Shown here: one piece after another, positions 1 to 64,000 of the stretch
How positions within the stretch are numbered: position 1 is the first letter of the stretch
How the letters are laid out: every line of letters begins with the position of its first letter
NCBI RefSeq assembly: GCF_001724815.1
Contig: NZ_MEDO01000011.1
Coordinates: 2,059-66,058 of the forward strand
Direction: 5' to 3'
DNA length: 64,000 nucleotides
DNA from: Arenimonas sp. SCN 70-307
GTDB taxonomy: Bacteria; Pseudomonadota; Gammaproteobacteria; Xanthomonadales; Xanthomonadaceae
Made by a program: the position numbers and the translations under genes
Notes under the pieces: generated by a model
The model's input: only the letters and a program-made list of their open reading frames with translations
What the model was told of the DNA's origin: nothing
Database searches by the model: none

Positions 1-1
1 T

Positions 2-595
2 GATGCTGAGGCGGCCACTTGGTACAACGTTTTCCGAAACTATGACGCTGCGTTAGGGCGTTACACGACAAGCGATCCCATTGGCCTAGGTGGCGGGATA
101 AATACGTTCGCCTATGTGCTCGGGAACCCAATTAGTCTTGTCGACCCCCTCGGTCTTGCGCCAGGCGATTGCTTCAGGTCGCTACGAGATGCTGGTCGCG
201 ATGCTATTCAATACTACAACTGGCGATCTCGCAGGGATGGCGTTGAGTATGGAGGGCGCATCCACAAGCTTGATAACGGACTCTACACCTACAGCCAAGC
301 AGTTCGTGGCACTCCGACTAGCGTAATACTACCGGCGATTTCCCGTGCAGTTGTTGGGGCATATCACACTCACCCGCCTGTCGACGGCTACGATGGCGAG
401 AACTTCTCGCCCGCGGACATAGACAGCTACCTGGGTACCGCATTGGACGTAGTGCGACAATATGGCACGCTGGAATACAGCTCATTCCTTGGAACGCCGA
501 ATGGCGTGATCCGAATGCTTGACTCCACTTCGGAGGATCCGCTCAAGCCCGTAAACCTGGTTGATGAAACGGCTGAGGGCTGCTCATGTCCATGA
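2..595 (+). CDS. Rhs/YD-repeat family protein, 3' end only (enters from left edge): end of Rhs core plus variable C-terminal toxin domain (DUF4329-like)
   Basis: Frame 2 is open from the window edge. It reads ...[46 protein letters not shown], the canonical Rhs core terminus ending in DPxGL. A ~140-aa tail follows with [29 protein letters not shown], which I recall as the DUF4329 pattern often fused to Rhs. Confidence 0.8.
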
Positions 596-1047
596 ATCGT
601 TCTCTACCCTTCCTCGCGATATCCGCCGTGCTCGGCGGACCTCTTTTAGTTGAGGCCGCATCATCGACCGGCGAGACTCCGGCGCAAACGACAGCAGAGA
701 CGGTCAATGTGGACCGAGGCGAGCTCATTTCTGAGCGAATAAGGATGCTCGAAGGCCTACTCGCGCAATCGGAGGATGAGCGCCGCGCTGAGCTCGTCTA
801 TCTGGCGACCGCCAGGTTCCTGCAGATTCTAAGCGATATGGGATCCGAAGATGCGGGCACAGGCGCGTTGACGAAGAGTCATCCGGAGATCCTGGACCCC
901 AGGAGTTATCGAATTCGGCTAAGGGACCGGGAGGATGTTCTTTTGGTGCATTTCCTGCCGAAGCTTGAGCGCATCAGAGGCGGCGGTTGGGAAATTGGCG
1001 TTGAGAAGTCAACCGGCGAAATTTTGATCGTGACTCCCTTGATGTAG
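586..1047 (+). CDS. putative cognate immunity protein of the Rhs C-terminal toxin (exported, signal peptide)
   Basis: The ATG overlaps the toxin stop by 10 nt (ATGTCCATGA). The N-terminus [27 protein letters not shown] looks like a Sec signal peptide. It holds the usual position of an Rhs immunity gene. I recognise no family. Confidence 0.55.
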
Positions 1048-1148
1048 TTCTTCGGTAAATCGACTGGAGTTCCCAGCTTTTGATGGGCCGTCTTAGCGCC
1101 CGTCTAGAAGCTTGGGGAAGCTCTCATGGCCGGTAAAGCTCAGAGCAA

Positions 1149-1201
1149 GACTAGAACTGGTGGACGCCCTGGCGTTTGCGGCTTGGTAGCGAGGGTTCCA
1201 G
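1149..1201 (+). repeat. possible degenerate attC remnant
   Basis: gaCTAgAACtggtgGACGCCctggcgtttGCGGCTTggtagcgaggGTTCCAG keeps the GACGCC..GCGGCTT..GTT blocks of the attC consensus. The R'' half is badly eroded. Confidence 0.3.
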
Positions 1202-1373
1202 TAGTGCTCAGAGTCAACCGGAATCAGTGGTCAACTCCACCGGAATACGCACCAGCTGGGACATACAATCCACTTCGGCCACGGCCGGCCCCGTTTTGTT
1301 GCCTCGAGAACAACAATTCTGCCGGGTCGGCCGTGTGCCTCTCTCCCCTCAGTTGGGAGAAGAACCGTCCGCG

Positions 1374-1718
1374 GTGGATGCTCTAAGGCAGATCAAAGAA
1401 TGGTTGGCTCGACGATCGGCCCTGCAATGGGAGCCGATTGCTTCGGACGATGCAGGCTTCAACTCAGGTGCGCGGCGAGTGGAGTGGTCCCAGATCAACT
1501 CCGTTGCGGTGTTCAAGCGGGACATGGTCACGGTTGACGATGTTTGGTTCCAGCTCGAGACAGAGCAGGGAACGATCATGATCTGCGAAGAGCAGCCAGG
1601 TTTCGACCAATGGGAGTCGCTCCTTTGCACCGCACTTCCTGCCCTCGCGACCTGGCGATCCTCAGTCATCGATCCCCCATTTGCAGAGAGCTTCAGCATC
1701 CTCTACCGTCGCACCTAA
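1374..1718 (+). CDS. hypothetical cassette protein (start uncertain: GTG 1374 or TTG 1353)
   Basis: The stop TAA lies inside the R'' box (CC-TAA-C) of the next attC. The ATG at 1176 sits inside the attC remnant and would give an implausible Ser-rich N-terminus. GGGAGA lies upstream of GTG 1374. Confidence 0.5.
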   Translation: MDALRQIKEWLARRSALQWEPIASDDAGFNSGARRVEWSQINSVAVFKRDMVTVDDVWFQLETEQGTIMICEEQPGFDQWESLLCTALPALATWRSSVIDPPFAESFSILYRRT

Positions 1719-1768
1719 CTAATAATTCAAGCAGACGCCTTCGGCGCGGCTTAACTCAGGCGTCAGGT
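1713..1768 (+). repeat. integron attC site
   Basis: ACCTAAC taataattcaagcagacgccttcggcgcggcttaactcaggc GTCAGGT, with a central GCC-TTC-GGC hairpin. Confidence 0.85.
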
Positions 1769-1773
1769 TTCGG

Positions 1774-2133
1774 ATGAAGATTATCGCAAGCGCGCTTCTT
1801 GGCCTTGTTGGCTGCGTCTCGGCTTCGGATCCGCCGATCCCCCTTCCGTCGGGCGAGTACGCGTTCACCCATAGATTCGCCGAGCACCCGACGATCCCGA
1901 GCATTCGACTTACCGTCCGCGTCAATGGGCCGCACGTTGTCGTACTAAACCCCACTGCTTCAGATCCATTTCCCGCAGGCGTCCTGGACGAGGGGACGCT
2001 CATGTGGCACGCCGAGTCAGAACAATGGATCATCGGTCGCAAGGAGGAGGACCGGTCGCTTCGTGACGTCGGTGGATGCAGCGGTGGCCCCAGAGTCATC
2101 GATCTCCGGAACCGGGTCTACTGGACGTGCTAG
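1774..2133 (+). CDS. cassette-encoded lipoprotein, unknown function
   Basis: MKIIASALLGLVGC has a lipobox (L-V-G-C). It is bounded by attC sites on both sides. Confidence 0.6.
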   Translation: MKIIASALLGLVGCVSASDPPIPLPSGEYAFTHRFAEHPTIPSIRLTVRVNGPHVVVLNPTASDPFPAGVLDEGTLMWHAESEQWIIGRKEEDRSLRDVGGCSGGPRVIDLRNRVYWTC

Positions 2134-2143
2134 TCCGGCCGAG

Positions 2144-2203
2144 GCCCAACTCATCATTCATGCCGACGTGCCTTCGGCACGCCGCTTAACTCAGGCGTTA
2201 GGC
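2144..2203 (+). repeat. integron attC site
   Basis: GCCCAAC tcatcattcatgccgacgtgccttcggcacgccgcttaactcaggc GTTAGGC, with a central CGTGCC-TTC-GGCACG stem. Confidence 0.9.
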
Positions 2204-2222
2204 CTTTTTTGCGGGAGCCACA

Positions 2223-2516
2223 GTGACAACAAGCATTGATGACCACTTTTACGACCGTGCGGACGAGGTTATTCGCCTGGCGAACAGGCAGCTCGCCGGC
2301 TCGACCCGCGGCAAGGTGAGCGCATCGTGTATGTACGCAACTGCGAGGTTTAATGCGTGGGTGAGTGCGACGGGATTCACCAGCAGCGAAGAGATGGGCG
2401 CTGCCAAGCAGGAGACCATTGAGTACTTCGTTGAGCAGTACCGCTCAATGCTTGACGAGAATCTCACCGATTACATCAGCAACTTTGATGGTTACATGCG
2501 GGCGGACAAGGCCTAA
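2223..2516 (+). CDS. DUF3144-like small protein (typical integron-cassette cargo)
   Basis: GTG start 5 nt after GGGAG. The motifs FYDRADEVIRLAN..GKVSAS.MYATARFNAWVSA..ETIEYFVEQYR..L match my recollection of DUF3144. The stop TAA is inside GCCTAAC. Confidence 0.6.
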   Translation: MTTSIDDHFYDRADEVIRLANRQLAGSTRGKVSASCMYATARFNAWVSATGFTSSEEMGAAKQETIEYFVEQYRSMLDENLTDYISNFDGYMRADKA

Positions 2517-2568
2517 CTAATCATTCAAGCCGACGCGCCCCCGAAGCTGTTTAACTCTGGCGCCATGC
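2511..2568 (+). repeat. integron attC site (R' end degenerate)
   Basis: GCCTAAC taatcattcaagccgacgcgcccccgaagctgtttaactctggc GCCATGC. R'' and the left arm are intact; the R' core is mutated. Confidence 0.6.
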
Positions 2569-2728
2569 CCCGCATTGAGTATCGTCGACGCTCTCTCCCA
2601 ACGACTGGATCAATCGTGGGGCACGCGGCTCCAGCGGATGGCGTTGGACGAATCCGAAGAGCATGGGGTCGTGGAGCTGGTTCGTGTGTGCTAGGTTCCG
2701 CGTCGATAACCAGAGGGCCAGCGGCGCG

Positions 2729-2783
2729 GCCCAACGGTTCATTCAAGCTGACGCCTTGCGCGCGGCTGGACTCAAGGTGCTGG
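2729..2783 (+). repeat. integron attC site (R' end degenerate)
   Basis: GCCCAAC ggttcattcaagctgacgccttgcgcgcggctggactcaag GTGCTGG. Confidence 0.6.
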
Positions 2784-2792
2784 GGCGCGAGA

Positions 2793-3140
2793 ATGGGAAT
2801 GTTTGACGAACCTGGTGACCCATGTCCGCTCACGGAGGAAGTCGCTCTCCTGCGGGCAGAGAAGTGTGTCGAGCCAGTTGCGCGCTTCATCATGTTCCTC
2901 TCGTGCCTGCTTATTGCCCCCGGGATGTTGATGACGGACCACCCCAATTGGATCCTTGCGGCTATAGCAGTCGCGATCTACTACTCGTCATGGGTGGTTA
3001 TATTCAGGCGATGGAGGGCGTGGGCTATCTCGGGTGGCTGCGATCCGGAGGAGCTTCAGCTCCTTGGCGAGGAGTCGGGCATTCTGCCGGCCCGCGGCTC
3101 ATTGCTATGGTATTTGCAGTGGCCGGCTCACGCGCCCTGA
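2793..3140 (+). CDS. cassette-encoded small membrane protein
   Basis: Starts MGMFDEP just after the attC. It has two hydrophobic segments (FIMFLSCLLIAPGML, ILAAIAVAIYYSSWVVIF). The stop TGA is inside the R'' CCCTGAC. The track ORF 2565..3140 spans an attC, so its upstream part is not credible. Confidence 0.55.
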   Translation: MGMFDEPGDPCPLTEEVALLRAEKCVEPVARFIMFLSCLLIAPGMLMTDHPNWILAAIAVAIYYSSWVVIFRRWRAWAISGGCDPEELQLLGEESGILPARGSLLWYLQWPAHAP

Positions 3141-3194
3141 CTGATCATTCAGGCCGAAGTGCCTCCGGCAAGCGGCTTAACTCAGGGGTTGGGC
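3135..3194 (+). repeat. integron attC site
   Basis: CCCTGAC tgatcattcaggccgaagtgcctccggcaagcggcttaactcagg GGTTGGGC. Confidence 0.8.
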
Positions 3195-3230
3195 GTTAAA
3201 GTCAACCCTCACTGTTCTCTGACCCAATCA

Positions 3231-3752
3231 ATGGAACCAGCGCAGCTCGAAGCAACGTTCGACCAGCAGTCGGCCAACTACGACCAGCAGTGGGCAAAGC
3301 TGGCCGCCTTCCGGGAGGGCATTCACCTCTTGATGGGATCCTTGTTTGCCCGCCTACCCGAACGGGCACGAATGCTCTGTGTAGGCGCCGGTACCGGTGC
3401 GGAGATTCAGGCCCTTGCCTCGCGCTTCCCCGCCTGGACGTTCACTGCGGTTGGGCCATCGGCCGGAATGGTCGCTGTCGCACAAAAGCGAGCCAGGGAC
3501 AATGGGTACGCTGACCGGTGCACCTTCCACACCGGCTACCTCGAAACCCTGCCAAGTTCGGCCCCGTTCGATTGCGCGAGCGTGTCGCCTGAACGCGTGC
3601 TTCAGATGCAAGAAGCCTATGCCAAGGATGTTGCAATCATTGCTCCCAAGAAGGTCGCAGCCATGATCGCCGCAGCAGGATTTGGGATGCCTGTTCAGTT
3701 CTACCAGGCAGGTCTCATCCATGCTTGGTACACACATCGCCTACCGGGTTGA
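3231..3752 (+). CDS. class I SAM-dependent methyltransferase-like protein, probably degenerate
   Basis: Motif I MLCVGAGTGAEI is present. The expected acidic post-I residue is absent (AVGPS). The segment after PFDCAS looks ~40-50 aa shorter than usual. Confidence 0.55.
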   Translation: MEPAQLEATFDQQSANYDQQWAKLAAFREGIHLLMGSLFARLPERARMLCVGAGTGAEIQALASRFPAWTFTAVGPSAGMVAVAQKRARDNGYADRCTFHTGYLETLPSSAPFDCASVSPERVLQMQEAYAKDVAIIAPKKVAAMIAAAGFGMPVQFYQAGLIHAWYTHRLPG

Positions 3753-3753
3753 C

Positions 3754-3785
3754 GCCTAACCCTCCCGCTTCGGCTGGTTGCAGGC
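3754..3785 (+). repeat. short attC-like remnant
   Basis: GCCTAACcctcccgcttcggctgGTTGCAGGC has R''/R'-like ends but is too short for a functional attC. Confidence 0.3.
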
Positions 3786-3907
3786 ACATTGATGCTTGTC
3801 GTAATTTTCCATGGGCCCCGTTGGCTCGAACGCTTCCTGGGACCGCTTCGCATTGCGACTGTAAGGAGCGTGATGGTTCGCCACCTGGCCAACGCAAGCA
3901 CCGCCAG

Positions 3908-3964
3908 GCCCAATTGATCATTCAAGCCGACGCCTTCGGCCCGGCTCAACCAAGGCATTAGGGC
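3908..3964 (+). repeat. integron attC site
   Basis: GCCCAAT tgatcattcaagccgacgccttcggcccggctcaaccaaggc ATTAGGGC. Confidence 0.75.
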
Positions 3965-3967
3965 GCT

Positions 3968-4408
3968 ATGAAAGAATCCAAGAAGTTCTTCACCCCTCTT
4001 CTCCTGCTGCTGCTGGCGTGTGCTGCGCACGCAGAGAGCCCGCAGGAGACGTACCAGCGGGTCAATGCCGTGGCCATCCAGGCGTTTCCAAAGGGTACGC
4101 AGGGCTATGAGCTGTTCTGGGTCGCAAGCGAGGCCTCGAGTGAGTCCGTCAACTCTTTGACAAGACTCATTGGCGCGGCCAAGCGCCAGAAGGCTCGTTG
4201 GGTCGTCGCATCGGATGATGCTGCGGCAATCAAGTCAAGTTTGCTTTCAGCTTTCGAGGCATCGACCGCGAGTAGGCGCATCCGCACCGAAATCGTCGTC
4301 GTCAGCCCGCTTTCCGGAGACCAGGAACTGGTCGACGCTGCCAAGCGGGTTGGCGCTTCGCTGGAGTTCTTTGTTCTCCCGCCGCCGCCGGCGGATTCGG
4401 GACCGTGA
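3968..4408 (+). CDS. cassette-encoded secreted protein, unknown function
   Basis: Signal peptide MKESKKFFTPLLLLLLACAAHA. It starts 4 nt after the attC R' box. Confidence 0.6.
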   Translation: MKESKKFFTPLLLLLLACAAHAESPQETYQRVNAVAIQAFPKGTQGYELFWVASEASSESVNSLTRLIGAAKRQKARWVVASDDAAAIKSSLLSAFEASTASRRIRTEIVVVSPLSGDQELVDAAKRVGASLEFFVLPPPPADSGP

Positions 4409-4421
4409 CATTGCGCATCTG

Positions 4422-4450
4422 CGCCCAGACAATTCGCTCAAGCGTCAGGC
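4422..4450 (+). repeat. truncated attC-like remnant (probable distal end of array)
   Basis: GCCCAGACaattcgctcaagcGTCAGGC keeps both ends of the attC consensus, but the centre is deleted. Confidence 0.35.
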
Positions 4451-4745
4451 GCCTTTAATGCATGCAGCACCCGGTTGGTGTCGGCGACGGTATCGAAGCC
4501 GGCGCATAGTGGAAAGTGCCGACCGAGTCACCGCAAGAGTGAACCTGTCCTCCCAACGTTCTGAGTGGTAACTCGACGGCAAGCACCGTTTCAAGCCGGC
4601 GTCCAATGTGACGCGGTGCGGCTGGTCTACTCAAAAAGCCCTGAGCCGTGTGCGGTACGTGACTTCCTGTTGGGATCTTGTATCGTTCGCTACATGGAGC
4701 ACCCCATCATCGCCATCGTGGCACCGCTGACGTCGTGCTGACGCA

Positions 4746-5009
4746 ATGGGCACCCTGAGCTTTCGCACCGCAAGCAAACCCGGGTTGTTCCTCGGCCTGG
4801 TCATGCTCGTCGCGGGCGGGGCCGTCATCGCATGGCCACCGGAGATCCTGGTCCACCACCCCACGATACGGCCCTCTGCTTTCAGCGAAACCAAGCGGGT
4901 CGAGGCCGTCACGCAAGGCAGGGCACGCTTCTATGGCGGCTGCCTGGTCGCTGCCGGCGTCTTCATTGGGCTGTTCTCGCTTTACGCCCCGCGGCACGAG
5001 CAACCATGA
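4746..5009 (+). CDS. small membrane protein (hypothetical)
   Basis: Two hydrophobic helices. ATGA overlap with the next gene. Confidence 0.4.
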   Translation: MGTLSFRTASKPGLFLGLVMLVAGGAVIAWPPEILVHHPTIRPSAFSETKRVEAVTQGRARFYGGCLVAAGVFIGLFSLYAPRHEQP

Positions 5010-5509
5010 GAATCCTGATCTTTGGTAACTCCGGCTCCGGCAAGTCCACGCTCGCCCGTCGGCTGTGCGAGGCGCATGGCCTGCCGCACCTCGACCTCGA
5101 CGCCATCGTGTGGGAGCCGGGGGAAGTAGCCGTGCAGCGTACGCCCGAGGCCATCGCAGCGTCGCTGTCGCAGTTCATTGCGGCGAACCCGGCCTGGGTC
5201 ATCGAGGGGTGTTACGGCGAGCTGGTGGAGGCCGCGTCCGGCCACTGCACCGAACTCGTGTTTCTCAACCCCGGCCTGGAAACCTGCCTGGCGCACAATC
5301 GCGCCCGCCCCTGGGAGCCGCACAAGTACGCTTCGAAGGAGGCGCAGGACGCGATGCTGGAGAACCTGCAGGCCTGGGTGGCTGGCTACTACGAGCGCGA
5401 CGACCCGTGGTCGTACCGCGCGCATCGTCGTCTTTTCGATGCCTTCCCCGGCCAGAAGCGCGAGCTGACCTCTGCCCTGGGGGCTGCTGACTACAGGGAA
5501 CTGCCATGA
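5006..5509 (+). CDS. P-loop kinase-like ATPase (adenylate kinase / topology-modulation protein family)
   Basis: MRILIFGNSGSGKSTLARRL Walker A at the N-terminus; ~167 aa. Confidence 0.7.
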   Translation: MRILIFGNSGSGKSTLARRLCEAHGLPHLDLDAIVWEPGEVAVQRTPEAIAASLSQFIAANPAWVIEGCYGELVEAASGHCTELVFLNPGLETCLAHNRARPWEPHKYASKEAQDAMLENLQAWVAGYYERDDPWSYRAHRRLFDAFPGQKRELTSALGAADYRELP

Positions 5510-6216
5510 AGCCCTCCGAAGTCATCGCCCTGCTGGAGCGTGAGCGCGACGAGCGCGGCATGCGGAACTGGGAGCGCCTGGGTGAGGGCACTGGCGGAAT
5601 GCGCAGCTTCGGCATCGGGCTTACGCGCCTGCGAAAGCTGGCCGCAGGAATAGGCCGCGACCCGGCGCTGGCACGGGCGCTTTGGGAGTCGGACGTGTAC
5701 GACGCGAGGGTGATCGCGCTGCTGGTCGACGACCCGCGCACGATGACCCCCGAGCAGGCCGAGCGCTAGGTGGATCAGCTTGCCGGCGGGCAGCTGGCGC
5801 ATGTCTTCGCTTCGTGCGATGCGACTCTGGCCAAGACGCCCTTCGCGGTTGAACTGGCCGCGCGGTGGGTGCTTGCCCCCGACCCGGTTCGCCGGGCCTG
5901 CGGTTACGGACTGATCTACGAGGCATCGAAGTTCCCCGCGAAGAAGGCGCCCACGGAAGCGTTCTTCCTGGGCCACATCCAGCGAATCGCCGCGACGATA
6001 GACGACGAGCCGGAACAGGTCCGCCTGGCGATGGCCACGGCGCTGATGGGTATCGGCAAGCGAAGCGCGGTGCTCAACCAGGCGGCGCTGAAAGTGGCCC
6101 GCGCCGTGGGGCCGATCGCGTTCACCTCGGCCAGCGGCCAGTGCGAGCCTTTCGACGTGGCCAAGCACCTGGACAACGAGCGGCTCAGGAAAAAGCTGTC
6201 GGAGAATCGCCAGTGA
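5506..6216 (+). pseudogene. DNA alkylation repair protein (AlkD-like HEAT-repeat family) interrupted by an in-frame TAG
   Basis: ORFs 5506..5769 and 5770..6216 are in the same frame, separated only by TAG at 5767-5769 (..EQAER*VDQLAGG..). TGG (Trp) would restore a continuous ~236-aa protein. Confidence 0.65.
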
Positions 6217-6467
6217 ACGCAACCGAGGATTGCCTCGGGGCACCGGGCTCCTGGCTCGCCTGGAAAGAGGGCGGCACGCTGTTCATCCGTGGCGTGGTGC
6301 GTTATCCCAACAATTTCAGCACGGCCCGTCTCTCGCCGGACCCAAAGTGGACATCGGACACCGGCACGCCGCATTTCGTCCTGGCCAGCCGCGGCCTGCT
6401 TGCCGGCCACCCCGCGCAGCGTGATGATGGGCCCCGGTCGTCCACCATCCATCCAGGGAGAAGGGTC

Positions 6468-6740
6468 ATGCCGCAATACCTGATCGAGCGCGAGATCCCC
6501 GGCGCAGGGAGCATGTCCGGCGAGCAGCTTCGCGATGCCTCGCGCCACTCCAACGACGTGCTGGCCCAGCTTGGCCCGGAGATCCAGTGGGTCCACAGCT
6601 ACGTGGCCGGCGACAAGATCTATTGCGTCTACAACGCACCGAGCGAGGACCTGATCCGCTCGCACGCCGAAAAGTCCGGCTTCCCGGCCAACCGCATCAC
6701 GCCCGTCTCCGCGGTCATCAATCCCGCCACCGCGAAGTAG
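6468..6740 (+). CDS. DUF4242 domain protein
   Basis: MPQYLIEREIPGAG..QWVHSYVAGDKIYCVYNAPSEDLIRSHAEKSGFPANRI matches my recollection of DUF4242. GGAGAAGGG lies upstream. The frame stays open upstream to GTG 6213. Confidence 0.7.
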   Translation: MPQYLIEREIPGAGSMSGEQLRDASRHSNDVLAQLGPEIQWVHSYVAGDKIYCVYNAPSEDLIRSHAEKSGFPANRITPVSAVINPATAK

Positions 6741-6750
6741 GGTCGAGCCC

Positions 6751-7176
6751 ATGCCTCGTGGCCTTCGTGTGGTGTTGGCGACCGTGGCCGGCTTCGTCGC
6801 CGGCAGCGTGGTGAACATGGGCCTGATCATGCTCGGTGGCGTGGTGGTGCCGCCGCCGGCGGGCACCGATACGTCCACCATGGAAGGGCTGCAGGCGGCG
6901 CTGCCGCTGTTCGGTCCGCAGCACTTCCTGTTCCCGTTCCTGGCGCACGCGCTGGGCACGCTGGCCGGCGCGCTGGTGGCGACGTGGCTGGCGCCGGGAC
7001 GCAGCGCCGGGCCGGCCTGGGCAGTGGGCGTGCTGTTCCTGCTGGGCGGCACGGCCAATGCCTTCATCCTGCCGGCGCCAGCCTGGTTCATCGCTGCCGA
7101 CTTGCTGCTGGCCTACCTGCCGATGGCCTGGCTCGCACAGCGGCTGGCGGGACGGGCGCCTACGGCGGCGCCCTGA
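6751..7176 (+). CDS. membrane protein (hypothetical)
   Basis: Four hydrophobic segments; GC3-rich codon usage. Confidence 0.55.
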   Translation: MPRGLRVVLATVAGFVAGSVVNMGLIMLGGVVVPPPAGTDTSTMEGLQAALPLFGPQHFLFPFLAHALGTLAGALVATWLAPGRSAGPAWAVGVLFLLGGTANAFILPAPAWFIAADLLLAYLPMAWLAQRLAGRAPTAAP

Positions 7177-8647
7177 GCACCTGGAAAATCACCCGGCCCT
7201 CGTAGGGCTCGCCCCGCGGCTCAAGCTGGAAGCCCAGCGCCGCCGCGCGTTCGACGAGCTCGGGAAACAGGGCCTGCTTGGTGACCCACAGCGCGTCTTC
7301 GCCCTCGAGCAGTTCGGCCGCGAAGCCCGAGTCGTATTCGGCGCCGAATCGCTCGCGCGGCACCGGCTCCAGCGACACCTTCTCGACGGCCACGCCCATG
7401 TGCAGGTGCAGGCCGTAGCGGGCCATGTCCTCGACGAAGACGACCTCCTCGACGCGGTGGTCCACGCGCGACGAGAGCTCGTCCGCCCAGCGGCCGGCGT
7501 CCTTGTTGGTCGGCCACAAGGCCGTGCCCAGGCGCAGCGCCAGCAGCGCCACCACCGCCAGCACCCACCAGCGCGTGCGCAGCAGCCCGCGTCCTTCGGC
7601 ATGCCACTGCCGCGCCACCAGCACCGCCAGCGGCAGGAACAGCGGCAGCACGTACAGCGGCAGGCGCGAGCGCGCCAGGCAGAACACCAGCAGCGGCAGC
7701 AGCACCCATAGCCACAGCGCGAGCAGCGGCGCATCGGCGCGTCGCGCGGCGGCCTCGCGCCAGCCGCGCAGGCGCGCCAGCCCGCCGCGCAGGGCGCGCC
7801 AGGCCACCGCGGTCCACGGCAGCGTGCCCAGCAGCAGCGTCGGGCCGTACACCACCAGCCAGCCGTACCACTCGGGGTTGCGGTGCAGCTGGTCGCTGGC
7901 GATGCGCGCGACGACTTCGGTTCCGAGGAAATACGACAGCAAACCCTCGTGGCGCAGCACCACCACCAGGTACCAGGGCAGGGCCAGCAGCAGGAACAGC
8001 AGCGCGCCGGTCCACCAGGCGCGGACGGCGCGGCGCTCGGGCGCGGGCGCCAGCCACTGCATCGCCACCACCGACATCAGCGGCAGCAGGGCCGGCGGAC
8101 CCTTGGTCATGAAGGCGATGGCGAAGCCTGCCCACATCAGCAGCAGCCAGCGGCCGGCGTGTTCGCGCGGGCCGAAGCGTGATTCGATCCAGGCCCACAT
8201 CGCCAGTCCCTGGAAGGCGGCCAGCAGGTAGTCGGTGGTGATCAGGTTGGCCGCGCCGAAAGGCAGCAGCATGGTGGCGTAGGCCAGGGCCGCGGTGGTT
8301 TCGGTGCCGGGCTGCAGGCGCCGGGCCACGCGCCAGGCCAGCCACACGCAGGCCAGGTAGGCCAGCGCCGCCGGCAGGCGCGCCGACCACGGGTGCGGGC
8401 CGAAAGCGGCCACGCTGGCGGCGATGGCCCAGTAGGTGACGGGCGGCTTGGTCCAGTGCCCGGTTTCGTGGTGGCGCGAGAGGTCGACGAAGTTGCCCGT
8501 GTCGAGCATCGTCAGCGCCACGTTGGTGTAACGGCCTTCGTCCGGGTCCCAGAGGGCGCGCGCCCCCATCAGCCCGAAGGCCAGCAGCAGCGCCACCACC
8601 GCCACCCGAAAGCCGGGCGAGGACAGCGTGGCGCGCCAGCCGGACAC
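7160..8647 (-). CDS. ArnT-like glycosyltransferase family 39 membrane protein
   Basis: N-terminal LWDPDEGRYTNVALTMLDTGNFV motif; polytopic; GTG start. Confidence 0.75.
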   Translation of the reverse strand: MSGWRATLSSPGFRVAVVALLLAFGLMGARALWDPDEGRYTNVALTMLDTGNFVDLSRHHETGHWTKPPVTYWAIAASVAAFGPHPWSARLPAALAYLACVWLAWRVARRLQPGTETTAALAYATMLLPFGAANLITTDYLLAAFQGLAMWAWIESRFGPREHAGRWLLLMWAGFAIAFMTKGPPALLPLMSVVAMQWLAPAPERRAVRAWWTGALLFLLLALPWYLVVVLRHEGLLSYFLGTEVVARIASDQLHRNPEWYGWLVVYGPTLLLGTLPWTAVAWRALRGGLARLRGWREAAARRADAPLLALWLWVLLPLLVFCLARSRLPLYVLPLFLPLAVLVARQWHAEGRGLLRTRWWVLAVVALLALRLGTALWPTNKDAGRWADELSSRVDHRVEEVVFVEDMARYGLHLHMGVAVEKVSLEPVPRERFGAEYDSGFAAELLEGEDALWVTKQALFPELVERAAALGFQLEPRGEPYEGRVIFQVLRAPP

Positions 8648-9075
8648 TACTTCGAGACCTGGGCGATCCAGTCTTCGAGGTTGTAGTAGTTGGTGACGCG
8701 GGCGATGCGGCCGTCGCGGATGTCGAAGAAAGCGCCGCCCGGCAGCACGTACTTCTGGCCGCGGGCCGGCGGCAGGCCGGTGTCGTCGGCCAGGTATTCG
8801 CCGTGCACCACGTACTCGGCGGCCACGCGGCTGCCGGACTGGTTGGCCATCACCACGATGTCGCGCAGCTGCTCGCGGTAGCAGCGGTCCATGCGGGCCA
8901 GGAAGGCCGTGAAGGCGGCCTTGCCGGTTTCGCGCCCGCCCTGGTTGATGTCGTGGGCGACGTCGCCGGCCAGCAGTTCGAGCATGCCTTCGCGGTCGCC
9001 GCGGTTGAACGCGGAGTAGTAGGCCAGCACCAGTTCGATGGCGCGGTCGGCTTGGCGGTTTCCGTCGATGATCAT
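8647..9075 (-). CDS. SnoaL-like / NTF2-family (ketosteroid isomerase-like) protein
   Basis: ~142 aa; AYYSAFNRGDREGMLELLAGDVAHD pattern typical of SnoaL-like folds. Confidence 0.6.
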   Translation of the reverse strand: MIIDGNRQADRAIELVLAYYSAFNRGDREGMLELLAGDVAHDINQGGRETGKAAFTAFLARMDRCYREQLRDIVVMANQSGSRVAAEYVVHGEYLADDTGLPPARGQKYVLPGGAFFDIRDGRIARVTNYYNLEDWIAQVSK

Positions 9076-9088
9076 TGGGGGTTCCGGG

Positions 9089-10036
9089 TCAGAAGGGCAG
9101 GGCGTCGAGGTCGACGTTGCCGCCCGAGAGGATAAGGCCCACGCGCTTGCCGGCGAAGTGGGCGGGGTTGTTCAGCACCACGGCCAGGGCGATGGCGGCC
9201 GAGGGTTCGACCACCTGTTTCAGTCGGCTCCAGAGCAGGCGCATGGCGGCCACCACCTCTTCGTCGCTGGCCAGCAGGGCCTGCACGCCCAGCTGGCGCA
9301 TCAGGGCCAGGTTGGGCGCGCCGACGGTGGCGCGCAGGCCGTCGCAGACAGTGTCGGGCACGAGGTCGGTGACGTGGCGGCCCTGGCGCAGGGATTCGTA
9401 GGCGTCGGGGGCGCCGGCGGGCTCGGCACCGTAGACGGTGGCGCCGCCGCGGGCCGCCGCCACCAGGGCGCTGCCGCAGGTCAGGCCGCCGCCGCCCAGC
9501 GGGGTGACCAGGGCATCGAGCGGGCCGGTTTCCGACAGCAGCTCGAGCGCGGCCGTGCCCTGGCCGGCGATCACCCGTGGGTCGGCGTAGGGGTGCACCA
9601 GGGTGGCGCCGGTGTCGGCCAGGATGCGGGCCGCGGCGGCCTCGCGCGCGGCCTGGGTGGCGGCGCAGCGGTGCACGGTGGCGCCATAGGCTTCGATGGC
9701 GGCCAGCTTCACGGCGTTGGCGCCGTCGGGCACCACCACGTGGGCGGGGATACCGCGCTCGCGGGCGGCCAGGGCCAATGCGGCGCCATGGTTGCCGGAG
9801 GAATGGGTGACCACGCCGCGGGCGGCGGTTTCATCGTCGAGCGACTGCACGGCGTTGCAGGCGCCGCGGAACTTGAAGGCGCCGATGCGCTGCACGTGCT
9901 CGCACTTGAAGTGCAGCTCGGCGCCGGCCAGCGCGTCGAGCGAACGCGAGCGCAGCACGGGCGTGCGGTTGGCGTGCGGGGCGATACGTGCGGCGGCGGC
10001 CAGCACGTCGTCGAAAGCAGGGAGCAGGGGTGTCAT
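9089..10036 (-). CDS. PLP-dependent threonine/serine dehydratase family enzyme
   Basis: The FKCEHVQRIGAFKFRGACNAV lysine motif and SSGNHGAALA glycine-rich loop are present. Confidence 0.8.
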   Translation of the reverse strand: MTPLLPAFDDVLAAAARIAPHANRTPVLRSRSLDALAGAELHFKCEHVQRIGAFKFRGACNAVQSLDDETAARGVVTHSSGNHGAALALAARERGIPAHVVVPDGANAVKLAAIEAYGATVHRCAATQAAREAAAARILADTGATLVHPYADPRVIAGQGTAALELLSETGPLDALVTPLGGGGLTCGSALVAAARGGATVYGAEPAGAPDAYESLRQGRHVTDLVPDTVCDGLRATVGAPNLALMRQLGVQALLASDEEVVAAMRLLWSRLKQVVEPSAAIALAVVLNNPAHFAGKRVGLILSGGNVDLDALPF

Positions 10037-10107
10037 GGAATGGTCGTTCAGTGGGCGCGTGCTAGCCTAGCAGCCAGTTCGTTAAACCTTGCGGAAACCC
10101 CCGTCCG

Positions 10108-12717
10108 ATGAGTCTTTCCCGGGGCGATGGCTTCGTCCACCTCGCCGATTACCGTGCGCCGGCCTGGCGCGTCCTTCACGCCAATCTAGTCTTCGATCTC
10201 GACCCGGCCGCCACGGTGGTCGAGTCAGCGCTCTCGCTCGAGCCCGACCCCAACCAGCCGGGCGAGCCGATCGTGCTCGACGGCGAAGGCCTGGAGCTGC
10301 TGGCCATCGAACTCGACGGCCGCGCGCTGGGCGAGGGCGAGTACGCCTACGACGGCCACCGGCTGCAGCTGCCGGGCCCGGGCCGCGCCTGTGAACTGCG
10401 CACGCGCGTGCGCATCCACCCCGCCGCCAATACCCGGCTCGAGGGCCTGTACCAGAGCGGTCGGCTGCTGCTGACCCAGTGCGAGGCGCAGGGCTTCCGC
10501 CGCATCACTTTCATGGCCGACCGCCCCGACGTGATGCCGCGCTGGCGCATCAGCCTGCGCGCCGATCGCGCCGCTTACCCGGTGCTGCTGGCCAACGGCA
10601 ATCCGGTGTCGAACCGTTCGCTGGAGGGCGATCGCCACGAAGCCGTGTGGGAAAACCCGCACCCCACGCCGGCCTACCTGTTCGCCATCGCCGCGGGCGA
10701 GCTGGGTCGGGTGACGAATACCGTGCGCACCGCCGAGGGCCGCGAGGTCGAGCTCAACGTCTGGGCCGAGCCCGGCGATGTCGAACGATGCCGTTACGCG
10801 CTGGGCGCGGTGGAGCGTTCGCTGCGCTGGGACGAGGAGCGCTTCGGTCGCTGCTACGACCTGGACGTGTTCAACGTCGTCGCCGCCCAGGACTTCACCA
10901 TGGGCGCGATGGAGAACAAGGGCCTGAACATCTTCAACGCCCGCTACATCCTGGCCGACGAGGCCACGGCCACCGACGCCGACTTCCTGGCCATCGAATC
11001 GGTGGTGGCGCACGAGTACCTGCACAACTGGTCGGGCAACCGCATCACCCTGCGCGACTGGTTCCAGCTTTCGCTCAAGGAAGGGCTCACGGTCTTCCGC
11101 GACACCGAGTTCAGCTCCGACCTGCACTCGCGTGCGCTCAAGCGCATCGAAGTGGTGCGCCTGCTGCGCGGCCGCCAGTTCGCCGAGGACGCCGGCGCGC
11201 TGGCGCACCCGGTGCGCCCGGACCGCTACAAGGAAATCAGCAATTTCTACACGCTGACCATCTACGAGAAGGGCGCCGAGGTCATCCGCGTGCTGCACAC
11301 GCTGGTGGGCGAGGCGGCGTTCCGCGCCGGCATGGACCGCTACTTCGCCGACAACGACGGCCGCGCCGCCACCATCGAGGATTTCCTGGCCGCGCACGCC
11401 GCCGCCAGCGGCCGCGACCTGGGGCAGTTCGCGCGCTGGTATTCGCAGGCGGGCACGCCCGAGCTGTGCATCCGCGGCGATTACGACGCCGCCAGCGGCG
11501 ACTACACGCTCACCGTCGAGCAGCGCACGCCGCCCACGCCGGGCCAGCCGGAAAAGCTTCCGCTGCTGGTGCCGCTGCGCTTCGCGCTCTACGACGCCGA
11601 CGGCGCCGCGATCACGACGCCGCCGGAAGGCGACGCCGTCGTACGCGATGGCCTGGCCGAGCTGACCGCCGCCCGCCACGTGCTGCGATGGCGCGGCCTG
11701 CGCGGCCGGCCGCTGCCCGCCTTCAACCAGGGGTTCGCCGCGCCGGTGAAGCTGCACTTCGACTATGGCGTGGACGAACTGGCGCGCCTGGCGCGGCTCG
11801 AGCGCGACCCTTTCAACCGCTGGGACCTGGTGCAGCGCCTGGCCACCGACGCCCTGCTGGGCGCGGCGCACGCCGAGGCCGCGACGCAGGCGCTGTCGGA
11901 CGTGCTCGCCGACCTGCTCGACGATGCCTCGGCCGACCCGGCCTTCGTGGCCGAGTGCCTGGCGCTGCCGGATTTCGACACCCTGGCCGAGCAGGTCGCC
12001 GAGGTGGATGTCGAAGCACTGGTGGGCCGGCGGGAGGAATTGCTCGACCGCCTGGCCGAAGACCACGTCGAGCGCCTGCAGTCGCGCTACGAGGCGCTGG
12101 CCGCGGCGGCCGGCGGCGGGCTGGACGGCCCGGCGATGTCGGCGCGCGCGCTGCGCAATGCCTGCCTGTCGTGGTTGACGCGGCTCGACCCGCAGGCCGC
12201 GCTCGCGCAGGCGCAGTTCGAGGCGGCCACCACCATGACGGCGCGGCTGGCAGCGCTGCGTTGCCTGGTGCACTTCCAGGCGCCGGGGGCGGAGGCGGCC
12301 TTGGCGGCGTTCCGCGAGCGGTATCGCGATGATCCGTTGGTGACGGACAAGTGGGTGGCGGTGGTGGCGACGCGTCCGCATCCGGAGGCGCTGTCGGACA
12401 TTGACGCGCTGATGGTTTCGAATTGGTGGAAGCCCACCAACCCCAACCGCGTGCGCGCGCTGCTGGGCAGCTTCGCGCGCTCGAACCCGCTGGGTTTCCA
12501 TCGCCTCGACGGCGCGGGCTACCGGCGCGTGGCCGGGCAGGTGGCGGCGCTGGACGCGATCAACCCGCAGGTGGCGGCGCGGCTGCTGGGCGCCTTCGAA
12601 AGCTGGCGGCGCTGGAGCGCGCCGCACCGCGGCCCGGCGCGCGAGGCGCTGGCGACGCTGGAAGGCAAGCTGGCCTCGCCCGACGGACGCGACCTGCTCG
12701 AACGCCTGCTGGCCTGA
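10108..12717 (+). CDS. pepN: aminopeptidase N
   Basis: GAMEN exopeptidase motif and HEYLHNWSGNR zinc-binding motif; 869 aa. Confidence 0.92.
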   Translation: MSLSRGDGFVHLADYRAPAWRVLHANLVFDLDPAATVVESALSLEPDPNQPGEPIVLDGEGLELLAIELDGRALGEGEYAYDGHRLQLPGPGRACELRTRVRIHPAANTRLEGLYQSGRLLLTQCEAQGFRRITFMADRPDVMPRWRISLRADRAAYPVLLANGNPVSNRSLEGDRHEAVWENPHPTPAYLFAIAAGELGRVTNTVRTAEGREVELNVWAEPGDVERCRYALGAVERSLRWDEERFGRCYDLDVFNVVAAQDFTMGAMENKGLNIFNARYILADEATATDADFLAIESVVAHEYLHNWSGNRITLRDWFQLSLKEGLTVFRDTEFSSDLHSRALKRIEVVRLLRGRQFAEDAGALAHPVRPDRYKEISNFYTLTIYEKGAEVIRVLHTLVGEAAFRAGMDRYFADNDGRAATIEDFLAAHAAASGRDLGQFARWYSQAGTPELCIRGDYDAASGDYTLTVEQRTPPTPGQPEKLPLLVPLRFALYDADGAAITTPPEGDAVVRDGLAELTAARHVLRWRGLRGRPLPAFNQGFAAPVKLHFDYGVDELARLARLERDPFNRWDLVQRLATDALLGAAHAEAATQALSDVLADLLDDASADPAFVAECLALPDFDTLAEQVAEVDVEALVGRREELLDRLAEDHVERLQSRYEALAAAAGGGLDGPAMSARALRNACLSWLTRLDPQAALAQAQFEAATTMTARLAALRCLVHFQAPGAEAALAAFRERYRDDPLVTDKWVAVVATRPHPEALSDIDALMVSNWWKPTNPNRVRALLGSFARSNPLGFHRLDGAGYRRVAGQVAALDAINPQVAARLLGAFESWRRWSAPHRGPAREALATLEGKLASPDGRDLLERLLA

Positions 12718-13656
12718 TCAGCCCGTGCGCTTGCGCTGGCCCATCAGGCTGGCCAGCGAGGAGCCGAGCACCACGAGGCCGGCGCCGATCCATCCGGCGG
12801 TGCCGACCGTTTCCGGGGCGATGGCGGTCGGCCAGATTGAATGCACCAGCCCCACCGCGCCCAGGCACAGCAGGGGCGTGGTGGCCAGGATGGCCGACAC
12901 GCGCGAGGCCTCCCAGTGCGCCAGCGCCTCGGCGAAGGCGCCGTAGGCCACCAGCGTGTTCACGGCGCAGTACAGCAGCAGGCCCCAGTGCAGGCCGTCG
13001 AGCGCCAGCAGCGCGCCGGGCCGCGCCAGCGGCAGCAGCACCAGGCTGGCCATCACGTAGATCGCCAGCAGGATGGCCGGTGACGACAGCCGCAGCAGCA
13101 GCTGCTTTTGCACCAGCGCGTACACCGCCCACACCACCGCCGCCAGCACCACCAGGGCCGAGCCCAGCAGGTAGCCCTGGCCGCCCGGCGGCAGGCCGCC
13201 GGCGAGCTGGTCGCGGAAGTACAGGCCCAGCCCGGCCACGATCACCACCAGGCCGGTCCACTGCCAGCCGTTTAAGCGCTCGCCGAACACGACGATGCCG
13301 CCCAGGGCCATCAGCAGTGGCGCCAGCTGGATCAGCAGCTGGGCGTTGGCCGGCGAGGTGTACTGCACGCCGAGCAGGTAGAGCACGTAGTTGCCGATCA
13401 GGCACAGGCCGGCCACCGCCAGCAGCCACCAGCGCCGGCGGTCGAGCCCGCCGAAACCGCCCAGCCCGCGCCGCGCCGCCAGCCAGGCCAGCATCACGCC
13501 CGCCGCCAGCAGGAAGCGGAACCAGGTGAGGGTGTAGGGATCGAGCTGCTCGAGCGTGATCTTCAGCGCCACCGGCAGGGTGGCCCAACACGCGGCCGTC
13601 ACGAGGGCCAGCAGCAGGCCGAGTTTCCAGCGTCCGGAGGCCTGGTGCATGGACAT
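12718..13656 (-). CDS. DMT-superfamily (EamA-like) transporter
   Basis: ~10 TM segments with a two-repeat architecture. It abuts the pepN stop with no spacer. Confidence 0.75.
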   Translation of the reverse strand: MSMHQASGRWKLGLLLALVTAACWATLPVALKITLEQLDPYTLTWFRFLLAAGVMLAWLAARRGLGGFGGLDRRRWWLLAVAGLCLIGNYVLYLLGVQYTSPANAQLLIQLAPLLMALGGIVVFGERLNGWQWTGLVVIVAGLGLYFRDQLAGGLPPGGQGYLLGSALVVLAAVVWAVYALVQKQLLLRLSSPAILLAIYVMASLVLLPLARPGALLALDGLHWGLLLYCAVNTLVAYGAFAEALAHWEASRVSAILATTPLLCLGAVGLVHSIWPTAIAPETVGTAGWIGAGLVVLGSSLASLMGQRKRTG

Positions 13657-13775
13657 GGCGGGCGTCTTCGCACGGTATGGAGGGCGCGCACGTTAGCATG
13701 GCCACGACCGGCTTGAATTAAGGGCGGATTCACCGCCCCGGGCCAAGACTGCCAGAGCACCTGGGGGGATTCGCC

Positions 13776-14873
13776 ATGACCCGCATCATCGCCGCGCTTG
13801 CCGCGCTCGTCCTGCTCTCCGGCTGCGCCACCTACGGGGACGGCTACTACAGCGACCGTGCGGTGTACGCCGACGGCTCCTACTACTACCCCGCCGACGA
13901 ATACGAAGGCGACTACTACTACGGCACCGAGCCGGCCTACGACTACAACTACAGCTTCGGCTATGGCTGGGGCTACGGTTACACGCCCTTCTGGGGCCTG
14001 GACCGCTACCGCTGCCGCAGCTACTACGGCTGCGTGCCGGTCTGGGGTGGCTACTATCCCTACTACTACGCGCCGGGTTGGGATTTCTCGCTCGGCAGCA
14101 GCTGGGGCTGGAGCCACTGGGGCTGGTACGGCGGTTACCGCTGGAGCAGCCGCCACCGCTGGTACGACAGCTATTACGGCCACCGGTACGACGGGCGCCG
14201 CCACGACGACCGCCGCGACGATCGCCGCCCGCCGCCGCCGCGCAATGCGCGCGAGCGCCTGGAGCGCGAGAACCGCATGCCCGCCCGCGGGCGCGCGGAC
14301 GATGCGGACGTGATGCGTCGCTACGAAGAACGCCGCCCGGGCCTGGGCGAGTCGGGCCGGCGCGAGCCGGACCCGATCATCGAGGACGAGCGTCCGCGCC
14401 CGCAGGCACCGGTCGAGCCGATTGCGCCGCGCCGCCAGCCGGCCACCGGCCTGGGCCGCCCGGCACCGCGCGACATCGAAGGCGGCCGTTTTGGTCGTCC
14501 GGTGCAGCGCGACAACGAGGCGGGCATCGAGATGCCCCGCCGCAGCGGCATGCCGGTGCGTCCGGCGCCCGCCAGCAGCGGCGGCCCGCAGATGCGCTAC
14601 CCGGTGCGCCAGCCGGAGTCGGAGCCGCGGGCGGTGCCGCGGCAGCCGGCCGGCAACCCGGGTCCGCGGATGATGCCGCGCGAAGCGATGCCGCCGCGCC
14701 CGTCGAGCGCGCCGCGTGAGTCGATGCAGCCGCGCCCGATGGCGGCGCCGCGCCAGGCGCCCGCACCGCGCATGGAATCGCGCCCGGCCCCGGCCCGTCC
14801 GGCCCCGCCGTCGCGCCCGGCCCCGCAAGTGAGACCTGCGTCACAAAATCCAACATCCGGCAGCGAAGACTAG
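13776..14873 (+). CDS. low-complexity lipoprotein (Tyr/Gly/Trp-rich N-half, Arg/Pro-rich C-half)
   Basis: Lipobox VLLSGC, then YYYP/GYGWGYGY/WGWSHWGWYGGYRW, then RRHDDRRDDRRPPPP and repeated MPxRP/APR units. Confidence 0.6.
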   Translation: MTRIIAALAALVLLSGCATYGDGYYSDRAVYADGSYYYPADEYEGDYYYGTEPAYDYNYSFGYGWGYGYTPFWGLDRYRCRSYYGCVPVWGGYYPYYYAPGWDFSLGSSWGWSHWGWYGGYRWSSRHRWYDSYYGHRYDGRRHDDRRDDRRPPPPRNARERLERENRMPARGRADDADVMRRYEERRPGLGESGRREPDPIIEDERPRPQAPVEPIAPRRQPATGLGRPAPRDIEGGRFGRPVQRDNEAGIEMPRRSGMPVRPAPASSGGPQMRYPVRQPESEPRAVPRQPAGNPGPRMMPREAMPPRPSSAPRESMQPRPMAAPRQAPAPRMESRPAPARPAPPSRPAPQVRPASQNPTSGSED

Positions 14874-15097
14874 GACGAACGGCCCCTCGCGGCATTGCAC
14901 CGCGCGTGGGGCCGTCGCATTCTTGGCCCGTCGACTGACCCTCAGCGTCACTTTGCGACGCGAAGCAACCGAATGCTCTGCTCGGCGCCCGGCACCAGGT
15001 CCCCTGGATTCCCCCTGTTCCAAGACCCGCCGGGCGCCGACTTTCTTCCTTCGGCGCCGTGTTTTCCCCGGCTTGCCTGAAACCCGCGCATAAAAAA

Positions 15098-15130
15098 GGG
15101 CCTGGCGCTCCCCCCCGGGAGCGCCAGGCC
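15098..15130 (-). terminator. orphan intrinsic terminator-like hairpin reading on the minus strand
   Basis: GGGCCTGGCGCTCC..GGAGCGCCAGGCCC stem. A6 on the + strand immediately to the left (15092-15097) becomes a U-run only for a minus-strand transcript. Confidence 0.45.
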
Positions 15131-15303
15131 CTGGCATCCCTACCACGCGCCTGACCAGCCCCTGTTCAGTCTGGTCGACGCCCCCCGGCGTTGGCCGTGG
15201 CAGGTGCCTTTGGATGAATGCAGGAAGCGTGCCAACCCGCCCGCGGGGTGCGCCAGCCTCCCCGGCGCGGGATAATCGCGGCCTATGTCCCGGACCCCCG
15301 CCC

Positions 15304-17181
15304 ATGCTCAGCCATGAAGTGATCGTCATCGGTGGCGGCCATGCCGGCACCGAGGCGGCGCTGGCGGCCGCGCGCGCGGGCGCCCGCACCCTGCTGCTGA
15401 CCCACAGCATCGAAACCATCGGCCAGATGAGCTGCAACCCGGCCATCGGCGGCATCGGCAAGGGCCACCTGGTGCGCGAGATCGACGCGCTGGGCGGCGC
15501 CATGGCCGTCGCGGCCGACGCCGCCGGCATCCAGTGGCGCACCCTCAACGCCAGCAAGGGCCCGGCCGTGCGCGCCACCCGAGCCCAGGCCGACCGCGCG
15601 CTCTACAAGGCCGCGATCCGGCGGCTGGTCGAGCACCAGCCGAACCTGACGGTGTTCCAGGCCGCGGTGGACGACCTGGTGATCGAGAACGGCCGCGTGC
15701 GTGGCGCCGTCACCCAGTCGGGCCTGCGCTTCGAGGCGCCGGCGGTGGTGCTCACGGCCGGCACCTTCCTGGCCGGCCGCATCCACGTGGGCCTGCAGAA
15801 CCATCCGGGCGGCCGCGCCGGCGAGGCGCCGTCCACCGCGCTGGCCCAGCGCCTGCGCGAGGGCCCGTTCGTGGTGGACCGGCTCAAGACCGGCACGCCG
15901 CCGCGCATCGACGGCCGCACGCTCGATTACACGGTGATGGCCGAGCAGCCCGGCGACGAGCCGCGGCCGGTGTTCTCCTTCCTGGGCCGGCGCGAAGGGC
16001 ACCCGCGCCAGGTCTCGTGCTGGATCGCGCACACCAACGAGCGCACGCACGACATCATCCGCGGCGGGCTCGACCGCTCGCCGATGTACTCGGGCGTCAT
16101 CGAGGGCGTGGGCCCGCGCTACTGCCCGAGCATCGAGGACAAGGTGGTGCGTTTCGCCGACAAGGCCTCGCACCAGGTGTTCGTCGAGCCCGAGGGCCTG
16201 GACACCATCGAGATCTACCCCAACGGCATCTCCACCTCGCTGCCCTTCGACGTGCAGCTCGATCTGGTGCGCTCGATCCGCGGCTTCGAGAACGCGGTGA
16301 TCACCCGGCCGGGCTACGCCATCGAGTACGACTATTTCGATCCGCGCGGCCTGAAGGCCTCGCTGGAGACCAAGGCCGTCGAAGGCCTGTTCTTCGCCGG
16401 CCAGATCAACGGCACCACCGGTTACGAGGAAGCGGCCGCGCAGGGCCTGCTGGCCGGCCTCAACGCCGCGCGTTTCGTGGCCCAGCGCGAGGCCTGGTCG
16501 CCAGGCCGCGACCAGGCCTACCTCGGCGTGCTGGTGGACGACCTGGTGACGCACGGCACCACCGAGCCCTACCGCATGTTCACCAGCCGCGCCGAATACC
16601 GGCTGCAGCTGCGCGAGGACAACGCCGATGAGCGCCTGACGCCGCTGGGTCGCGAGCTGGGCCTGGTGTGCGATGCGCGCTGGGAGGCGTGGTCGCGCAA
16701 GGCCGGGGCCATCGCCACCGAGCGCGCGCGCCTGCAGGCGATCTGGGTGGCGCCGGGCGGCACGCTGGCCCGGGCGCTGGAAGCGAGCACGGGCGTCGCA
16801 CCCAGCCGCGAAGGCACGGCGCTGGATCTGATGAAGCGGCCCGAGCTCGACTACGCCGCGCTGGCCGCGGTGCCGGGCCTGGGCCCGGGCGTCGACGACG
16901 CCGCGGTCGCCGAGCAGGTGGAGATCGGCGTGAAGTACGCCGGCTACGTCGAGCGCCAGCGCGAAGAGATCGCCCGCCAGCAGCGCCACGAGCAGACCCG
17001 CCTGCCGGAAGACTTCGATTACGCCGGCCTGCCGGGCCTGTCGGCCGAACTGCAGTCCAAGCTGGGCACCGTGCGGCCCGAGACCATCGGCCAGGCGCAG
17101 CGCATCCCGGGCATGACGCCGGCGGCGATCTCGCTGCTGCTGGTCGCGCTGGCCAAGCGCAAGGGCCGCCGCGTCGCCTGA
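15304..17181 (+). CDS. mnmG: tRNA uridine 5-carboxymethylaminomethyl modification enzyme MnmG (GidA)
   Basis: [27 protein letters not shown] motif; full-length similarity to GidA. The ATG at 15304 is preferred over the track start at 15214. Confidence 0.92.
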
Positions 17182-17197
17182 GGCGACGCGTTCCGAC

Positions 17198-17782
17198 ATG
17201 CCCGTCCGTTCGCATCCCCTGCACCGCAGCTGGCTGGCGCGCCGACGCCGGCTGCGCCGCTGGCTGCGGCCGCTGCCGCGCCGCGCCAACGTGGCGCGCT
17301 ACCCGGTGATCAAGTGGTTCGCCGAGGCGGCGCGCAAGCGGCCCTACCTGTGGTCGCTCAAGCGCCAGCACGTGCTGGTGTCGCTGTACTCGGGCGCGGT
17401 GCTTGCGCTCATGCCGGTGTACGGCGTGCAGCTGGCCATCGGCCTGGCGCTGGCGGTCTGGCTGCGCGGCAACCTCACGGTGATGGCGGCGCTGCAGATG
17501 GTGACCAACCCGCTCACGCTCGGGCCGATCTACTACGCCACCCACAAGCTCGGCAGCTGGCTGATCGGCCTGGTGGGCTACGGCGAGGGCGCCAGCGCGG
17601 TGGGAACGCACATCAATGCGCTGGTGGTGGGCGGCATCGTCGGTGGGCTGGGGTTCGCCCTGCTGCTCGACCTGGGCTGGCGCCTGCTGGCCTGGGAGGC
17701 GCGGCGGTTCCGGTCGCAGCTGGCGGCGCTGCACGAACACTTCGGCTACCGGCACGGTGACGGCGACGCCCCGGGCGACTAG
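17198..17782 (+). CDS. DUF2062 family membrane protein
   Basis: Arg-rich N-terminus, then the LWSLKRQHV..GAVLALMP..NPLT..PIYY pattern. Confidence 0.6.
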   Translation: MPVRSHPLHRSWLARRRRLRRWLRPLPRRANVARYPVIKWFAEAARKRPYLWSLKRQHVLVSLYSGAVLALMPVYGVQLAIGLALAVWLRGNLTVMAALQMVTNPLTLGPIYYATHKLGSWLIGLVGYGEGASAVGTHINALVVGGIVGGLGFALLLDLGWRLLAWEARRFRSQLAALHEHFGYRHGDGDAPGD

Positions 17783-17791
17783 ATTGGCGGC

Positions 17792-18994
17792 ATGAAGACC
17801 GCCCTCGCGCTGCTGCTGTGCCTGTCGCCGTCGCTGCACGCGGCGACGGTGTCCGACTGGAAACTGCCGGCCCCGCAGGGTTCGGCCCAGCCGAATCTTT
17901 CGCTCGCCCCCGACGGCGACCTGCTGCTGAGCTGGATCGAACGCCGCGCCGGCGGCGGCCACCGCCTCGCCTTCGCGCGCCACGATGCCGGCGAGGGCTG
18001 GAGTGCGCCGCGCACGATTGCCGAAGGCGACGACTGGTTCGTGAACTGGGCCGATTTCCCGGCCCTGCAGGCCCTGCCCGACGGCAGCCTGTGGGCGCAT
18101 GCGCTGGTCAAGAACGGCGAGGCGACCTACGCCTACGACGTGCGCCTGCATGCGTCTTTCGACGGCGGCGCCACCTGGGCGCCGACCCAGGCCGTGCATG
18201 AGGACGGCACCCCCACCGAACACGGCTTCGCCACGCTGTGGGCCCAGCCCGGCGGCGGCCTGGGCATCGCCTGGCTCGATGGCCGCCACACCGGCGGCGG
18301 CGGACACGGCGGCCACGCCGGCCACGGTGGCGCCATGACCCTGCGCGCCGCCCACTTCGACGCGCGCGGCAAGCGCGCCGAACACGAACTCGACGCCAGC
18401 ACCTGCGACTGCTGCCAGACGGCCAGCGCGGTGGTCGGTGATGCCGTGCTGCTTGCCTACCGCGACCGCACCGAAGGCGAGGTGCGCGACATCGCCGTGG
18501 CGCGCTTCGCCGACGGCGCCTGGCAAAAGCCGGTGACGGTGCATGCCGACGGCTGGGTGATGCCGGCCTGCCCGGTCAACGGCCCGGCCATCGCCGCCCG
18601 GGGCGAGCAGGCCTGGGTGGCCTGGTACACCGCTGCCGGCGGGCCGCCCTCGGTGCGCGTGGCCCGCTCGGGCGACGGCGGCCGCAGCTTTGGCGGCCTG
18701 CGCGAGCTGGTCCGCGGCGAGGCGCCGCAGGGGCGGGTGGGCATCGCGGCCGACGCGGATGGGGTCTGGGTGAGCTGGGTCGAGGAAGCGGGCGGGGCGC
18801 AGTCGCTATGGCTGGCACGTCTCGACCCCGGCCTTGCGCGCGAGCTTTCCCGCACCAGGGTCGCCGACATCGCCGGACGCGGCCGGGCCACGGGCTTCCC
18901 GCGCCTGCAGGTGCGCGACGGCACCGCCTGGCTGGCCTGGACCGAAGTGGTGGACGGCCAGCCGCGCCTGCGCGGTGCGCGGGTGCGGCCCTGA
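17792..18994 (+). CDS. secreted BNR/sialidase-like beta-propeller protein
   Basis: Signal peptide, and repeated S/DxDGGxxW-like motifs (FDGGATW, SGDGGRSF). Confidence 0.6.
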   Translation: MKTALALLLCLSPSLHAATVSDWKLPAPQGSAQPNLSLAPDGDLLLSWIERRAGGGHRLAFARHDAGEGWSAPRTIAEGDDWFVNWADFPALQALPDGSLWAHALVKNGEATYAYDVRLHASFDGGATWAPTQAVHEDGTPTEHGFATLWAQPGGGLGIAWLDGRHTGGGGHGGHAGHGGAMTLRAAHFDARGKRAEHELDASTCDCCQTASAVVGDAVLLAYRDRTEGEVRDIAVARFADGAWQKPVTVHADGWVMPACPVNGPAIAARGEQAWVAWYTAAGGPPSVRVARSGDGGRSFGGLRELVRGEAPQGRVGIAADADGVWVSWVEEAGGAQSLWLARLDPGLARELSRTRVADIAGRGRATGFPRLQVRDGTAWLAWTEVVDGQPRLRGARVRP

Positions 18995-19083
18995 CCCTAC
19001 CCAGTGGTATGGCCCGGGGCTTTGCTTTAATGTGGGCGCGCTTGCAGCTGCGCCACCCATAAGTTCCCCGAGGAGTCAAACCA

Positions 19084-20904
19084 ATGCCCCGTACCCACCA
19101 GCTCGCCGGTGCCCTTGCCCTGGCGCTTTCCTGCGCCGGCACCGTCCAGGCCCAGGAGTTCACCGGTTTCTACGTGTTCGGCGACAGCCTGAGCGACTCG
19201 GGCAACATCGCCCAGCTCAACGGCCTGCCGCCGGGCTATGCCTTCACCACCAACCCGGATCCGGTGGCGGCCAAGATCATCGCCGCCTACTTCGGCCAGT
19301 CGAGCCTGAACTCGCTCTCGGGCGGCCCGAACTTCGCCTGGGGCGGCGCCTGCGTGAACCCGGTGGGCCCCTGCCTCAACCCGGTGCCGCGCATCAGCGA
19401 CCAGGTGACGCAGTACCTGGCGCTCACCGGCGGCAGCGCCGATCCGAACGCGCTCTACAGCATCTGGGGCGGCGCCAATGACATCTTCGCCACCCTGACC
19501 CTCGATCCGCTCAACGCGCAGGCCAACACCGTGGCCGCCGCCACCGCCTACGTGCAGCAGATCGCGCGCCTGCAGGCCGCCGGCGCCAACTACATCATCG
19601 TCTACAACCTGCCCAACCTCGGCGCCACGCCGCAGTTCCTGGGCACGCCCAACGCCGGCTCGGTCTCGCAGATCACGGTGGTGTACAACTCGGCGCTCAA
19701 CGCCGGCCTGCAGAACCTCGGCGACGGCATCATCCCGATCAATACCTTCGGCCTGATCAGCGAGATCATCGCCAACCCGTCGCGCTACGGCTTCACCAAC
19801 GTCACCGGCACCGCCTGCGTCCCGGCCAACTCGATCGCCTGCGACCCGAACACCGGCGGCCTGCCGGGCGGCTACGCCCCGGGCACCAACGAGACCTACC
19901 TGTTCGCCGACGGCGTGCACCCGACCGGCGCCGCGCACGCGATGCTGGCCAACGTGGTCATCTCCACCATCGCCGCGCCGGTGCAGTTCTCGATGGCGGG
20001 CGAGGCGGGCGTGCAGGTCAACGACAACCACGTGCGCGCGATCACCGACGAGATGCTGTCGGACTTCCAGCTCGACCGCGAAGTGGGCAGCGTGCGCGGC
20101 TACGCCACCGTGCAGTACGGCCAGCAGGACTTCGACGCCAGCGCCGCCGTCCCGGGCGCCGATGCCGACGTGCTGAGCCTGAGCCTGGGCGCCAACCACC
20201 GCTGGTCCGAGAATGCCTACTGGGGCGTGGCCGTCACCATCGGCAGCCACGACAACGAGATGGGCCTGGCCGCGCTCGACGCGCGCTCGGTCATCGCCTC
20301 GCTGCACGGCACCCTGCGCTTCGGCGGCGGTGGCTACGTGCACGGCGCGGTCAGCGGCGGCAGCACCAGCATCGACGTGAGCCGCGGCATCGTGCTCGGC
20401 CCCTACCTGCGCGAGGAAACCGGCTCGACCAACGCCAGCCTCGCCGGCGCCGAGCTGGGCCTGGGCTGGCTGTGGAGCGCCGGCAGCATGCAGCACGGTC
20501 CGTTCGCTTCGGCCACCTGGCTGCAGCAGGAAGTCGACGGCTTCGCCGAGGACAGCGGCAGCGCCACCTCGATGAACTTCGCCGGCTTCGACCGCGACTC
20601 GATGGTCACCCGCCTGGGCTACCAGCTGATGGGCAACGCCGGCAGCCTGCGCCCGTACGTGCGCGTGGCCTACAACGAGGAGTCCGAGGACGGCCAGATC
20701 TTCGTCAATGCCGGCTCGAACTCGATGCCGGGCCGCTTCACCATGCCCGGCTTCACCCCGTCGCAGGACTGGCTGAGCGCCGACGTGGGCCTGAACTGGC
20801 AGGTCAGCGACGCGGTCACCGCGTTCGCCGCCTACAGCGGCCGCTTCAACGACGACCAGCAGGAGCGCCACAGCGGCAGCCTGGGCCTGCGCGTGACGTT
20901 CTGA
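19084..20904 (+). CDS. EstA-like autotransporter with SGNH/GDSL esterase passenger
   Basis: Signal peptide, FYVFGDSLSDSGN block I, C-terminal beta-barrel ending ..LGLRVTF. Confidence 0.88.
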   Translation: MPRTHQLAGALALALSCAGTVQAQEFTGFYVFGDSLSDSGNIAQLNGLPPGYAFTTNPDPVAAKIIAAYFGQSSLNSLSGGPNFAWGGACVNPVGPCLNPVPRISDQVTQYLALTGGSADPNALYSIWGGANDIFATLTLDPLNAQANTVAAATAYVQQIARLQAAGANYIIVYNLPNLGATPQFLGTPNAGSVSQITVVYNSALNAGLQNLGDGIIPINTFGLISEIIANPSRYGFTNVTGTACVPANSIACDPNTGGLPGGYAPGTNETYLFADGVHPTGAAHAMLANVVISTIAAPVQFSMAGEAGVQVNDNHVRAITDEMLSDFQLDREVGSVRGYATVQYGQQDFDASAAVPGADADVLSLSLGANHRWSENAYWGVAVTIGSHDNEMGLAALDARSVIASLHGTLRFGGGGYVHGAVSGGSTSIDVSRGIVLGPYLREETGSTNASLAGAELGLGWLWSAGSMQHGPFASATWLQQEVDGFAEDSGSATSMNFAGFDRDSMVTRLGYQLMGNAGSLRPYVRVAYNEESEDGQIFVNAGSNSMPGRFTMPGFTPSQDWLSADVGLNWQVSDAVTAFAAYSGRFNDDQQERHSGSLGLRVTF

Positions 20905-20925
20905 TCGCGGGTTGAGGTGTGACGA

Positions 20926-20955
20926 GAAGGCCGCCCACCGGGCGGCCTTCTTTTT
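20926..20955 (+). terminator. rho-independent terminator of the autotransporter gene
   Basis: GAAGGCCGCCC-acc-GGGCGGCCTTC followed by TTTTT. Confidence 0.8.
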
Positions 20956-20962
20956 GAGGCCT

Positions 20963-21003
20963 GGGGTCGGAGGTAATTTCCTTTGGAAATTACCTCCGAC
21001 CCC
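20963..21003. repeat. REP-like perfect palindrome
   Basis: GGGGTCGGAGGTAATTTCC-ttt-GGAAATTACCTCCGACCCC: 19-bp arms, between convergent genes. Confidence 0.8.
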
Positions 21004-21011
21004 ATGTCCTT

Positions 21012-24000
21012 TCAGCGCTCGAGGCGCCAGTTCAGGGAGGCGGCGTTTTCGTTGCCGGACTCGACGCTGATGTCGAAGCCGCGCACCAGCAGGTACTTGA
21101 GCGTCACCACCTGGCCGGTGCCGACCAGCGAGACGCCGTAGCTGATGAACAGGCGCGGCGAAAGGTACTTGCCGACGGTGAGCGCGGCGCCGCCGAGGTT
21201 GCGCGATTCGGCCACGCCGGCCTCGTCCAGGCCCAGGCGCGCGCCGATCTGCTGGGCCACCAGGTTGCCGCCGGCGCCCAGCGCCATCGCCGCCGCATCG
21301 AGCTGTTCGGATTCGGCGCCGCTGGTGCTGCGCAGCGGCCGGCCGAACACCAGCCAGCTCAGCGCCTCGCTGGTGTCCATCGCCGGCGCCGAGGTGACCG
21401 TGGTTTCCGGCCGGCGCGCGGTGCCGCGCACCTGCACGCCGACGGTGACGTCGTCGAACTTGCGCTCGGCAAGGATGTCCAGGCTCGGGTCGTCGAAGGA
21501 CGAATCGGCGTAGGACAGGCGCGCGCGCCGGATCTCCAGCGCCTGGCCGTAGGCGCGGTAGCTGCCGGTGACGTCGAGCGTGCCCGAGGCGGTGGCGCTG
21601 CGTTCGGGGCGCTGGCGCAGGGCGAGTGCGCCGCCCATGCGGCCGTCGAGGCCGAAGCCGCGCAGCCGCACTTCTTCGCCCAGGGTCACGCGCACGTCCA
21701 GGTCCACCGGTGCCGCGGCGTCGCGCGCCGGGTCCACCGGGTCGAGCACCACCACGTCGGGCGAGATGCTGGCGCTGCCGTCGAGCAGCTCCAGGTCCAC
21801 GCGGGCCTCGGGCACCGCCACCTCGCCGCGCACGCGCAGCAGCGAGCGGGCGTAGGTGAGCGAGAGGCGCGGGCTGGCGATGAGGTAGAGCTCGGGCGTG
21901 CTGGCGAAGGTGACGCGCTCGCCTTCGAGCGAAAGCTGCACCGGCGCCTGCGGCTCGCGCAGGTCGACGCTGCCGTCCACGCGCAGCCGGCCTTCGCCCG
22001 AGCGCAGGCTGCCCGACAGCCGCGCCATGCCCTCGGGCGGGCCGTCGAACTCGAACTCGCCCTCGGCCAGCTTCAGGCCCAGTGCCGGAAGTTCGGCCGC
22101 GAAGCCGGCGAGCCGGGCCTGGCCCGAAAGCGCCGGCGCCGAGGCGCTCCCCGCCAGCCGCAGTTGGCCCTGCAGGCGGCCGGTGGGCGTGGCCAGGTCT
22201 TCCGAGAACAGTTCGAGGAAGGTGAGTTCGCGCGCATCGATGCGCAGCTCGCCATCAAGCGTCGGGTCGTCGCCGCTGCCGCGCTGGAGCCGCCCCGACA
22301 GGCGGCCGCCCTCGGCGAGCGCGGCTTCGAGTTCGACGCCGAGGCCAGCGGCTTCCAGCCGCAGGGTGGCCAGCAGGTTTTCGTAGGCGAATAGGTCGCG
22401 CTGCGCTTCCGGATCCAGCCGCAGCGCGCCGCGCGCCGATTCCACCCGGCCGTCGCCGCGCCACTGGCCGGCGCCGTCGCGGCGCAATGCCGCCTGCAGC
22501 GACACCGTGCCCTCGAGCGTCAGCGGCACGCCTTCGTCGGCCGGCAGCCAGGGCGTGGCCAGCGCCAGCGGCAGCGCCTCGCCATCGACGTTCAGCGCGT
22601 TGCCCTCGGCCTGTACGCACAGCTGGCCCTCGGTGTCGCCGGCGCGCAGGCAGGCGCGCGCCAGCTGCAGGCGGCTCGGGCCGACGCGGAATTCCGCCGG
22701 CGCCTGCAGCGCCAGGCTCGGGCCGATGCCGGGTTCGAGCAACAGCCGCGAGAGCGTGCCGGCCACGTCGTCGCCGGCCTGCGCGAGCGTGCTTTCCAGT
22801 TCGACCCGGCCGTGCGGGCCGCGGGCCTGCGCCTGCAGCGCGAGGCGGGCGCGGCTGCCGCGCGCGTCGAGCGCGAGTTCATCGGCCTGCAGGCCCGAAA
22901 GCGACAGGCCTTCGGCGCGCAGCGAAAGTTCGCCGTCGTCGCCGCGCGCGGGCAGGTCGCCGCGCAGGGTGAGTGCGGCGACCGCCTGGCCGTCGAAGGC
23001 CAGCGCCTCGCCCCGCAGGTCGGCCGACACGCCGGGCGCCGCGGCCGGGCCGACCAGGCGGACGCGGCCTTCGAGCCGGCCAGCCGCGCCCGCGGCCAGG
23101 TCGGACAGCGCCAGCGGCGACAGCGTTGCCTCGAGGTCGTACTCGTCGCCGAAGCGGCCGCGGGCGTCGAGTTCGCTGTCGCCCAGGCGCAGGCGGGCCT
23201 CGCCGTCGCCGCGGCCGGGCGCGAAGCGCAGGTCGGCGCGCGCCAGCAGCGGGCGCTGGCGCAGCTGGCCGGTGAGCGTGGGCACCTGCAGCTCGCCGCG
23301 CCACTGGCCGTTGGCGTCCTGCGCGGCCTGCAGCTTCATTTCGCCGTCGAGGCGGCCGGGATAGTCGGGCAGGAAGTAGCCAGGGTCGAGCGCCTGCAGC
23401 GTGGCGTCCAGGCGCAATTCGATGGCCGGCGTCCAGCGCACGGCGCCGCTGCCGCGCAGGCCGCCGCCGGGCGTGTCGGCTTCCAGCCGCGCCAGCTGCA
23501 GCTGCTCGCGATCGCCCTGGCCGGCCAGGGCGATGCTGGCCTGCTCGCCGTCGCGGGCCAGCGTGGCGGCTGCTTCGAGCGACCAGTCGTCGGCGACGCC
23601 CTGCACGCGCGCTTCGCCGCGCGCGACCACGGCCGGCGCGGCGGGATCATCCGAAGGCAGCTGCAGCGATTCGGTGCTGGCGCGCAGGTCGAAGGGCAGT
23701 TCGTCGTCGAGCGTGAGCTCGCCGGCCAGGCGCAGCGCGCCGGCGTCGAGCACGAGGTCGAGCGGATCCAGGCGCAGGCGGTCGTCGACGATCGACAGGC
23801 GCGAGGGCGCGATCTGCGCGGCGAGCTCGCCCTGCGCGAACTGGCCCGAGACGCTGGCTTCGCCGCCGGTGCCTTCGGCCTTCAGTTCGAAGGCGATCTC
23901 GTCGCCGGGTGCGAGGCCGAGCAGCGCGGGCGCCAGGCCCTGGGTGCCTGCCTGGAGCGACCAGCGCGGCGCATCGGCCTCGCCCTGCACGGTGGCGGTG

Positions 24001-24761
24001 AGCTGGGTGCGGCCGGGCAGCTGGCCGCTGGCTTCGATGCGCAGGTCCTGCAGGCGTCCCTGCACGGAGAGCTGCAGTTCGGCGGCGGGCGCGTCGCCGC
24101 CGGCCGGGCGCTCCCAGCGGCCGGTGAGCGCGCTGCGGTAGTCACGCGCCGGGCGGTATTCGCCCTGCAGGCGCAGGTGGCCGGGCGTGCCGTGGGCGTC
24201 GAGCGAAGTGAGGGTGAAGCCTTCGTCCACCAGGTGCAGGCCGCGCGCGGCGAGCGTGTCGAGCGCAAGCAGCTCGTCCTCGCCGCGCTGCACGCGCAGC
24301 CCGGCCACGTCCACGCGCGCGCTGCGGATGTCGAGCGGCAGCGGGATGCGCGGCAGCACGCCGGGCCACTCGGGCAGCGAAAACGGTTCGTCTTCGGCTT
24401 CGGGCAGCACCAGCACCGCGTCGTCGAGCTCGAGCGCGTCGAGCTGCAGGCGGCGGCCGAGCAGGGGCAGCAGGTCGGGGTCGAGCATCAGGCGGCGCGC
24501 GCGCAGTTCGATGCCGTCGTGGGCGTAGCGCACGCCGTGCAGCACCAGCGGGCCGTTGAGCGCGCCCTCGGCGCGTTCCCACTGCAGCGCGCCCTCGGGC
24601 AGGCGTGCGGTGATCTGGCCCAGCAGCGTGTCGCGGCCGCCGGCGCTGAGCAGCAGCCAGGCCAGCACCGCGCCCAGCAGCGCGCCGAGCGCGAAGCCGG
24701 CCACGCCCAGCCGCAGCGACCAGCGGCGAAGGCGCGAGCGCGGGGCGGCCGGCGCGCTCAC
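21012..24761 (-). CDS. tamB: translocation and assembly module protein TamB
   Basis: 1249 aa; N-terminal anchor; C-terminal DUF490-like end (..LSPRLFISYGVSL..). ATGA overlap with tamA. Confidence 0.85.
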   Translation of the reverse strand: MSAPAAPRSRLRRWSLRLGVAGFALGALLGAVLAWLLLSAGGRDTLLGQITARLPEGALQWERAEGALNGPLVLHGVRYAHDGIELRARRLMLDPDLLPLLGRRLQLDALELDDAVLVLPEAEDEPFSLPEWPGVLPRIPLPLDIRSARVDVAGLRVQRGEDELLALDTLAARGLHLVDEGFTLTSLDAHGTPGHLRLQGEYRPARDYRSALTGRWERPAGGDAPAAELQLSVQGRLQDLRIEASGQLPGRTQLTATVQGEADAPRWSLQAGTQGLAPALLGLAPGDEIAFELKAEGTGGEASVSGQFAQGELAAQIAPSRLSIVDDRLRLDPLDLVLDAGALRLAGELTLDDELPFDLRASTESLQLPSDDPAAPAVVARGEARVQGVADDWSLEAAATLARDGEQASIALAGQGDREQLQLARLEADTPGGGLRGSGAVRWTPAIELRLDATLQALDPGYFLPDYPGRLDGEMKLQAAQDANGQWRGELQVPTLTGQLRQRPLLARADLRFAPGRGDGEARLRLGDSELDARGRFGDEYDLEATLSPLALSDLAAGAAGRLEGRVRLVGPAAAPGVSADLRGEALAFDGQAVAALTLRGDLPARGDDGELSLRAEGLSLSGLQADELALDARGSRARLALQAQARGPHGRVELESTLAQAGDDVAGTLSRLLLEPGIGPSLALQAPAEFRVGPSRLQLARACLRAGDTEGQLCVQAEGNALNVDGEALPLALATPWLPADEGVPLTLEGTVSLQAALRRDGAGQWRGDGRVESARGALRLDPEAQRDLFAYENLLATLRLEAAGLGVELEAALAEGGRLSGRLQRGSGDDPTLDGELRIDARELTFLELFSEDLATPTGRLQGQLRLAGSASAPALSGQARLAGFAAELPALGLKLAEGEFEFDGPPEGMARLSGSLRSGEGRLRVDGSVDLREPQAPVQLSLEGERVTFASTPELYLIASPRLSLTYARSLLRVRGEVAVPEARVDLELLDGSASISPDVVVLDPVDPARDAAAPVDLDVRVTLGEEVRLRGFGLDGRMGGALALRQRPERSATASGTLDVTGSYRAYGQALEIRRARLSYADSSFDDPSLDILAERKFDDVTVGVQVRGTARRPETTVTSAPAMDTSEALSWLVFGRPLRSTSGAESEQLDAAAMALGAGGNLVAQQIGARLGLDEAGVAESRNLGGAALTVGKYLSPRLFISYGVSLVGTGQVVTLKYLLVRGFDISVESGNENAASLNWRLER

Positions 24762-26533
24762 AGGTCGGGCCCGATGTTGAGGTGCAGCTGCACCGAGTTG
24801 GCGGCATCCGAGCCAAAGCCGTGCGCCACGTCCACCCGCACCGGCCCCACCGGCGAGCGCCAGCGCAGGCCCATGCCGGCGCCGACCTGGGGATCGAAGC
24901 TGGCGCGGCTGTCGAAGGCATCGCCGGCATCAACGAAGAAGGCCATGCCCCAGGTGCGGTTGAACATGCGCTCGTACTCCACGCTGGCCACCGCCAGGTG
25001 CTTGCCGCCGAACACATAGCGGCGGCCGTCGGTGCCGATGAAGAACTGGCCGATGTCCTTGTAGCCGTAGCCGCGCACGCTGCGGTCGCCGCCGGCGTAG
25101 AAGCGCAGCGAGGGCGGGAAGGACGGGAACTCGTCGCTCACCGTGGTGCCGATTTCGGCGCGCAGCAGCAGGCGGTTGCGGCGGCCGACGCTGTGCACGA
25201 GCTTGCCTTCGGCGCGCAGCTGCACGAAGTCGATGTCCGAGCCCAGCGCGGCCGAGCCGGCGCGCAGCTCCATCGTCAGGCCGCGGGCGCGGCGCGGGTA
25301 GAGCGGGTCGTCGGATTCGCTCCACTGCGCCCAGAGCGAGGGATAGACCAGGGTGGAATAGGAATAGTCGAAGCCGGTGGCGGCGTCCTCGAAGCGTTCG
25401 CGGCGCAGGTTGAGCGCCGCCACCAGGTTCCAGTTGCCGAGGCGGCCGCTGCGGCTGCCGGCGACTTCGAGCAACTCGCTGTTGATGCCGTTGACTTGCT
25501 CCTGCTGCAGGCGCGCGCTGCCGGTGTACCAGCCGTCGATCCAGCGGAAGGCGGGGATGCGGTAGCTGGCGGCCAGGTCGTTGCGGCGCTGCGCGAGGCC
25601 GGCGAGCAGGTCGAGCTTGTGGCCGCGGTCGTTCACCCAGCGGCGCTCCAGGCCGCCGGTCAGGCCCAGGCCGCTGTCGGTGCCGAAGCGCACGCCGGCG
25701 CTCCACACGCTGCGCTTGGCGGGGCTGAGCTTCACGCTCACCGGCACCTCCAGGTCCTCGCCCTCGCCGGGCTCGGGGCGGATGTCGATGGCGCTGAAAT
25801 AATCGAGCTGGGCCAGCGAGGACTGCAACTGCACCAGCCGGGCCTGGTCGTAGGCTTCGCCCGGGGTCCAGGGCACTAGGTTCTCGAGCAGGCCCTCGCG
25901 GAACTGATGGCCTTCGAAGCTCGCCTCGCCCAGGACGTGGCGCGGGCCGGTGTCCCAGGACAGCGCGATGTCGGCCGTGCGTTCGGCGCGCGTCACCTCC
26001 ACCCGGTGCGCGTCGAGGCGCGCGCGGAAGTAACCGCGCTCGGCCAGCAGGCGGTCGACCGAGGCCTTGCCGTCCTCGTAGACCGAATGCACGAAGGGCT
26101 GGCCCTCGCGCGGCCGCAGGCGGGCGATGCGGCGGGCCAGCACCTCGTCGGACTGGCCCGGGCCGCTGAGCGCGATTTCGCGCTTGCGCACGCGCACCGG
26201 CTCGCCCGGCACCACGCGCACGCGCACCGAAACGAGTTCGCCATTGCGCTCGACTTCGGTCTGCACCTGCGATTCGTAGTGGCCGAAGGGCTCGAGGGCC
26301 TGGCGCGCCTCGCGCGGCGCCCGCCGCAGCAGGAAGGACAGCCGCGCCTCGGTCAGCGCGCGCCGCCGGGCCGGATTGAGCTTCTCGAGCGACAGCGCGG
26401 CCAGCACGTTGTCGCGCTGCGCCTCGTCTTCGAGGCCTTCGACGCGCACCGACACCAGTTCGAGCGCCGCGGCCGGCATCGCCAGCGCGAGGCCCAGGAA
26501 GATCGCCAGCAATCGGAGGTGGGGGGCACGCAT
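24758..26533 (-). CDS. tamA: autotransporter assembly complex outer-membrane protein TamA (Omp85 family)
   Basis: Signal peptide, POTRA-like N-part, Omp85 barrel ending ..HLNIGPDL. Confidence 0.85.
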   Translation of the reverse strand: MRAPHLRLLAIFLGLALAMPAAALELVSVRVEGLEDEAQRDNVLAALSLEKLNPARRRALTEARLSFLLRRAPREARQALEPFGHYESQVQTEVERNGELVSVRVRVVPGEPVRVRKREIALSGPGQSDEVLARRIARLRPREGQPFVHSVYEDGKASVDRLLAERGYFRARLDAHRVEVTRAERTADIALSWDTGPRHVLGEASFEGHQFREGLLENLVPWTPGEAYDQARLVQLQSSLAQLDYFSAIDIRPEPGEGEDLEVPVSVKLSPAKRSVWSAGVRFGTDSGLGLTGGLERRWVNDRGHKLDLLAGLAQRRNDLAASYRIPAFRWIDGWYTGSARLQQEQVNGINSELLEVAGSRSGRLGNWNLVAALNLRRERFEDAATGFDYSYSTLVYPSLWAQWSESDDPLYPRRARGLTMELRAGSAALGSDIDFVQLRAEGKLVHSVGRRNRLLLRAEIGTTVSDEFPSFPPSLRFYAGGDRSVRGYGYKDIGQFFIGTDGRRYVFGGKHLAVASVEYERMFNRTWGMAFFVDAGDAFDSRASFDPQVGAGMGLRWRSPVGPVRVDVAHGFGSDAANSVQLHLNIGPDL

Positions 26534-26594
26534 GCCCCCAGAGGATAACCCCGGCTCCGGGCCAGGCCCGAGAAGCCGGCGTGATGAAACGGTG

Positions 26595-28725
26595 TCAGCC
26601 AGCCGAGAGCTGTTCCACCGCCGCCACCGCCGCGAAGCGGTCGGCGATGAGCTTGAGCAGGGCCAGGCGGTTGTCGCGCACCGCCGGGTCTTCGGCCATC
26701 ACCAGGGTGCGCTCGAAGAAGTTGTCCACCGGCAGCTGCAGGGCCGCGAGGCGCTTGAGCGTGGCCACGTAGTCGCGCTGGGCCAGCAGCGGGTCGGTGT
26801 CGGCCAGCGCGGCGGCCAGCGCGGCGTTGAGCGCCTGCTCGGCCGGCTCGGCCAGCTTCCGCGGGTCAACCTGCGCCGGGATCGGCGTTTCGACCTTGCG
26901 CAGGATGTTGCGGATGCGCTTGTTGGCGGCAGCCAGCGAGGACGCCTCGCGCAGGCGGGCGAACTCGGCGATGGCCTTCAGGCGCTTGTCGAAGTCCACC
27001 AGCGAGCCCGGGCGCACCTCGGCCACGGCGTCGAACTGCGTGGCCGGCACGCCCTGCTCGGCGTAGTAGCCGCGCAGGCGGTCGATGATGAACTCCTGCA
27101 GGTGGCTGCCGGAGAACATGTCTTCGGGCGTCGGCTTGCCGCCAGTGCCGGCGTCCGCACCGATCCGTTCGACATCCTTCCGGACGAGCCCGATGGCACG
27201 GTCGATCCACGGGAGCAGGTCGAGGTCCAGGCCGCCTTCGATGAGGGTGCGGGCCAGGCCCAGCGCGTTGCGGCGCAGGGCGAAGGGATCCTTGTTGCCG
27301 GTGGGCTTGAGGCCCGCGGCGAAACCACCGGCCAGCGTGTCCAGGCGCTCGGCGATGGCCAGCACGCGACCCAGCGGCGAGGGCGCGATGGCGTCGCCGG
27401 CGAAACGCGGCATGTAGGCCTCGTCGATGGCGGCGGCCACGGTGGGCAGCTCGCCCGCGGCGACGGCGTAGTAGCGGCCCGCGGTGCCCTGCAGCTCGGG
27501 GAACTCGCCCACCAGGCGGCTGAGCAGGTCGGCCTTGGCCAGGCTGGCGGCCCGGTCGGCATCGGCCGGCGCCACGCCGGCCGGGCTGGCCAGCTCCCGG
27601 GCGAGCGTCGCGACGCGCTGGCACTTGTCGTCGAGCGTACCCAGCTTCTGCTGGTAGGTGACGGTGCGCAGGCCCTGCGCCATCGCCGGCAGGCCCTGCT
27701 TGAGGTCCTCGTCGCAGAAGAAGGCGGCGTCGGCGAAGCGCGGGCGGATCACGCGCTCGTAGCCCTTGCGCACTTCGGCCGGGTCCTTGGACTCGATGTT
27801 GGCGATGCCGATGAACTTCTCGCTGAGCTTGCCCTCGGCGTCGAGCACCGGGAAGAACTTCTGGTTGGTTTCCATCGTCAGCACCAGCGCTTCCTGCGGT
27901 ACGCGCAGGAACTCGCGCCCGAAGCTGCAGACGATGGCCTTGGGCCACTCGACCAGGCAGTTGACCTCCTCGAGCAGCGCCTCGGGCACGCGTGCCTGGC
28001 CGCCGGCTTCCTTCGCGGCGGCGGCGATCTCGGCGCGGATGCGCTGGCGGCGCTCGCGCGGATCGACCAGCACCTTCGCCTCGCGCAGGGCCTGCACGTA
28101 TTCGCCGGCTTCGTTGAGCCACACGCCCTTGGCGTGGTGGAAGCGATGGCCGCGGCTCATGCGGTCGGACTTCAGGCCCAGTACCTCGCCGGGCGCCACG
28201 TCGCGGCCGAGCAGGATGACCAGCCAGTGCGCCGGGCGCACGAAGCTGATGTCGCGGTCGCCCCAGCGCATCGGCTTGGGCACCGGCAGCGCCTTGAGCG
28301 CCTCGGCGGTGATCTCGGCCAGCAGCTCGGCGGTGGCGGCACCCGGCCGCGAGGAGCGCGCCACGAAGCGCATGCCCTTGGCGTCGGTGACGCGGTCGAG
28401 CTTCTCCCACTCGATGCCGTTCTTCTGCGCGAAGCCCAGCAGGGCCGGGGTCGGCTTGCCCTCGGCGTCCAGGCCGATGTTGGTGTACGGGCCCGGCACC
28501 TCGCTGTGCTGCACGGGTTGCTGGGTGGCCACGGCCGGCAGGTACACGGCCAGGCGGCGCGGGCTGTAGAGCGGGCCGGCGGGCAGTTCGCCCGTGCCTT
28601 CGCGCACTTCGATGCGGCGCGCGGCCAGGCCCTTGAGCACGCCGTCGTGGAAGGCCTGGGCCAGCTCGGGCAGGGCCTTGGGCGGCAGCTCCTCGGTGCC
28701 CAGTTCGATCAGCAGCGGCAGGAAA

Positions 28726-28733
<8 letters not shown>
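26595..28733 (-). CDS. glyS: glycine--tRNA ligase beta subunit
   Basis: [22 protein letters not shown]-terminus; 712 aa. Overlaps the glyQ stop. Confidence 0.92.
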
Positions 28734-29640
<907 letters not shown>

Positions 29641-29709
29641 CGCGGTTTCGCCCTGCCTAAAGCGCGCTAGTATAGCCGCGGCCCGCGCCACCGCCCCTCC
29701 AGCGCCCGC

Positions 29710-30438
29710 ATGAAACCCTTCCTGCTCATCGAAACCGGCGACCCGCTGCCCAGCCTGCGTCGCCATGGTGGCTTCGGCCACTGGATCCGCGTCGCCGCCG
29801 GCCTGCACGGCCGCGAGGTGCGCCATGCCCGCGTGCTCGACGGCGAGCCGCTCCCTTCCGCCGGGGGCCTGGCCGGCGTGCTGGTCTCGGGCTCGGGCGC
29901 GATGGTCACCGAGCGCCTGGACTGGTCCGAACGCACCGCCGCCTGGCTGCGCGAGGCCGCCGACGCGGGCCTGCCGCTGCTGGGCATCTGCTACGGCCAC
30001 CAGCTGCTGGCCGACGCGCTCGGCGGCCAGGTGGACTACAACCCGCGCGGCCGCGAAATGGGCACGGTGGAGCTGGAGTTGGCCGACGCGGCCGCCACCG
30101 ACCCGCTGTTCACCGGCCTGCCGTCCACGCTGCCGGCCCACGCCACCCACCTGCAGACCGTGCTGGCGCCGCCGCCGGGTGCGACGGTGCTGGCGCGTTC
30201 GTCGCTCGACGACTGCCAGGCCTTCCGCTGGGGCGAAGCCACCTGGGGCGTGCAGTTCCATCCCGAGTTCAGCACCGGCATGATGCGGGGGTACATCCAC
30301 GGCCGCGCCGACGCGCTCGATCGCGAGGGCCTGTGCCACCGCAGCCTGCTCAAGGCGGTACGGCCGGCGCCGCTGGCCCGACGCGTGCTGCGCCGTTTCG
30401 TCCACCAGGCGCGCCGGCGCGCCCACCACGGAGCCTGA
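29710..30438 (+). CDS. class I glutamine amidotransferase-like protein
   Basis: [10 protein letters not shown] nucleophile-elbow motif; 242 aa. Confidence 0.7.
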
Positions 30439-30442
30439 CCGA

Positions 30443-31366
30443 ATGACCCCGAACACCGTCGACATGGCCGCGCCCTTCCGCTGGCTGGCCCGCGCCTTCG
30501 ACGTGGGCCGCCGCAATCCGAAGGCGCTGTTCGGCGCGCTCGCGCTGGTGCTGGCGGTGGTGTTCGCGCTCGCGATCGTGCAGACGGTCATGCAGGCCGG
30601 CGCGGCGGGCAACGTGACGGGCCTTGCGGTGGTGATGGCGCTGGGCACGGTGATCAGCTGGCTGGTGGTGCCTCCCCTGTTCGGCGGCATGTTCCGCGTG
30701 CTCGACGCGGTCGAACGCGGCCGTCCGGTGGTGTCCACGGACGTCTTCAACGCCTACGGGCAAGGGCAGGGCGGCAAGCGCCTGGTGCTGACCAACCTGG
30801 TTTATTCACTGGCCTACATGGCGGTGCTGGCGCTGTTCCTGCTGACCTCGCTGGGGCAGTTCTTCCGCGAGTACTTCACGATCATCATGGCCACGCCGGT
30901 GGGCGCCGAGCCGGACCAGGCGGCGCTGATCGCGCTGATGCAGGCCACGCCGCCGACGGCCTTCCTCTGGATGCCGGTGCTGGCGGTGGTGGTCGTCGCC
31001 TGGCTGCACGCGTCGATGCTGGCGCAGGCCACGGCGGCGCTGCGCGAGGCCAGCGTGGCCGAGTGCGTGGTGGCCGGGCTGCTGGCGATGCTGCGCAATG
31101 TCCTGCCGCTGCTGGTCTTCTCGCTGGCCATGACGATCGCCGGCTTCGTGCTGGTCCTGCTGCTGTTCCTGCTCGTCGGGCTGGTGATCGGGCTGCTGTC
31201 GCTGCTCAGCCCGCTGCTGGGCATGGTGGTGATCCTGCCCGTCATGGGCATCACGATGCTGGCGACCTACGCGCTGATGTTCGGCTTCTACTACCACGCC
31301 TGGCGCGGCATCTTCGACGACGAGCCCGAAGCGACCCCGGCGGTTCCGGGCGAAATCGCGGTCTGA
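30443..31366 (+). CDS. polytopic membrane protein (hypothetical)
   Basis: Six or more hydrophobic segments. It starts 4 nt after the upstream stop. Confidence 0.55.
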
Positions 31367-31369
31367 TCC

Positions 31370-32065
31370 CTACGCGGCGGCGCCCAGTACTTCCGCGAGG
31401 AGCAGGGCGTAGCTGGTGACGACGATGGCCACGGCGGCGGCCAGGGCGATGCCCTGGGCCCAGAGCCAGCGGCGGGCCCAGCGGGGCATCGGGTCGCCGG
31501 CGTCGGGGGCGAGCACGACGCGGGTGCCGGCGATGAGGTCGTGCAGGGCGCGGCGTTCCTTCGTCCAGCCGGCGAGGGCATGGCCCAGGTGCAGCATCAG
31601 CCAGGAGGGCACGCCGGCGACGAAGCGCAGCACCACCCGCCAGGGCGCCGGCCGGCCGCCGTCGAGGGCGGTGACGCGCAGGCCGGCCAGGCGCTTGCCG
31701 GGCGTGGCCTGCCAGCGCGAGGCCTCGAAACCGACGAACCACAGCGCCGAGAGCGCGAAGAGCACGGCGGCGGCAATCGCCAGGCCGTGCAGCCAGGTGG
31801 CCACCAGCGCCAGCACGCCCTCGCGCAGCACCGGGTCGCCGGACCAGGCGAGGAGCTGGCCCAGCGGGTCGGCCGCGTCGGCGCCGCCGGCGAGGGCGGC
31901 GTCCATCAGCTCGAAGAGCCGGAACTGCACTTGTTGCATCGCCGCGTCGGTGCCGGCGAGCACGCGTGCGCCGGTGCCCCAGAGCAGGGGCACCGAGACC
32001 GCCAGCGGCACCAGTACGTCGAGGCTGTAGGCCGCGTAGCGGCGCCAGAAGCCGGCCGGGCGCAT
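31370..32065 (-). CDS. RDD family membrane protein
   Basis: FWRRYAAYSLD.. and ..TPGKRLAGLRV..RRALHDLIAGTRVV. Confidence 0.7.
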   Translation of the reverse strand: MRPAGFWRRYAAYSLDVLVPLAVSVPLLWGTGARVLAGTDAAMQQVQFRLFELMDAALAGGADAADPLGQLLAWSGDPVLREGVLALVATWLHGLAIAAAVLFALSALWFVGFEASRWQATPGKRLAGLRVTALDGGRPAPWRVVLRFVAGVPSWLMLHLGHALAGWTKERRALHDLIAGTRVVLAPDAGDPMPRWARRWLWAQGIALAAAVAIVVTSYALLLAEVLGAAA

Positions 32066-32066
32066 C

Positions 32067-32807
32067 TCAGCCCGCGGCCGGCGCCGGCCGCTTGAGCAGG
32101 GCGCCGGCGATGATGCCCAGCTCGTAGAGCAGGCACATCGGGATGGCCAGCATCAGCTGCGAGATCACGTCCGGCGGCGTGATGATGGCCGCCAGGATGA
32201 ACACGCCGACGATGACGTAGCCGCGCGCCTCGCGCAGCTGCGCCGGCGTCACCAGGCCCAGCAGCACCAGCACCACCACCGCCACCGGCAGCTCGAAGCT
32301 CAGGCCGAAGGCGAGGAAGATGACGAGCACGAAGTCGAGGTAGCGGCTGATGTCGGTCATCATCGCCACGCCCTCGGGCGTGATCGCAGTGAGGAAACCG
32401 AACACCGCCGGCAGCACCAGGAAGTAGGCGAAGGCGCAGCCGATGTAGAACAGCAGCACCGCCGCCACCAGCAGCGGCCGCGCCATGCGCTTTTCCTGCT
32501 GGTACAGGCCCGGCGCGACGAAGGCCCAGGCCTGGTAGATGAGCACGGGCATCGCCAGCATCACCGCGCAGAAGAAGGCCAGCTTCACCGGCGTGAAAAA
32601 GGGCGAGGCCACCTCGATGGCCACCAGCTGGCCGCCGGCCGGCAGCTTCGACAGCAGCGGCGCGGCCAGCTGGGCGTAGATGCGGTTGGCAAAGGGCATC
32701 AGCGCCGCGAACACCAGCAGCACCGCCACCACGCCCTTGAGCAGGCGCGAGCGCAGCTCGAGCAGGTGGCCCATCAGGGTTTCGGGCTGGCCGGGGCTGA
32801 AGCTCAC
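32067..32807 (-). CDS. tatC: twin-arginine translocase subunit TatC
   Basis: MGHLLELRSRLLK.. N-terminus; 6 TM segments. Confidence 0.92.
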   Translation of the reverse strand: MSFSPGQPETLMGHLLELRSRLLKGVVAVLLVFAALMPFANRIYAQLAAPLLSKLPAGGQLVAIEVASPFFTPVKLAFFCAVMLAMPVLIYQAWAFVAPGLYQQEKRMARPLLVAAVLLFYIGCAFAYFLVLPAVFGFLTAITPEGVAMMTDISRYLDFVLVIFLAFGLSFELPVAVVVLVLLGLVTPAQLREARGYVIVGVFILAAIITPPDVISQLMLAIPMCLLYELGIIAGALLKRPAPAAG

Positions 32808-33184
32808 GGCTTGGGCGCCTCGTCGGTCGGCGCGGGCGGCGCGGGCTCGGCCCCCACGGCCGGCGTGGTGGCCGCGTCCGGGGCGGGCCGGGGCGACTCG
32901 AGGTCGCGCAGGGCTTCGGCAGCGCTGCGGCTGGTGTCGTCGAGCTCGCGCCTGAGCTCATCGGCCTGCTTGCGCAGGTCGCGGGCCGGGTCGGAGATGG
33001 CCTTGCGCAGGTCCTCGTCGGCCAGCTCGCGCTCGAACTCGGACTTCACCGAATACCACTGCGCGCGCGCCTTGCGCACCCACAGCCCGGCAAAGCGTGC
33101 GGCCCGCGGCAGGCGCTCGGGGCCGAGCACCACCAGGGCGACCACGCCGATCACCAGCAGTTCGCTGAAGCTGAGGTCGAACAT
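32804..33184 (-). CDS. tatB: twin-arginine translocase subunit TatB
   Basis: MFDLSFSELLVIGVVALVVLGPERLP. Confidence 0.9.
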   Translation of the reverse strand: MFDLSFSELLVIGVVALVVLGPERLPRAARFAGLWVRKARAQWYSVKSEFERELADEDLRKAISDPARDLRKQADELRRELDDTSRSAAEALRDLESPRPAPDAATTPAVGAEPAPPAPTDEAPKP

Positions 33185-33213
33185 GCGCCGTCAGCCGCCC
33201 GCCGGGGCGGGGC

Positions 33214-33444
33214 TCAGGAGTCCTTGCGCTGGCTGTCGCTCGGCGACTCGCTGCGCGGCGCGTCCTGCTCGCGGCGCTCGTTGCCGAGCTGCTGCGGGGG
33301 CTCGTCGCCGTCCTTGAGGCCCTTCTTGAAGCCCTTGATGCCTTCGCCCAGGTCCTTGCCGATGTTGCCGAGCTTCTTGGTCCCGAAGACCAGCACGACC
33401 ACCAGGAGGACGATGAGCCAGTGCCAGATGCTGAAGCTGCCCAT
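33214..33444 (-). CDS. tatA: twin-arginine translocase subunit TatA
   Basis: [25 protein letters not shown]. Confidence 0.9.
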
Positions 33445-33516
33445 GGTCGTAGTTCCGCGTGTCAGGAGGATGGGCGGAGTCTAGCGCAGCCGGGCCCCGG
33501 CCGCGCCGTCCATCCG

Positions 33517-34206
33517 TCACTGTTTGACGGTGTTTTCCTCGAGGCGGTCGCGGAAGTCGACCACGGTGGAGGGCGGGGGATTGGTGCGGCCCTCGAAGAT
33601 CTGGCGCGGGGTGGTGTTCGGGCCGTAGACGCGCTGGTTGGCGGTGTGGTCCATGCGCAGCACGGTGCCGTCCAGGGCCACGCCGGCGAACAGGCCACGG
33701 GCGCGCGAATAGCTGTAGATCTCGGCCTTGAGCTGCTCGTCGGTGCTGGCCTGGGCGCTGCGGCCCACCGGGCCGGCGGCCACCGAGGCGTCGGCGCCGA
33801 GGGTGAACTTGCCGTTGACGATGTCCTGCACGCCGCGGGCCGAGCGGAAGACCAGGATCACGTCGGCCGACTGCACGCCGGCCTGGAAGCCGAAGCTGCC
33901 GCCGCCGAGCTTGATGTAGCTGGGGTTGGACCAGGTGCCGTCCGGGCTGCGCACCGAGATCAGGCCCTTGCCGCCGCGGCCGCCGATGACCAGGCCGGCC
34001 TTGACCACGTCGGGGATGACGGCGATGGCGTAGGCCTCGGAGAACAGCTTCTCGGGCACGGCCGTTTCGGGGATGCGCATGATCTCGCCCAGCACGCGGG
34101 CGGCGTCGGCGGCGCGGGACTCTTCCTTCTCGCCGGCCTGGGCCGGGGCGACGGGGGCGAGGGCCAGGGCGAGCGCGGCGAGCATCGGGGCCAGGAATCG
34201 GGTCAT
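33517..34206 (-). CDS. SYLF (DUF500) lipid-binding domain protein, exported
   Basis: The signal peptide starts at MTRFLAPML. YSYSRARGLFAGVALDGTVL is the hallmark motif. Confidence 0.75.
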   Translation of the reverse strand: MTRFLAPMLAALALALAPVAPAQAGEKEESRAADAARVLGEIMRIPETAVPEKLFSEAYAIAVIPDVVKAGLVIGGRGGKGLISVRSPDGTWSNPSYIKLGGGSFGFQAGVQSADVILVFRSARGVQDIVNGKFTLGADASVAAGPVGRSAQASTDEQLKAEIYSYSRARGLFAGVALDGTVLRMDHTANQRVYGPNTTPRQIFEGRTNPPPSTVVDFRDRLEENTVKQ

Positions 34207-34325
34207 GGGGCAGTCTCCGTAAGGGCGCGTGGGCCCGAGTATGGCCGCGGGCAATGAACCGCGGGTGAGCCAATCCTTCACTTGCGCGATGATACGTTTA
34301 CGGCAGCCGCCAAGGACAGGTCCGC

Positions 34326-35333
34326 ATGAAGCGCTATCTCGATGCCCCCACGCCCAGCGGCCCGGGCCGCACCGCCCTGCTGGTGGTGAACCTGGGCACG
34401 CCCGACGCGCCCACCGCCGGCGCCGTGCGCCGTTACCTGGCGCAGTTCCTGCACGACCACCGCGTGGTCGAGCTCACGCGCTGGCTGTGGTGCCCGCTGC
34501 TGCACTTCATCATCCTGCCGCTGCGTTCGCCGCGGGTGGCGCGCAACTACGCCTCGATCTGGATGGACGAGGGCTCGCCGCTGCTGGTGCACTCGCGCCG
34601 GCTGGCCAAGGCCATGCAGCATGCCCTGCCCGACGTGCAGGTGCGCGTGGCCATGCGCTACGGCAACCCGTCCATCCCCGACGTGCTGCGCAGGCTGCAG
34701 GACGAGGGCATGGAGCGGCTGCTGGTGCTGCCGCTGTACCCGCAGTATTCGGCCAGCACCTCGGGTTCCGTGCTCGATGCGGTGGCGAAGGAGATCACCG
34801 GCTGGCGCCGCACGCCCGACCTGCGTTTCATCGCCGACTACCACGTCGACCCGGCCTGGCTCGACGCGCTCGAGGCCCGCGTGCGCGCGCACTGGGACCT
34901 GCACGGCCGCGCCGACCAGCTGGTGATGAGCTTCCACGGCCTGCCCAAGCGCTACGAAAAAGCCGGCGACCCGTATCCCCGCCAGTGCGAGGCGGGTGCG
35001 CGTGCCCTGGCCGCGCGACTGGGCCTGGGCGAGAAGGAGTGGCGGCTGACCTACCAGTCGCGCTTCGGCCGCGAGGAATGGCTGCAGCCCTACACCGACA
35101 AGAGCCTCGAGGCGATGGCGCGCGAAGGCGTGAAGACCGTGGACGTGATCTGCCCGGGCTTCGCCGCCGACTGCCTGGAGACCCTGGAGGAAATCGCCGT
35201 CGAGAACGACGAGGTCTTCCGCGGGGCCGGCGGCCAGGAGCTGCGCTACATCAGCGCGCTCAACGACGAACCCGGCCACGTGGCGGCGCTGTCGGCGCTG
35301 GCGCGGCGACACCTGCAGGGCTGGCCGCACTGA
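34326..35333 (+). CDS. hemH: ferrochelatase
   Basis: LLVVNLGTPDAPT.., LPLYPQYSASTSGS, and C-terminal similarity. Confidence 0.92.
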   Translation: MKRYLDAPTPSGPGRTALLVVNLGTPDAPTAGAVRRYLAQFLHDHRVVELTRWLWCPLLHFIILPLRSPRVARNYASIWMDEGSPLLVHSRRLAKAMQHALPDVQVRVAMRYGNPSIPDVLRRLQDEGMERLLVLPLYPQYSASTSGSVLDAVAKEITGWRRTPDLRFIADYHVDPAWLDALEARVRAHWDLHGRADQLVMSFHGLPKRYEKAGDPYPRQCEAGARALAARLGLGEKEWRLTYQSRFGREEWLQPYTDKSLEAMAREGVKTVDVICPGFAADCLETLEEIAVENDEVFRGAGGQELRYISALNDEPGHVAALSALARRHLQGWPH

Positions 35334-36175
35334 TGCACGCGCTGCGCCTGGACACCGCCCGCGGCGCGCTGGCGGCGCTGCGCGGTGGCGATCCGTCGGG
35401 CCCGAAGCTGCTGTGCCTGCACGGCTGGCTCGACAACGCCGCCAGCTTCCAGCCGCTGATGCCCTGGCTGGCCGGGTTCGACGTGGTGGCGCTCGACCTG
35501 CCTGGCCACGGCCATTCCGACCACCGCCCGCCGGGCTGCGACTACGCCTTCGCCGACTGGCTGCACGACGTGCTCGATGCGCTTGACGCCCTGGGCTGGG
35601 ACCAGGCCGACCTGCTGGGCCATTCCATGGGTGGCGCCATCGCCAGCTTCGTGGCCGCGGCCGCGCCGGCGCGGGTGCGGCGGCTGGCGCTGGTGGAAGC
35701 GCTGGGCCCGATTTCCGGCGACCCCGCCAGGGCCGGCGAGCGCCTGCGCGAGGCGGTGCGCGCGCGCCGTGCCAAGGCCGAGCGCCCCGCGCGCGTGATC
35801 GCCGACGTGGACACGGCCGTGGCCGCGCGCCTGGCCGTCACGAGCATGGCGCCGGAAGCGGCGCGGCTGATCGTCGAACGCAACCTGCGCAGCGTGCCGG
35901 GCGGTTTCGCCTGGCGCAGCGACCCGCGCCTGACCCTGCCGGGCCACGTGCGCATGGACGAAACCTCGGTGCAGGCCGTGCTGTCCGCCATCGAGGCGCC
36001 GGTGCTGGTGGTGGCGGCCGACCCGGCGCCGCCCTACTTCCCGCCCGAAGTGCGCACGGCGCGGCTGGCCTGCCTGCGCGAGGCGCGCGTGGTGGTGTTG
36101 CCCGGCAGCCACCACCTGCACATGGAGCAGCCCGGCGAGGTGGCGCCGCCGCTGCTCGACTTCCTGCGCGGCTAG
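35333..36175 (+). CDS. alpha/beta hydrolase
   Basis: TGATG overlap with hemH; GHSMGG nucleophile elbow. Confidence 0.8.
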   Translation: MHALRLDTARGALAALRGGDPSGPKLLCLHGWLDNAASFQPLMPWLAGFDVVALDLPGHGHSDHRPPGCDYAFADWLHDVLDALDALGWDQADLLGHSMGGAIASFVAAAAPARVRRLALVEALGPISGDPARAGERLREAVRARRAKAERPARVIADVDTAVAARLAVTSMAPEAARLIVERNLRSVPGGFAWRSDPRLTLPGHVRMDETSVQAVLSAIEAPVLVVAADPAPPYFPPEVRTARLACLREARVVVLPGSHHLHMEQPGEVAPPLLDFLRG

Positions 36176-36696
36176 TCGCCGGCCGGGCGCAAGCTCAGCG
36201 ACACGGCGGTGCCGCCGTCGGCTTCGGCGGTGAAGGTGGCTTCCAGCAGGCGCGAATCCTTGCGCAGGCCCAGCGACCGCACCGGCGCCAGTTCGATCGC
36301 TTCGGCTTCCTGCCAGCCGCGCGTGCGCTGCGCGGCGCGGAACTCATCGAACAGCAGGCTGGCGCTGCGCGGGCTGCGCAGGCCCACCGACACGGCATCG
36401 CCCAGGGTGGTGTAGGCCTGTACGCGGGCATCGGCCGGCAGCTGCACATCGTCGGGGAAGCCTGGCGGCAGCGCCAGGTCGACGCCGCTGGTGGCGGTGT
36501 AGAGGCCGTCCTCGGTTTCGAGGGTGACGATGTGTTCGTCGTGGGCGGGTGCTTCGGCCGTGGGCGCCACGGGCTCGCCGGTGGCTTCGATGGCGCGCTC
36601 CACCAGGGCGCTGTTGCGCGCCTCGTCGCGCCCGCAGGCGGTGGCCAGCAGGGCGGGCAGCAGCAGGGCCGGCAGGAGGGAGACGCGGTGGGCCAC
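36172..36696 (-). CDS. probable lipoprotein (hypothetical)
   Basis: Signal/lipobox-like LLATAC. Confidence 0.5.
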   Translation of the reverse strand: MAHRVSLLPALLLPALLATACGRDEARNSALVERAIEATGEPVAPTAEAPAHDEHIVTLETEDGLYTATSGVDLALPPGFPDDVQLPADARVQAYTTLGDAVSVGLRSPRSASLLFDEFRAAQRTRGWQEAEAIELAPVRSLGLRKDSRLLEATFTAEADGGTAVSLSLRPAGD

Positions 36697-36717
36697 GGCG
36701 GGCTCCCCGGAGGGGGT

Positions 36718-37458
36718 TCAACGGGTCAAACGCGCCAGTGTCGATTTCAAGGCCAGCCCCTCGCCGCGCAGGTAGTCGCGCTCGTCGCGCCAGCCGGGCC
36801 AGCGCGCCTCGACCTCGCGCCAGAAGCGGCGCGAGTGGTCGGCGTGCACCAGGTGGCACAGCTCGTGCACCAGCACGTACTCGAAGGCGGCCGGGCGGCC
36901 GAGCACGAGCGCCAGGTCGAGTGAGACCGCGTCGGAGGGGCTGAGCGAGCCCCAGAGCGAACTCAGCGGGCGGATGCGCAGGGCCATCGGCGTGCGCGGC
37001 AGGCCGGGCAGGTAGCGCGGCAGCCAGGCGCCGAGGTCGGTGCGGGCCTGCTGCAGGTAGAACTCGCGCAGCGCAGCGCGGGCGCGGGCGTCGTCGGCGC
37101 CTGCCGGCAGCTGCAGCTCGATGCCGTGCTCGCCGAGGGCGGCGCGGGCGTAGCGGCCTTCGCGCCACTGCACCGGCACGTCCTGGCCGCGCAGCGGCAG
37201 CGGCCCGGTCCAGTCGCGGCCGAAGCGTGGCGCGTCGTCGTGGCGCTGGCGCGCGAGCTGCGCGGCCAGCCAGTCGCGGTGCTCGTGCAGGAAAGCCTCG
37301 GCGCCGCGCACCGAGGCCACCAGCGGCAGCGTCAGCCGAGCGCCCTTGTCCGAGACGATCAGCCGCAGCCGGCGCGCACGCCGGTCGCGCACCCAGCGCA
37401 CCGGCACCTCGCGGCCGTCGGCCAGCGCCAGCGGGCGGATTTCAGGCGTCGGCAGCAC
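36718..37458 (-). CDS. YgjP-like M48-family metallohydrolase (DUF45)
   Basis: HELCHLVHADHSRRFW motif near the C-terminus. Confidence 0.8.
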   Translation of the reverse strand: MLPTPEIRPLALADGREVPVRWVRDRRARRLRLIVSDKGARLTLPLVASVRGAEAFLHEHRDWLAAQLARQRHDDAPRFGRDWTGPLPLRGQDVPVQWREGRYARAALGEHGIELQLPAGADDARARAALREFYLQQARTDLGAWLPRYLPGLPRTPMALRIRPLSSLWGSLSPSDAVSLDLALVLGRPAAFEYVLVHELCHLVHADHSRRFWREVEARWPGWRDERDYLRGEGLALKSTLARLTR

Positions 37459-38353
37459 TGAACTTCAGCGCGCCGTCGAGCACGGCGAACAGCCGCTTGA
37501 GCTCGCCGGCCATCAGCGCATAGCGGGCGTCGAGCTCGGCGTGCACGCCGTCGGTTTCGGTGCCCTCGAGCTGGTCGACGGCGCCGTCGAGGAACTTGAG
37601 CTTGCGGATGACGAGGTCTTCGCCGAGCACGAAGCCGACGTGGTCGTCGAGCACCAGGGCCAGGCGCGTGGCCTGCTTGCCGGCCTCGAGGTGGCGGCGG
37701 ATTTCCTCGGCCTGCAGCTCGTGGCGGCTGCAGCGCACCACGCCGCCGCCGTCCACGGGATCCTTGAGCTCGCACTCGTCGCCCAGGCTCAGGCCGCCGG
37801 GCAGCGGTTCGCCGGCCAGCCAGCCGGTCATCAGCGCGCGCACCGAGGTCTCGGCGTTGAGAGGCAGGGCCGGGAAGCTGCCCAGGGCGTGGCGCAGCTC
37901 GGACACGAGGTTCTCGGCGGTCTTGCGCGAGCTGGTGTCCACGGCGATGAAGCCGTGCTCGAGGTCGAGCGTGGCGCTGCAGCGCACCGGGCGCACGAAG
38001 GCGCGCGGCAGCAGCTCCATCACCACGTCTTCCTTCAGGCGCTTGCGGGCGCGGCCGCCCAGGCGCCGGCCTTCCTTCTCCTCGATCTCGGCCAGCTTGC
38101 GGCCCAGCTGGTCGTTGACCACGGCCGAGGGCAGCAGGCGGTCCTCGCCGCCGAGCGTGACCCAGATGGCGTCGCCGATGCGGTGGCTCATCAGCTGGGC
38201 GTCGCGGCCCATCGGCGGGATGAAGCCGCGCGACATCAGCTCGCTGGGGCCCACCGGCTTGAGCCGGCACTCCTCCAGGCGGGCGTCGAGGTCATCGAGG
38301 GTCTTGCCAAGGGACGTCGGGAAGCGGAAGAACGTGAGGTTGCGAAAGAACAT
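37442..38353 (-). CDS. rdgC: recombination-associated protein RdgC
   Basis: [12 protein letters not shown].. N-terminus; 303 aa. The track ORF extension to 38866 is spurious. Confidence 0.9.
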   Translation of the reverse strand: MFFRNLTFFRFPTSLGKTLDDLDARLEECRLKPVGPSELMSRGFIPPMGRDAQLMSHRIGDAIWVTLGGEDRLLPSAVVNDQLGRKLAEIEEKEGRRLGGRARKRLKEDVVMELLPRAFVRPVRCSATLDLEHGFIAVDTSSRKTAENLVSELRHALGSFPALPLNAETSVRALMTGWLAGEPLPGGLSLGDECELKDPVDGGGVVRCSRHELQAEEIRRHLEAGKQATRLALVLDDHVGFVLGEDLVIRKLKFLDGAVDQLEGTETDGVHAELDARYALMAGELKRLFAVLDGALKFSAADA

Positions 38354-39261
38354 CAAAACTCCGGGAGGGGGGAAGCCTCGTCGCCGGCCAGCCAGGCATG
38401 CGCATCGGGCAGCGGCGCATCGCCGAGGCGGCCGAGCGAGAGGAAATCGAACAGTTTGGTGTCGGCCAGCTGCGAGGGGCGCACGTCGGCCAGGGCTCGG
38501 GCGATGGTGTCGACGCGGCCGGGGAACTCGCGGTCCCAGGCGGCCAGCATGCGGCCGACCTGCTTGCGCTGCAGGTTTTCCTGCGAGCCGCAGAGCGTGC
38601 AGGGGATGATCGGGAACTGTTTCCAGTCGGCGTAGGCGACGAGGTCCGCCTCGCGGCAGGTGGCCAGCGGGCGGATCACCACGTGCTCGCCGTCGTCGCT
38701 GCGCAGCTTGGGCGGCATGGACGCCAGCTTGGCGTGGAAGAACAGGTTCATGAAGAACGTGGCCACCAGGTCGTCGCGGTGGTGGCCCAGCGCGATCTTG
38801 GTGAAGCCCTGTTCCCTGGCGTGCGTGTAGAGCGCGCCGCGGCGCATGCGCGAGCACAGCGAGCACAGGGTCTTGCCCTCGGGCACCACGCGCTTGACCA
38901 CCGAATAGGTGTCCTGCTCGAGGATGGTGAAGGGCACGCCGATCGAGCGCAGGTATTCGGGCAGCACGTGTTCGGGGAAGCCGGGCTGCTTCTGGTCGAG
39001 GTTCACCGCCACCAGCTCGAAGCGCACCGGCGCCTTCTTCTGCAGCTGCAGCAGGATGTCGAGCATCGTGTAGCTGTCCTTGCCGCCGGACAGGCAGACC
39101 ATCACCTTGTCGCCGTCCTCGATCATTCCGTAGTCGGCGATGGCCTGGCCCACCTGGCGGCGCAGGCGCTTGGCCAGCTTGGCGCGCTCGTGCGCCTGCT
39201 TGCGCGGGTCGGCGGGCGCGGCGGGTCGGATCGGCAGCGGGTCGTTGAGGACGAGGGTCAT
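38353..39261 (-). CDS. ttcA: tRNA 2-thiocytidine biosynthesis protein TtcA
   Basis: PP-loop VCLSGGKDS and CxxC motifs ([17 protein letters not shown]). The start could be 24 nt further upstream. Confidence 0.88.
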
Positions 39262-39330
39262 GGGCGTTGCCGGAAGCAGATGCGGCATTTTACGCCTTGG
39301 GAGTAAGCTGGTGGGGAACCGGGAGCACGC

Positions 39331-39537
39331 ATGGCCACCGAAGACCCTTCCCGCATCGCCGCGCAGCTGGTCGAGCTGCGGGTCGAGCACCGCGACCTGG
39401 ACCAGGCCATCAGCCGCCTGTCTCAGGACCGCGAGGCCGACGAGCTCACGCTCAAGCGCCTGAAGAAGCGCAAGCTGCGCATCAAGGACATGATCACCGC
39501 GCTCGAGAGCCGGCTCATCCCCGACCTCGACGCCTGA
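39331..39537 (+). CDS. DUF465 (YdcH-like) small protein
   Basis: [15 protein letters not shown] coiled-coil motif; 68 aa. Confidence 0.7.
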
Positions 39538-39546
39538 ACCGCCGGC

Positions 39547-42096
39547 TCAGGCCGGCCGTTCGCCCGCGCCGGCCTTGGCCACCTTGCTCACCGCCTCGGG
39601 CGAGAGCTTGGCGATGGTGTGGCGCAGGTCGCGGCCCAGCACCACCTTGGCGTCCTTCTCCCAGGCCATCAGCGGCTCGTCGAAGTCGAGCTTGCCGTTT
39701 TCGGCGATCCAGACCAGCTTCATCTCGCGCAGCTTCTGGATGAAGCCGCGGAAGAGCGTCTTGTCGAAGAACTCCGGCGCCGCCGGCGCATAGAGCAGGC
39801 TCAGGCGCTGGGCGGTGAGCTGGCAGAGCGTCTCGAGCTCGCCCGAGCTGAGCGTGCGCGGGCCGTTCTTGACCAGGGTGGTGATGGCGATGAAGTAGCG
39901 CTCGAAGGCCTGCTGCAGGCTGTGCGAGATGGCGCGCAGGCGGAAGACCTCGTCGGTCTGGCCCGGGCCGCGCGAGATGTAGCCGCCGTCGTCCTCGCTG
40001 GCCACCGAGAGCAGGCCCTCGGCCACGAACAGGTCGATGGTGGCGCCGAGGCGCTCGGCGAAGCCGTCGGCGTCCCAGGGCAGGAACAGCTCCTCCTGCA
40101 CGAACGGGTAGATCGTGCGGCCCAGGCGCAGCAGGCCGGCGCGGCTCATGCGGCGGTTGTTCTGGAAGCACAGCGCCACCCAGGCCGCGGCCGCGAACAG
40201 GTGCAGCACGTTGTTGCGGAAGTAGCTCTGCAGCACCGCCGTCTCGCCCTCGACGCTGAGCACGGCGCCGAGCGGATGGTCGGTGCGGGTGAGCACGCCG
40301 ATCTTCTCGCCGTAGGCGACGATCTCGGCCGGCTCGAGCTCGGTGACGGTGACGCGGTCGGAGTAGGGCAGCGCCGCCAGCAGCTTCTTGTACAGCGCCA
40401 GCTGGGCCAGCAGGTCGGCCTCCGACATCGCGTGCTTGGGCGTGGCCAGCAGGGCCAGGGCCAGCAGGTTCACCGGGTTCACGTCGGCGGCGCGGTTGAT
40501 GTTGACCTGGATGCGGTTGGCGATGTCCTCGACCGCGTCGTTGAGCCAGGCCGGCTTTTCATCCGGTTCGGCGGCGTTGCGCTCGCGCCAGTCCGGCGCG
40601 TGGTGCTCGAGCACCTTGTCCAGGAAGATCGGCTCGCCGAAGTTCACCGCCACCTTGCCGTAGTGCTGGCGCAGGATGCCGGCCGCGGCCTTGAGCAGGG
40701 CCCAGATGGTTTCCTTTTCCTTGGGCTGGCCGGTGAGCTCGTCGAGGTAGCTCTTGCCCTCGATCAGCTTCTCGTAGCCGATGTACACCGGCTGGAACAC
40801 CACTGGCCGGCGCGGCGCGCGCAGGAAGGCCTTGAGCGTCATCACGATCATGCCGCCCTTGGGCGGCAGCAGGCGGCCGGTGCGCGAGCGGCCGCCCTCG
40901 ATGAAGTACTCGAGCGAGAAGCCCTCGCCCACCAGCTGGGCCACGTATTCGCCCAGCACCGCGGCGTAGAGCGCGTTGCCCTTGATCGAGCGGCGGATGA
41001 AGAAGGCGCCGCCGCGGCGCAGGATCGGGCCGATGACCGGCATGTTGAGGTTCACGCCCGCCACGATGTGCGGCGGCACGATGCCGCGGCTGTAGAGCAG
41101 GTAGCTCAGCAGCAGGTAGTCCATGTGGCTGCGGTGGCAGGGCACGTAGATCACCTCGTGCCCGGGCGCGACCTGCTTGAGCGTGTCGATGTGGTGGACG
41201 TTGAGGCCGTCGTAGATGCGGTTCCAGAAGCCGGTGAGCGCGAACGAGGCCGAGCGCACCACCGGGTTGGAATAGTCGGCGGCGATCTCCCAGGCGAAGC
41301 CGTGCGCCTTCTTCCAGGCGTCGAGGTACTCGGTGCCGTCGCGGCGGGCCTGGTCGGTGATGGCCTTGCGCACCGGCTCGGCGTCGAGCACGCGGTCGAC
41401 CAGCAGGCGGCGCGTGGACAGGTCGGGGCCGATGACGGCGGTGCGGATGCGCCGGAAGTGCGCGCGCAGCACCCGGCTGACCTTGCGCACCTGGCGCTCG
41501 TGCGGGATGTCCTCGCCGAGGATCTCCCACACGCGCACGCTGGGCGAGAACTGCACCACCGTGTCGCGGCCGTTGAGCAGGATGGCCAGCAGGCGGCGGA
41601 AGCGGCCCACCAGCGCCCAGTTCTCCGAGAAAAGCACCGAGAACCAGCCGGACTGCCGGGCCGGCGCGCGGCCGACGAAGATCGACACCGGCACCAGCTG
41701 CACGTCCTGGTCCGGATACAGGCGGTGCGCCATCAGCAGGCGCGAGAGCGCGTCGGAGTGGCTGCGGTTGCGCGGCCGGCCGAACAGCCCGGCGCGGCGG
41801 CGGCTGAGCGCCACGTAGGCGCGCTTGCGGCCCAGCGGGTCGCCCGGCAGCGCCGCCAGCGGCGAGGGCAGGCCGGCTTCGCGGCAGGCACGGTCGAGGA
41901 TGAGCGTGTTCGACAGCCCGTAGTTCTCGATCACGTAGCAGACCGGCCGGTCGAGCGCGAACGGCGGCACCACCGGCTCGCGCTTGATCTGGATCCAGGG
42001 CCTGAGCAGCGCCTCCATCATCCGCGCCCACAGCGGCGGGCGCGTGGTGGCGGGACGGAAGGCGGGCGCCGGCGGCGGCGTGGGCGTGGCGTCCAT
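39547..42096 (-). CDS. plsB: glycerol-3-phosphate 1-O-acyltransferase
   Basis: PCHRSHMDYLLLSY H(X4)D motif; 849 aa from MDATPTPP. The track ORF extension to 42819 is spurious. Confidence 0.9.
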   Translation of the reverse strand: MDATPTPPPAPAFRPATTRPPLWARMMEALLRPWIQIKREPVVPPFALDRPVCYVIENYGLSNTLILDRACREAGLPSPLAALPGDPLGRKRAYVALSRRRAGLFGRPRNRSHSDALSRLLMAHRLYPDQDVQLVPVSIFVGRAPARQSGWFSVLFSENWALVGRFRRLLAILLNGRDTVVQFSPSVRVWEILGEDIPHERQVRKVSRVLRAHFRRIRTAVIGPDLSTRRLLVDRVLDAEPVRKAITDQARRDGTEYLDAWKKAHGFAWEIAADYSNPVVRSASFALTGFWNRIYDGLNVHHIDTLKQVAPGHEVIYVPCHRSHMDYLLLSYLLYSRGIVPPHIVAGVNLNMPVIGPILRRGGAFFIRRSIKGNALYAAVLGEYVAQLVGEGFSLEYFIEGGRSRTGRLLPPKGGMIVMTLKAFLRAPRRPVVFQPVYIGYEKLIEGKSYLDELTGQPKEKETIWALLKAAAGILRQHYGKVAVNFGEPIFLDKVLEHHAPDWRERNAAEPDEKPAWLNDAVEDIANRIQVNINRAADVNPVNLLALALLATPKHAMSEADLLAQLALYKKLLAALPYSDRVTVTELEPAEIVAYGEKIGVLTRTDHPLGAVLSVEGETAVLQSYFRNNVLHLFAAAAWVALCFQNNRRMSRAGLLRLGRTIYPFVQEELFLPWDADGFAERLGATIDLFVAEGLLSVASEDDGGYISRGPGQTDEVFRLRAISHSLQQAFERYFIAITTLVKNGPRTLSSGELETLCQLTAQRLSLLYAPAAPEFFDKTLFRGFIQKLREMKLVWIAENGKLDFDEPLMAWEKDAKVVLGRDLRHTIAKLSPEAVSKVAKAGAGERPA

Positions 42097-42107
42097 CGGC
42101 GGGCGGC

Positions 42108-43037
42108 TCAGTTGGCGGCGGCGTCCGCGGCCGGGGCGGCCGGCGTCACGGCGGTGGCGTTGGCGGCCTCGGCCAGCTCGGCTTCGGCCTGGGCGATGGC
42201 GTCGGCGTCGTACCAGCCCTCGCCGACCCGCTGCAGGCGGGCTTCGAAGGCCACGTCGCGGCCCAGCAGCGGGTAGGTGACCCGCACCGTGGCCTGGTCG
42301 CCTTGGGTGGAAAGCAGCTCGGCGCGCACGCCGTCGAGCGAAGCGTCGAGGTCCAGGCCATAGGCCTTGGACGCCTGCTTGAGGCCGGCCAGGGCGATGC
42401 CGCCCTTCTCCAGCGCCTCGGTATAGCCCAGGGCGCGGGCCTGCTCGAGGGTGGGCAGGTCGAGTTCGTGGGCGGTGGCGCTGAGCGCGGCGATGGCCTG
42501 GCGGGCGCGGGCGCGGTCGGTGATCAGGGCCGGCTGGGCCCAGTCGAGCAGGGCGTTGGCGACGGCGCGGCCGTGGGACTTCTGGGCGGCGGCCAGTTCG
42601 GTGTTGGCCTCGATGGCGGCGCTCAGGAAGATCGAGGCGGTGGCCTGCATCAGCGGCCACTGGCCGGCGACCTCGGCTTCGAACTGGGCCAGCTTGGGCT
42701 CGAGGTCGCGCATCAGGGCGGCTTCGGCGTCCGGCGCGGTGAGGCGGGCCATGAGTTCGGCGTATTCGCGGGCGTCCTCGGGGTCGGCGGGCTCGGCGGC
42801 GGCGACGCGCTGCTCCCACAGGGCCTCGCTGCGGGCCTGCAGCTCGGGCGGGAGGCTCAGCTTCGACCAGCGCACCAGGTCGTTGTCGCGCAGGGCCTGG
42901 GCCTGGGCCTGCACCGCGGCGACCGGGTCGCCGGGCACGGTGGACAGGTCGGCGTCCGGCTCGCGGCGACAGCCGGCCAGGACGAGCGCGGTCAGCAGCA
43001 GGGCGGCCAGGGCCCGGAAGGCGGGTTTGCGGATCAT
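42108..43037 (-). CDS. lipoprotein (hypothetical)
   Basis: Lipobox LVLAGC; Ala/Glu-rich helical protein. Confidence 0.55.
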   Translation of the reverse strand: MIRKPAFRALAALLLTALVLAGCRREPDADLSTVPGDPVAAVQAQAQALRDNDLVRWSKLSLPPELQARSEALWEQRVAAAEPADPEDAREYAELMARLTAPDAEAALMRDLEPKLAQFEAEVAGQWPLMQATASIFLSAAIEANTELAAAQKSHGRAVANALLDWAQPALITDRARARQAIAALSATAHELDLPTLEQARALGYTEALEKGGIALAGLKQASKAYGLDLDASLDGVRAELLSTQGDQATVRVTYPLLGRDVAFEARLQRVGEGWYDADAIAQAEAELAEAANATAVTPAAPAADAAAN

Positions 43038-43115
43038 GCGGTGTCGGGACCGGGGATGCGGGCGATGAATCTAGCAGATCGGAGCTTTACGGCCCGTTTG
43101 CCGGGCCGGCCGGGC

Positions 43116-43817
43116 TCAGCCGGCCAGGGCCCGGGCGATCTGGGCCTGGATCTGCTCGGCCGCCGCCACCGGGTCGGCGGCCTGGCGGATGGGGCGGCCC
43201 ACCACGATGTAGTCGGCGCCGTTGGCAAAGGCCTGGGGCACGTCCACGGTGCGCTTCTGGTCGTCGCCGGCGGGGCCGGCCGGGCGGATGCCGGGGCAGA
43301 CCACCAGGAAGCCGGGGCCGGTGGCCTGGCGGATCAGGCCGGCTTCCTGGCCGGAGGCAATGACGCCGTCGCAGCCGGCCGCGCGGGCGGCCAGGGCGCG
43401 TTCAACCACCACCTCCGAAGGCTCACGATCGATGCCCAATTGGCGAAGATCGCTGCGGTCCATCGAAGTGAGCACCGTCACCGCCAGGATTCGAATGTCG
43501 CCCTTCTCCTGCGAAGCAGCCTCCATCATGCCGTGATGTTGGCCGTGGATGGTGCAAAACGAGACCGGGTAGCGGCGCAGGCCGCGGATGGTGGCGGCCA
43601 CGGTGGCCGGCACGTCGTGGAACTTCAGGTCCACGAACACCTGCTTGCCGCGGGCGGCCAGGTCCTCGAGCACGCGGAAGTAGTCGCCGCTGGTGAGCAG
43701 CTCCATGCCGATCTTGTAGAACTGCACCGACTCGCCCAGGCGCCCGACCCAGGTGCGGGCTTCGGCGGCGGTGGGCACGTCGAGGGCGAAGATCAGGCGG
43801 TCGCGGGGCGCGCTCAT
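43116..43817 (-). CDS. pyrF: orotidine 5'-phosphate decarboxylase
   Basis: [23 protein letters not shown] motifs. Confidence 0.92.
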
Positions 43818-43821
43818 GGGC

Positions 43822-44721
43822 TTACTCGGCGTAGTCGAGGGCGTCGTACTTCATGCGCCGGCGCTCGGCCTCGGGCAGGCTCCAGGCGTTGTTGAACAGG
43901 GCTGGCTCCCAGCTGCCGTAGGTCGGGTTGGGCAGCACCCACCAGCGCTCGCCGAACCAGCCCAGGTAGGGCTCGAGCGCGGCCATGCGGCCGGCGGGGT
44001 TGTTGGCCTCGATGGTGACCATGTCGCCGATCTGGTCGCCGAACTGCATCAGCACGCGGTGGGTGCGGCCGACCAGCTGGCGGCGGCAGCCCTTCTCGGT
44101 GCCGATCTGCTCGCAGCCCTCGACGAAGTGGCCCAGGCCCAGGAACCGGGTGTTGTCGTCCACCGGGAAGCCGGCCGCGCGCAGGTTGGCCAGGGTGGGC
44201 TCGTCCAGGTGCACGGCGCGGTTGGAGACGTAGAAGAGGGTGACGCCGCGGGCGGCGGCGGCACGGGCGAACTCGAGCGCGCCGGGGATGGGCTTGGCCT
44301 TCTCCTCGCGCACCCAGGCGTCCCAGGTCGTTTCTTCGTAGAAGCCACCGTCGCGCAGCAGGCGGGCCTGGTAGGGCGAGTTGTCGAGCACGGTTTCGTC
44401 GATGTCGAAAATCACCGCCGGCGGCAGGCCGTCGGGCGGATTGGCGCGCTCGGAGGGAACCAGCGCGTCCCAGTCCGGGGTCTTGATGGCGCGGTCGAGC
44501 TGGGCCAGTGCGGCGCGGTAGGTCTGGCCGGTGGCGAGGCGGTATTCCTCGGCGGCCTGCATCCAGGCCAGGGCATTGAGATTGTCGTGCGCGGCCGGGC
44601 TTTCGACGGCCGGGGCCGCGGCGGGCTGCGGCGCGGCCTCGGGCGCCACCCGCGGCGCAGGCGCGCTCTGGCAGCCGGCCAGGGCCAGCACCAGGGCGGA
44701 AACAAGAAGGGAACGTCGCAT
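43822..44721 (-). CDS. class B acid phosphatase / 5'-nucleotidase, lipoprotein e(P4) family (HAD)
   Basis: Lipobox LALAGC and HAD motif [10 protein letters not shown]. The 1338-aa track ORF is a read-through artefact of overlapping frames. Confidence 0.8.
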
Positions 44722-44760
44722 CTGCCAACCTCCAACAAGCCGGCCGCGCAGTTTAGGCCA

Positions 44761-44847
44761 AGAAACGGGGTCAGGTTCACTTATCGCGCCCGACAGTCGG
44801 TCGAGCCGCGTATCCCGCCCGCGATAAGTGAACCTGACCCCGTTTCT
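44761..44847. repeat. large inverted repeat (28-bp arms, 31-nt spacer), REP/MITE-like
   Basis: AGAAACGGGGTCAGGTTCACTTATCGCG ... CGCGATAAGTGAACCTGACCCCGTTTCT. The right arm touches the rep stop codon. Confidence 0.8.
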
Positions 44848-46826
44848 CAGTCGCCGAAGAGGGCGGCGATGGCGTCCATGTGGGCGCGGCCGCGCTGCTT
44901 CTTCTCGGCGGACTCGCGCTCGGGGTCGGCGCCGTCGCGCAGCAGGTCGGCGGCGGGCAGTTCGTCCAGGAAGCGGCTCGGCAGCAGGTGTTCGACCGCG
45001 CCCCAGCGTTTCACCTCGGCGCTGTGGCTCAGGTAGAGCCGCTCCTTGGCGCGGGTGATGCCCACGTACATCAGCCGGCGCTCCTCTTCGAGCCCGCCTT
45101 CTTCCAGCGCGGCCTCGTGCGGCAGGTTGCCGTCCTCGCAGCCGACCACGAACACCGTGCGGAACTCCAGGCCCTTGGCCGCGTGCAGGCTCATCAGCCG
45201 CACCGCGTTGCCGGGCTCGCCGCGGTCGGCGTTCGACAGCAGCGCCAGCTGCGCGGCCAGTTCGCCCGGGCCGCCGCCGCGCGCGCCCTCGAACCACGAG
45301 GCCAGCTCTTCGAGGTTGGCCTTGCGGCGCAGGAAGCCGGCCTCGTCCTTGCACTGGCTGCGGATCATGCCCAGCAGGCCGCTGCGCTCGGCCAGCACCG
45401 GCACCAGCTCGGCCGGCGTCAGCCGGCGGGCGTCGTCGCGCAGCGAATCGACGATGCGCGAAAACTCGTCCAGGCCCGCCGCCGCGCGCGGCGTGAGCTG
45501 CTTGAGGAAGCCGACCTGCCCGGCCGCCCGCGACATCGGCATGCCCGCCGTCTGCGCCATCTGCGCCAGTTTCTCGAGCGTGGTGGCGCCGACTTCGCGC
45601 TTGGGCGCGGCGATCGCGCGCAGGAAGGCGGTGTCGTCGTCGGGGTTGGCCAGTACGCGCAGCCAGCTCAGCAGGTCCTTGACCTCGGCGCGGTCGAGGA
45701 AGGCCGTGCCGCCGGTCAGGTGGTAGGGGATGCGCAGCAGCTGCAGCGCCTTCTCCAGCGGCCGCGACTGGTGGTTGCCGCGGAAGAGGATGGCGAACTC
45801 GCCCCAGGGGATTTCCTTGGCCTGGTGCAGGTAGTGGATCTCGGCCGCGACGCGCTCGGCCTCGTGCTCGTTGTTGCGGCTTTGCCACACGCGCACCGGC
45901 TCGCCGTCGCCGTGCTGGCTCCAGAGCTGCTTGAGGTGCTTGTGCGGGTTCTTCTCGATCAGGGTGTTGGCGCAGCGCAGGATGCGGCCGCTGCAGCGGT
46001 AGTTCTGCTCGAGCTTGATCACCTTCAGCGCCGGATAGTCCTGCGCCAGCAGCTCGAGGTTCTCGGGCTGGGCGCCGCGCCAGGCGTAGATGCTCTGGTC
46101 GTCGTCGCCCACGCAGGTCATCTGGCCCTTGGGGCCGGCGAGCTGCTTGAGCAGGCGGTACTGGGCGCCGTTGGTGTCCTGGCACTCGTCCACCAGCAGG
46201 TAGCGCAGGCGTTCGCGCCAGCCGGCGGCGAGCTCGGGGTCGGCCTCGAGCAGCTGCAGCGGCAGGCGGATCAGGTCGTCGAAATCGACGGCGTTGAAGG
46301 CCTGCAGGCGGGCCTGGTAGCGCGCGTACAGGCTGGCGGCCTCGCTTTCGCGGGCGCTGCGGGCGGCGGCGCCGGCCTGCTCGGGCGTCAGGCCGTTGTT
46401 CTTGGCGGCGCTGACCAGGTTCTGCAGCGCGTACAGGGCGTCGTTCTTCAGGCCCGGCGTGGCCAGGTCCTTGATGATGGCCATCTGGTCGTCGGCGTCG
46501 AAGATCGAAAAGCCCCGGCGCAGCCCGGCCCGGTCGTGCTCGATCTGCAGGAAGCGCAGGCCCAGCGAGTGGAAGGTGGTGACCGTCAGGCCCTCGGCGG
46601 CGTCGCCCTTGATGCGTCGGGCCACGCGTTCGCGCATCTCCTTCGCCGCCTTGTTGGTGAAGGTGATGGCGGCGATGTGCCGGGCCTCGCGGCGGCCGGT
46701 GGCCACCAGGTGGGCGATTTTCTCGGTGATCACCCGGGTCTTGCCGCTGCCCGCGCCGGCGAGCACGAGCAGGGGGCCGTCGAGGTATTCGACGGCGGCT
46801 TTCTGTTGGGGGTTCAAACCGTGCAT
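44847..46826 (-). CDS. rep: ATP-dependent DNA helicase Rep (UvrD family)
   Basis: MHGLNPQQKAAVEYLDGPLLVLAGAGSGKTRV. The track start at 46844 is a TTG; the ATG at 46826 aligns with the canonical Rep N-terminus. Confidence 0.88.
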   Translation of the reverse strand: MHGLNPQQKAAVEYLDGPLLVLAGAGSGKTRVITEKIAHLVATGRREARHIAAITFTNKAAKEMRERVARRIKGDAAEGLTVTTFHSLGLRFLQIEHDRAGLRRGFSIFDADDQMAIIKDLATPGLKNDALYALQNLVSAAKNNGLTPEQAGAAARSARESEAASLYARYQARLQAFNAVDFDDLIRLPLQLLEADPELAAGWRERLRYLLVDECQDTNGAQYRLLKQLAGPKGQMTCVGDDDQSIYAWRGAQPENLELLAQDYPALKVIKLEQNYRCSGRILRCANTLIEKNPHKHLKQLWSQHGDGEPVRVWQSRNNEHEAERVAAEIHYLHQAKEIPWGEFAILFRGNHQSRPLEKALQLLRIPYHLTGGTAFLDRAEVKDLLSWLRVLANPDDDTAFLRAIAAPKREVGATTLEKLAQMAQTAGMPMSRAAGQVGFLKQLTPRAAAGLDEFSRIVDSLRDDARRLTPAELVPVLAERSGLLGMIRSQCKDEAGFLRRKANLEELASWFEGARGGGPGELAAQLALLSNADRGEPGNAVRLMSLHAAKGLEFRTVFVVGCEDGNLPHEAALEEGGLEEERRLMYVGITRAKERLYLSHSAEVKRWGAVEHLLPSRFLDELPAADLLRDGADPERESAEKKQRGRAHMDAIAALFGD

Positions 46827-46835
46827 AGGGGCGGG

Positions 46836-46845
46836 ATTGTACAAT
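46836..46845. promoter_or_regulatory. palindromic ATTGTACAAT giving a TACAAT -10-like hexamer on both strands between rep and arfB
   Basis: The hexamer ends 7 nt before the arfB ATG and 9 nt before the rep ATG. No convincing -35 element was seen. Confidence 0.3.
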
Positions 46846-46852
46846 CGCGCCC

Positions 46853-47278
46853 ATGCTGGAGATCACGCCCACCCTGTCCATTCCCGACGGCGAGCTCGTC
46901 GAGCGCTTCGTGCGCTCGGGCGGGCCGGGCGGGCAGAACGTGAACAAGGTCTCCACCGCGGTCGAGCTGCGTTTCGACATCGCCAACTCGCCTTCGCTGC
47001 CGGCCGAGGTGAAGGCGCGGCTGCTGGCGCGGCGCGACCGCCGCATCACCGCCGAGGGCGTGCTGGTGCTCAGCGCGCAGCGCTTCCGCACCCAGGACCG
47101 CAACCGCGAGGATGCGCGCGCGCGCCTGGCGGCGCTGGTCGCCGCGGCCACCGTGGCGCCGAAGAAGCGCGTGGCCACCCGGCCCACCCGTGGCTCCACC
47201 GAGCGCCGCCTGGGCGCCAAGCGCGAGCGCGCCTCGGTCAAGCGCCAGCGCAGCGCGGCGGCCTGGGACCGCGAATGA
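46853..47278 (+). CDS. arfB: alternative ribosome-rescue factor ArfB (YaeJ, peptidyl-tRNA hydrolase)
   Basis: GPGGQNVNKVSTAVELRF GGQ motif; basic C-terminal tail. Confidence 0.88.
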   Translation: MLEITPTLSIPDGELVERFVRSGGPGGQNVNKVSTAVELRFDIANSPSLPAEVKARLLARRDRRITAEGVLVLSAQRFRTQDRNREDARARLAALVAAATVAPKKRVATRPTRGSTERRLGAKRERASVKRQRSAAAWDRE

Positions 47279-47865
47279 CGCCGGTCGTCCCCGAGCTGCC
47301 GGCGTCGGCGCCGCGCGTGGGTTCGCGCGCCGGCCGCTGGCTGGGCCGCACCCTGCTGCGCCTGGGCGGCTGGCGCGTGGTGGGCCGGTTCCCGGACCTG
47401 CGCAAGATGGTGATCATCGTCGCGCCGCATTCCTCGGGCTGGGACGCGTACTGGGGCCTGGCCGCGAAGCTGGCCATGGGCCTGGACATCGCCTTCATGG
47501 CCAAGGCCGAGCTCTTCCGCGGCCCGCTGGGCTGGTTGCTGCGCTGGTTCGGCGGCATCGCGGTCGACCGCAGCTCGCCCGCCGGCGTGGTCGAGCAGTC
47601 GGCGGCGCGGGTGCGCGAGAGCGACAACATCTGGTTCCTGCTCGCGCCCGAAGGCACGCGCAGGCGCGTCGAGCGCTGGAAGCCGGGCTTCTGGAAGATC
47701 GCGCGCCTCGCGGACGTGCCGGTGTTCTGCGCGGCCTTCCATTACCCGGAAAAAAAGATCGTGCTCGACCAGCTGGTGCAGACCACCGACGACTACGAGG
47801 CCGACATGGCGCGCATCCGCGCGCTCTACCGCCCGCACGTCGGCAAGAACCGCGACACGCTCTGA
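47275..47865 (+). CDS. lysophospholipid (1-acyl-sn-glycerol-3-phosphate) acyltransferase family protein
   Basis: ATGA overlap with arfB; APHSSGWD H(X4)D motif and APEGTR motif. Confidence 0.78.
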   Translation: MTPVVPELPASAPRVGSRAGRWLGRTLLRLGGWRVVGRFPDLRKMVIIVAPHSSGWDAYWGLAAKLAMGLDIAFMAKAELFRGPLGWLLRWFGGIAVDRSSPAGVVEQSAARVRESDNIWFLLAPEGTRRRVERWKPGFWKIARLADVPVFCAAFHYPEKKIVLDQLVQTTDDYEADMARIRALYRPHVGKNRDTL

Positions 47866-47891
47866 TTGTGGGAGGGCGATAGACTGTAGCG

Positions 47892-49151
47892 ATGGAATTG
47901 CTCAATGCGCTGTACGAGCAGCTCGCCGCAAGGCCCTGGCTGCTCAGCCTCCTCGCCGTCGTCGCCCTGTTGCTGCTGGCCTGGCTGGCCGACCAGCTGA
48001 CCCGCCGCCTGTTGCTGCGATTGCTGGTGCGGCTGGTGCAGGCCTCGCCGGTGAAGTGGGACGACGCCATCCTCGGCCGCGGCGTGATCAAGCGGCTCTC
48101 GCGCGCCGTGCCGGCAGTGGTGGTCTACCTCGGCGCCCCGCTGCTGCCCGACCTTCCCGAGGGCCTGCTGACCGTGGTGCGCAACGTCGCCGCCGCGTAC
48201 GTGGTGGTGACGGTGGCGCAGGCCGCCTCGGCCCTGCTTTCGAGCCTGCAGGACATCTACGAGGGGCGCGACCCGGTGCGTGCCCGCAACCGGCCGATCA
48301 AGGGCTACCTGCAGGTGGCCAAGATCGTGCTGTTCGTGCTGGCGGCGGTGCTGGTGATGGCGGTGCTGGTCGAGCGTTCGCCGCTGCTGCTGCTCTCGGG
48401 CTTCGGCGCCATGACCGCGGTGCTGATGCTGGTGTTCAAGGACACCATCCTGTCGCTGGTGGCCAGCGTGCAGATCCAGTCCAACGACATGGTGCGCGTG
48501 GGCGACTGGATCGAGATGCCCAAGTACGGCGCCGACGGCGACGTGATCGACGTGGCCCTGCACACGGTGAAGGTGCAGAACTGGGACAGGACCATCACCA
48601 CCATCCCCACGCACGCCTTGATCGCCGACAGCTTCCGGAACTGGCGCGGCATGAGCGAGTCGGGCGGACGGCGCATCAAGCGGGCGCTGCCCATCGACCA
48701 GGGCACGGTGCGCTACCTGACGAACGAGGAACGCGAGGGCCTGTCGCGCTTCGTGCTGCTGCAGCCCTACCTGGAGAAGAAAGCGGCGGAGCTGGCGGCG
48801 TGGAACGCCACCCAGGAAGGCCGCGCGCCGGTGAACCTGCGCCGGCTGACCAACCTGGGCACCTTCCGCGCCTATGCCCGCGCCTACCTGCAGGCGCACC
48901 CGGGCATCCACCAGGGCATGACCCTGCTGGTGCGGCAGCTGCCGCCGGGGCCCGCGGGCCTGCCGATCGAGGTGTACTGCTTCACCGCCACGACCGCCTG
49001 GGCGGAGTACGAAGACATCCAGTCGGACATCTTCGACCACCTGCTGGCGATCCTTCCCGAGTTCGGCCTGCGTGCCTACCAGCAGCCCTCGGGCGCCGAT
49101 GTCGCCGGCCTGTGGGAGGGCCTTCAGGCCCGACCGGCCAGTCGGGCCTGA
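47892..49151 (+). CDS. MscS-family mechanosensitive channel
   Basis: TM helices, then the DTILSLVASVQIQSNDMVRVGDWIEM MscS core. The last ~13 codons are encoded by a REP palindrome. Confidence 0.82.
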   Translation: MELLNALYEQLAARPWLLSLLAVVALLLLAWLADQLTRRLLLRLLVRLVQASPVKWDDAILGRGVIKRLSRAVPAVVVYLGAPLLPDLPEGLLTVVRNVAAAYVVVTVAQAASALLSSLQDIYEGRDPVRARNRPIKGYLQVAKIVLFVLAAVLVMAVLVERSPLLLLSGFGAMTAVLMLVFKDTILSLVASVQIQSNDMVRVGDWIEMPKYGADGDVIDVALHTVKVQNWDRTITTIPTHALIADSFRNWRGMSESGGRRIKRALPIDQGTVRYLTNEEREGLSRFVLLQPYLEKKAAELAAWNATQEGRAPVNLRRLTNLGTFRAYARAYLQAHPGIHQGMTLLVRQLPPGPAGLPIEVYCFTATTAWAEYEDIQSDIFDHLLAILPEFGLRAYQQPSGADVAGLWEGLQARPASRA

Positions 49152-49161
49152 AGGCCCTCCC
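49111..49161. repeat. REP pair: TGTGGGAGGGCCTTCAGGCCCGAC and its inverted copy (21-bp arms, 6-nt loop)
   Basis: GGGAGGGCCTTCAGGCCCGAC-cggcca-GTCGGGCCTGAAGGCCCTCCC. A single copy of the same 24-mer occurs at 58611. Confidence 0.85.
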
Positions 49162-49172
49162 GCAGAACGGGC

Positions 49173-50132
49173 TCAGCGTTCGGAGTGGCCGGACTCGAAG
49201 TAGTCGCGGCGCTGGAACAGGCCGGGGCGCACGAGGTCGACGAAGGCGCGGGCCTGCGGGCTGAGGTACTTGCCCTTGCGCATCACCACGCCGTAGCTGC
49301 GCGGCGGGAAGTATTCGGCCAGGCTGCGCGCCACCAGGCGCTGCTTGTCGGCGTCGGTCAGGCAGATGGCCGTGACGATGCTGATGCCCTGGCCCATGGC
49401 CACGTACTGCTTGATCACCTCCCAGCCGCCCACCTCCAGCGCCACGGTGTAGGGCACGCGGCGCTGCTGGAACACCAGGTCCACCAGGCGGTAGGTGGTC
49501 AGGCGCCGCGGCGGCAGGATCAGGCCGTAGGGCGAGAGGTCCTCGAGCCGCAGGTTGGGTTTGTCGGCCAGCGGGTGCCCGGGCGGGCAGATCAGCATCG
49601 GGTCGAAGGAGTAGACCGGCTCGTAGGCCAGGTCGTTGGGCACGTCGAGCATCGAGCCCACGGCCAGGTCCACCCCGTCCGAGCGCAGCAGGCCCAGGCC
49701 GTCCTGGCCGGTGACGTTGTGCAGCACCAGCTGCACCTCCGGGTGGGCGGCCCGGAAGGCCTGCACCAGGGTCGGCAGTAGGTAGAGGATGGTCGAACTG
49801 CCGGCCGCCACGTGCAGCTCGCCGGCCTGCAGGCCCTTGATGCGGCTGCGGAATTCACCCTCGAGGCCATCCAGGCCCTCGACCAGGGGCCGGGCCAGGT
49901 CGTAGAGCACCTGGCCCTCGCGGGTGAGGCTGAAGCGCCGGCCGATGCGCTCGAACAGGGCCACCCCCAGCTCCCGCTCCAGGGCCTGCAGCTGCAGGGT
50001 CACGGCCGGCTGGCTGAGGTAGAGCGCCTCGGCCGCCCGGGTCACCGAGCCCAGCCGGGCCACCTGGCAAAAGGCCCGGACGGGCTTGAGGCGGTCGCCC
50101 TTGTAATAAAAACGCGGGCTGGTCTCGGCCAT
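49173..50132 (-). CDS. LysR-family transcriptional regulator
   Basis: HTH region FCQVARLGSVTRAAEALYLSQPAVTLQLQALE. Divergent from aceB. Confidence 0.85.
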   Translation of the reverse strand: MAETSPRFYYKGDRLKPVRAFCQVARLGSVTRAAEALYLSQPAVTLQLQALERELGVALFERIGRRFSLTREGQVLYDLARPLVEGLDGLEGEFRSRIKGLQAGELHVAAGSSTILYLLPTLVQAFRAAHPEVQLVLHNVTGQDGLGLLRSDGVDLAVGSMLDVPNDLAYEPVYSFDPMLICPPGHPLADKPNLRLEDLSPYGLILPPRRLTTYRLVDLVFQQRRVPYTVALEVGGWEVIKQYVAMGQGISIVTAICLTDADKQRLVARSLAEYFPPRSYGVVMRKGKYLSPQARAFVDLVRPGLFQRRDYFESGHSER

Positions 50133-50153
50133 AAGTGGCTGTTCCGGCTTTGA

Positions 50154-50170
50154 TATAAGCCCAGCTTATA
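50154..50170. promoter_or_regulatory. LysR-type T-N11-A box (TATAAGC-cca-GCTTATA) in the LysR/aceB divergent intergenic region
   Basis: Perfect 7-bp inverted repeat, containing TAAGCCCAGCTTA (T-N11-A). Confidence 0.45.
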
Positions 50171-50251
50171 CCAAGTATCAAAACATTTGCTTTGGCAAAG
50201 GCCGCCCCGGAGCCTAGCGTCGAACCCGGACCCGAACTCCGGAGCACGACG

Positions 50252-51856
<1,605 letters not shown>

Positions 51857-51889
51857 ACCCCAACCTCTCCCCACGAAAGGAACCGCGCC

Positions 51890-53194
<1,305 letters not shown>

Positions 53195-53199
53195 ACGCG

Positions 53200-53231
53200 G
53201 TCCCGGCCCCGGGTCGCCCCGGGGCCGGGAC
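53200..53231 (+). terminator. GC-rich hairpin after aceA (weak T-tract)
   Basis: GTCCCGGCCCCGG-gtcg-CCCCGGGGCCGGGAC followed by AATTTGA. Confidence 0.4.
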
Positions 53232-53234
53232 AAT

Positions 53235-54320
53235 TTGACCCAATCCACTATTCACTGGCGCCGCCTTGGGTACACTCGGCCTTCTATAGGGCTGGAATCC
53301 ATCGTGGCGCCAACCAAGTTCCAGGGTCCCGTCGTGCCTCCGCAAGAGGGCGACGCAGGGCCCCAATTGCCGTCCCAACTGGCCCCGGAGGAATTCCGGG
53401 TGCTGGCGTCCGCGGGCGTCAGCCGCGCGGTGTTGCCCGGCGAGGAGCTGTTCCGGCGTGGCGATGCGGCCCAGAGCATGTACCTGATCGACACCGGCGA
53501 AGTGCGCCTTTGCTTCGACGAAGGCCTGGCCGACAAACAGCTCGGCCCGGGCCAGTACTTCGGCGAACTGGCCGTCTTCATCGGCCGCCACCAGCGTTTT
53601 GCCCGCGCCGTGGCCGAAACGCCGGGCGTGCTCTACGAAGTCACCCAGGAAGCCTTCCAGGCCCTGCTTGATCGCGAACCGGCGCTCGTCGCCCGCTTCA
53701 TGCAGCGCAGCTTCGCCTATCTCGTGGCCGGCGAGCACCAGCTCGTGCAGAGCCTGCGCCGCCGCAACGAAGACCTGCTGCAGACGCTCGACACCCTGCG
53801 CCAGACCCGCAGCGAGCTCACCGTCGCCCAGCAGCTGGTGCGCAGCGACGACCTGACCGGCCTGGCCAACCGCCGCGGCCTTTACCGCTACCTCGACGAA
53901 CTCGGCCGCCAGCCGCTGGGCGGCCTGCGCCTGGCCCTGCTGCTGGTGGACGTGGACCACTTCAAGGCCATCAACGACCGCAGCGGCCACCTGGCCGGCG
54001 ACGCCGCCCTGCGCGCGGTGGCCGAGGAAGTGCGCCGCCTGGCCGGCCCGCTCGAGCTGCCCTGCCGCCTGGGCGGCGACGAATTCGCGCTGGTGCTGCG
54101 CGTGGCCGACGAGGGCGAACTGGCCAACCGCGCCCTGGGCCTGCTTTCCGCCGTGCGCAGCCTGCGCCTGCCCAGCCTGCGCGAGCACCGGCTGAGCGTG
54201 AGCATCGGCGGTGCTTTCTGCGCCGACCCCGGCGGCTGGGCCGCCTGGTACAGCGAGGCCGACCGCGCGCTCTACGCGGCCAAGCGCCACGGCGGCGACG
54301 CCTGGCGCCTTGACGAATAA
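53235..54320 (+). CDS. cyclic-nucleotide-binding domain + GGDEF diguanylate cyclase (start uncertain)
   Basis: cNMP-binding signature ..YFGELAVF..RFARAVAETPGVLYEV.., then RLGGDEFALV. No RxxD I-site five residues upstream (GPLELPCRLGGDEF). Confidence 0.82.
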   Translation: MTQSTIHWRRLGYTRPSIGLESIVAPTKFQGPVVPPQEGDAGPQLPSQLAPEEFRVLASAGVSRAVLPGEELFRRGDAAQSMYLIDTGEVRLCFDEGLADKQLGPGQYFGELAVFIGRHQRFARAVAETPGVLYEVTQEAFQALLDREPALVARFMQRSFAYLVAGEHQLVQSLRRRNEDLLQTLDTLRQTRSELTVAQQLVRSDDLTGLANRRGLYRYLDELGRQPLGGLRLALLLVDVDHFKAINDRSGHLAGDAALRAVAEEVRRLAGPLELPCRLGGDEFALVLRVADEGELANRALGLLSAVRSLRLPSLREHRLSVSIGGAFCADPGGWAAWYSEADRALYAAKRHGGDAWRLDE

Positions 54321-54384
54321 TTCACTGTCCGGCCCCCGCGGACCCGTGCGTTCACCCGGATAGGAAGGCCCACCGGTCCGCTCG

Positions 54385-57018
54385 ATGGAGAGTTTCGACA
54401 CACGCACGCCCAGTCGTCCCGACGCGCCGGCCGTAAGGCCGATGCTGCGGGCCGTGCTCGTGTGCGACATCGTCGACTCCACCGCCCTGGTCGAGCAGCT
54501 CGGCGACGCCCGCGCGGCCGTCTTCCTGCAGCGCCACGACCAGCTGTTGCTGCAGGCCATGAAGCTTTGCCACGGCCAGCTGGTGGACAAGGCCGACGGC
54601 GTGCTGGCGCTGTTCGAGCGGCCGATCCAGGCCCTGGACTTCGCGCTGCGCTACCAGCGCGGCCTGCACGAACTGGGCAATGCCGAGGGTTTCGCGCTCA
54701 AGGCCCGCACCGGCATCCACGTCGGCGACGTGATGACCTGGGCCAACCACCCGCGCGACGTCGCCGCCGGCGCCAAGCCCTTCGAGGTCGAGGGCCTGGC
54801 CAAGCCGGTGGCCGCGCGGCTGATGACCCTGGCCCTGCCGGGCCAGATATTGATGTCGGGCATGGCCCAGAACCTGGCCCAGCGCGCGGTGGGCGAGCTG
54901 GGCGAGCGCGCCGGCCGGCTGCGCTGGCTGATGCACGGCCGCTACCGCTTCAAGGGCGTGCCGGCGCCGATGCTGGTGCACGAAGTGGGCGAGCCCGGCA
55001 TCGCGCCACTGCGTGCGCCCGATTCCGGCACCAAGGCCTGGCGCGAGGTGCCGCTGTGGCGGCGCCCGCCGATGCTGGCCGCCGAGGCCATGCTGCTGCT
55101 GGTGCTGGCCGGCGGCGTGCTCCTCACCACCTTCCGAAGCGAGCCGGCCATCGCCTTCGCCGAGCGCGACTGGGTGGTGGTGGCCGACCTGCAGAACCGC
55201 ACCGGCGAGATCATGTTCGACGACTCGCTCGACCTCGCGCTGCGCGTGGGCCTGGAGCAGTCGCAGTACGTCAACCTCTACAGCGACCTGCAGGTGGACC
55301 GCGCCCTGCAGCGCATGCAGCGCGAAGGCCAGCCGCTTGACCGCCAGCTGGCCATCGAGCTGGCGCTGCGCGAAGGGGCGCGCGCCGTCATCCTGCCCAC
55401 CATCGCCCAGGTCGGCGGCGTGATCCGGGTGAGCCTCGAAGTCATCGATCCCAAGACCGGCGTCACCGTCTACAGCGAAAGTGCCGATGGCCGCGGCGTG
55501 GAAAGCGTGCTGCCCTCGCTCGATTCCGCCCTGGCCGACGTGCGCGGGCGCCTGGGTGAAACCATGGCGGCGGTGTCGACCGACCGCGTGGCGCTGGAGA
55601 AGGCCACCACGCCCAACCTCGAGGCGCTGCGGGCGTTCTCGCTGGGACTGCGGGCACGAACCGACGGCCGCGCCCGCGACGCCGAGGCGCTCTACCGGGA
55701 GGCCGTGCGGCTCGACCCGGGGTTCTCCATGGCCTGGTTGCGCCTGGCCTTCATGCGTTTCGTCGAGGGTGACGAGGACGGCACGCGCAAGTACCTGGCC
55801 GAGGCGCAGGCGCATCGCGACCGCCTGACCCGCCGCGAACTGCTCTTCATGGAAGGCGCCGAAGCCACGCTCGACGACGCGCCGCGCGCGGTCGAGCGCC
55901 TGCGCCTGCTGGCCCAGCTCTATCCCGACGATTACCGCGCGCGCTACAACGTTGCCTACTTCGCCCACTTCGACCTGCTCGACAGCGCCCAGGCGCGCGA
56001 GGCCATGGCGGGCACCGACGTGCCGCAGAACGCCCAGCGCCCGTCGGCGGTTTACATGGCGGCCACGGCCGAACTGGCCCTGGGCGACGCGCCGGCCGCG
56101 ATCGCCTTGTTCGAGAAGGCCGTGACGCTGGGCAGCCGCGGCCACCTGCGCGACTACATCGATGCCCACGCCGCACTGCGCCAGTACGACCTGGCGCGCC
56201 GCGTGGCCGCGCTGCAGACGCCCGTGGGGCTGCCGGCGCAGGACATCGAAAGCCGCCTGTTCGAGGCCAGCCTGCCGCTGGACCAGGGCGACTGGGCCGG
56301 GGCGCGGTCGGCCATGGCGCGGCTGCGCGCCGACGCCGCCGAAACCGGCGTGAACGAGAACGTGATTGGAGAGCTCGACATGATGGCCCTGTCGCTGCGC
56401 GTCTACGCGCCCGACGAGGCCTTCGCCGCGGACCTGCGCCGCTGGGCCGATGACCAGCGCACGCGCTTCGGCCAGGCCAACGCCATGCTCCAGCGCGAGT
56501 TCATCTTCCGCTTGCTGGCGGGCGCGTGGATGGCGGCGCATACCGGCGACCTGGCGCTGGCCGGCGAGCTGGTGGCGGCGGTGGGCGAGCATCCGCAGCT
56601 GCGCCGGTACCCGGCCACGGCCGGCATGGCGCGCATCGCGAAGGCGGAAATCGCCCTGGCCGAGGGGCGGCCGGCCGAGGCCATCGACCTGCTGGCCGAC
56701 GACCACGCCAAGGGCCAGGGGCTCTACTTCGGCCGCTCGGTGCTGATGCGTGCGCTGGCCGCCGCGGGCGACCGCAAGCAGGCGGCCCAGGTGGCGGCGT
56801 GGCTGTCGAAGGAGCGCGCGCGGGCTTTCGGCGAGCCGACCAATGCCTTGGGATGGCAGCTGGCCAACGTGGCCGAAAGCACGCTGGCGCTGCATGCGCT
56901 GGCCCGGCTGGCCGAACCGGGTTCGGCGCAGGCCGTGCAGGCGGCACAGGCCTTCGAAAAGGCCTGGCCGAAGGGTGAGTCGCTGCCGGAAACCGTCCGG
57001 CGCGACGCCGGGCCCTGA
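54385..57018 (+). CDS. class III adenylate/guanylate cyclase domain - TM - periplasmic domain - TPR-like repeats ('putative peptide modification system cyclase' type)
   Basis: VLVCDIVDSTAL..KADGVLALF..RTGIHVGDV cyclase blocks; one TM segment (MLAAEAMLLLVLAGGVLLTTF); helical-repeat C-half. Confidence 0.8.
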   Translation: MESFDTRTPSRPDAPAVRPMLRAVLVCDIVDSTALVEQLGDARAAVFLQRHDQLLLQAMKLCHGQLVDKADGVLALFERPIQALDFALRYQRGLHELGNAEGFALKARTGIHVGDVMTWANHPRDVAAGAKPFEVEGLAKPVAARLMTLALPGQILMSGMAQNLAQRAVGELGERAGRLRWLMHGRYRFKGVPAPMLVHEVGEPGIAPLRAPDSGTKAWREVPLWRRPPMLAAEAMLLLVLAGGVLLTTFRSEPAIAFAERDWVVVADLQNRTGEIMFDDSLDLALRVGLEQSQYVNLYSDLQVDRALQRMQREGQPLDRQLAIELALREGARAVILPTIAQVGGVIRVSLEVIDPKTGVTVYSESADGRGVESVLPSLDSALADVRGRLGETMAAVSTDRVALEKATTPNLEALRAFSLGLRARTDGRARDAEALYREAVRLDPGFSMAWLRLAFMRFVEGDEDGTRKYLAEAQAHRDRLTRRELLFMEGAEATLDDAPRAVERLRLLAQLYPDDYRARYNVAYFAHFDLLDSAQAREAMAGTDVPQNAQRPSAVYMAATAELALGDAPAAIALFEKAVTLGSRGHLRDYIDAHAALRQYDLARRVAALQTPVGLPAQDIESRLFEASLPLDQGDWAGARSAMARLRADAAETGVNENVIGELDMMALSLRVYAPDEAFAADLRRWADDQRTRFGQANAMLQREFIFRLLAGAWMAAHTGDLALAGELVAAVGEHPQLRRYPATAGMARIAKAEIALAEGRPAEAIDLLADDHAKGQGLYFGRSVLMRALAAAGDRKQAAQVAAWLSKERARAFGEPTNALGWQLANVAESTLALHALARLAEPGSAQAVQAAQAFEKAWPKGESLPETVRRDAGP

Positions 57019-57048
57019 GCGGGCGCAGGGTCCGCCCGGGCCGGCGGC

Positions 57049-57318
57049 TTACTCCGGCAGCTGGAAGCTGATCGGTTCGAACGGCGCGCGCGCGGCCAGC
57101 AGGCGCTGGCGCAGGGCGGCGCGCGATCGGCGGATGGCGTCCTTCGAGGCCAGGCGCGGGATCGGTGCGGTCGGCAGCGTGGCCGTGTCCGGGTCCTGGG
57201 TGCCCAGCGATTCGGTGGCGGTCTTCGGGTTGGCCATGAACGCGGTGCGGAAGGCGTCGTCTTCGGCGAGACGATCGAGCAGCGCGTCGACGGTGGCTTC
57301 GGAAAGCGGGTTGGACAC
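57049..57318 (-). CDS. NHLP-related putative RiPP precursor peptide (89 aa)
   Basis: GTG start after GGGGAA. The leader (M)SNPLSEATVDALLDRLAEDDAFRTAFMANPKTATESLG resembles nitrile-hydratase-leader-peptide/Nif11-type leaders. It lies between the cyclase and the SagB-type dehydrogenase. Confidence 0.7.
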   Translation of the reverse strand: MSNPLSEATVDALLDRLAEDDAFRTAFMANPKTATESLGTQDPDTATLPTAPIPRLASKDAIRRSRAALRQRLLAARAPFEPISFQLPE

Positions 57319-57436
57319 GGGTGTTTCCCCTGGAGTGGCACCAATGGGTGCGGGGCGAGTCTAGCGGCTGGTCCGCGGGCTTGTCAGGGCTTGGGGCAGG
57401 CCCCAGGCTTGCCCGGCCGGACCACAGGGACCCCCG

Positions 57437-58615
57437 ATGCAGCTCAGGCGATGCGCCCACCTGATGGTGGAACTGGAAAGCGAGCCGCGCTTTGATTTCA
57501 ACGACCTGCTCGCCGGTGGCGACGGCCTGGACCGGCGCGCGGCCTGGCTGGCGCATGCGCCGCACCTGCCCGGGCCGGTGCCGGTGACGCTGGCGATGCT
57601 GGCGGTGCTCGAGGCGGTGGACGCGGAGGCCTGGCAGCCGCGCGCGGACCTCGAGGCGCGCTTCGGCGCGGAGAAGATCGCTGCGCTGGTGGACGCCGGA
57701 TTGCTGCTGGACCCCTCGCCCACGCCCGCCGCCGCGGCCGACGCCGCCGCGCGCGACGTGGCCTGGTGGCCGCCGGCGCTGCTGGCGCAGTCGCGCGGGG
57801 CCTGGCGCGACGTGGACGTCGAACGCCGCGGCGAGGAGGGCCTGCGGCCCAGCGCCCGCGCCCTGGTCCAAGCCTTCGGCCCGGCGCCCACGCCGTCGCC
57901 GCGTCGCTGCGACGACCAGCCCCCGCTGCCGCTCGCGCCGGCGCGCCGGACCGAATTCGACGCCCTGCTGCAGGCGCGCCGCACCTGCCGCAACTTCGAC
58001 CCGCAGGCCGCGCTCGATGCCGGGCGCTTCGCCACGATGATGCAGCGGGTCTGGGGCGCACTGGGCACGCACGAGCTCGCGCCCGGCGCCGTGGTGGTGA
58101 AGAAGACCAGCCCGGCGGGCGGCGGCCTGCATGCGGTGGAGGCTTACGTCCTGGTGCAGCGGGTCGAGGGGCTGGCGCCCGGCCTCTACCACTACCTGCC
58201 GATGGAGCACGCGCTCGAGCCGCTGCAGACGATGGCGGCGGGCGAGGCCGGCGGCTGGGCGCACCGTTTCGTGGCCGGCCAGGCCTGGTTCCGCGACGCG
58301 CCGGTGCTGGTGGTGATGGTGGCGCGCTTCGACCGCCTGTTCTGGAAGTACCGCCGCCATGCCAAGGCCTGGCGCGTGGTGCACCTGGACGTGGGCCACC
58401 TCTCGCAGACCATGTACCTCTCGGCCACCGAGCTGGGCCTGGGCGCCTTCGTCACCGCGGCCATCAACGACGACGAGATCGGCGGGCTGCTCGGCCTGCC
58501 GCTGCTGCGCGAGGGCGCGATCGCCCTGGTCGGCTTCGGCCCGCGCGCGGCCACGATGACCCACCGCGAACTCACCGACCTCGACCCCCTCCCGGCCAGA
58601 ACACGGCCCCTGTAG
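57437..58615 (+). CDS. SagB-type (nitroreductase-fold) putative peptide maturation dehydrogenase
   Basis: The C-terminal half RRTCRNF..SPAGGGLHAVEAYVLV..YHY..VHLDVGHLSQTMYL..GLGAF is typical of SagB/ThcOx-like FMN dehydrogenases. Confidence 0.78.
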   Translation: MQLRRCAHLMVELESEPRFDFNDLLAGGDGLDRRAAWLAHAPHLPGPVPVTLAMLAVLEAVDAEAWQPRADLEARFGAEKIAALVDAGLLLDPSPTPAAAADAAARDVAWWPPALLAQSRGAWRDVDVERRGEEGLRPSARALVQAFGPAPTPSPRRCDDQPPLPLAPARRTEFDALLQARRTCRNFDPQAALDAGRFATMMQRVWGALGTHELAPGAVVVKKTSPAGGGLHAVEAYVLVQRVEGLAPGLYHYLPMEHALEPLQTMAAGEAGGWAHRFVAGQAWFRDAPVLVVMVARFDRLFWKYRRHAKAWRVVHLDVGHLSQTMYLSATELGLGAFVTAAINDDEIGGLLGLPLLREGAIALVGFGPRAATMTHRELTDLDPLPARTRPL

Positions 58616-58634
58616 GAGGGCCTTCAGGCCCGAC
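58611..58634. repeat. single REP unit TGTAGGAGGGCCTTCAGGCCCGAC
   Basis: Same 24-mer as 49111-49134 with 1 mismatch. It supplies the TAG stop of the dehydrogenase gene. Confidence 0.8.
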
Positions 58635-58639
58635 CCGCC

Positions 58640-60148
58640 TCACCCCGCCGCACCGCGGTCGAGCAACCGATACCCGATTGCCTCCGCCACATGCCGCGTG
58701 GCGATCGCTTCGACGCCCTCGAGGTCCGCCAGCGTCCGCGCCACCCGCTGGATCCGGTGCAGCGCGCGCGCCGACAGTTGCAGCTGCTCGATGGCGCGCT
58801 CGAGCAGCTGGCGGTCATCGGGCGCGAGCGCGCAGTCGCGCTCGGTGCCGGCCTGGTCGAGCTGGGCGTTGGGCACGCCCGCGCGGGCCAGCTGGCGCTC
58901 GCGCGCGACCAGCACGCGGGCGCGCACGGTGGCGGTGGATTCGCCGCGCGGCGCGTCGGGGCGCAGCTCGGAGGGCGGCAACCGAGGCACCGCCAGCTGC
59001 AGGTCGATGCGGTCGAGCAGCGGGCCCGAGAGCTTGCCGCGGTAGCGCGCCACCGCCTCGGCGCTGCAGTTGCAGCGCCCGCTCGGGTCGCCAGCCCAGC
59101 CGCAGGGGCAGGGGTTCATGGCGGCCACCAATTGGAAGCGCGCAGGGAATTCGCTCTGGCGCGCGGCGCGCGAGATCACCACGCGGCCTGACTCCAGCGG
59201 CTGGCGCAGGGTGTCGAGCGCGTGCCGCGACCACTCGGCCAGCTCGTCGAGGAAGAGCACGCCGTGGTGCGCCAGCGAGATTTCGCCCGGGCGCGGGTTG
59301 CCGCCGCCGCCCACCAGCGCCACCGCGCTGGCCAGGTGGTGCGGGCTGCGGAAGGGGCGCTGGCGCCATCGCGCCAGGTCCAGCCCCTGGCCGCTGACGG
59401 AATGCAGGGCCGCTGTTTCCAGCGCCTCGGCCTCGCTGGGCTCGGGCAGCAGGCCGGGCAGGCGCGAGGCCAGCAGGGTCTTGCCGCAGCCGGGCGGGCC
59501 GATGAAGAGCAGGGCATGCGCGCCGGCCGCCGCCACCTCCAGTGCGCGCCGGCCGGCGGCCTGGCCGCGCACGTCGGCCAGGTCGGGATAACGCGTGGCC
59601 GCGGCTTCGATGTCGGCGGTTGCGGCAGGCAGCACGGACTCACCGCGCAGGTGTGAGCACACCTCCAGCAGCGTGCGCGCCGCGAACGCGCGCCCGCCCG
59701 CGGCCAGCGCCGCCTCGGCGGCGTTCGCCGCCGGCACCACCAGCGCCCGGCCTTCGCGTGCCGCCGCCAGCGCCGCCGGCAGCACGCCGTCGACGGGCTT
59801 GAGCTCGCCGGTGAGCGCCAGCTCGCCCAGCACTTCCACTTCGCCCAGCGCCGCCACCGGCAGCTGGCCGCTGGCCGCCAGCAGGCCCAGGGCGATGGCC
59901 AGGTCGTAGCGGCCGCCCTCCTTGGGCAGGTCGGCCGGCGCGAGGTTGACGGTGATGCGCCGCTGCGGGAACTCGAACTGCGCATTGCAGATGGCCGAGC
60001 GCACGCGCTCGCGGCTCTCGCGCACCGCCGTGGCCGGCAATCCCACGAGGGTGAAGTTCGGCAGGCCGCCACCCAGGTGCGCTTCCACGCGCACCGCCGG
60101 CGCGTGCACGCCCACCCGGGCGCGGCTGTGCGCCAGCGCCAGGTTCAC
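58640..60148 (-). CDS. comM: YifB/ComM family Mg-chelatase-like AAA+ ATPase
   Basis: FIGPPGCGKT Walker A, CPCGW zinc-like motif; 502 aa. Confidence 0.88.
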   Translation of the reverse strand: MNLALAHSRARVGVHAPAVRVEAHLGGGLPNFTLVGLPATAVRESRERVRSAICNAQFEFPQRRITVNLAPADLPKEGGRYDLAIALGLLAASGQLPVAALGEVEVLGELALTGELKPVDGVLPAALAAAREGRALVVPAANAAEAALAAGGRAFAARTLLEVCSHLRGESVLPAATADIEAAATRYPDLADVRGQAAGRRALEVAAAGAHALLFIGPPGCGKTLLASRLPGLLPEPSEAEALETAALHSVSGQGLDLARWRQRPFRSPHHLASAVALVGGGGNPRPGEISLAHHGVLFLDELAEWSRHALDTLRQPLESGRVVISRAARQSEFPARFQLVAAMNPCPCGWAGDPSGRCNCSAEAVARYRGKLSGPLLDRIDLQLAVPRLPPSELRPDAPRGESTATVRARVLVARERQLARAGVPNAQLDQAGTERDCALAPDDRQLLERAIEQLQLSARALHRIQRVARTLADLEGVEAIATRHVAEAIGYRLLDRGAAG

Positions 60149-60167
60149 GGATTGGAAAACGCGGCGC

Positions 60168-60434
60168 TTAGTGCGCGCTGGCGTCGGGCGAGCCGCCGCG
60201 GGCCTCGAGCTCGGCCAGGCGCTTCTCGAGCGTCTCGAGCTTCTCGCGCGTGCGCAGCAGCACCGCGCGCTGCACGTCGAACTCCTCGCGGGTGACCAGG
60301 TCGAGGCGATTGAGGCCGGCCTGCAGCGTGGACTTGAAGTTCTGCTCGAGGTCGGCGCGCGCGTCCTTCAGGCCCGGCGGCACCAGGTCGGAGAGCTTGC
60401 GGGCGAGGTCGTCGATGTTCTTGAGGTCGATCAT
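60168..60434 (-). CDS. ubiK: UbiK (YqiC/BMFP) accessory factor family protein
   Basis: MIDLKNIDDLARKLSDLVPPGL..LVTREEFDVQRAVLLRTREKLE. Confidence 0.8.
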   Translation of the reverse strand: MIDLKNIDDLARKLSDLVPPGLKDARADLEQNFKSTLQAGLNRLDLVTREEFDVQRAVLLRTREKLETLEKRLAELEARGGSPDASAH

Positions 60435-60617
60435 GCGCGGGACTCCGGCGGGGGTGTGGCCACGATGCGCCGGCCGGGGCGCGGTGTCCGTAGGAAATCC
60501 CCTTCAGGGCCCACAAGAATTCCATGCGCGCGCCGAGCAATCAATCGCCGCGCGCCGGCCAGGGTTCAGGTGCTCTCCCCCGAGCGTCCCCTTCCCACGT
60601 CCCTGGAGGCCCTGCCC

Positions 60618-62295
<1,678 letters not shown>

Positions 62296-62356
62296 CAGCG
62301 GATTTTGAACGCGGATCAGAGCGAAAAAGGGCGGATCAAATCTGAGAAAGGCAATT

Positions 62357-62397
62357 GAAATGGGGCCGCGGCCAGTTCATGGCCGCGGCCCCATTTC
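62357..62397. terminator. bidirectional terminator hairpin between glnK and speE
   Basis: GAAATGGGGCCGCGGCC-agttcat-GGCCGCGGCCCCATTTC, with T-rich flanks on both strands. Confidence 0.65.
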
Positions 62398-62461
62398 ATT
62401 TCTTCGGCTTTGCTCTTATCCGCTTCTGGATCAGATTTGATCCGCGTTCAAGACCGAACCT

Positions 62462-63322
62462 TCAATCCCCGAGGGCCTTGGCCATCATGGGCGGCATCGC
62501 CAGCGCGCCCTGGTGGATGTCGGCGGTGTAGTACTGGGTGTCGAAGGGCTTGGCGGCGGCGTCGGCCTTGCGGAAGGCGGTGAGGTCGCGGGCTTCCTTC
62601 GAGGCGATGGTGCAGCTCCACCAGCCGGTCGGGTAGCAGGGCTGCGGGAAGGGCAGGGTGCGGAAGCTCTTGAAGCCGGCGTCGGCCATGGCCTGGCGCA
62701 TGTCCAGGATCAGGTTCATCAGCGCCAGCGGGCTTTCGCTCTGCTGCACCAGCAGGCCGCCCGGGCGCAGGGCCTTGAGGCAGTTCTCGTAGAAGGCGCG
62801 GTTGAACAGGCCCTCGGCCGGGCCGACCGGGTCGGTCGAGTCGACGATGATCACGTCGATCGATTCCGGCGCGGCATTGGCCATGTAGGCGATGCCGTCG
62901 TCGAACATCACCGTCGCGCGCGGGTCGTCGTTGGACTCGCACAGCTCCGGGAAGTACTTCTCGGCCATGCGCGTCACCTGCTCGTCGATGTCGCACTGCA
63001 CCGCGCGGCGCACGCCCGGGTGGCGCAGCACCTCGCGCAGGGTGCCGCAGTCGCCGCCGCCGATGATCACCACGTCCTTCGGGTCGGCGTGGGTGAACAG
63101 CGGCGCGTGCGACATCATCTCGTGGTAGAAGAAATTGTCGCGCGTGGTCACCATCATCGCGCCGTCGATGAGCATGACGTTGCCCCAGTCGGTGCTCTCG
63201 TACATCTCGATCTTCTGGAACGGCGACTGCACCTCGTCGAGCTTGCGCGTCACGCGCAGGCCGAAGGCGGAGCCGGTGTGCTCGAAGTTCTCGTGGAGCC
63301 ACGTCGATGAAGAAGAAGTCAT
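62462..63322 (-). CDS. speE: spermidine synthase
   Basis: ..VVIIGGGDCGTLREVL.., DVIIVDSTDPVGPAEGLF; 286 aa from MTSSSSTWLHE. Confidence 0.9.
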   Translation of the reverse strand: MTSSSSTWLHENFEHTGSAFGLRVTRKLDEVQSPFQKIEMYESTDWGNVMLIDGAMMVTTRDNFFYHEMMSHAPLFTHADPKDVVIIGGGDCGTLREVLRHPGVRRAVQCDIDEQVTRMAEKYFPELCESNDDPRATVMFDDGIAYMANAAPESIDVIIVDSTDPVGPAEGLFNRAFYENCLKALRPGGLLVQQSESPLALMNLILDMRQAMADAGFKSFRTLPFPQPCYPTGWWSCTIASKEARDLTAFRKADAAAKPFDTQYYTADIHQGALAMPPMMAKALGD

Positions 63323-63478
63323 CACTTTTCCAGGAAGGTCGGTAAACGAGGCCAAATTGTACCGGACGCCGCCTTTCACCGGATTTCTCCACCTCACGCC
63401 GCCCCCCGCCCCGCCACCATGAACGCAACACCCACGGGGGGTACAATGCGCGCCCACCCCGCTTCCGGAACGCCGCCC

Positions 63479-64000
63479 ATGCCCGCCTGGTCCCTCGACC
63501 GCGCCCGCCACACCTACTCCATTCCCTACTGGAGCGAGGGCTATTACGACGTGGACGCCGCCGGCCGCATGGCGGTGCTGCCGCGCGGCGCCGGTGGCCC
63601 GGCGCTGGCCCTGCCCGAGGTCGTGGCGCAGGCCACCGACGCCGGCCTGAAGCTGCCGCTGCTGCTGCGCTTCTCCGACATCCTCGGCGACCGCCTGGGC
63701 AAGCTGCAGGCCGCCTTCGGCCGCGCCATGGCCGACCTGGGCTACGAGGGCGGCTACACCGCCGTCTACCCGATCAAGGTGAACCAGCACCGCGGCGTCG
63801 CCGGCGAGCTGGCCAACGCCGGCGGCGAGGGCTTCGGCCTCGAGGCCGGCTCCAAGCCCGAGCTGATGGCCGTGCTGGGCCTGGCCCGCCCGGGCAGCCT
63901 GGTGATCTGCAACGGCTACAAGGACCGCGAGTTCATCCGCCTGGCGCTCATCGGCCGCAAGCTGGGCCTGGAGACCTTCATCGTCATCGAGAAGCCCAGC
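63479..64000 (+). CDS. speA: biosynthetic arginine decarboxylase, 5' part (runs off right edge)
   Basis: My own translation: MPAWSLDRARHTYSIPYWSEGYYDV..YPIKVNQ..GLEAGSKPEL..ICNGYKD. It is not in the ORF track because there is no stop in the window. An alternative ATG is at 63446. Confidence 0.88.
   Translation, partial: MPAWSLDRARHTYSIPYWSEGYYDVDAAGRMAVLPRGAGGPALALPEVVAQATDAGLKLPLLLRFSDILGDRLGKLQAAFGRAMADLGYEGGYTAVYPIKVNQHRGVAGELANAGGEGFGLEAGSKPELMAVLGLARPGSLVICNGYKDREFIRLALIGRKLGLETFIVIEKPS

Follow-up and report, generated by a model that had tools for sequence, protein, structure and literature searches.

How did a polymorphic toxin module come to lie immediately beside an integron cassette array? 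The question is raised by the first 4 kb of a 64,000-nucleotide stretch of DNA from Arenimonas sp. SCN 70-307 (the whole stretch is called the window here), in which the end of an Rhs gene, a small overlapping open reading frame (ORF) and a series of attC sites follow each other in the same orientation. The initial annotation of this DNA had offered two explanations: capture or shuffling of Rhs toxin/immunity modules by the integron machinery, or landing of the array in an Rhs orphan-module locus. We arrived at a different reading, to which we assign a probability of roughly 85%, namely that positions 1–1251 of the window belong to an IS21-family transposon of 9.1 kb, of which they form the cargo end, and that this transposon brings along a complete Rhs toxin/immunity system.

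The Rhs toxin and its overlapping partner gene

The window starts within an Rhs gene, of which the last 52 codons of the core are present (positions 2–157, forward strand), very close to the approximately 50 codons proposed in the initial annotation. The frame 2–595 translates into SDPIGL-x18-DPLGL followed by a tip of 146 aa, and its residues 1–52 matched the profile TIGR03696 (Rhs_assc_core) with an E value of 1.3e-15 (57.6 bits vs a cut-off of 32.5). The double motif DPIGL-x18-DPLGL, which marks the C-terminal aspartyl-protease plug, is the signature of the aspartyl autoprotease that frees Rhs tips (PMC8636562). The annotation had also called for an extension to the left, which was provided by contig L001; this contig represents the same locus (99.85% identity, one 17-nt indel) and reaches 7.9 kb further left. 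The full rhs gene starts at L001:4158, outside the window, and it is not an orphan tip: in both L001 and L002 the encoded protein of 1454 aa consists of a signal peptide, DUF6531, YD repeats and DUF4329. For the full gene at L002:1773–6137, YD/RHS repeats were recognized in 14 stretches by PF05593 (E = 3.7e-61) and also by TIGR01643 (E = 1.1e-48). PAAR and VgrG, which had been suggested as possible companions, were both absent from the full Rhs, the N terminus of which is made up of the signal peptide and DUF6531. Genes of a type VI secretion system (T6SS) were not found within the element, which thus lacks the features of T6SS delivery (PAAR, VgrG, Eag). The GC content of the Rhs tip and the gene following it is about 55–57%, compared to about 60% in the cassette region and 72% in the remaining window, the housekeeping proteins of which cluster at ≥90% identity with proteins of Arenimonas sp.

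On profile and motif evidence, the variable tip (158–595, forward strand, 146 aa) falls into the DUF4329 (Tox-JAB-2) class of Rhs C-terminal tips, in agreement with the DUF4329 assignment of the annotation. PF14220 (DUF4329) matched residues 63–177 of the frame 2–595 with 51.2 bits, well above the gathering score of 28.6 (E = 1.4e-13), and the tip displays the motif E(YGG)...HTH...S-x-x-D, with E31, H71-T72-H73, S85 and D88 invariant in our alignment (A3). DUF4329 corresponds to Tox-JAB-2, which has the motif E, H[ST]H, S, D and which Zhang et al. (2012) predicted to be a hydrolase, possibly a nuclease (PMC3482391). The tip thus shares with Tox-JAB-2 the Pfam match above gathering score and the four-part motif, and a JAB/JAMM-like fold is predicted for it. 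A search of the PDB with the tip sequence gave no match. The AF2 model (pLDDT 75.5, built on an alignment of 3 sequences) matched almost exclusively JAMM/MPN+ structures, at low TM-scores of 0.36–0.45; the best of them was the Rpn11 homologue 6fju (E = 1.2e-4, probability 1.00), and the others included JAMM1, CSN5, AMSH and RadC. We predict the tip to be a JAMM/MPN-like metal hydrolase. Tox-JAB-2 in E. coli is reported to be paired with Imm-NTF2-2, whereas the partner found here is an unclassified protein with a signal peptide.

This partner of 153 aa is encoded at 586–1047 on the forward strand. Its ORF overlaps the end of rhs by 10 nt, and the rhs stop codon shares the sequence ATGA with the second ATG of the ORF. 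The N terminus is hydrophobic and ends in a putative cleavage site in front of AS, in keeping with the signal peptide noted before; searches in Pfam, NCBIfam, PHROG, PADLOC and PDB yielded no match. Only one homologue was found, P0168 (51% identity); it too has a hydrophobic, signal-like N terminus, though of different sequence. The P0168 gene shows the same 10-nt overlap behind a DUF4329 tip that is 81% identical, and its locus closes with the same transposon end in three different flanks. Where the tip is unrelated, as in the sister element L025, the partner is unrelated as well. The 153-aa protein therefore fits the role of a candidate cognate immunity protein, because its gene is coupled to rhs, it varies together with the tip, and it has diverged faster than the tip. 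As Rhs and partner both carry signal peptides, an action of toxin and partner in the periplasm is favored, and the nuclease role predicted for Tox-JAB-2 sits uneasily with an exported immunity protein. Altogether, a tip of the DUF4329 class with a translationally coupled, apparently exported partner supports the toxin/immunity part of the initial annotation.

Ends, target duplications and genes of the element

The exact 153-aa protein was found on 15 contigs, which we aligned to the window. These contigs are 100% identical up to position 1251 and wholly divergent thereafter, with four different contexts on the right-hand side (the window, L003, L006 and L009), while two contigs stop exactly at 1251. 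The right, cargo-side arm of the transposon spans 1048–1251 (forward strand), includes the stretch 1149–1201 that had been described as a degraded attC, and is 100% identical in L002–L010. It closes with the terminal inverted repeat at 1209–1251 (reverse strand), which reads inward as TGCGTATTCCGGTGGAGTTGACCACTGATTCCGGTTGACTCTG, terminates in CA-3′ and was defined by aligning both ends from four lineages; it contains two sub-repeats (ATTCCGG... and ATTCCGGTTGAC) about 22 bp apart. The left boundary followed from a comparison of five left-hand contexts, which have ...GTCAACCAGCGCCCGCA in common and differ beyond it. Both ends of the element start with TGCG, each with two CCGG(TTGAC) sub-repeats spaced by about 22 bp, and they are conserved in four lineages whose adjoining cargo is unrelated. 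For the IS21 family, the published arrangement L1/L2-R1/R2 has a pair of direct repeats at each end, spaced by about 23 bp, and CA as the reactive terminus (PMC10122671).

In the window strain, the element is bordered on both sides by CCAGCT, a 6-bp target-site duplication whose right copy occupies 1252–1257 and whose left copy lies just beyond the other end, at L001:51–56. In sample ERR14064759 the insertion is located inside an ISL3 transposase gene and is flanked by AAAAAA; joining the two flanks produced an uninterrupted DDE_Tnp_ISL3 frame (profile positions 1–63, E = 1.1e-16). Sister elements are flanked by CCGAAC (L026) and CCTACGG (L025); for the L019 element no clean target duplication was seen. 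Direct duplications in the 4–8 bp range typical of the IS21 family were thus present at four independent insertions. The 9.1-kb unit was found in no fewer than five distinct genomic contexts, and the same ends emerged from different assemblers and from several projects (ENA, JGI and Logan), in comparisons that rest on metagenome assemblies with contigs often breaking at the element ends. At the Arenimonas locus, 16 bp separate the other end of the transposon from an ISL3 element, the transposase of which matches Zn_ribbon_ISL3 and HTH_Tnp_ISL3. Elsewhere, the transposons of this family have defence genes, further IS copies and a Tn7-like element as neighbors, which fits an accumulation in dispensable regions rich in mobile DNA.

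In the orientation of the window, the left inverted repeat is followed by an outward-facing gene for a 270-aa protein, a gene for a 104-aa HTH protein, istA, istB, the gene for the 1454-aa Rhs, the immunity gene and the right inverted repeat. The gene istA (L001:1737–3266) encodes a DDE transposase of 509 aa that scored 253.3 bits with NF033546 (transpos_IS21; cut-off 160) and also matches Pfam rve and Mu-transpos_C_2. The product of istB (L001:3270–4022), an AAA+ helper of 250 aa, reached 263.5 bits with NF038214 (IS21_help_AAA; cut-off 200). IstA and IstB are presumed to act on these ends. With a length of 9.1–9.8 kb, the element exceeds a compact insertion sequence made up of istA and istB only.

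The order 270-aa gene, 104-aa gene, istA, istB is the same in all lineages examined. Relative to the window type, IstA is 92% identical in L025, 65% in L019 and 71% in L023; the corresponding values are 93%, 80% and 82% for IstB, 82%, 63% and 63% for the 104-aa protein, and 65%, 48% and 51% for the 270-aa protein. The cargo differs among these lineages. The L025-type element (9,110 bp, in three different flanks) carries another Rhs that is 75% identical up to DPLGLA and then continues into an unrelated, HEAHH-containing tip with an unrelated partner of 135 aa. In L019 the cargo comprises a ribbon-helix-helix (RHH) protein and an ABC-type transporter, and in L023 it consists of small genes, among them one for an HNH protein; a search over 10 kb did not reveal where the L023 element ends on its cargo side. 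A derivative, L002, located at a separate site, has kept both ends intact as well as the 270-aa gene, is devoid of istAB and has a different Rhs N terminus. It would have to be mobilized in trans, and a full copy of the element (L013) is present in the same sample. Copies of the element were located at 1 locus in GTDB species genomes and at 5 loci in JGI metagenome contigs, one of them degenerate (L035); a search of plasmids yielded none. The nearest plasmid-borne IstA, from Comamonas, is 52% identical; it lacks accessory genes and a 270-aa neighbor, and inverted repeats over a long range could not be clearly recognized around it.

Sequences of the 270-aa family are scarce: a set of 5.8 billion proteins contained 18 clusters, another of 1.84 billion yielded 162 representatives at E ≤ 1e-3, and 185,579 species genomes gave a single locus, while plasmids gave no match. 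In every relative with a readable context the gene of the 270-aa protein adjoins the module of 104-aa gene, istA and istB. Searches in Pfam, NCBIfam, PHROGs, PADLOC and PDB sequences returned no match, and the AF2 model (pLDDT 88.5, pTM 0.87), which is almost entirely helical with two short strands, found no PDB fold match at E ≤ 0.001.

One could ask whether istAB is merely an ordinary IS21 nested in a larger island that is moved by something else, with the 270-aa orphan protein as the candidate. The 270-aa gene alone is kept in every version, including L002, which retains both ends without istAB, and its family is tightly linked to the elements without a recognizable function, all of which would suit such a mover. 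Against this, four lineages, in which IstA identity falls to 65%, have the position of istAB in common, with istAB co-diverging with the other core genes, and it is the outer ends of the element that show the hallmark organization of IS21; moreover, the model of the 270-aa protein is not of the RNase-H/DDE fold. Candidate inner ends, TGTCAAC…GTTGACA at L001:~1636 and ~4104, were considered and rejected, and neither inverted repeats nor IstA-type sub-repeats were detected flanking istAB inside the element. The nested reading was dropped because of this lack of flanking repeats together with the synteny of istAB in all lineages, and we regard it as unlikely. Without internal IS boundaries, istAB would therefore be the transposition module of the element itself.

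The neighboring cassette array

The DNA into which the transposon would have inserted (1258–1709, forward strand) consists of a 110-nt spacer with a GC-rich hairpin and the first cassette ORF, which ends at 1718. It is followed by the cassette array (1710–3968, forward strand) with six attC sites at 1710–1773, 2141–2208, 2508–2573, 2726–2790, 3132–3199 and 3905–3968, all oriented R″→R′, with R″/R′ and L″/L′ pairing and separated by short ORFs. These are bona fide cassettes, as the initial annotation had stated: a covariance model made from the six sites recognized an independent attC in a metagenome contig (L002:325–417, 49.5 bits, E = 2.5e-11). This model was run with filters off and E values up to 10 over positions 1–9000 of the window and L001:8900–9700. 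It found nothing at 1149–1201 or anywhere else within 1–1709 of the window, and nothing at 1252–1366 or in L001:8900–9650. The degraded attC assumed at 1149–1201 was consequently given up; as it accompanies the Rhs block in unrelated contexts, the stretch is part of the mobile element rather than of the array.

About 115 nt separate the transposon end from the first recognizable cassette downstream. In sister assemblies, 17 extra nucleotides at 1366/1367 of the window restore CTTAACTTAAGGCGTTACG, which resembles the 3′ half of an attC and matches the L′-R′ half of the L002 attC at the start of a homologous cassette; the covariance model gave it no score. In L002, the start of this homologous cassette follows directly after the attC (417–478). 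Neither an intI nor an attI was seen in the window, nor in the additional 7.9 kb of sequence obtained on its left side. Given the orientation R″→R′ of the attC sites, any integrase would be situated to the left of the window, where all contigs end in the ISL3 copy.

That the Rhs tip and immunity gene are themselves an integron cassette, or were captured or shuffled via a degraded attC at 1149–1201, appears highly improbable in view of these data. The module does lie directly beside six attC sites in the same orientation, and the deletion derivative L002 likewise sits within an integron cassette, where a real attC precedes it by 61 nt. However, the attC model gave no match anywhere in 1–1709 of the window or in L001:8900–9650, and the right junction reads ...GTCAACTCCACCGGAATACGCA/N, that is, ACGCA/N, and not G/TTRRRY as at an attC crossover. 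A module bounded by attC or G/TT junctions, as expected of a gene cassette, was not observed; instead, its boundaries are IS21-type inverted repeats with duplications of 6–7 bp, and the same block with the same ends resides in non-integron sites with target duplications. What moves is, furthermore, a 9-kb element of several genes with its own transposase. The second explanation of the initial annotation, an array that landed in an Rhs orphan-module locus, fares no better, as a full Rhs on a transposon stands beside the array. The position of the Rhs transposon next to the cassettes is incidental, and the array is its landing site.

Finally, we give next to no credence to the block being a passive islet spread by homologous recombination, or an assembly artefact, with coincidental ends and duplications: all data do come from metagenome assemblies whose contigs often break at the element ends, but four independent exact duplications of 6–7 bp (for each, a chance probability of about 1 in 4,000 or less), the precisely restored ISL3 transposase frame and the identical ends from different assemblers and projects speak against it.

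Comparison with known systems and biological meaning

The reading as an IS21-family transposon with Rhs cargo follows from the sharp TG…CA ends with sub-repeats, the 6–7-bp duplications and the many unrelated sites occupied at 100% identity, and from IstA and IstB scoring above the IS21 cut-offs in a group whose divergent relatives keep four core genes and swap cargo. With IS21/IS5376 the element shares the succession of istA and istB, both above the NCBIfam equivalog cut-offs, the 5′-TG…CA-3′ ends with two direct sub-repeats about 22–23 bp apart, and short target duplications. It differs in its length (9.1 kb vs about 2–2.7 kb in the IS21 family), in the 104-aa HTH gene and the divergent 270-aa orphan upstream of istA, in the 4.5–6 kb of variable cargo downstream of istB, and in target duplications of 6–7 bp instead of the 4–5 bp of IS21/IS5376. 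Transporter IS (tIS) and passenger-carrying unit transposons likewise enclose their passenger genes, together with one transposition module, between a single pair of ends. Passengers of unit transposons move only with the element, as in effector-carrying members of the Tn3 family (PMC7371123, PMC9330008). The passengers in those elements are resistance, effector or catabolic genes, whereas here the machinery is of the IS21 type and the passenger a complete Rhs polymorphic toxin system.

The cargo itself agrees with known Rhs systems, both T6SS-associated PAAR-Rhs and Sec-dependent WapA-type proteins, in its YD-repeat shell, DUF6531 N-terminal plug, core with DPxGL-x18-DPxGL, variable tip demarcated at DPLGL and candidate immunity gene downstream; the joint replacement of tip and immunity gene between sister elements is the classical Rhs pattern. 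In contrast to PAAR-Rhs, a context of PAAR, VgrG or Eag is lacking, and an N-terminal Sec signal peptide is combined with an exported immunity candidate. While a chromosomal rhs locus contains orphan tips, here the whole gene is mobile as transposon cargo. Our literature searches revealed neither an IS21-family cargo transposon nor an Rhs gene carried in this way; they did not extend to ISfinder and TnCentral, so a prior description is possible.

A scheme for the movement of the element can be modelled on the mechanism established for IS21/IS5376. An IstA tetramer would bind the sub-repeats and cut at the terminal CA, and IstB on the target, together with IstA, would insert the whole unit with a staggered cut of 6–7 bp; the neighboring integron cassettes would be no more than the place of landing. 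The Rhs protein would be exported by Sec, its aspartyl-protease plug would cleave after DPLGL and free the JAMM-like (Tox-JAB-2) hydrolase tip inside the shell, and the exported 153-aa protein would neutralize this tip in the periplasm. The transposon itself probably profits from this toxin/immunity pair, as carriers would be immune and non-carriers killed, and the pair would serve as a module of addiction and competition. More tentatively, and with somewhat less than even odds in our estimation, we may be dealing with an undescribed lineage of IS21-derived cargo transposons, defined by its two accessory genes, in which the 104-aa and 270-aa proteins may regulate or target transposition, the complete Sec-exported Rhs system is a self-serving passenger, and remnants with only the immunity gene are left after decay. 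Within such a lineage, the weapon would help the transposon to spread, and the transposon would in turn disseminate the weapon along with the immunity to it.

Rhs genes were named as "rearrangement hot spots", and the swapping of their tips by recombination is known. If a whole Rhs system moves as the passenger of a simple DDE transposon, interbacterial weapons and the immunity to them would spread by another route, and much faster. It would also extend the IS21 family, a structural model system that has been seen as a plain IS, to cargo-carrying transposons, and add to it conserved genes of which one has no detectable structural relatives. For the scanning of genomes, the locus calls for caution, as a toxin module beside an integron array does not by itself indicate integron capture. 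Taken together, the sequence comparisons lead us to conclude that an IS21-derived cargo transposon would mobilize a whole Rhs toxin/immunity system in Arenimonas-like bacteria.

Genomic surroundings and ends of the elements

At three loci (L023:14040-19394, L026:14208-18783 and L027:3960-9244), members of this transposon family adjoin defence or mobile DNA. Across these loci the neighbours comprise a CBASS-like cluster (SMODS, HORMA, AAA, SAVED), a Tn7-like tnsA-tniB-tniQ module, and an nSTAND/Mrr protein together with a tyrosine integrase. Among elements of the window type, three of the five left flanks are other insertion sequences (L013:6072-6178, L017:1334-1396): two are ISL3 and the third carries GAAAATTGACCAG repeats. 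Either a preference for such targets or mere survival in dispensable DNA could account for this.

The L019 element, which belongs to a divergent lineage with non-Rhs cargo, has two copies of its gene-side end, 124 bp apart (L019:9766-9782 and 9890-9906). They read GTCCTCCAGCGCCCGCT and GTCCTACAGCGCCCGCA, and additional CCGGTTGA sub-repeats lie between them. No clean target duplication accompanies this element.

The first cassette, the attC array and a possible split gene

Different assemblies of the locus found in the window differ by a 17-nt indel at window 1366/1367 (L001:9293-9309). The extra nucleotides, TTAACTTAAGGCGTTAC, are present in L001, L011 and L012 and absent from the window; they restore a sequence resembling an attC 3' half where the first cassette begins, matching positions 399-417 of L002, the derivative that lacks istAB and follows a real attC. 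Further into the array, only about 150 nt (window 2574-2725) lie between two successive attC sites, 2508-2573 and 2726-2790; this stretch has no plausible ORF and may represent an empty or non-coding cassette.

At window 5509-6216, the L001 gene calls give two neighbouring ORFs of 87 and 148 aa on the same strand, parted by one TAG at about 5767-5769. They may be a single gene broken by a stop codon.

An interrupted right arm, a remnant and putative minimal toxins

In one metagenome, the right arm of the transposon is interrupted at window 1160 by an IS3-family element with an HTH_Tnp_1 transposase (L007:1307 onward), 91 bp from the transposon end. A remnant at L038:1959-2612, adjoined by a cytochrome P460 gene, has been reduced to three pieces: the final 48 nt of rhs, an intact homologue (P0168) of the candidate immunity gene, and the right end of the transposon. 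It is an 'orphan immunity' left over from element decay.

Two short secreted proteins of 202-229 aa, P0185 and P0186, consist of a signal peptide, just the final ~40 residues of an Rhs core (YDP..RW..RDP.G...G LAPGD) and a DUF4329 tip. They would be minimal toxins that lack a YD shell altogether.

Follow-up and report, generated by a model that had tools for sequence, protein, structure and literature searches.

Integron cassettes carry attC sites, the bottom strand of which folds into a hairpin: R'' pairs with R' and L'' with L', an unpaired spacer separates the two stems, and the L stem bears two extrahelical bases. This hairpin is recognized by the tyrosine recombinase IntI, which releases a cassette through attC × attC recombination and integrates it at attI; the crossover point lies between the G and TT of R'. 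Sedentary chromosomal integrons of Xanthomonas, Lysobacter and Luteimonas have attCs of 56–60 nt with a GCCTAAC...TTCAAGCCGAC-hairpin-GCGGCTTAACTCAGGC-GTTAGGC design; their low-G+C cassettes, mostly of unknown cargo, lie in high-G+C genomes, intI is often lost or inactivated, and cassette content differs between strains (PMC8352920; bioRxiv 10.1101/2025.06.18.660453). The Xanthomonadales-like attC clade also includes aadA1a, aadA2, aadB, sat2 and catB3 (Ghaly 2021, PMC8352920). Clusters of at least two attCs less than 4 kb apart and without a nearby intI are termed CALINs, and 38% of them have a neighboring IS (Cury et al. 2016, PMC4889954). Xanthomonadales-type arrays, their kinship with aadA-type attCs, and CALINs beside IS elements are all already published, and the array described here, which shares these features, is an ordinary, partly eroded example. 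Unlike the described Xanthomonadales integrons, it comes from an uncultured, Lysobacteraceae-like host of approximately 72% G+C represented by metagenome contigs.

With a probability of roughly 0.92, positions 1367–4450 of the 64-kb window (the whole stretch of DNA analyzed) are part of the cassette array of a sedentary chromosomal integron whose host is a high-G+C, Lysobacteraceae-like member of the Xanthomonadales (Table 1). An asX1 sRNA and proteins that best match those of Arenimonas, Novilysobacter and Lysobacter are clues to the host. The array holds about eight promoterless cassettes, six of which still end in a recognizable Xanthomonadales-like attC. A covariance model was built exclusively from nine mobile-integron attCs (aadB, aadA1, aadA2, aadA16, sat2, catB3, qacL, arr-6 and aac(6')-IIa) and run over both strands of the 64 kb with filters off. 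It returned six imperfect palindromes of 56–60 nt, all on the plus strand, at 18.2–51.1 bits (E 1.9e-13 to 0.0096); beyond these, no match in the window fell below E 0.03. A sequence-only HMM (nhmmer) trained on 64 attCs from other genomes likewise recovered these six sites alone in the window (E 2.6e-12 to 1.9e-7).

Table 1. Features at the left edge of the window and along the cassette array (E-values of attC sites from the covariance model unless marked nhmmer).
Feature	Positions	Strand	Description
Rhs protein, C-terminal end	1–595	+	1454-aa protein; PxxxxDPxGL hinge, then DUF4329 toxin tip (Pfam DUF4329, 1.4e-13)
153-aa ORF	586–1047	+	overlaps the stop codon of the Rhs gene; presumably the cognate immunity gene
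Right end of Rhs-carrying mobile element	1048–1251		final letters ...CCACCGGAATACGCA at 1251
Target-site duplication of Rhs element	1252–1257		CCAGCT; same hexamer directly before left end (L001:50–55)
ISL3-family IS, 5' end	1258–1366	-	terminus 1366; transposase ATG 1264–1262, minus strand
IS end/cassette 1 junction	1366–1367		last 17 nt of interrupted attC (TTAACTTAAGGCGTTAC) deleted in window
Cassette 1	1367–1762	+	ORF 1374–1718 (114 aa, no family) and attC A
attC A	1713–1768	+	R'' ACCTAAC, R' GTCAGGT; 46.3 bits, E 6.5e-12; nhmmer 6e-12
Cassette 2	1763–2197	+	ORF 1774–2133 (119 aa, lipoprotein-like signal ending LVGC) and attC B; presence varies between strains
attC B	2144–2203	+	R'' GCCCAAC, R' GTTAGGC; 51.1 bits, E 1.9e-13
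Cassette 3	2198–2562	+	ORF 2223–2516 (97 aa), DUF3144 protein, and attC C
attC C	2511–2568	+	R' eroded (GCCATGC); 18.2 bits, E 0.0096; nhmmer 1.9e-7
Cassette 4	2563–2779	+	217 nt, no credible ORF of its own; attC D
attC D	2729–2785	+	R' eroded (GCTGGGG); 22.7 bits, E 3.2e-4; nhmmer 3.4e-8
Cassette 5	2780–3188	+	ORF 2793–3140 (115 aa, hydrophobic) and attC E
attC E	3135–3194	+	R'' CCCTGAC, R' GTTGGGC; 37.6 bits, E 4.4e-9
Cassette 6	3189–3786	+	ORF 3231–3752, SAM methyltransferase domain, looks truncated; then doubtful attC remnant 3753–3786
attC G	3908–3964	+	R'' GCCCAAT, R' ATTAGGGC; 29.4 bits, E 2.1e-6; nhmmer 2.5e-10
Last recognizable cassette	3959–4450	+	ORF 3968–4408 (146 aa, signal peptide), then remnant 4424–4450
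P-loop kinase-like gene	5006–5509	+	167 aa, no flanking attC in window

By sequence, the sites are of the aadA/Xanthomonadales type, as originally predicted: their consensus matches more than 5000 plasmids over its full length at 80–90% identity, the matches being located at class 1 cassette 3' ends. Such whole-site identity extends to attCs of aadA1, aadA2, aadB, sat2, catB3, qacL, arr-6 and aac(6')-IIa, with which the window sites share the layout of R, L and hairpin and the same two bulged bases, and a model from these cassettes alone retrieves them. Unlike class 1 integrons, the array is chromosomal, lacks resistance genes, intI1, 5'-CS and 3'-CS, and has several mutated core triplets. The gene arrangement also bears out the original prediction: each site follows an ORF of the same orientation, all ORFs being co-oriented with the sites, and three stop codons (TAA 1716–1718, TAA 2514–2516 and TGA 3138–3140) fall within R''. 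The drop in G+C noted originally is likewise present (57–62% at positions 1–5000 versus about 70–76% in the rest of the window), with G+C beginning to rise at the last recognizable cassette. An array of the same type and the same low G+C occurs in Lysobacter koreensis (L030).

Six well-formed and three eroded copies had been proposed. The six stand; of the eroded three, the 4424–4450 copy is a plausible remnant that is not statistically significant, consisting of an R''+R' pair from which the central 33 nt (L''-hairpin-L') are missing (12.1 bits; E 0.89 over 64 kb and 0.042 over 3 kb). The letters at 3753–3786 (GCCTAAC...GCAGGC) lie directly 3' of the cassette 6 ORF and were matched by neither the covariance model nor the HMM. 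The third, at 1149–1200, was rejected: it lies inside the mobile element ending at 1251 and is unmatched by either model. The array proper begins at 1367, not 1149. A 180-aa ORF at 1176–1718 was also discarded, as a chimera running through the ends of both the transposon and the IS; the cassette 1 ORF most likely starts at GTG 1374. Although no cargo function had been considered assignable, two families were identified: the cassette 3 protein matches Pfam DUF3144 at 2e-31 and PDB 2LYY at 8e-24, and the cassette 6 ORF matches Methyltransf_25 at 3e-10 across profile positions 2–71 of 97. The cassette 5 ORF is also called as a 115-aa gene on contig L020.

Predicted bottom-strand folds of the sites, attC A among them, have an unpaired spacer between the R stem and a bulged L stem, in which the extrahelical G and T would correspond to the unpaired C and A seen here on the top strand. 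The minimum-free-energy structures of attC C and attC D depart from this canonical fold. In an alignment of related sites (66 distinct), pairing held in 88% of cells and 21 of 22 pairs showed changes on both sides, values reached by none of 500 shuffles; shifted registers fell to 23–43% paired. Genuine covariation thus exists across the aligned sites, whereas the hairpin change originally read as compensatory is a stem-length difference between two sites. Both invariant triplets (AAC...GTT) are kept in only one of the six sites, attC B, which suggests a decaying array; in attC G both are mutated, with pairing nevertheless kept. Window sites score 18–51 bits versus 45–90 bits in the more intact L. 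koreensis array. Given the mutated core triplets in five of six sites and the low scores of attC C and attC D, present-day recombination competence appears doubtful.

Comparison with a sister contig (L018, about 98% identical) revealed the presence/absence polymorphism that the original prediction had proposed looking for: L018 lacks exactly cassette 2. Its single site at this position is a hybrid, resembling attC A up to and including the hairpin and attC B from G|TTAGGCC on, which limits the crossover to 12–17 nt including G|TT, between the central hairpin and the R' crossover point. A junction at G|TT is the outcome predicted for integrase-type excision or insertion. Homologous recombination between attC A and attC B, which are approximately 80% identical, could in principle produce the same indel, but the stretch they share is just about 15 nt.

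Turning to the left edge, the Rhs gene had been taken as a landmark of the integron, beyond or at which its integrase would lie; it is instead the cargo of a mobile element and lies outside the array. The complete gene, with RHS/YD-shell domains, is present on sister contigs L001 and L002. The downstream ORF, for which no family match was found, is presumed from its position only to encode immunity. Four contigs (L003–L006) are 100% identical to the window through 1251, the point where L004 and L005 stop and L003 and L006 go over to DNA that differs. The right end pairs with a left end, TGCGGGCGCTGG..., as an imperfect terminal inverted repeat, and a second insertion of the element is flanked on both sides by AAAAAA (L111, L006). 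With its target-site duplication, the transposon-like element appears to have split an ISL3-family IS, breaking the transposase gene after codon 4; the first 125 aa of the transposase, reconstructed from the L110 flank and the window, match Zn_ribbon_ISL3 (1.6e-7) and HTH_Tnp_ISL3 (8e-9). The IS itself appears to have inserted into an attC, the intact form of which lies at L018:405–461 (44.6 bits); the 17-nt end deleted in the window is present in L001 and L016, and homology with L018 starts at 1366/1367. Insertion of ISL3 into an attC, followed by its splitting by the Rhs-carrying transposon, would have cut the array on the left, and the array probably continues past these insertions. Unlike in CALINs generally, the separating mechanism is visible here, and the cluster probably represents half of an array that was split.

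It is very improbable that the repeats are generic palindromes of the REP/BIME or terminator type with no relation to integrons, and this reading is effectively refuted. The copies are indeed imperfect palindromes located between genes, and their single-sequence fold energies barely beat those of shuffles (z-scores -0.35 to -2.2). However, all six lie at 1713–3964 on one strand, right after ORF stops, with zero copies in the remaining 59 kb; model matches in 1.26 Mb of other genomes form co-oriented clusters only; the hairpins lack a following T-run; and full-length identity to the attCs of aadB, aadA and sat2 cassettes is 80–90%.

Within the integron reading, the question is how the segment came to lie apart from an integrase. 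No IntI-like gene was found by tblastn with IntI1 in the 64-kb window or in 8.5 kb upstream taken from sister contig L001, in keeping with the original prediction of none in view, and we infer that no integrase encoded nearby still acts on the array. Neither intI nor attI was found, and the evidence for an integron comes from the cassette side. The visible segment would be a CALIN that arose when an IS entered a longer array; the original designation as a CALIN holds for this segment and probably not for a free-standing unit. At somewhat short of even odds, a complete integron exists of which this is the distal portion, with intI (intact or a pseudogene) and attI farther left beyond the ISL3 and the Rhs element, a direction consistent with attC polarity, as had been predicted; the CALIN label would then reflect no more than the window edge and the insertions. 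The array must have run on leftward, given an ISL3 within an attC; upstream of cassette 1, L018 has at least two additional attCs and a further cassette; and L001 and L106 both break off 55 nt inside the IS, as contigs typically do at a multi-copy repeat and not at a true end. The classical layout, with intI on the minus strand and the array on the plus strand, occurs in a MAG of a related family, Rhodanobacteraceae (L042), where the array is of the same type and intI is frameshifted, and integrons are present in 93% of Xanthomonas genomes, often with inactivated intI (bioRxiv 10.1101/2025.06.18.660453). Against this, besides the empty search, the eroded core triplets point to a long absence of integrase selection, and the L. 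koreensis array opens at a lone GCGTTAGGC core beside chromosomal genes with no intI in 5 kb upstream, indicating that integrase-less arrays exist in this family. Insertion of the cassettes by IntI at a secondary, non-attI chromosomal site, never having belonged to a resident integron, is unlikely: attI is not visible, and CALINs can originate in this way (PMC4889954; bioRxiv 10.1101/2022.09.11.507474), yet eight cassettes lie in succession and sister strains hold the same array with additional upstream cassettes. A similar arrangement, with the kinase-like gene about 2 kb after the array, is found in Novilysobacter viscosus (L025). The sister-strain arrays and this arrangement favor an old, vertically inherited array.

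Downstream of the last recognizable cassette, nucleotide homology of the kinase-like gene is limited to the ORF. Homologs with about 70–75% amino acid identity sit between two attCs, with the stop codon in R'', in L. koreensis (L030), L042 and L033. Since these are bona fide cassettes in other Xanthomonadales arrays, the gene at 5006–5509 is a possible fossil extension of the window array.

G+C content is 57–62% in the first 5 kb of the window, against roughly 70–76% in the other 59 kb, and this stretch carries six imperfect palindromes of 56–60 nt on the plus strand, recognized by reading the sequence and with a repeat finder. All six share the layout RYYYAAC–5 nt–ATTCAAGCCGAC–short hairpin–GCGGCTTAACTCAGGC–GTTRRRY, each is preceded by a plus-strand ORF, and in three cases the stop codon lies within the left box, R'' (TAA 1716–1718, TAA 2514–2516 and TGA 3138–3140). 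Because Rfam holds no attC family (its sole match at gathering score in the window being the small RNA asX1), a plasmid collection was searched with the window consensus, which matched more than 5000 plasmid records at 80–90% identity over the whole 56 nt. The matches fall on the 3' ends of cassettes from class 1 integrons: aac(6')-IIa, aadB, arr-6, aadA16, sat2, qacL and catB3. A covariance model, R1, was built from nine aligned attCs taken from annotated plasmids, with window sequence excluded and the textbook structure imposed: an R stem of 7 bp, followed by an unpaired spacer and by an L stem that carries two bulged bases and ends in a terminal hairpin. An unfiltered search of the entire window with R1 returned exactly six sites, all on the plus strand (E 1.9e-13 to 0.0096; ranked scores 51.1, 46.3, 37.6, 29.4, 22.7 and 18.2 bits), the next-best matches being G+C-rich noise at E ≥0.035. 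A sequence-only HMM trained on 64 attCs from other genomes recovered the same six sites and none besides in the window (E 2.6e-12 to 1.9e-7).

The original prediction named two outcomes that would speak against an integron array: attC covariance-model scores below threshold at every site, and dispersal of the repeat as a generic REP. R1 places all six sites at E ≤0.01. Palindromes of the REP/BIME kind would be expected as scattered copies in both orientations; neither the covariance model nor the HMM found a copy in the other 59 kb, and in other genomes the repeats occur only as co-oriented clusters. Given the model matches and the absence of dispersal, neither outcome was seen, and the reading as an integron array holds overall.

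Alignment to the model pairs the 7-nt R stem in all six sites. Site B alone keeps the two invariant triplets intact (R'' AAC, R' GTT); those of sites A (GTC), E (GAC), C (GCC), D (GCT) and G (AAT/ATT) have changed, so that the R''/R' boxes are present as a family trait, eroded in five of the six. Also common to all six are two unpaired top-strand bases, the C of TTCAAG and the A of GAC (GAA in site E), equivalent to bottom-strand G and T; extrahelical G and T of the bottom strand mark the recombinogenic strand of attC sites. Bottom-strand DNA folds of sites A, B, E and G display the R stem, spacer and bulged L stem, with weak z-scores (−0.35 to −2.2), and those of sites C and D are non-canonical. 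When 68 matches, 66 of them distinct, from this array and related ones were aligned, in a fit to the model that itself favours the structure, 88% of cells were paired and both-side changes occurred in 21 of 22 pairs, a result equalled in none of 500 shuffles; shifted registers lowered pairing to 23–43%. Conservation is thus stronger for structure than for sequence, as expected of attC sites. On this sequence evidence, the six repeats are attC recombination sites, and they delimit the units listed in the table.

Coordinates of the attC sites and cassette units in the window; units are bounded with the crossover set at G|TT
Feature	Position	Strand	Content
attC A	1713–1768	+	
attC B	2144–2203	+	
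attC C	2511–2568	+	
attC D	2729–2785	+	
attC E	3135–3194	+	
attC G	3908–3964	+	
Cassette 1	1367–1762	+	ORF 1374–1718, 114 aa
Cassette 2	1763–2197	+	ORF 1774–2133, 119 aa, lipoprotein-like signal
Cassette 3	2198–2562	+	DUF3144 protein (Pfam 2e-31; PDB 2LYY 8e-24)
Cassette 4	2563–2779	+	No credible ORF
Cassette 5	2780–3188	+	ORF 2793–3140, 115 aa, hydrophobic
Cassette 6	3189 to about 3786	+	SAM methyltransferase domain, profile positions 2–71 of 97 only
Unit 7	about 3787–3958		Short
Cassette 8	3959–4450	+	ORF 3968–4408, 146 aa, signal peptide

Three eroded copies had been proposed alongside the six sites, with the array beginning at 1149. The six plus-strand sites stand; two of the eroded copies and the start coordinate do not. 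Plausible, if unproven, is the copy at 4424–4450 (CCCAGACAATTCG|CTCAAGCGTCAGGC), which lacks the central 33 nt, so that its R'' side meets its R' side directly. Its score is 12.1 bits (E 0.89 over 64 kb, 0.042 when 3 kb are searched), and it comes immediately after the last ORF, at the onset of the rise in G+C. The copy at 3753–3786 (GCCTAAC...GCAGGC) gave no covariance-model match even in a 3-kb search and no HMM match, as did a further stretch that looks attC-like by eye, 4577–4648. The third, 1149–1200, was matched by neither model and lies inside the mobile Rhs element that ends at 1251.

Sister contigs found through exact-protein look-ups are 99.8% identical to the window (L001, L016 and L106) or 97.5–98% identical (L018). 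Window positions 1768–2144 are missing from L018, which has a single site there: it resembles A from R'' up to and including the hairpin and GCGGC, then B from G|TTAGGCCTTT on. This hybrid places the crossover within 12–17 nt spanning the canonical cleavage point, a stretch that is probably short for RecA-dependent recombination. The difference in cassette 2 fits IntI-type excision or insertion, and its presence or absence, with the crossover in the G|TT segment, lends indirect support to the six sites as putative integrase substrates. L018 also carries a separate, unrelated deletion of window 3199–3332. Upstream of cassette 1 it retains an intact attC (405–461, 44.6 bits), a different cassette encoding a 123-aa protein, and the end of another attC. 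Signs of erosion are present in the window: its sites score 18–51 bits, against 45–90 bits for most sites in Lysobacter koreensis (L030), the methyltransferase gene is apparently incomplete, and of two sites only remnants are left. The array is probably no longer maintained by an integrase.

Turning to the left border, the Rhs element is a transposon-like unit of about 9.7 kb (window 1–1251, continuing in L001:56–8974) with ends TGCGGGCGCTG...GGAATACGCA and a 6-bp target duplication. Its termini form an imperfect inverted repeat of about 36 nt. Four contigs (L003–L006) match the window perfectly up to 1251, where L004 and L005 end and unrelated sequence begins in L003 and L006; altogether the element is seen with three different right flanks, and its left end, TGCGGGCGCTGGTTGAC..., is joined to five different flanks (L001, L002, L103, L104 and L111). 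The hexamer CCAGCT stands at both ends in the window lineage (L001:50–55 and window 1252–1257), and in sample ERR14064759 the element is flanked on both sides by AAAAAA (L111 and L006). In L001 and L106 it encodes orf270 (minus strand), orf104, an IstA-like rve transposase (509 aa) and an IstB-like ATPase (250 aa), with a 1454-aa Rhs gene (DUF4329 tip) and a presumed immunity gene of 153 aa as cargo; the L002 copy is without orf104 and istAB. The 270-aa orf270 protein has no significant match in Pfam, NCBIfam or PDB, its one sub-threshold NCBIfam match being PPA1309_fam (E 0.015; 15 bits versus a cut-off of 70).

The four-gene module recurs, together with the same terminal 11 nt, among CBASS genes on a distant metagenome contig (L113), with 52%, 63% and 71% identity for the three of the four proteins measured. 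On that contig (JGI 3300045240, 277 kb) the module occupies 7005–11027, encodes proteins of 273, 104, 509 and 251 aa, and neighbours CBASS genes (SMODS, HORMA, SAVED), an HNH gene and others; a search for the other end of this element did not locate it. This distant relative keeps the gene order with orf270 and orf104, which argues that IstA/IstB in L001 are part of a single element; TGTCA repeats just upstream of istA would suit the less likely reading of a separate IS21 insertion. The varying flanks, duplications, terminal repeats and recurring module identify the Rhs gene as transposon cargo and place window 1–1251 outside the integron; the transposon family may carry varied conflict-system cargo.

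Removal of the Rhs element in silico restores a minus-strand ORF starting at window 1264 which, with the flank supplied by L110, holds ISL3 zinc-ribbon and HTH domains in its first 125 aa. The Rhs element thus splits an ISL3 transposase gene after codon 4 (window 1258–1366, minus strand), and the ISL3 terminus at 1366 is the exact start of homology with L018. Of the attC that L018 preserves whole, L001 and L016 have the final 17 nt, TTAACTTAAGGCGTTAC, directly next to the ISL3 end; the window lacks them at 1366/1367, so that nothing is left of the interrupted attC and cassette 1 is short of its first 4 nt. From these nested junctions an order of events can be read: ISL3 inserted into an attC, the Rhs element then inserted into ISL3, and a small deletion followed in the lineage of the window. 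Originally the array must have reached further left, and the left half of the interrupted attC is predicted to read ...GCCTAACCGCTCATTCAAGCCGACGCCATCGGCGCGGC plus an 8-bp duplication. Every available contig stops inside ISL3, L105 and L106 (with the 270-aa protein) at the same point, which suggests an IS present in multiple copies in the genome. The interrupted minus-strand ORF had no match in a metagenome scan, no longer contig carrying the 123-aa cassette protein of L018 was found, and no retrieved locus holds a second copy of the ISL3 end.

A tblastn search with IntI1 found no intI in the window or in the 8.5 kb upstream on L001, and upstream of cassette 1 there is no attI, its place being taken by a truncated attC and an IS end. 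As far as these sequences reach, the window array has neither the intI nor the attI of a complete integron. With six sites within 2.3 kb, it agrees with the predicted CALIN (at least two attCs less than 4 kb apart and no intI nearby), a status that here covers one side of an IS-split array. Cury et al. 2016, who defined CALINs and noted their association with IS elements, report a neighbouring IS for 38% of them (PMC4889954). Over all retrieved loci, the same IntI1 search matched only a frameshifted intI (50–56% identity) in a Rhodanobacteraceae MAG, L042. This homologue (5376–6390, minus strand) lies upstream of an attC array of the same type with at least 13 model matches, and a possible attI core, GTTAGGC, follows the broken gene at 6571–6577. 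The L. koreensis array, with about 20 model matches and a G+C drop like that of the window, starts at a lone GCGTTAGGC core (5186–5194) beside chromosomal genes and has no intI in the 5 kb upstream, which argues that integrase-less arrays are common in this family. Inactivation of intI is widespread in Xanthomonas (Colombi et al. 2025, bioRxiv 10.1101/2025.06.18.660453).

Ghaly et al. 2021 described a 'Xanthomonadales-like' attC clade that includes the sites of aadA1a, aadA2, aadB, sat2 and catB3 (PMC8352920). The window sites closely resemble the attCs of aadA1, aadA2, aadB, sat2 and catB3, and this likeness, together with two host markers (asX1, and a flanking gene with its nearest homologues in Arenimonas, Novilysobacter and Lysobacter), places the array in that clade. 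The marker asX1, a Xanthomonadaceae small RNA of taxonomic use, is full-length at window 15092–15206 (minus strand; 74.9 bits, gathering score 70). The array belongs to an already known kind; what is new is an environmental example with a well-resolved nested-insertion history. The pool of Xanthomonadales-type cassettes, considered a source of those found in clinical integrons (aadA, aadB, sat2 and catB3), gains another environmental Lysobacteraceae-like array, and the array illustrates at base level how an integrase-less cluster arises through an IS entering an attC, a second transposon, small deletions and decay of the core triplets. Current understanding is unchanged, the value lying in annotation and in the worked example.

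To the right of the array, positions 4746–7176 hold attC-less, operon-like genes of intermediate G+C. Among these is a P-loop kinase-like gene (5006–5509) that adjoins no attC and shares ATGA overlaps with both neighbours. Its best match in a contig scan has 79–80% amino acid identity, and nucleotide homology to genomes with a homologue is limited to the ORF. Genes with 60–80% amino acid identity occur in loci labelled Gemmatimonadota, Acidobacteriota, Planctomycetota and Cyanobacteria, among many phyla. In L030, L042 and L033 the homologue sits between two attCs with its stop codon inside R'', and other loci (such as L031, L053 and L027) have an attC on one side; since Xanthomonadales-type attCs directly flank the homologue in at least 10 of 80 loci, it is a widely travelling cassette gene. 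Three other genomes have the 141-aa gene of 6751–7176 beside a kinase homologue, in one order or the other, and G+C at 5–7 kb (67.5–68%) is still under the baseline. Together with the cassette-borne homologues, these features suggest that 4450–7176 may represent fossil cassettes; the covariance-model search supported no attC remnant in this interval. We consider it very improbable that the right edge records an interconversion of chromosomal genes and cassettes. In one direction, cassettes would have been domesticated, losing their attCs and fusing into an operon of overlapping ORFs; in the other, more radical one, resident genes would have been the source material for cassettes, which, if true, would bear on the unsolved question of cassette origin. 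Within the same stretch, a DNA-alkylation-repair gene (PF08713, 5506–6216) is split by an in-frame TAG at 5767–5769 and is intact (236 aa) in the sister contigs L018 and L019. In these two contigs different sequence with two small ORFs (105 and 29 aa) stands in place of window 6385–6761, part of a SCO4226-like gene, marking a second strain-variable spot outside the recognizable array.

Follow-up and report, generated by a model that had tools for sequence, protein, structure and literature searches.

Gene organization of the locus

Within the window, the whole stretch of 64,000 nucleotides of Arenimonas sp. SCN 70-307 analysed here, three open reading frames pointed out by an earlier sequence-only reading were all found to be real. 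They encode a receptor-type class III nucleotide cyclase of 877 aa (54385-57018, + strand), an NHLP-related peptide of 89 aa with a GTG start (57049-57318, - strand) and a stand-alone SagB-type FMN dehydrogenase of 392 aa (57437-58615, + strand). The family assignments and names given in that reading were borne out, every score lying well above the NCBIfam cut-off: 830 bits (cut-off 400) for the cyclase with TIGR04510, 58.5 bits (cut-off 34) for the peptide with TIGR04509 and 457.6 bits (cut-off 240) for the dehydrogenase with TIGR04511. The cyclase and peptide genes converge, whereas the peptide and dehydrogenase genes are transcribed divergently. Upstream lie LysR, aceB and aceA and downstream comM/YifB, confirming the flanks aceBA and comM, and this chromosomal site is constant across the whole clade.

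A gene directly upstream of the cyclase was overlooked when the locus was described as a three-gene system. Located between aceA and the cyclase (53235-54320, + strand), it encodes a protein with cNMP-binding and GGDEF diguanylate cyclase domains; its start codon is uncertain, and conservation starts near aa 20-45. The functional unit in this lineage is four genes, not three. Genes for YcaO, radical SAM, lanthionine synthetase, ABC or C39 proteins were not found among the flanking genes, in agreement with the earlier statement that YcaO, radical SAM and exporter genes are locally absent. Likewise, no other recurrent neighbour (YcaO, radical SAM, exporter, leader peptidase and immunity genes included) was detected in 28 distant loci.

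The receptor cyclase and the cGMP pathway of Xanthomonas

The cyclase comprises a catalytic domain at about aa 19-205 (nt 54439-54999), a transmembrane (TM) helix at aa 228-251 (nt 55066-55137), which is its sole hydrophobic segment, and an LpoB-like + TPR sensor at aa 255-877 (nt 55147-57015), predicted to be periplasmic since the protein has one TM helix. TPR matches begin at aa 413, and the LpoB match is weak. The class III cyclases Ma1120 and Rv1900c were among the PDB matches, and the Pfam Guanylate_cyc match of 11 bits is weak, the domain being very divergent. As had been argued from the sequence, the protein is a nucleotide cyclase rather than a peptide cyclase.

In X. campestris, XC_0250 has been described experimentally as a guanylate cyclase and XC_0249 as a cGMP-activated diguanylate cyclase, forming a pathway from cGMP to c-di-GMP whose outputs are biofilm formation and virulence (PMC3770947). 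The window cyclase and the upstream cNMP-GGDEF protein were shown to correspond residue by residue to this pair. Residues D41, D71, A150 and A161 of the cyclase have numbering identical to the mutagenised residues of XC_0250, while L73 is replaced by Val and L157 by Met; the two proteins measure 877 and 886 aa, respectively, and their TPR positions agree. In the upstream protein, Pfam cNMP_binding (aa 65-147) and GGDEF (aa 204-354; also matched in NCBIfam) were recognized, and the GGDEF motif is intact. The top PDB match of its cNMP domain is 5h5o_A (87 bits), whose residue numbers agree with all XC_0249 residues named in PMC3770947. Four of the five cGMP-contact residues (F73, E90, H98 and E146) are kept, and Gly occupies the position of N145, so that the protein is a predicted XC_0249-like cGMP receptor/effector. 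The cyclase is probably a guanylate cyclase, its likely product cGMP being assigned by analogy with one study of the Xanthomonas protein. The label "uncharacterised", applied earlier to the whole system, therefore does not hold for these two genes, whose X. campestris counterparts have been studied, but it stands for the chemistry of the peptide and dehydrogenase, on which no paper was found in a literature search. The peptide/dehydrogenase system is catalogued yet uncharacterised, and its connection with cGMP is apparently novel. To our knowledge, the sensory input of the XC_0249/XC_0250 pathway has never been identified.

The peptide and the dehydrogenase

The peptide opens with a conserved, leader-like helix region (aa 1-40), followed by a C-terminal "core" (aa 40-89) that varies. 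Its conservation, an expectation of the sequence-only reading, is supported by unbroken ORFs in 33 of 33 complete related loci and by the gene call of an independent pipeline. Homologues from these 33 loci sort into two sequence types. The window copy (type A) has no Cys, as had been noted, but one or two Cys occur in 21 of the 33 Arenimonas homologues and the absence is therefore not a family trait. An AGGGGA Shine-Dalgarno-like motif precedes the GTG start, and a sigma-70-like promoter match (CTGACA-18-TAGACT, 57387-57358, - strand) lies about 40 nt upstream of it; a consensus match only, it is the only one in 53000-58900 (5.9 kb), with 0.0 expected in shuffles. No signal peptide was found in the peptide. 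A conserved candidate modification residue was not detected among the peptides, the Lys of "LPSK" being frequent, not invariant.

The family profile weakly matches nitrile hydratase alpha and Os1348/6LK7. A partly studied parallel to the peptide and dehydrogenase pair is provided by the OS3 cluster of Pseudomonas sp. Os17, which encodes a small protein of the NHLP clan together with a SagB-type dehydrogenase but no YcaO (PMC7726476). Os1348 is a stable folded helical dimer detected inside cells, no modification of which was demonstrated, and its deletion lowered antibiotic activity (PMC7726476).

The dehydrogenase is composed of an RRE-like winged-helix + helical N-domain (aa 1-170, nt 57437-57946) and a nitroreductase-fold catalytic domain (aa 171-392, nt 57947-58612), with a SagB domain match (TIGR03605) of 110 bits. 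The AF2 model (pLDDT 91.8) gave ThcOx (~400 columns), BmdC, 3eo7 and McbC as top Foldseek matches, and the architecture is ThcOx-like. The N-domain matches the radical-SAM RiPP maturase TigE (8vpo; probability 0.99 but E 0.076), which carries an N-terminal RRE. The RRTCR, SPAGGGLH and ARFDRLFWKY motifs align with ThcOx, and 27 diverse dehydrogenases all share R181, R185, R297, R300 and W303-K304-Y305. Alignment and modelling show that every SagB/azoline-oxidase motif, including FWKY, is retained and that catalytic motifs and fold are intact. The earlier deduction that the enzyme "must be doing something different" from azoline oxidation was fair, but the enzyme has this complete motif set. Given the invariant FMN-binding Arg residues, the FWKY Lys-Tyr, the RRE-like domain and the nearby peptide ORFs, the dehydrogenase is predicted to be competent and peptide-directed.

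A hypervariable island

Among Arenimonas genomes whose flanks are ~90-95% identical, one contiguous hypervariable island (55300-57950) spans the cyclase sensor, the peptide and the dehydrogenase N-domain. Sliding DNA identity falls from ~0.9 to 0.45-0.7 across it and then recovers, with breakpoints just past the TM helix of the cyclase and where the dehydrogenase N-domain ends. Mean pairwise identity is 0.90 for aceA, 0.81 for cNMP-GGDEF and 0.75 for the cyclase catalytic domain, and 0.50 for the sensor, 0.50 for the peptide and 0.63 for the dehydrogenase. Between-type dS reaches 0.6-1.0 in the island versus 0.18-0.36 in aceA, cNMP-GGDEF and the cyclase catalytic domain, and is 0.31-0.75 in comM. 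Island dN/dS is 0.44-0.78 versus 0.06-0.18 across all four flanking segments. In partial Mantel tests with aceA as control, the peptide co-varied with the sensor (r=0.53) and the dehydrogenase (r=0.63), as did the sensor with the dehydrogenase (r=0.42; each p=2e-4), and no correlation of the peptide with the catalytic domain (r=-0.07) or cNMP-GGDEF (r=-0.03) was found. Physical contiguity in one recombination block could by itself explain why the sensor, the peptide and the dehydrogenase N-domain vary together.

Partners in other genomes

In diverse metagenome loci, 45 of 53 dehydrogenase copies have a TIGR04509-like ORF no more than 900 bp away. Outside Arenimonas, a TPR signalling protein is encoded next to 50 of the 52 informative copies. 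These loci include dehydrogenases with as little as 30-45% identity to that of the window, and they comprise four partner architectures and both gene orders. The output domain varies among cyclase, Ser/Thr kinase, TIR and cyclase-STAND; for instance, the TIGR04510 TM + TPR module carries an N-terminal Ser/Thr kinase in loci L035 and L049 and a TIR domain in L066. Since the outputs are interchangeable, the constant elements are dehydrogenase, peptide and TPR, and the former two are shown to be obligatorily associated with TPR signalling proteins of interchangeable output (50/52 loci). Chance adjacency can hardly account for such recurrence with divergent dehydrogenases. The pattern makes it most improbable that an independent peptide-dehydrogenase unit is merely inherited beside signalling genes without a direct functional link, sensor variability arising from an environment-exposed periplasmic domain and the neighbours hitch-hiking. 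Nevertheless, the arrangement within Arenimonas is simply syntenic, the Mantel correlations are obtainable from linkage alone, and on Sinorhizobium pSymA the peptide and dehydrogenase adjoin an S8 protease without a TPR protein.

A role in anti-phage or inter-bacterial conflict, in which the TPR sensor would detect an invader and fire the cyclase, kinase or TIR domain, with peptide and dehydrogenase as toxin, antitoxin or co-factor, is highly improbable. It would suit the raised dN/dS of the hypervariable sensor, the partner outputs (TIR, Ser/Thr kinase, Pycsar-like class III cyclase, STAND NTPase) and the tandem cyclase-peptide-dehydrogenase cassettes that follow a single cNMP-GGDEF gene in loci L101 and L111. 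However, matches of the partner output domains to ThsB, PD-T4-6 and PycC models are generic and at the domain level only, the window cyclase, peptide and dehydrogenase fit no PADLOC model, the position between aceBA and comM is fixed rather than that of a mobile defence island, and the orthologues in Xanthomonas act in the control of biofilm and virulence.

About half of the partners are soluble STAND-type proteins (cyclase-AAA_16-TPR) without TM, and STAND proteins are typically activated through ligand binding to the TPR arm. These forms, the lack of a linked exporter and of a signal sequence, and the folded intracellular Os1348 dimer would fit an intracellular redox or metabolic relay without secretion. 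The flavin dehydrogenase would then be the sensor, its turnover set by oxidant or substrate, and the small helical protein the transducer, its oxidation state or complex with the dehydrogenase regulating the signalling protein. We consider this improbable. In the window type, the TPR module and cyclase lie on opposite sides of the single TM helix, so that a cytoplasmic peptide could not reach the TPR; a sensor responding to a universal redox cue would not be expected to diversify like a pherotype; and very hydrophobic C-tails on peptides adjoining soluble partners suggest membrane association, not a free cytosolic transducer.

A proposed signalling module

We tentatively propose that the four genes act together in signalling rather than making up a conventional antibiotic RiPP cluster, and that the TPR sensor recognises the peptide as its ligand after oxidation by the dehydrogenase. 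The peptide would be transcribed from its own promoter and captured via its conserved N-terminal region by the RRE-like domain, after which the nitroreductase domain would oxidise its variable C-terminal stretch. What is expected is a -2 Da type of dehydrogenation other than azoline oxidation; one option is C-alpha/C-beta dehydrogenation, as in nitroreductase-fold cyclodipeptide oxidases. The oxidised peptide or a fragment may then bind the LpoB-like + TPR sensor of the single-pass receptor cyclase as its cognate ligand, activating the cytoplasmic catalytic domain, and the cGMP so made would be bound by the neighbouring GGDEF protein through its cNMP domain, raising c-di-GMP synthesis, as for XC_0250/XC_0249. 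Orthology to the Xanthomonas pathway, the conserved dehydrogenase motifs, the recurrent TPR partners, the co-diversification, the tandem cassettes of L101 and L111 and the lack of further recurrent neighbours all speak for this model. Peptide oxidation, sensor binding, arrival in the periplasm and the nucleotide product in this organism are steps that we infer. Counting against this signalling reading, the predicted location of the sensor is the periplasm, yet the peptide has no signal peptide, and neither exporter nor leader peptidase is linked to it here or in 28 distant loci. Where partners are soluble, sensing would be cytoplasmic, so a secreted-pheromone logic is not general. The lack of a conserved candidate modification residue, the folded Os1348 dimer with no demonstrated modification, the Gly at N145 and the divergence of the cyclase domain are further points on that side.

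The dehydrogenase might instead tailor the peptide into a secreted bacteriocin or antibiotic, with the cyclase, kinase or STAND-TPR protein regulating production in response to something else, much as LAL/AfsR-type STAND-TPR regulators lie next to biosynthetic gene clusters. A RiPP natural-product cluster of this kind seems unlikely, although the peptide, with its conserved leader-like N-terminus and variable C-terminus, looks like a typical precursor, the dehydrogenase bears an RRE-like domain, and the Sinorhizobium pair and the Os1348 deletion phenotype point the same way; in addition, one partner matches NCBIfam TIGR03903, "TOMM system kinase/cyclase fusion protein", and a bacteriocin arms race would suit hypervariability. 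Nevertheless, exporter, immunity and leader-peptidase genes do not recur, one lone tailoring enzyme would be unusual, and the Xanthomonadales output goes into a dedicated cGMP to c-di-GMP relay. Moreover, the partner varies in its sensor, not its output domain, and the sensor co-varies with the peptide, which is unexpected for an unrelated cue. Under the signalling reading, specificity types comparable to pherotypes would arise as sensor, peptide and RRE-like domain diversify in concert. That these parts evolve fast and jointly suggests, but does not prove, that the input signal of the biofilm and virulence pathway is the oxidised peptide, and the island of the window module resembles the agr and comQXP pherotype loci.

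Organization of the locus

The cyclase ORF (54385-57018, plus strand, 877 aa), the peptide ORF (57049-57318, minus strand, 89 aa, GTG start) and the dehydrogenase ORF (57437-58615, plus strand, 392 aa) all lie where the sequence-only reading had placed them. The family names that it gave proved correct, the three proteins scoring far above the curated NCBIfam cut-offs of TIGR04510, TIGR04509 and TIGR04511, respectively, in an HMM check. That reading had described a three-gene unit; the trio is indeed present, but a fourth gene had been overlooked. It encodes a protein with cNMP-binding and GGDEF domains (53235-54320), lies between aceA and the cyclase gene and ends 64 bp upstream of the latter. 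The module in the window lineage comprises four genes.

The peptide gene is convergent with the cyclase gene and divergent from the dehydrogenase gene, from whose start it is separated by 118 bp. An independent gene caller also predicts this small ORF; it is preceded by a Shine-Dalgarno-like motif (AGGGGA) and carries the sole sigma-70-like promoter match within 5.9 kb. An Rfam scan of 52-61 kb returned no RNA family, and no intrinsic terminators were found in the locus region. The module is flanked by LysR, aceB and aceA on one side and by comM/YifB, a 478-aa ORF, glnB and speE on the other, so that the gene annotation of the neighbours bears out the aceBA and comM flanks named earlier. As had also been claimed, none of the flanking genes encodes a YcaO protein, a radical SAM enzyme, a lanthionine synthetase, an ABC transporter or a C39 peptidase.

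The cyclase and its cNMP-GGDEF partner

The window cyclase matches TIGR04510 with 830.2 bits (cut-off 400; aa 19-835 over model positions 3-813), and the Pfam Guanylate_cyc match is weak at 11 bits. One hydrophobic segment (aa 228-251), preceded by positive charges, was detected in the protein, and no second TM candidate. In the C-terminal 620 aa, TPRs follow a region with weak similarity to LpoB. The cyclase domain can only be cytoplasmic, which predicts a periplasmic location for this part (hereafter the sensor).

A characterized counterpart is available in Xanthomonas campestris, where XC_0250, an 886-aa class III cyclase with TPRs, is reported to make cGMP in vivo as well as in vitro (An et al., 2013, EMBO J, PMC3770947). 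Mutagenesis of XC_0250 revealed that D41, D71, L73, A150, L157 and A161 are required, and the cNMP and GGDEF protein XC_0249 binds cGMP, with c-di-GMP synthesis being raised (PMC3770947). Mutants of XC_0249/XC_0250 form less biofilm and are less virulent, and homologous adjacent pairs were reported across xanthomonads (PMC3770947). The TPR region of XC_0250 was termed 'uncharacterised' and its input signal was not named (PMC3770947).

The two genes are adjacent and in the same order in both organisms, and the cyclases are of similar length (877 aa in the window, 886 aa in XC_0250), with TPR matches beginning at aa 413 in both. Compared by numbering only, the window cyclase has D41, D71, A150 and A161 at the mutagenized positions, and the remaining two required positions carry the conservative changes L73V and L157M. 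For the cNMP domain of the window partner, 5h5o_A ranks first among the PDB matches (87 bits), and its sequence agrees with every named XC_0249 residue (F73, E90, L91, H98, V142, N145 and E146). In this alignment, the cGMP-contact residues F73, E90, H98 and E146 are kept in the window protein, whereas the N145-E146 diad of XC_0249 reads G-E; its GGDEF motif is intact. On these two indirect residue-level tests, it was concluded that the window cyclase and its upstream neighbour are probably orthologues of XC_0250 and XC_0249. The pair is kept in 25 Arenimonas loci and in five distant soil loci. Nevertheless, the Xanthomonas account mentions no TM helix, peptide or dehydrogenase (PMC3770947). 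A homologue search with the XC_0249 cNMP sequence (5h5o) returned only short fragments of at most 64% identity, none of them from Xanthomonas. No paper in the searchable literature ties the TPR input of XC_0250 to a peptide or a dehydrogenase, and nothing relevant came up in literature and supplements under XC_0251/XC_0252, under the TIGR accessions or under the family names.

The peptide

The peptide matches TIGR04509 with 58.5 bits (cut-off 34). Its conserved N-terminal segment (LLxKLxxDDxFRxxxxxNPxxAxxxLG) bears a weak resemblance to the Os1348 protein and to nitrile hydratase alpha, and its C-terminal half is variable. The canonical NHLP leader model TIGR03793 gives 21 bits against a cut-off of 50.9, and GG is absent from the 89-aa sequence. 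Membership of the Os1348 family (NF038399) was rejected at 24.9 bits (cut-off 40); the peptide family profile matches 6LK7 with E=0.009. The window peptide ranks as a relative and not as a member.

Two peptide types occur in the clade: type A, which includes the window peptide, is free of Cys, as had been noted at the outset for the window copy, and type B carries an inserted GAWxC with one or two Cys. No Cys/Ser/Thr-rich core is seen in the C-terminal part of the window peptide. The Lys of 'LPSK' was considered as a universal modification site and discarded, being replaced in about one third of family members.

Several peptides at homologous loci elsewhere (numbered with the prefix L) depart from this plan. 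Type B Arenimonas peptides of L020, L023 and L026 may carry an N-terminal extension of about 22 aa (MTFDHSEQAVEKYFQISEEQGNPA...) if an upstream ATG is used. Those of L048, L052, L053, L060, L065, L073 and L099 end in a TM-like, aromatic-rich hydrophobic tail, such as FAFWLFVILLAA, have a beta-strand-like 'RISINLTP' ahead of the NHLP-like helix and adjoin soluble cyclase-AAA_16-TPR partners, and those of L055, L057, L059 and L069 have a long Lys/Pro-rich end. On pSymA of Sinorhizobium meliloti KH35c (L037 8146-8616, plus strand), a TIGR04509-like ORF upstream of a TIGR04511 dehydrogenase gene has an in-frame N-terminal extension resembling a Tat signal (MRRRNFVASTAAFMAASAIANA); besides this one, no signal peptide was present in the other family members examined. 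The neighbours of this ORF are an S8 subtilisin-like protease and a TP_methylase-family protein, with no TPR partner.

The dehydrogenase

The dehydrogenase matches TIGR04511 with 457.6 bits (cut-off 240; model positions 1-378 of 380) and also the SagB domain model. An AlphaFold model built from 121 homologues reached pLDDT 91.8, compared with pLDDT 45 from 15 sequences. Its closest structural matches (Foldseek) were ThcOx, over about 400 columns, and then BmdC, 3eo7 and McbC. The FMN-binding RRxxR motif (RRTCR), PxGGxLH and the Lys-Tyr motif 'ARFxRLFWKY' align with ThcOx. RRTCR and FWKY show no variation across 121 close members or 27 diverse ones; in the latter, which are 29-48% identical to the window protein, R181, R185, R297, R300 and W303-K304-Y305 do not vary. 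Therefore, the enzyme looks catalytically competent, as far as its motifs can tell. It shares the FMN nitroreductase fold and the RRxxR, PxGGxLH and FWKY motifs with the azoline oxidases SagB, McbC and ThcOx. However, TOMM, cyanobactin and thiopeptide systems have a YcaO protein, which is absent at the window locus and in 28 distant loci, and no linked gene could form an azoline for the dehydrogenase. The window peptide also departs from a TOMM precursor, being neither Cys-containing nor Cys/Ser/Thr-rich, and its type B relatives have just one or two Cys.

Residues 1-90 fold into a strand-strand-strand(-strand)/helix-helix-helix unit, with beta-strands at 2-5, 10-14, 36-40 and 48-50 and helices at 52-60, 69-76 and 78-86 (pLDDT >90). 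Foldseek paired this unit, as it stood in a previous model, with the radical-SAM maturase TigE (8vpo), the N-terminal region of which we take to be an RRE, at a probability of 0.99 but an E-value of 0.076, and neither Pfam nor other sequence models match the domain. Because of this E-value and the silence of sequence models, the domain is called RRE-like, an assignment that is modelled and not proven. RRE-type domains are likewise fused to the N-terminus of the dehydrogenase in ThcOx. A Tat signal was rejected for this region, given that the conserved RR at 4-5 sits in a beta-strand and a hydrophobic region is absent.

Nitroreductase-fold flavoenzymes that act without a YcaO step are found among the structural matches: the AlbAB cyclodipeptide oxidases (8uc3, 9exv) carry out C-alpha/C-beta dehydrogenation of amino acids. 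They differ from the window enzyme in being a distant match (E ~1e-6), in forming a heteromeric filament, in acting on a diketopiperazine and in having no RRE domain. The TIGR04511 family is large, as an exhaustive profile search recovered at least 532 representative clusters (50% identity) with E<1e-30, of which no fewer than 150 are full-length matches. Ten representatives looked up by cluster bore only the names Chiayiivirga, Dokdonella and Lysobacteraceae.

Variation within the Arenimonas clade

A genome scan with highly specific search patterns recovered 36 loci, 34 of them from Arenimonas or other Lysobacteraceae; the closest relative of the window is A. caeni. All complete clade loci have the order LysR-aceB-aceA-cNMP-GGDEF-cyclase-peptide(minus strand)-dehydrogenase-comM. 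The site is thus fixed on the chromosome, which argues against a conflict or defence system, as does the rejection of any PADLOC defence-system membership: PADLOC-DB 2.0 gave 0 families for the window cyclase, peptide and dehydrogenase. For the neighbour and some distant partners, the PADLOC matches were confined to generic domains (cNMP, TIR, kinase and cyclase), and we regard a defensive role as very unlikely.

Mean pairwise protein identity falls from 0.90 for aceA to 0.81 for cNMP-GGDEF and 0.75 for the cyclase catalytic domain, and amounts to 0.50 for the sensor, 0.50 for the peptide and 0.63 for the dehydrogenase. Peptide types A and B are discordant with the aceA phylogeny. Controlled for aceA, partial Mantel tests gave r=0.53 for peptide and sensor, r=0.63 for peptide and dehydrogenase and r=0.42 for sensor and dehydrogenase (each p=2e-4), as against r=-0.07 for peptide and catalytic domain and r=-0.03 for peptide and cNMP-GGDEF. 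Since sensor, peptide and dehydrogenase N-domain are adjacent, shared recombination history alone could produce these correlations.

Between genomes whose flanks are 92-96% identical, sliding-window DNA identity drops abruptly to 45-65%, from just past the TM helix, through the peptide gene, to about dehydrogenase residue 166; it recovers in part over the nitroreductase domain and completely in comM. This island (approximately 55300-57950 in window coordinates, by sliding DNA identity) is a contiguous hypervariable block that takes in the putative recognition domain of the enzyme, the peptide and the predicted sensor of the receptor. Between types, its dS is 0.6-1.0 versus 0.18-0.36 in aceA, cNMP-GGDEF and the cyclase catalytic domain, with 0.31-0.75 in comM, and its dN/dS is 0.44-0.78 versus 0.06-0.18 in all four flanking segments, one cNMP-GGDEF value having been left out as an alignment artefact. 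Within-type pairs have the same tendency in dS and dN/dS.

Its shape recalls agrBDC and comQXP, the pherotype loci of Gram-positive peptide quorum sensing. There too, a contiguous hypervariable block of enzyme recognition part, peptide and sensor sits between a conserved output domain and conserved neighbours. The likeness is one of layout: unrelated protein families are involved, the bacterium here is Gram-negative, its receptor would signal through a nucleotide cyclase where theirs uses a histidine kinase, and no exporter was found among the genes flanking the module.

Elsewhere in the clade, matches in Arenimonas daejeonensis (L034 7001-10690) are confined to single segments of the cyclase (aa 16-490) and the dehydrogenase (aa 1-228), both of which may be disrupted, and the peptide is intact. 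In the window, only 24 bp (58616-58640) separate the dehydrogenase stop from the comM stop; A. caeni (L001 11177-11624) and several relatives have about 450 bp extra there, which the sliding comparison displays as a gap of zero identity.

Neighbourhoods beyond the clade

A metagenome scan added 80 loci with dehydrogenases about 30-45% identical to that of the window; together with L035 and L037 they made a census of 85 dehydrogenase copies. The neighbour was a soluble cyclase-AAA_16(STAND)-TPR protein in 25 copies, a cyclase-TM-TPR protein in 16, a Ser/Thr kinase-TM-TPR protein in two, a TIR-TM-TPR protein in one and a TM-TPR protein cut by the contig end in six. One copy (Sinorhizobium pSymA) had an S8 protease only, one, with flanks of 2.5 kb or more in both directions, had no neighbour, and 33 lay on contigs too short to be informative. 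The partnerless copy belongs to a locus with a full cassette, in which it is the second dehydrogenase gene.

Beyond the clade, a TPR signalling protein thus adjoins 50 of the 52 informative copies, and 45 of the 53 copies with enough flank have a small TIGR04509-like ORF no more than 900 bp away. Against such counts, it is highly improbable that the genes are adjacent by chance. As the TPR neighbour recurs and its outputs vary, the constant core consists of peptide, dehydrogenase and TPR module, and the output domain of the TPR partner is interchangeable. Among 146 other neighbour ORFs at 28 distant loci, only housekeeping genes recur and no exporter, peptidase, YcaO or radical SAM gene was found. 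Almost always, these YcaO-less SagB-type dehydrogenases are wired to signalling proteins, not to exporters.

Soil loci with an aceA 84% identical, and cyclase and dehydrogenase about 42% identical, to those of the window keep the order aceBA-cNMP-GGDEF-cyclase-peptide-dehydrogenase. Tandem cyclase-peptide-dehydrogenase cassettes, two per locus, occur in L045, L047, L101, L110 and L111; in L101 and L111 both stand behind a single cNMP-GGDEF gene, which suggests that several inputs converge on one cGMP receptor. One cassette of L111 contains two peptide ORFs.

Proposed role and related systems

The most economical reading, which we hold tentatively and at somewhat less than even odds, is that the peptide/dehydrogenase pair makes the ligand of the TPR sensor. 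The window sensor would then drive cGMP synthesis and, via the XC_0249-like protein, that of c-di-GMP. Several observations stand against it. No linked export route would bring the peptide to a periplasmic sensor, and in half of the family the partners are soluble, where a secreted signal would be pointless; the peptides of these partners have very hydrophobic C-tails. No modification residue is conserved in the peptide family, and the co-variation of sensor, peptide and dehydrogenase is confounded by linkage. An intracellular redox relay was also considered for these genes and appears quite unlikely.

Cluster OS3 (Os1348-Os1351) of Pseudomonas sp. Os17 offers another comparison, with a small NHLP-clan protein of about 85 aa (PMC7726476; 6LK7) and a SagB-type dehydrogenase without sagC/sagD (PMC7726476). 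It differs in having a GNAT protein and a HEXXH peptidase in addition, an adjoining RND efflux system, a dehydrogenase of 650 aa and no cyclase/TPR partner (PMC7726476). Antibiotic activity is the phenotype under study there, and modification of the peptide was not demonstrated (PMC7726476). It seems unlikely that the window module makes an ordinary RiPP under the regulation of the TPR protein. Another large signalling protein, the TOMM system kinase/cyclase fusion TIGR03903, is catalogued beside NHLP-type peptide-modification clusters. It goes with YcaO-containing TOMM clusters and differs in architecture, and its sole match was the kinase domain of L035, below the cut-off.

Going beyond the ligand reading, the self-encoded, flavin-oxidized peptide could be the specific activating ligand of a receptor guanylate cyclase, a RiPP-type pheromone with pherotype-like alleles made by a portable cassette; this fuller proposal is doubtful. 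If true, a RiPP-type pheromone would feed cGMP and then c-di-GMP signalling in Gram-negative Xanthomonadales, and the missing input of the XC_0250/XC_0249 virulence pathway would be identified. More broadly, an NHLP-like peptide with a stand-alone SagB dehydrogenase would form a portable ligand-generating cassette that plugs into TPR receptors with cyclase, kinase, TIR or STAND outputs, and the SagB enzyme would perform YcaO-independent peptide dehydrogenation of an undescribed kind. A peptide ligand would be a rare case of Gram-negative peptide signalling with built-in specificity types, bearing on how plant pathogens and opportunistic human pathogens within this order control biofilm and virulence.

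The three families are already catalogued, and the cyclase/GGDEF pair has a characterized orthologue. What appears new in the searchable literature is the tie between the trio and the cGMP to c-di-GMP pathway, the swapping of output domains and the pherotype-like island. To our knowledge, bacterial cGMP signalling has few worked examples. For the stimulus of the Xanthomonas cyclase's TPR domain, which the 2013 study left unnamed, the locus offers a candidate encoded next door, as well as a tractable entry to a large family of SagB-type dehydrogenases working without YcaO.

Other features of the region

An MscS-type mechanosensitive channel gene (47892-49151, plus strand) lies upstream of LysR; it is ordinary and unrelated to the module. 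The 478-aa ORF between comM and glnB (60524-61960, plus strand) has no Pfam or NCBIfam match and is kept at the same position in at least 11 Arenimonas loci, with 47-76% identity.
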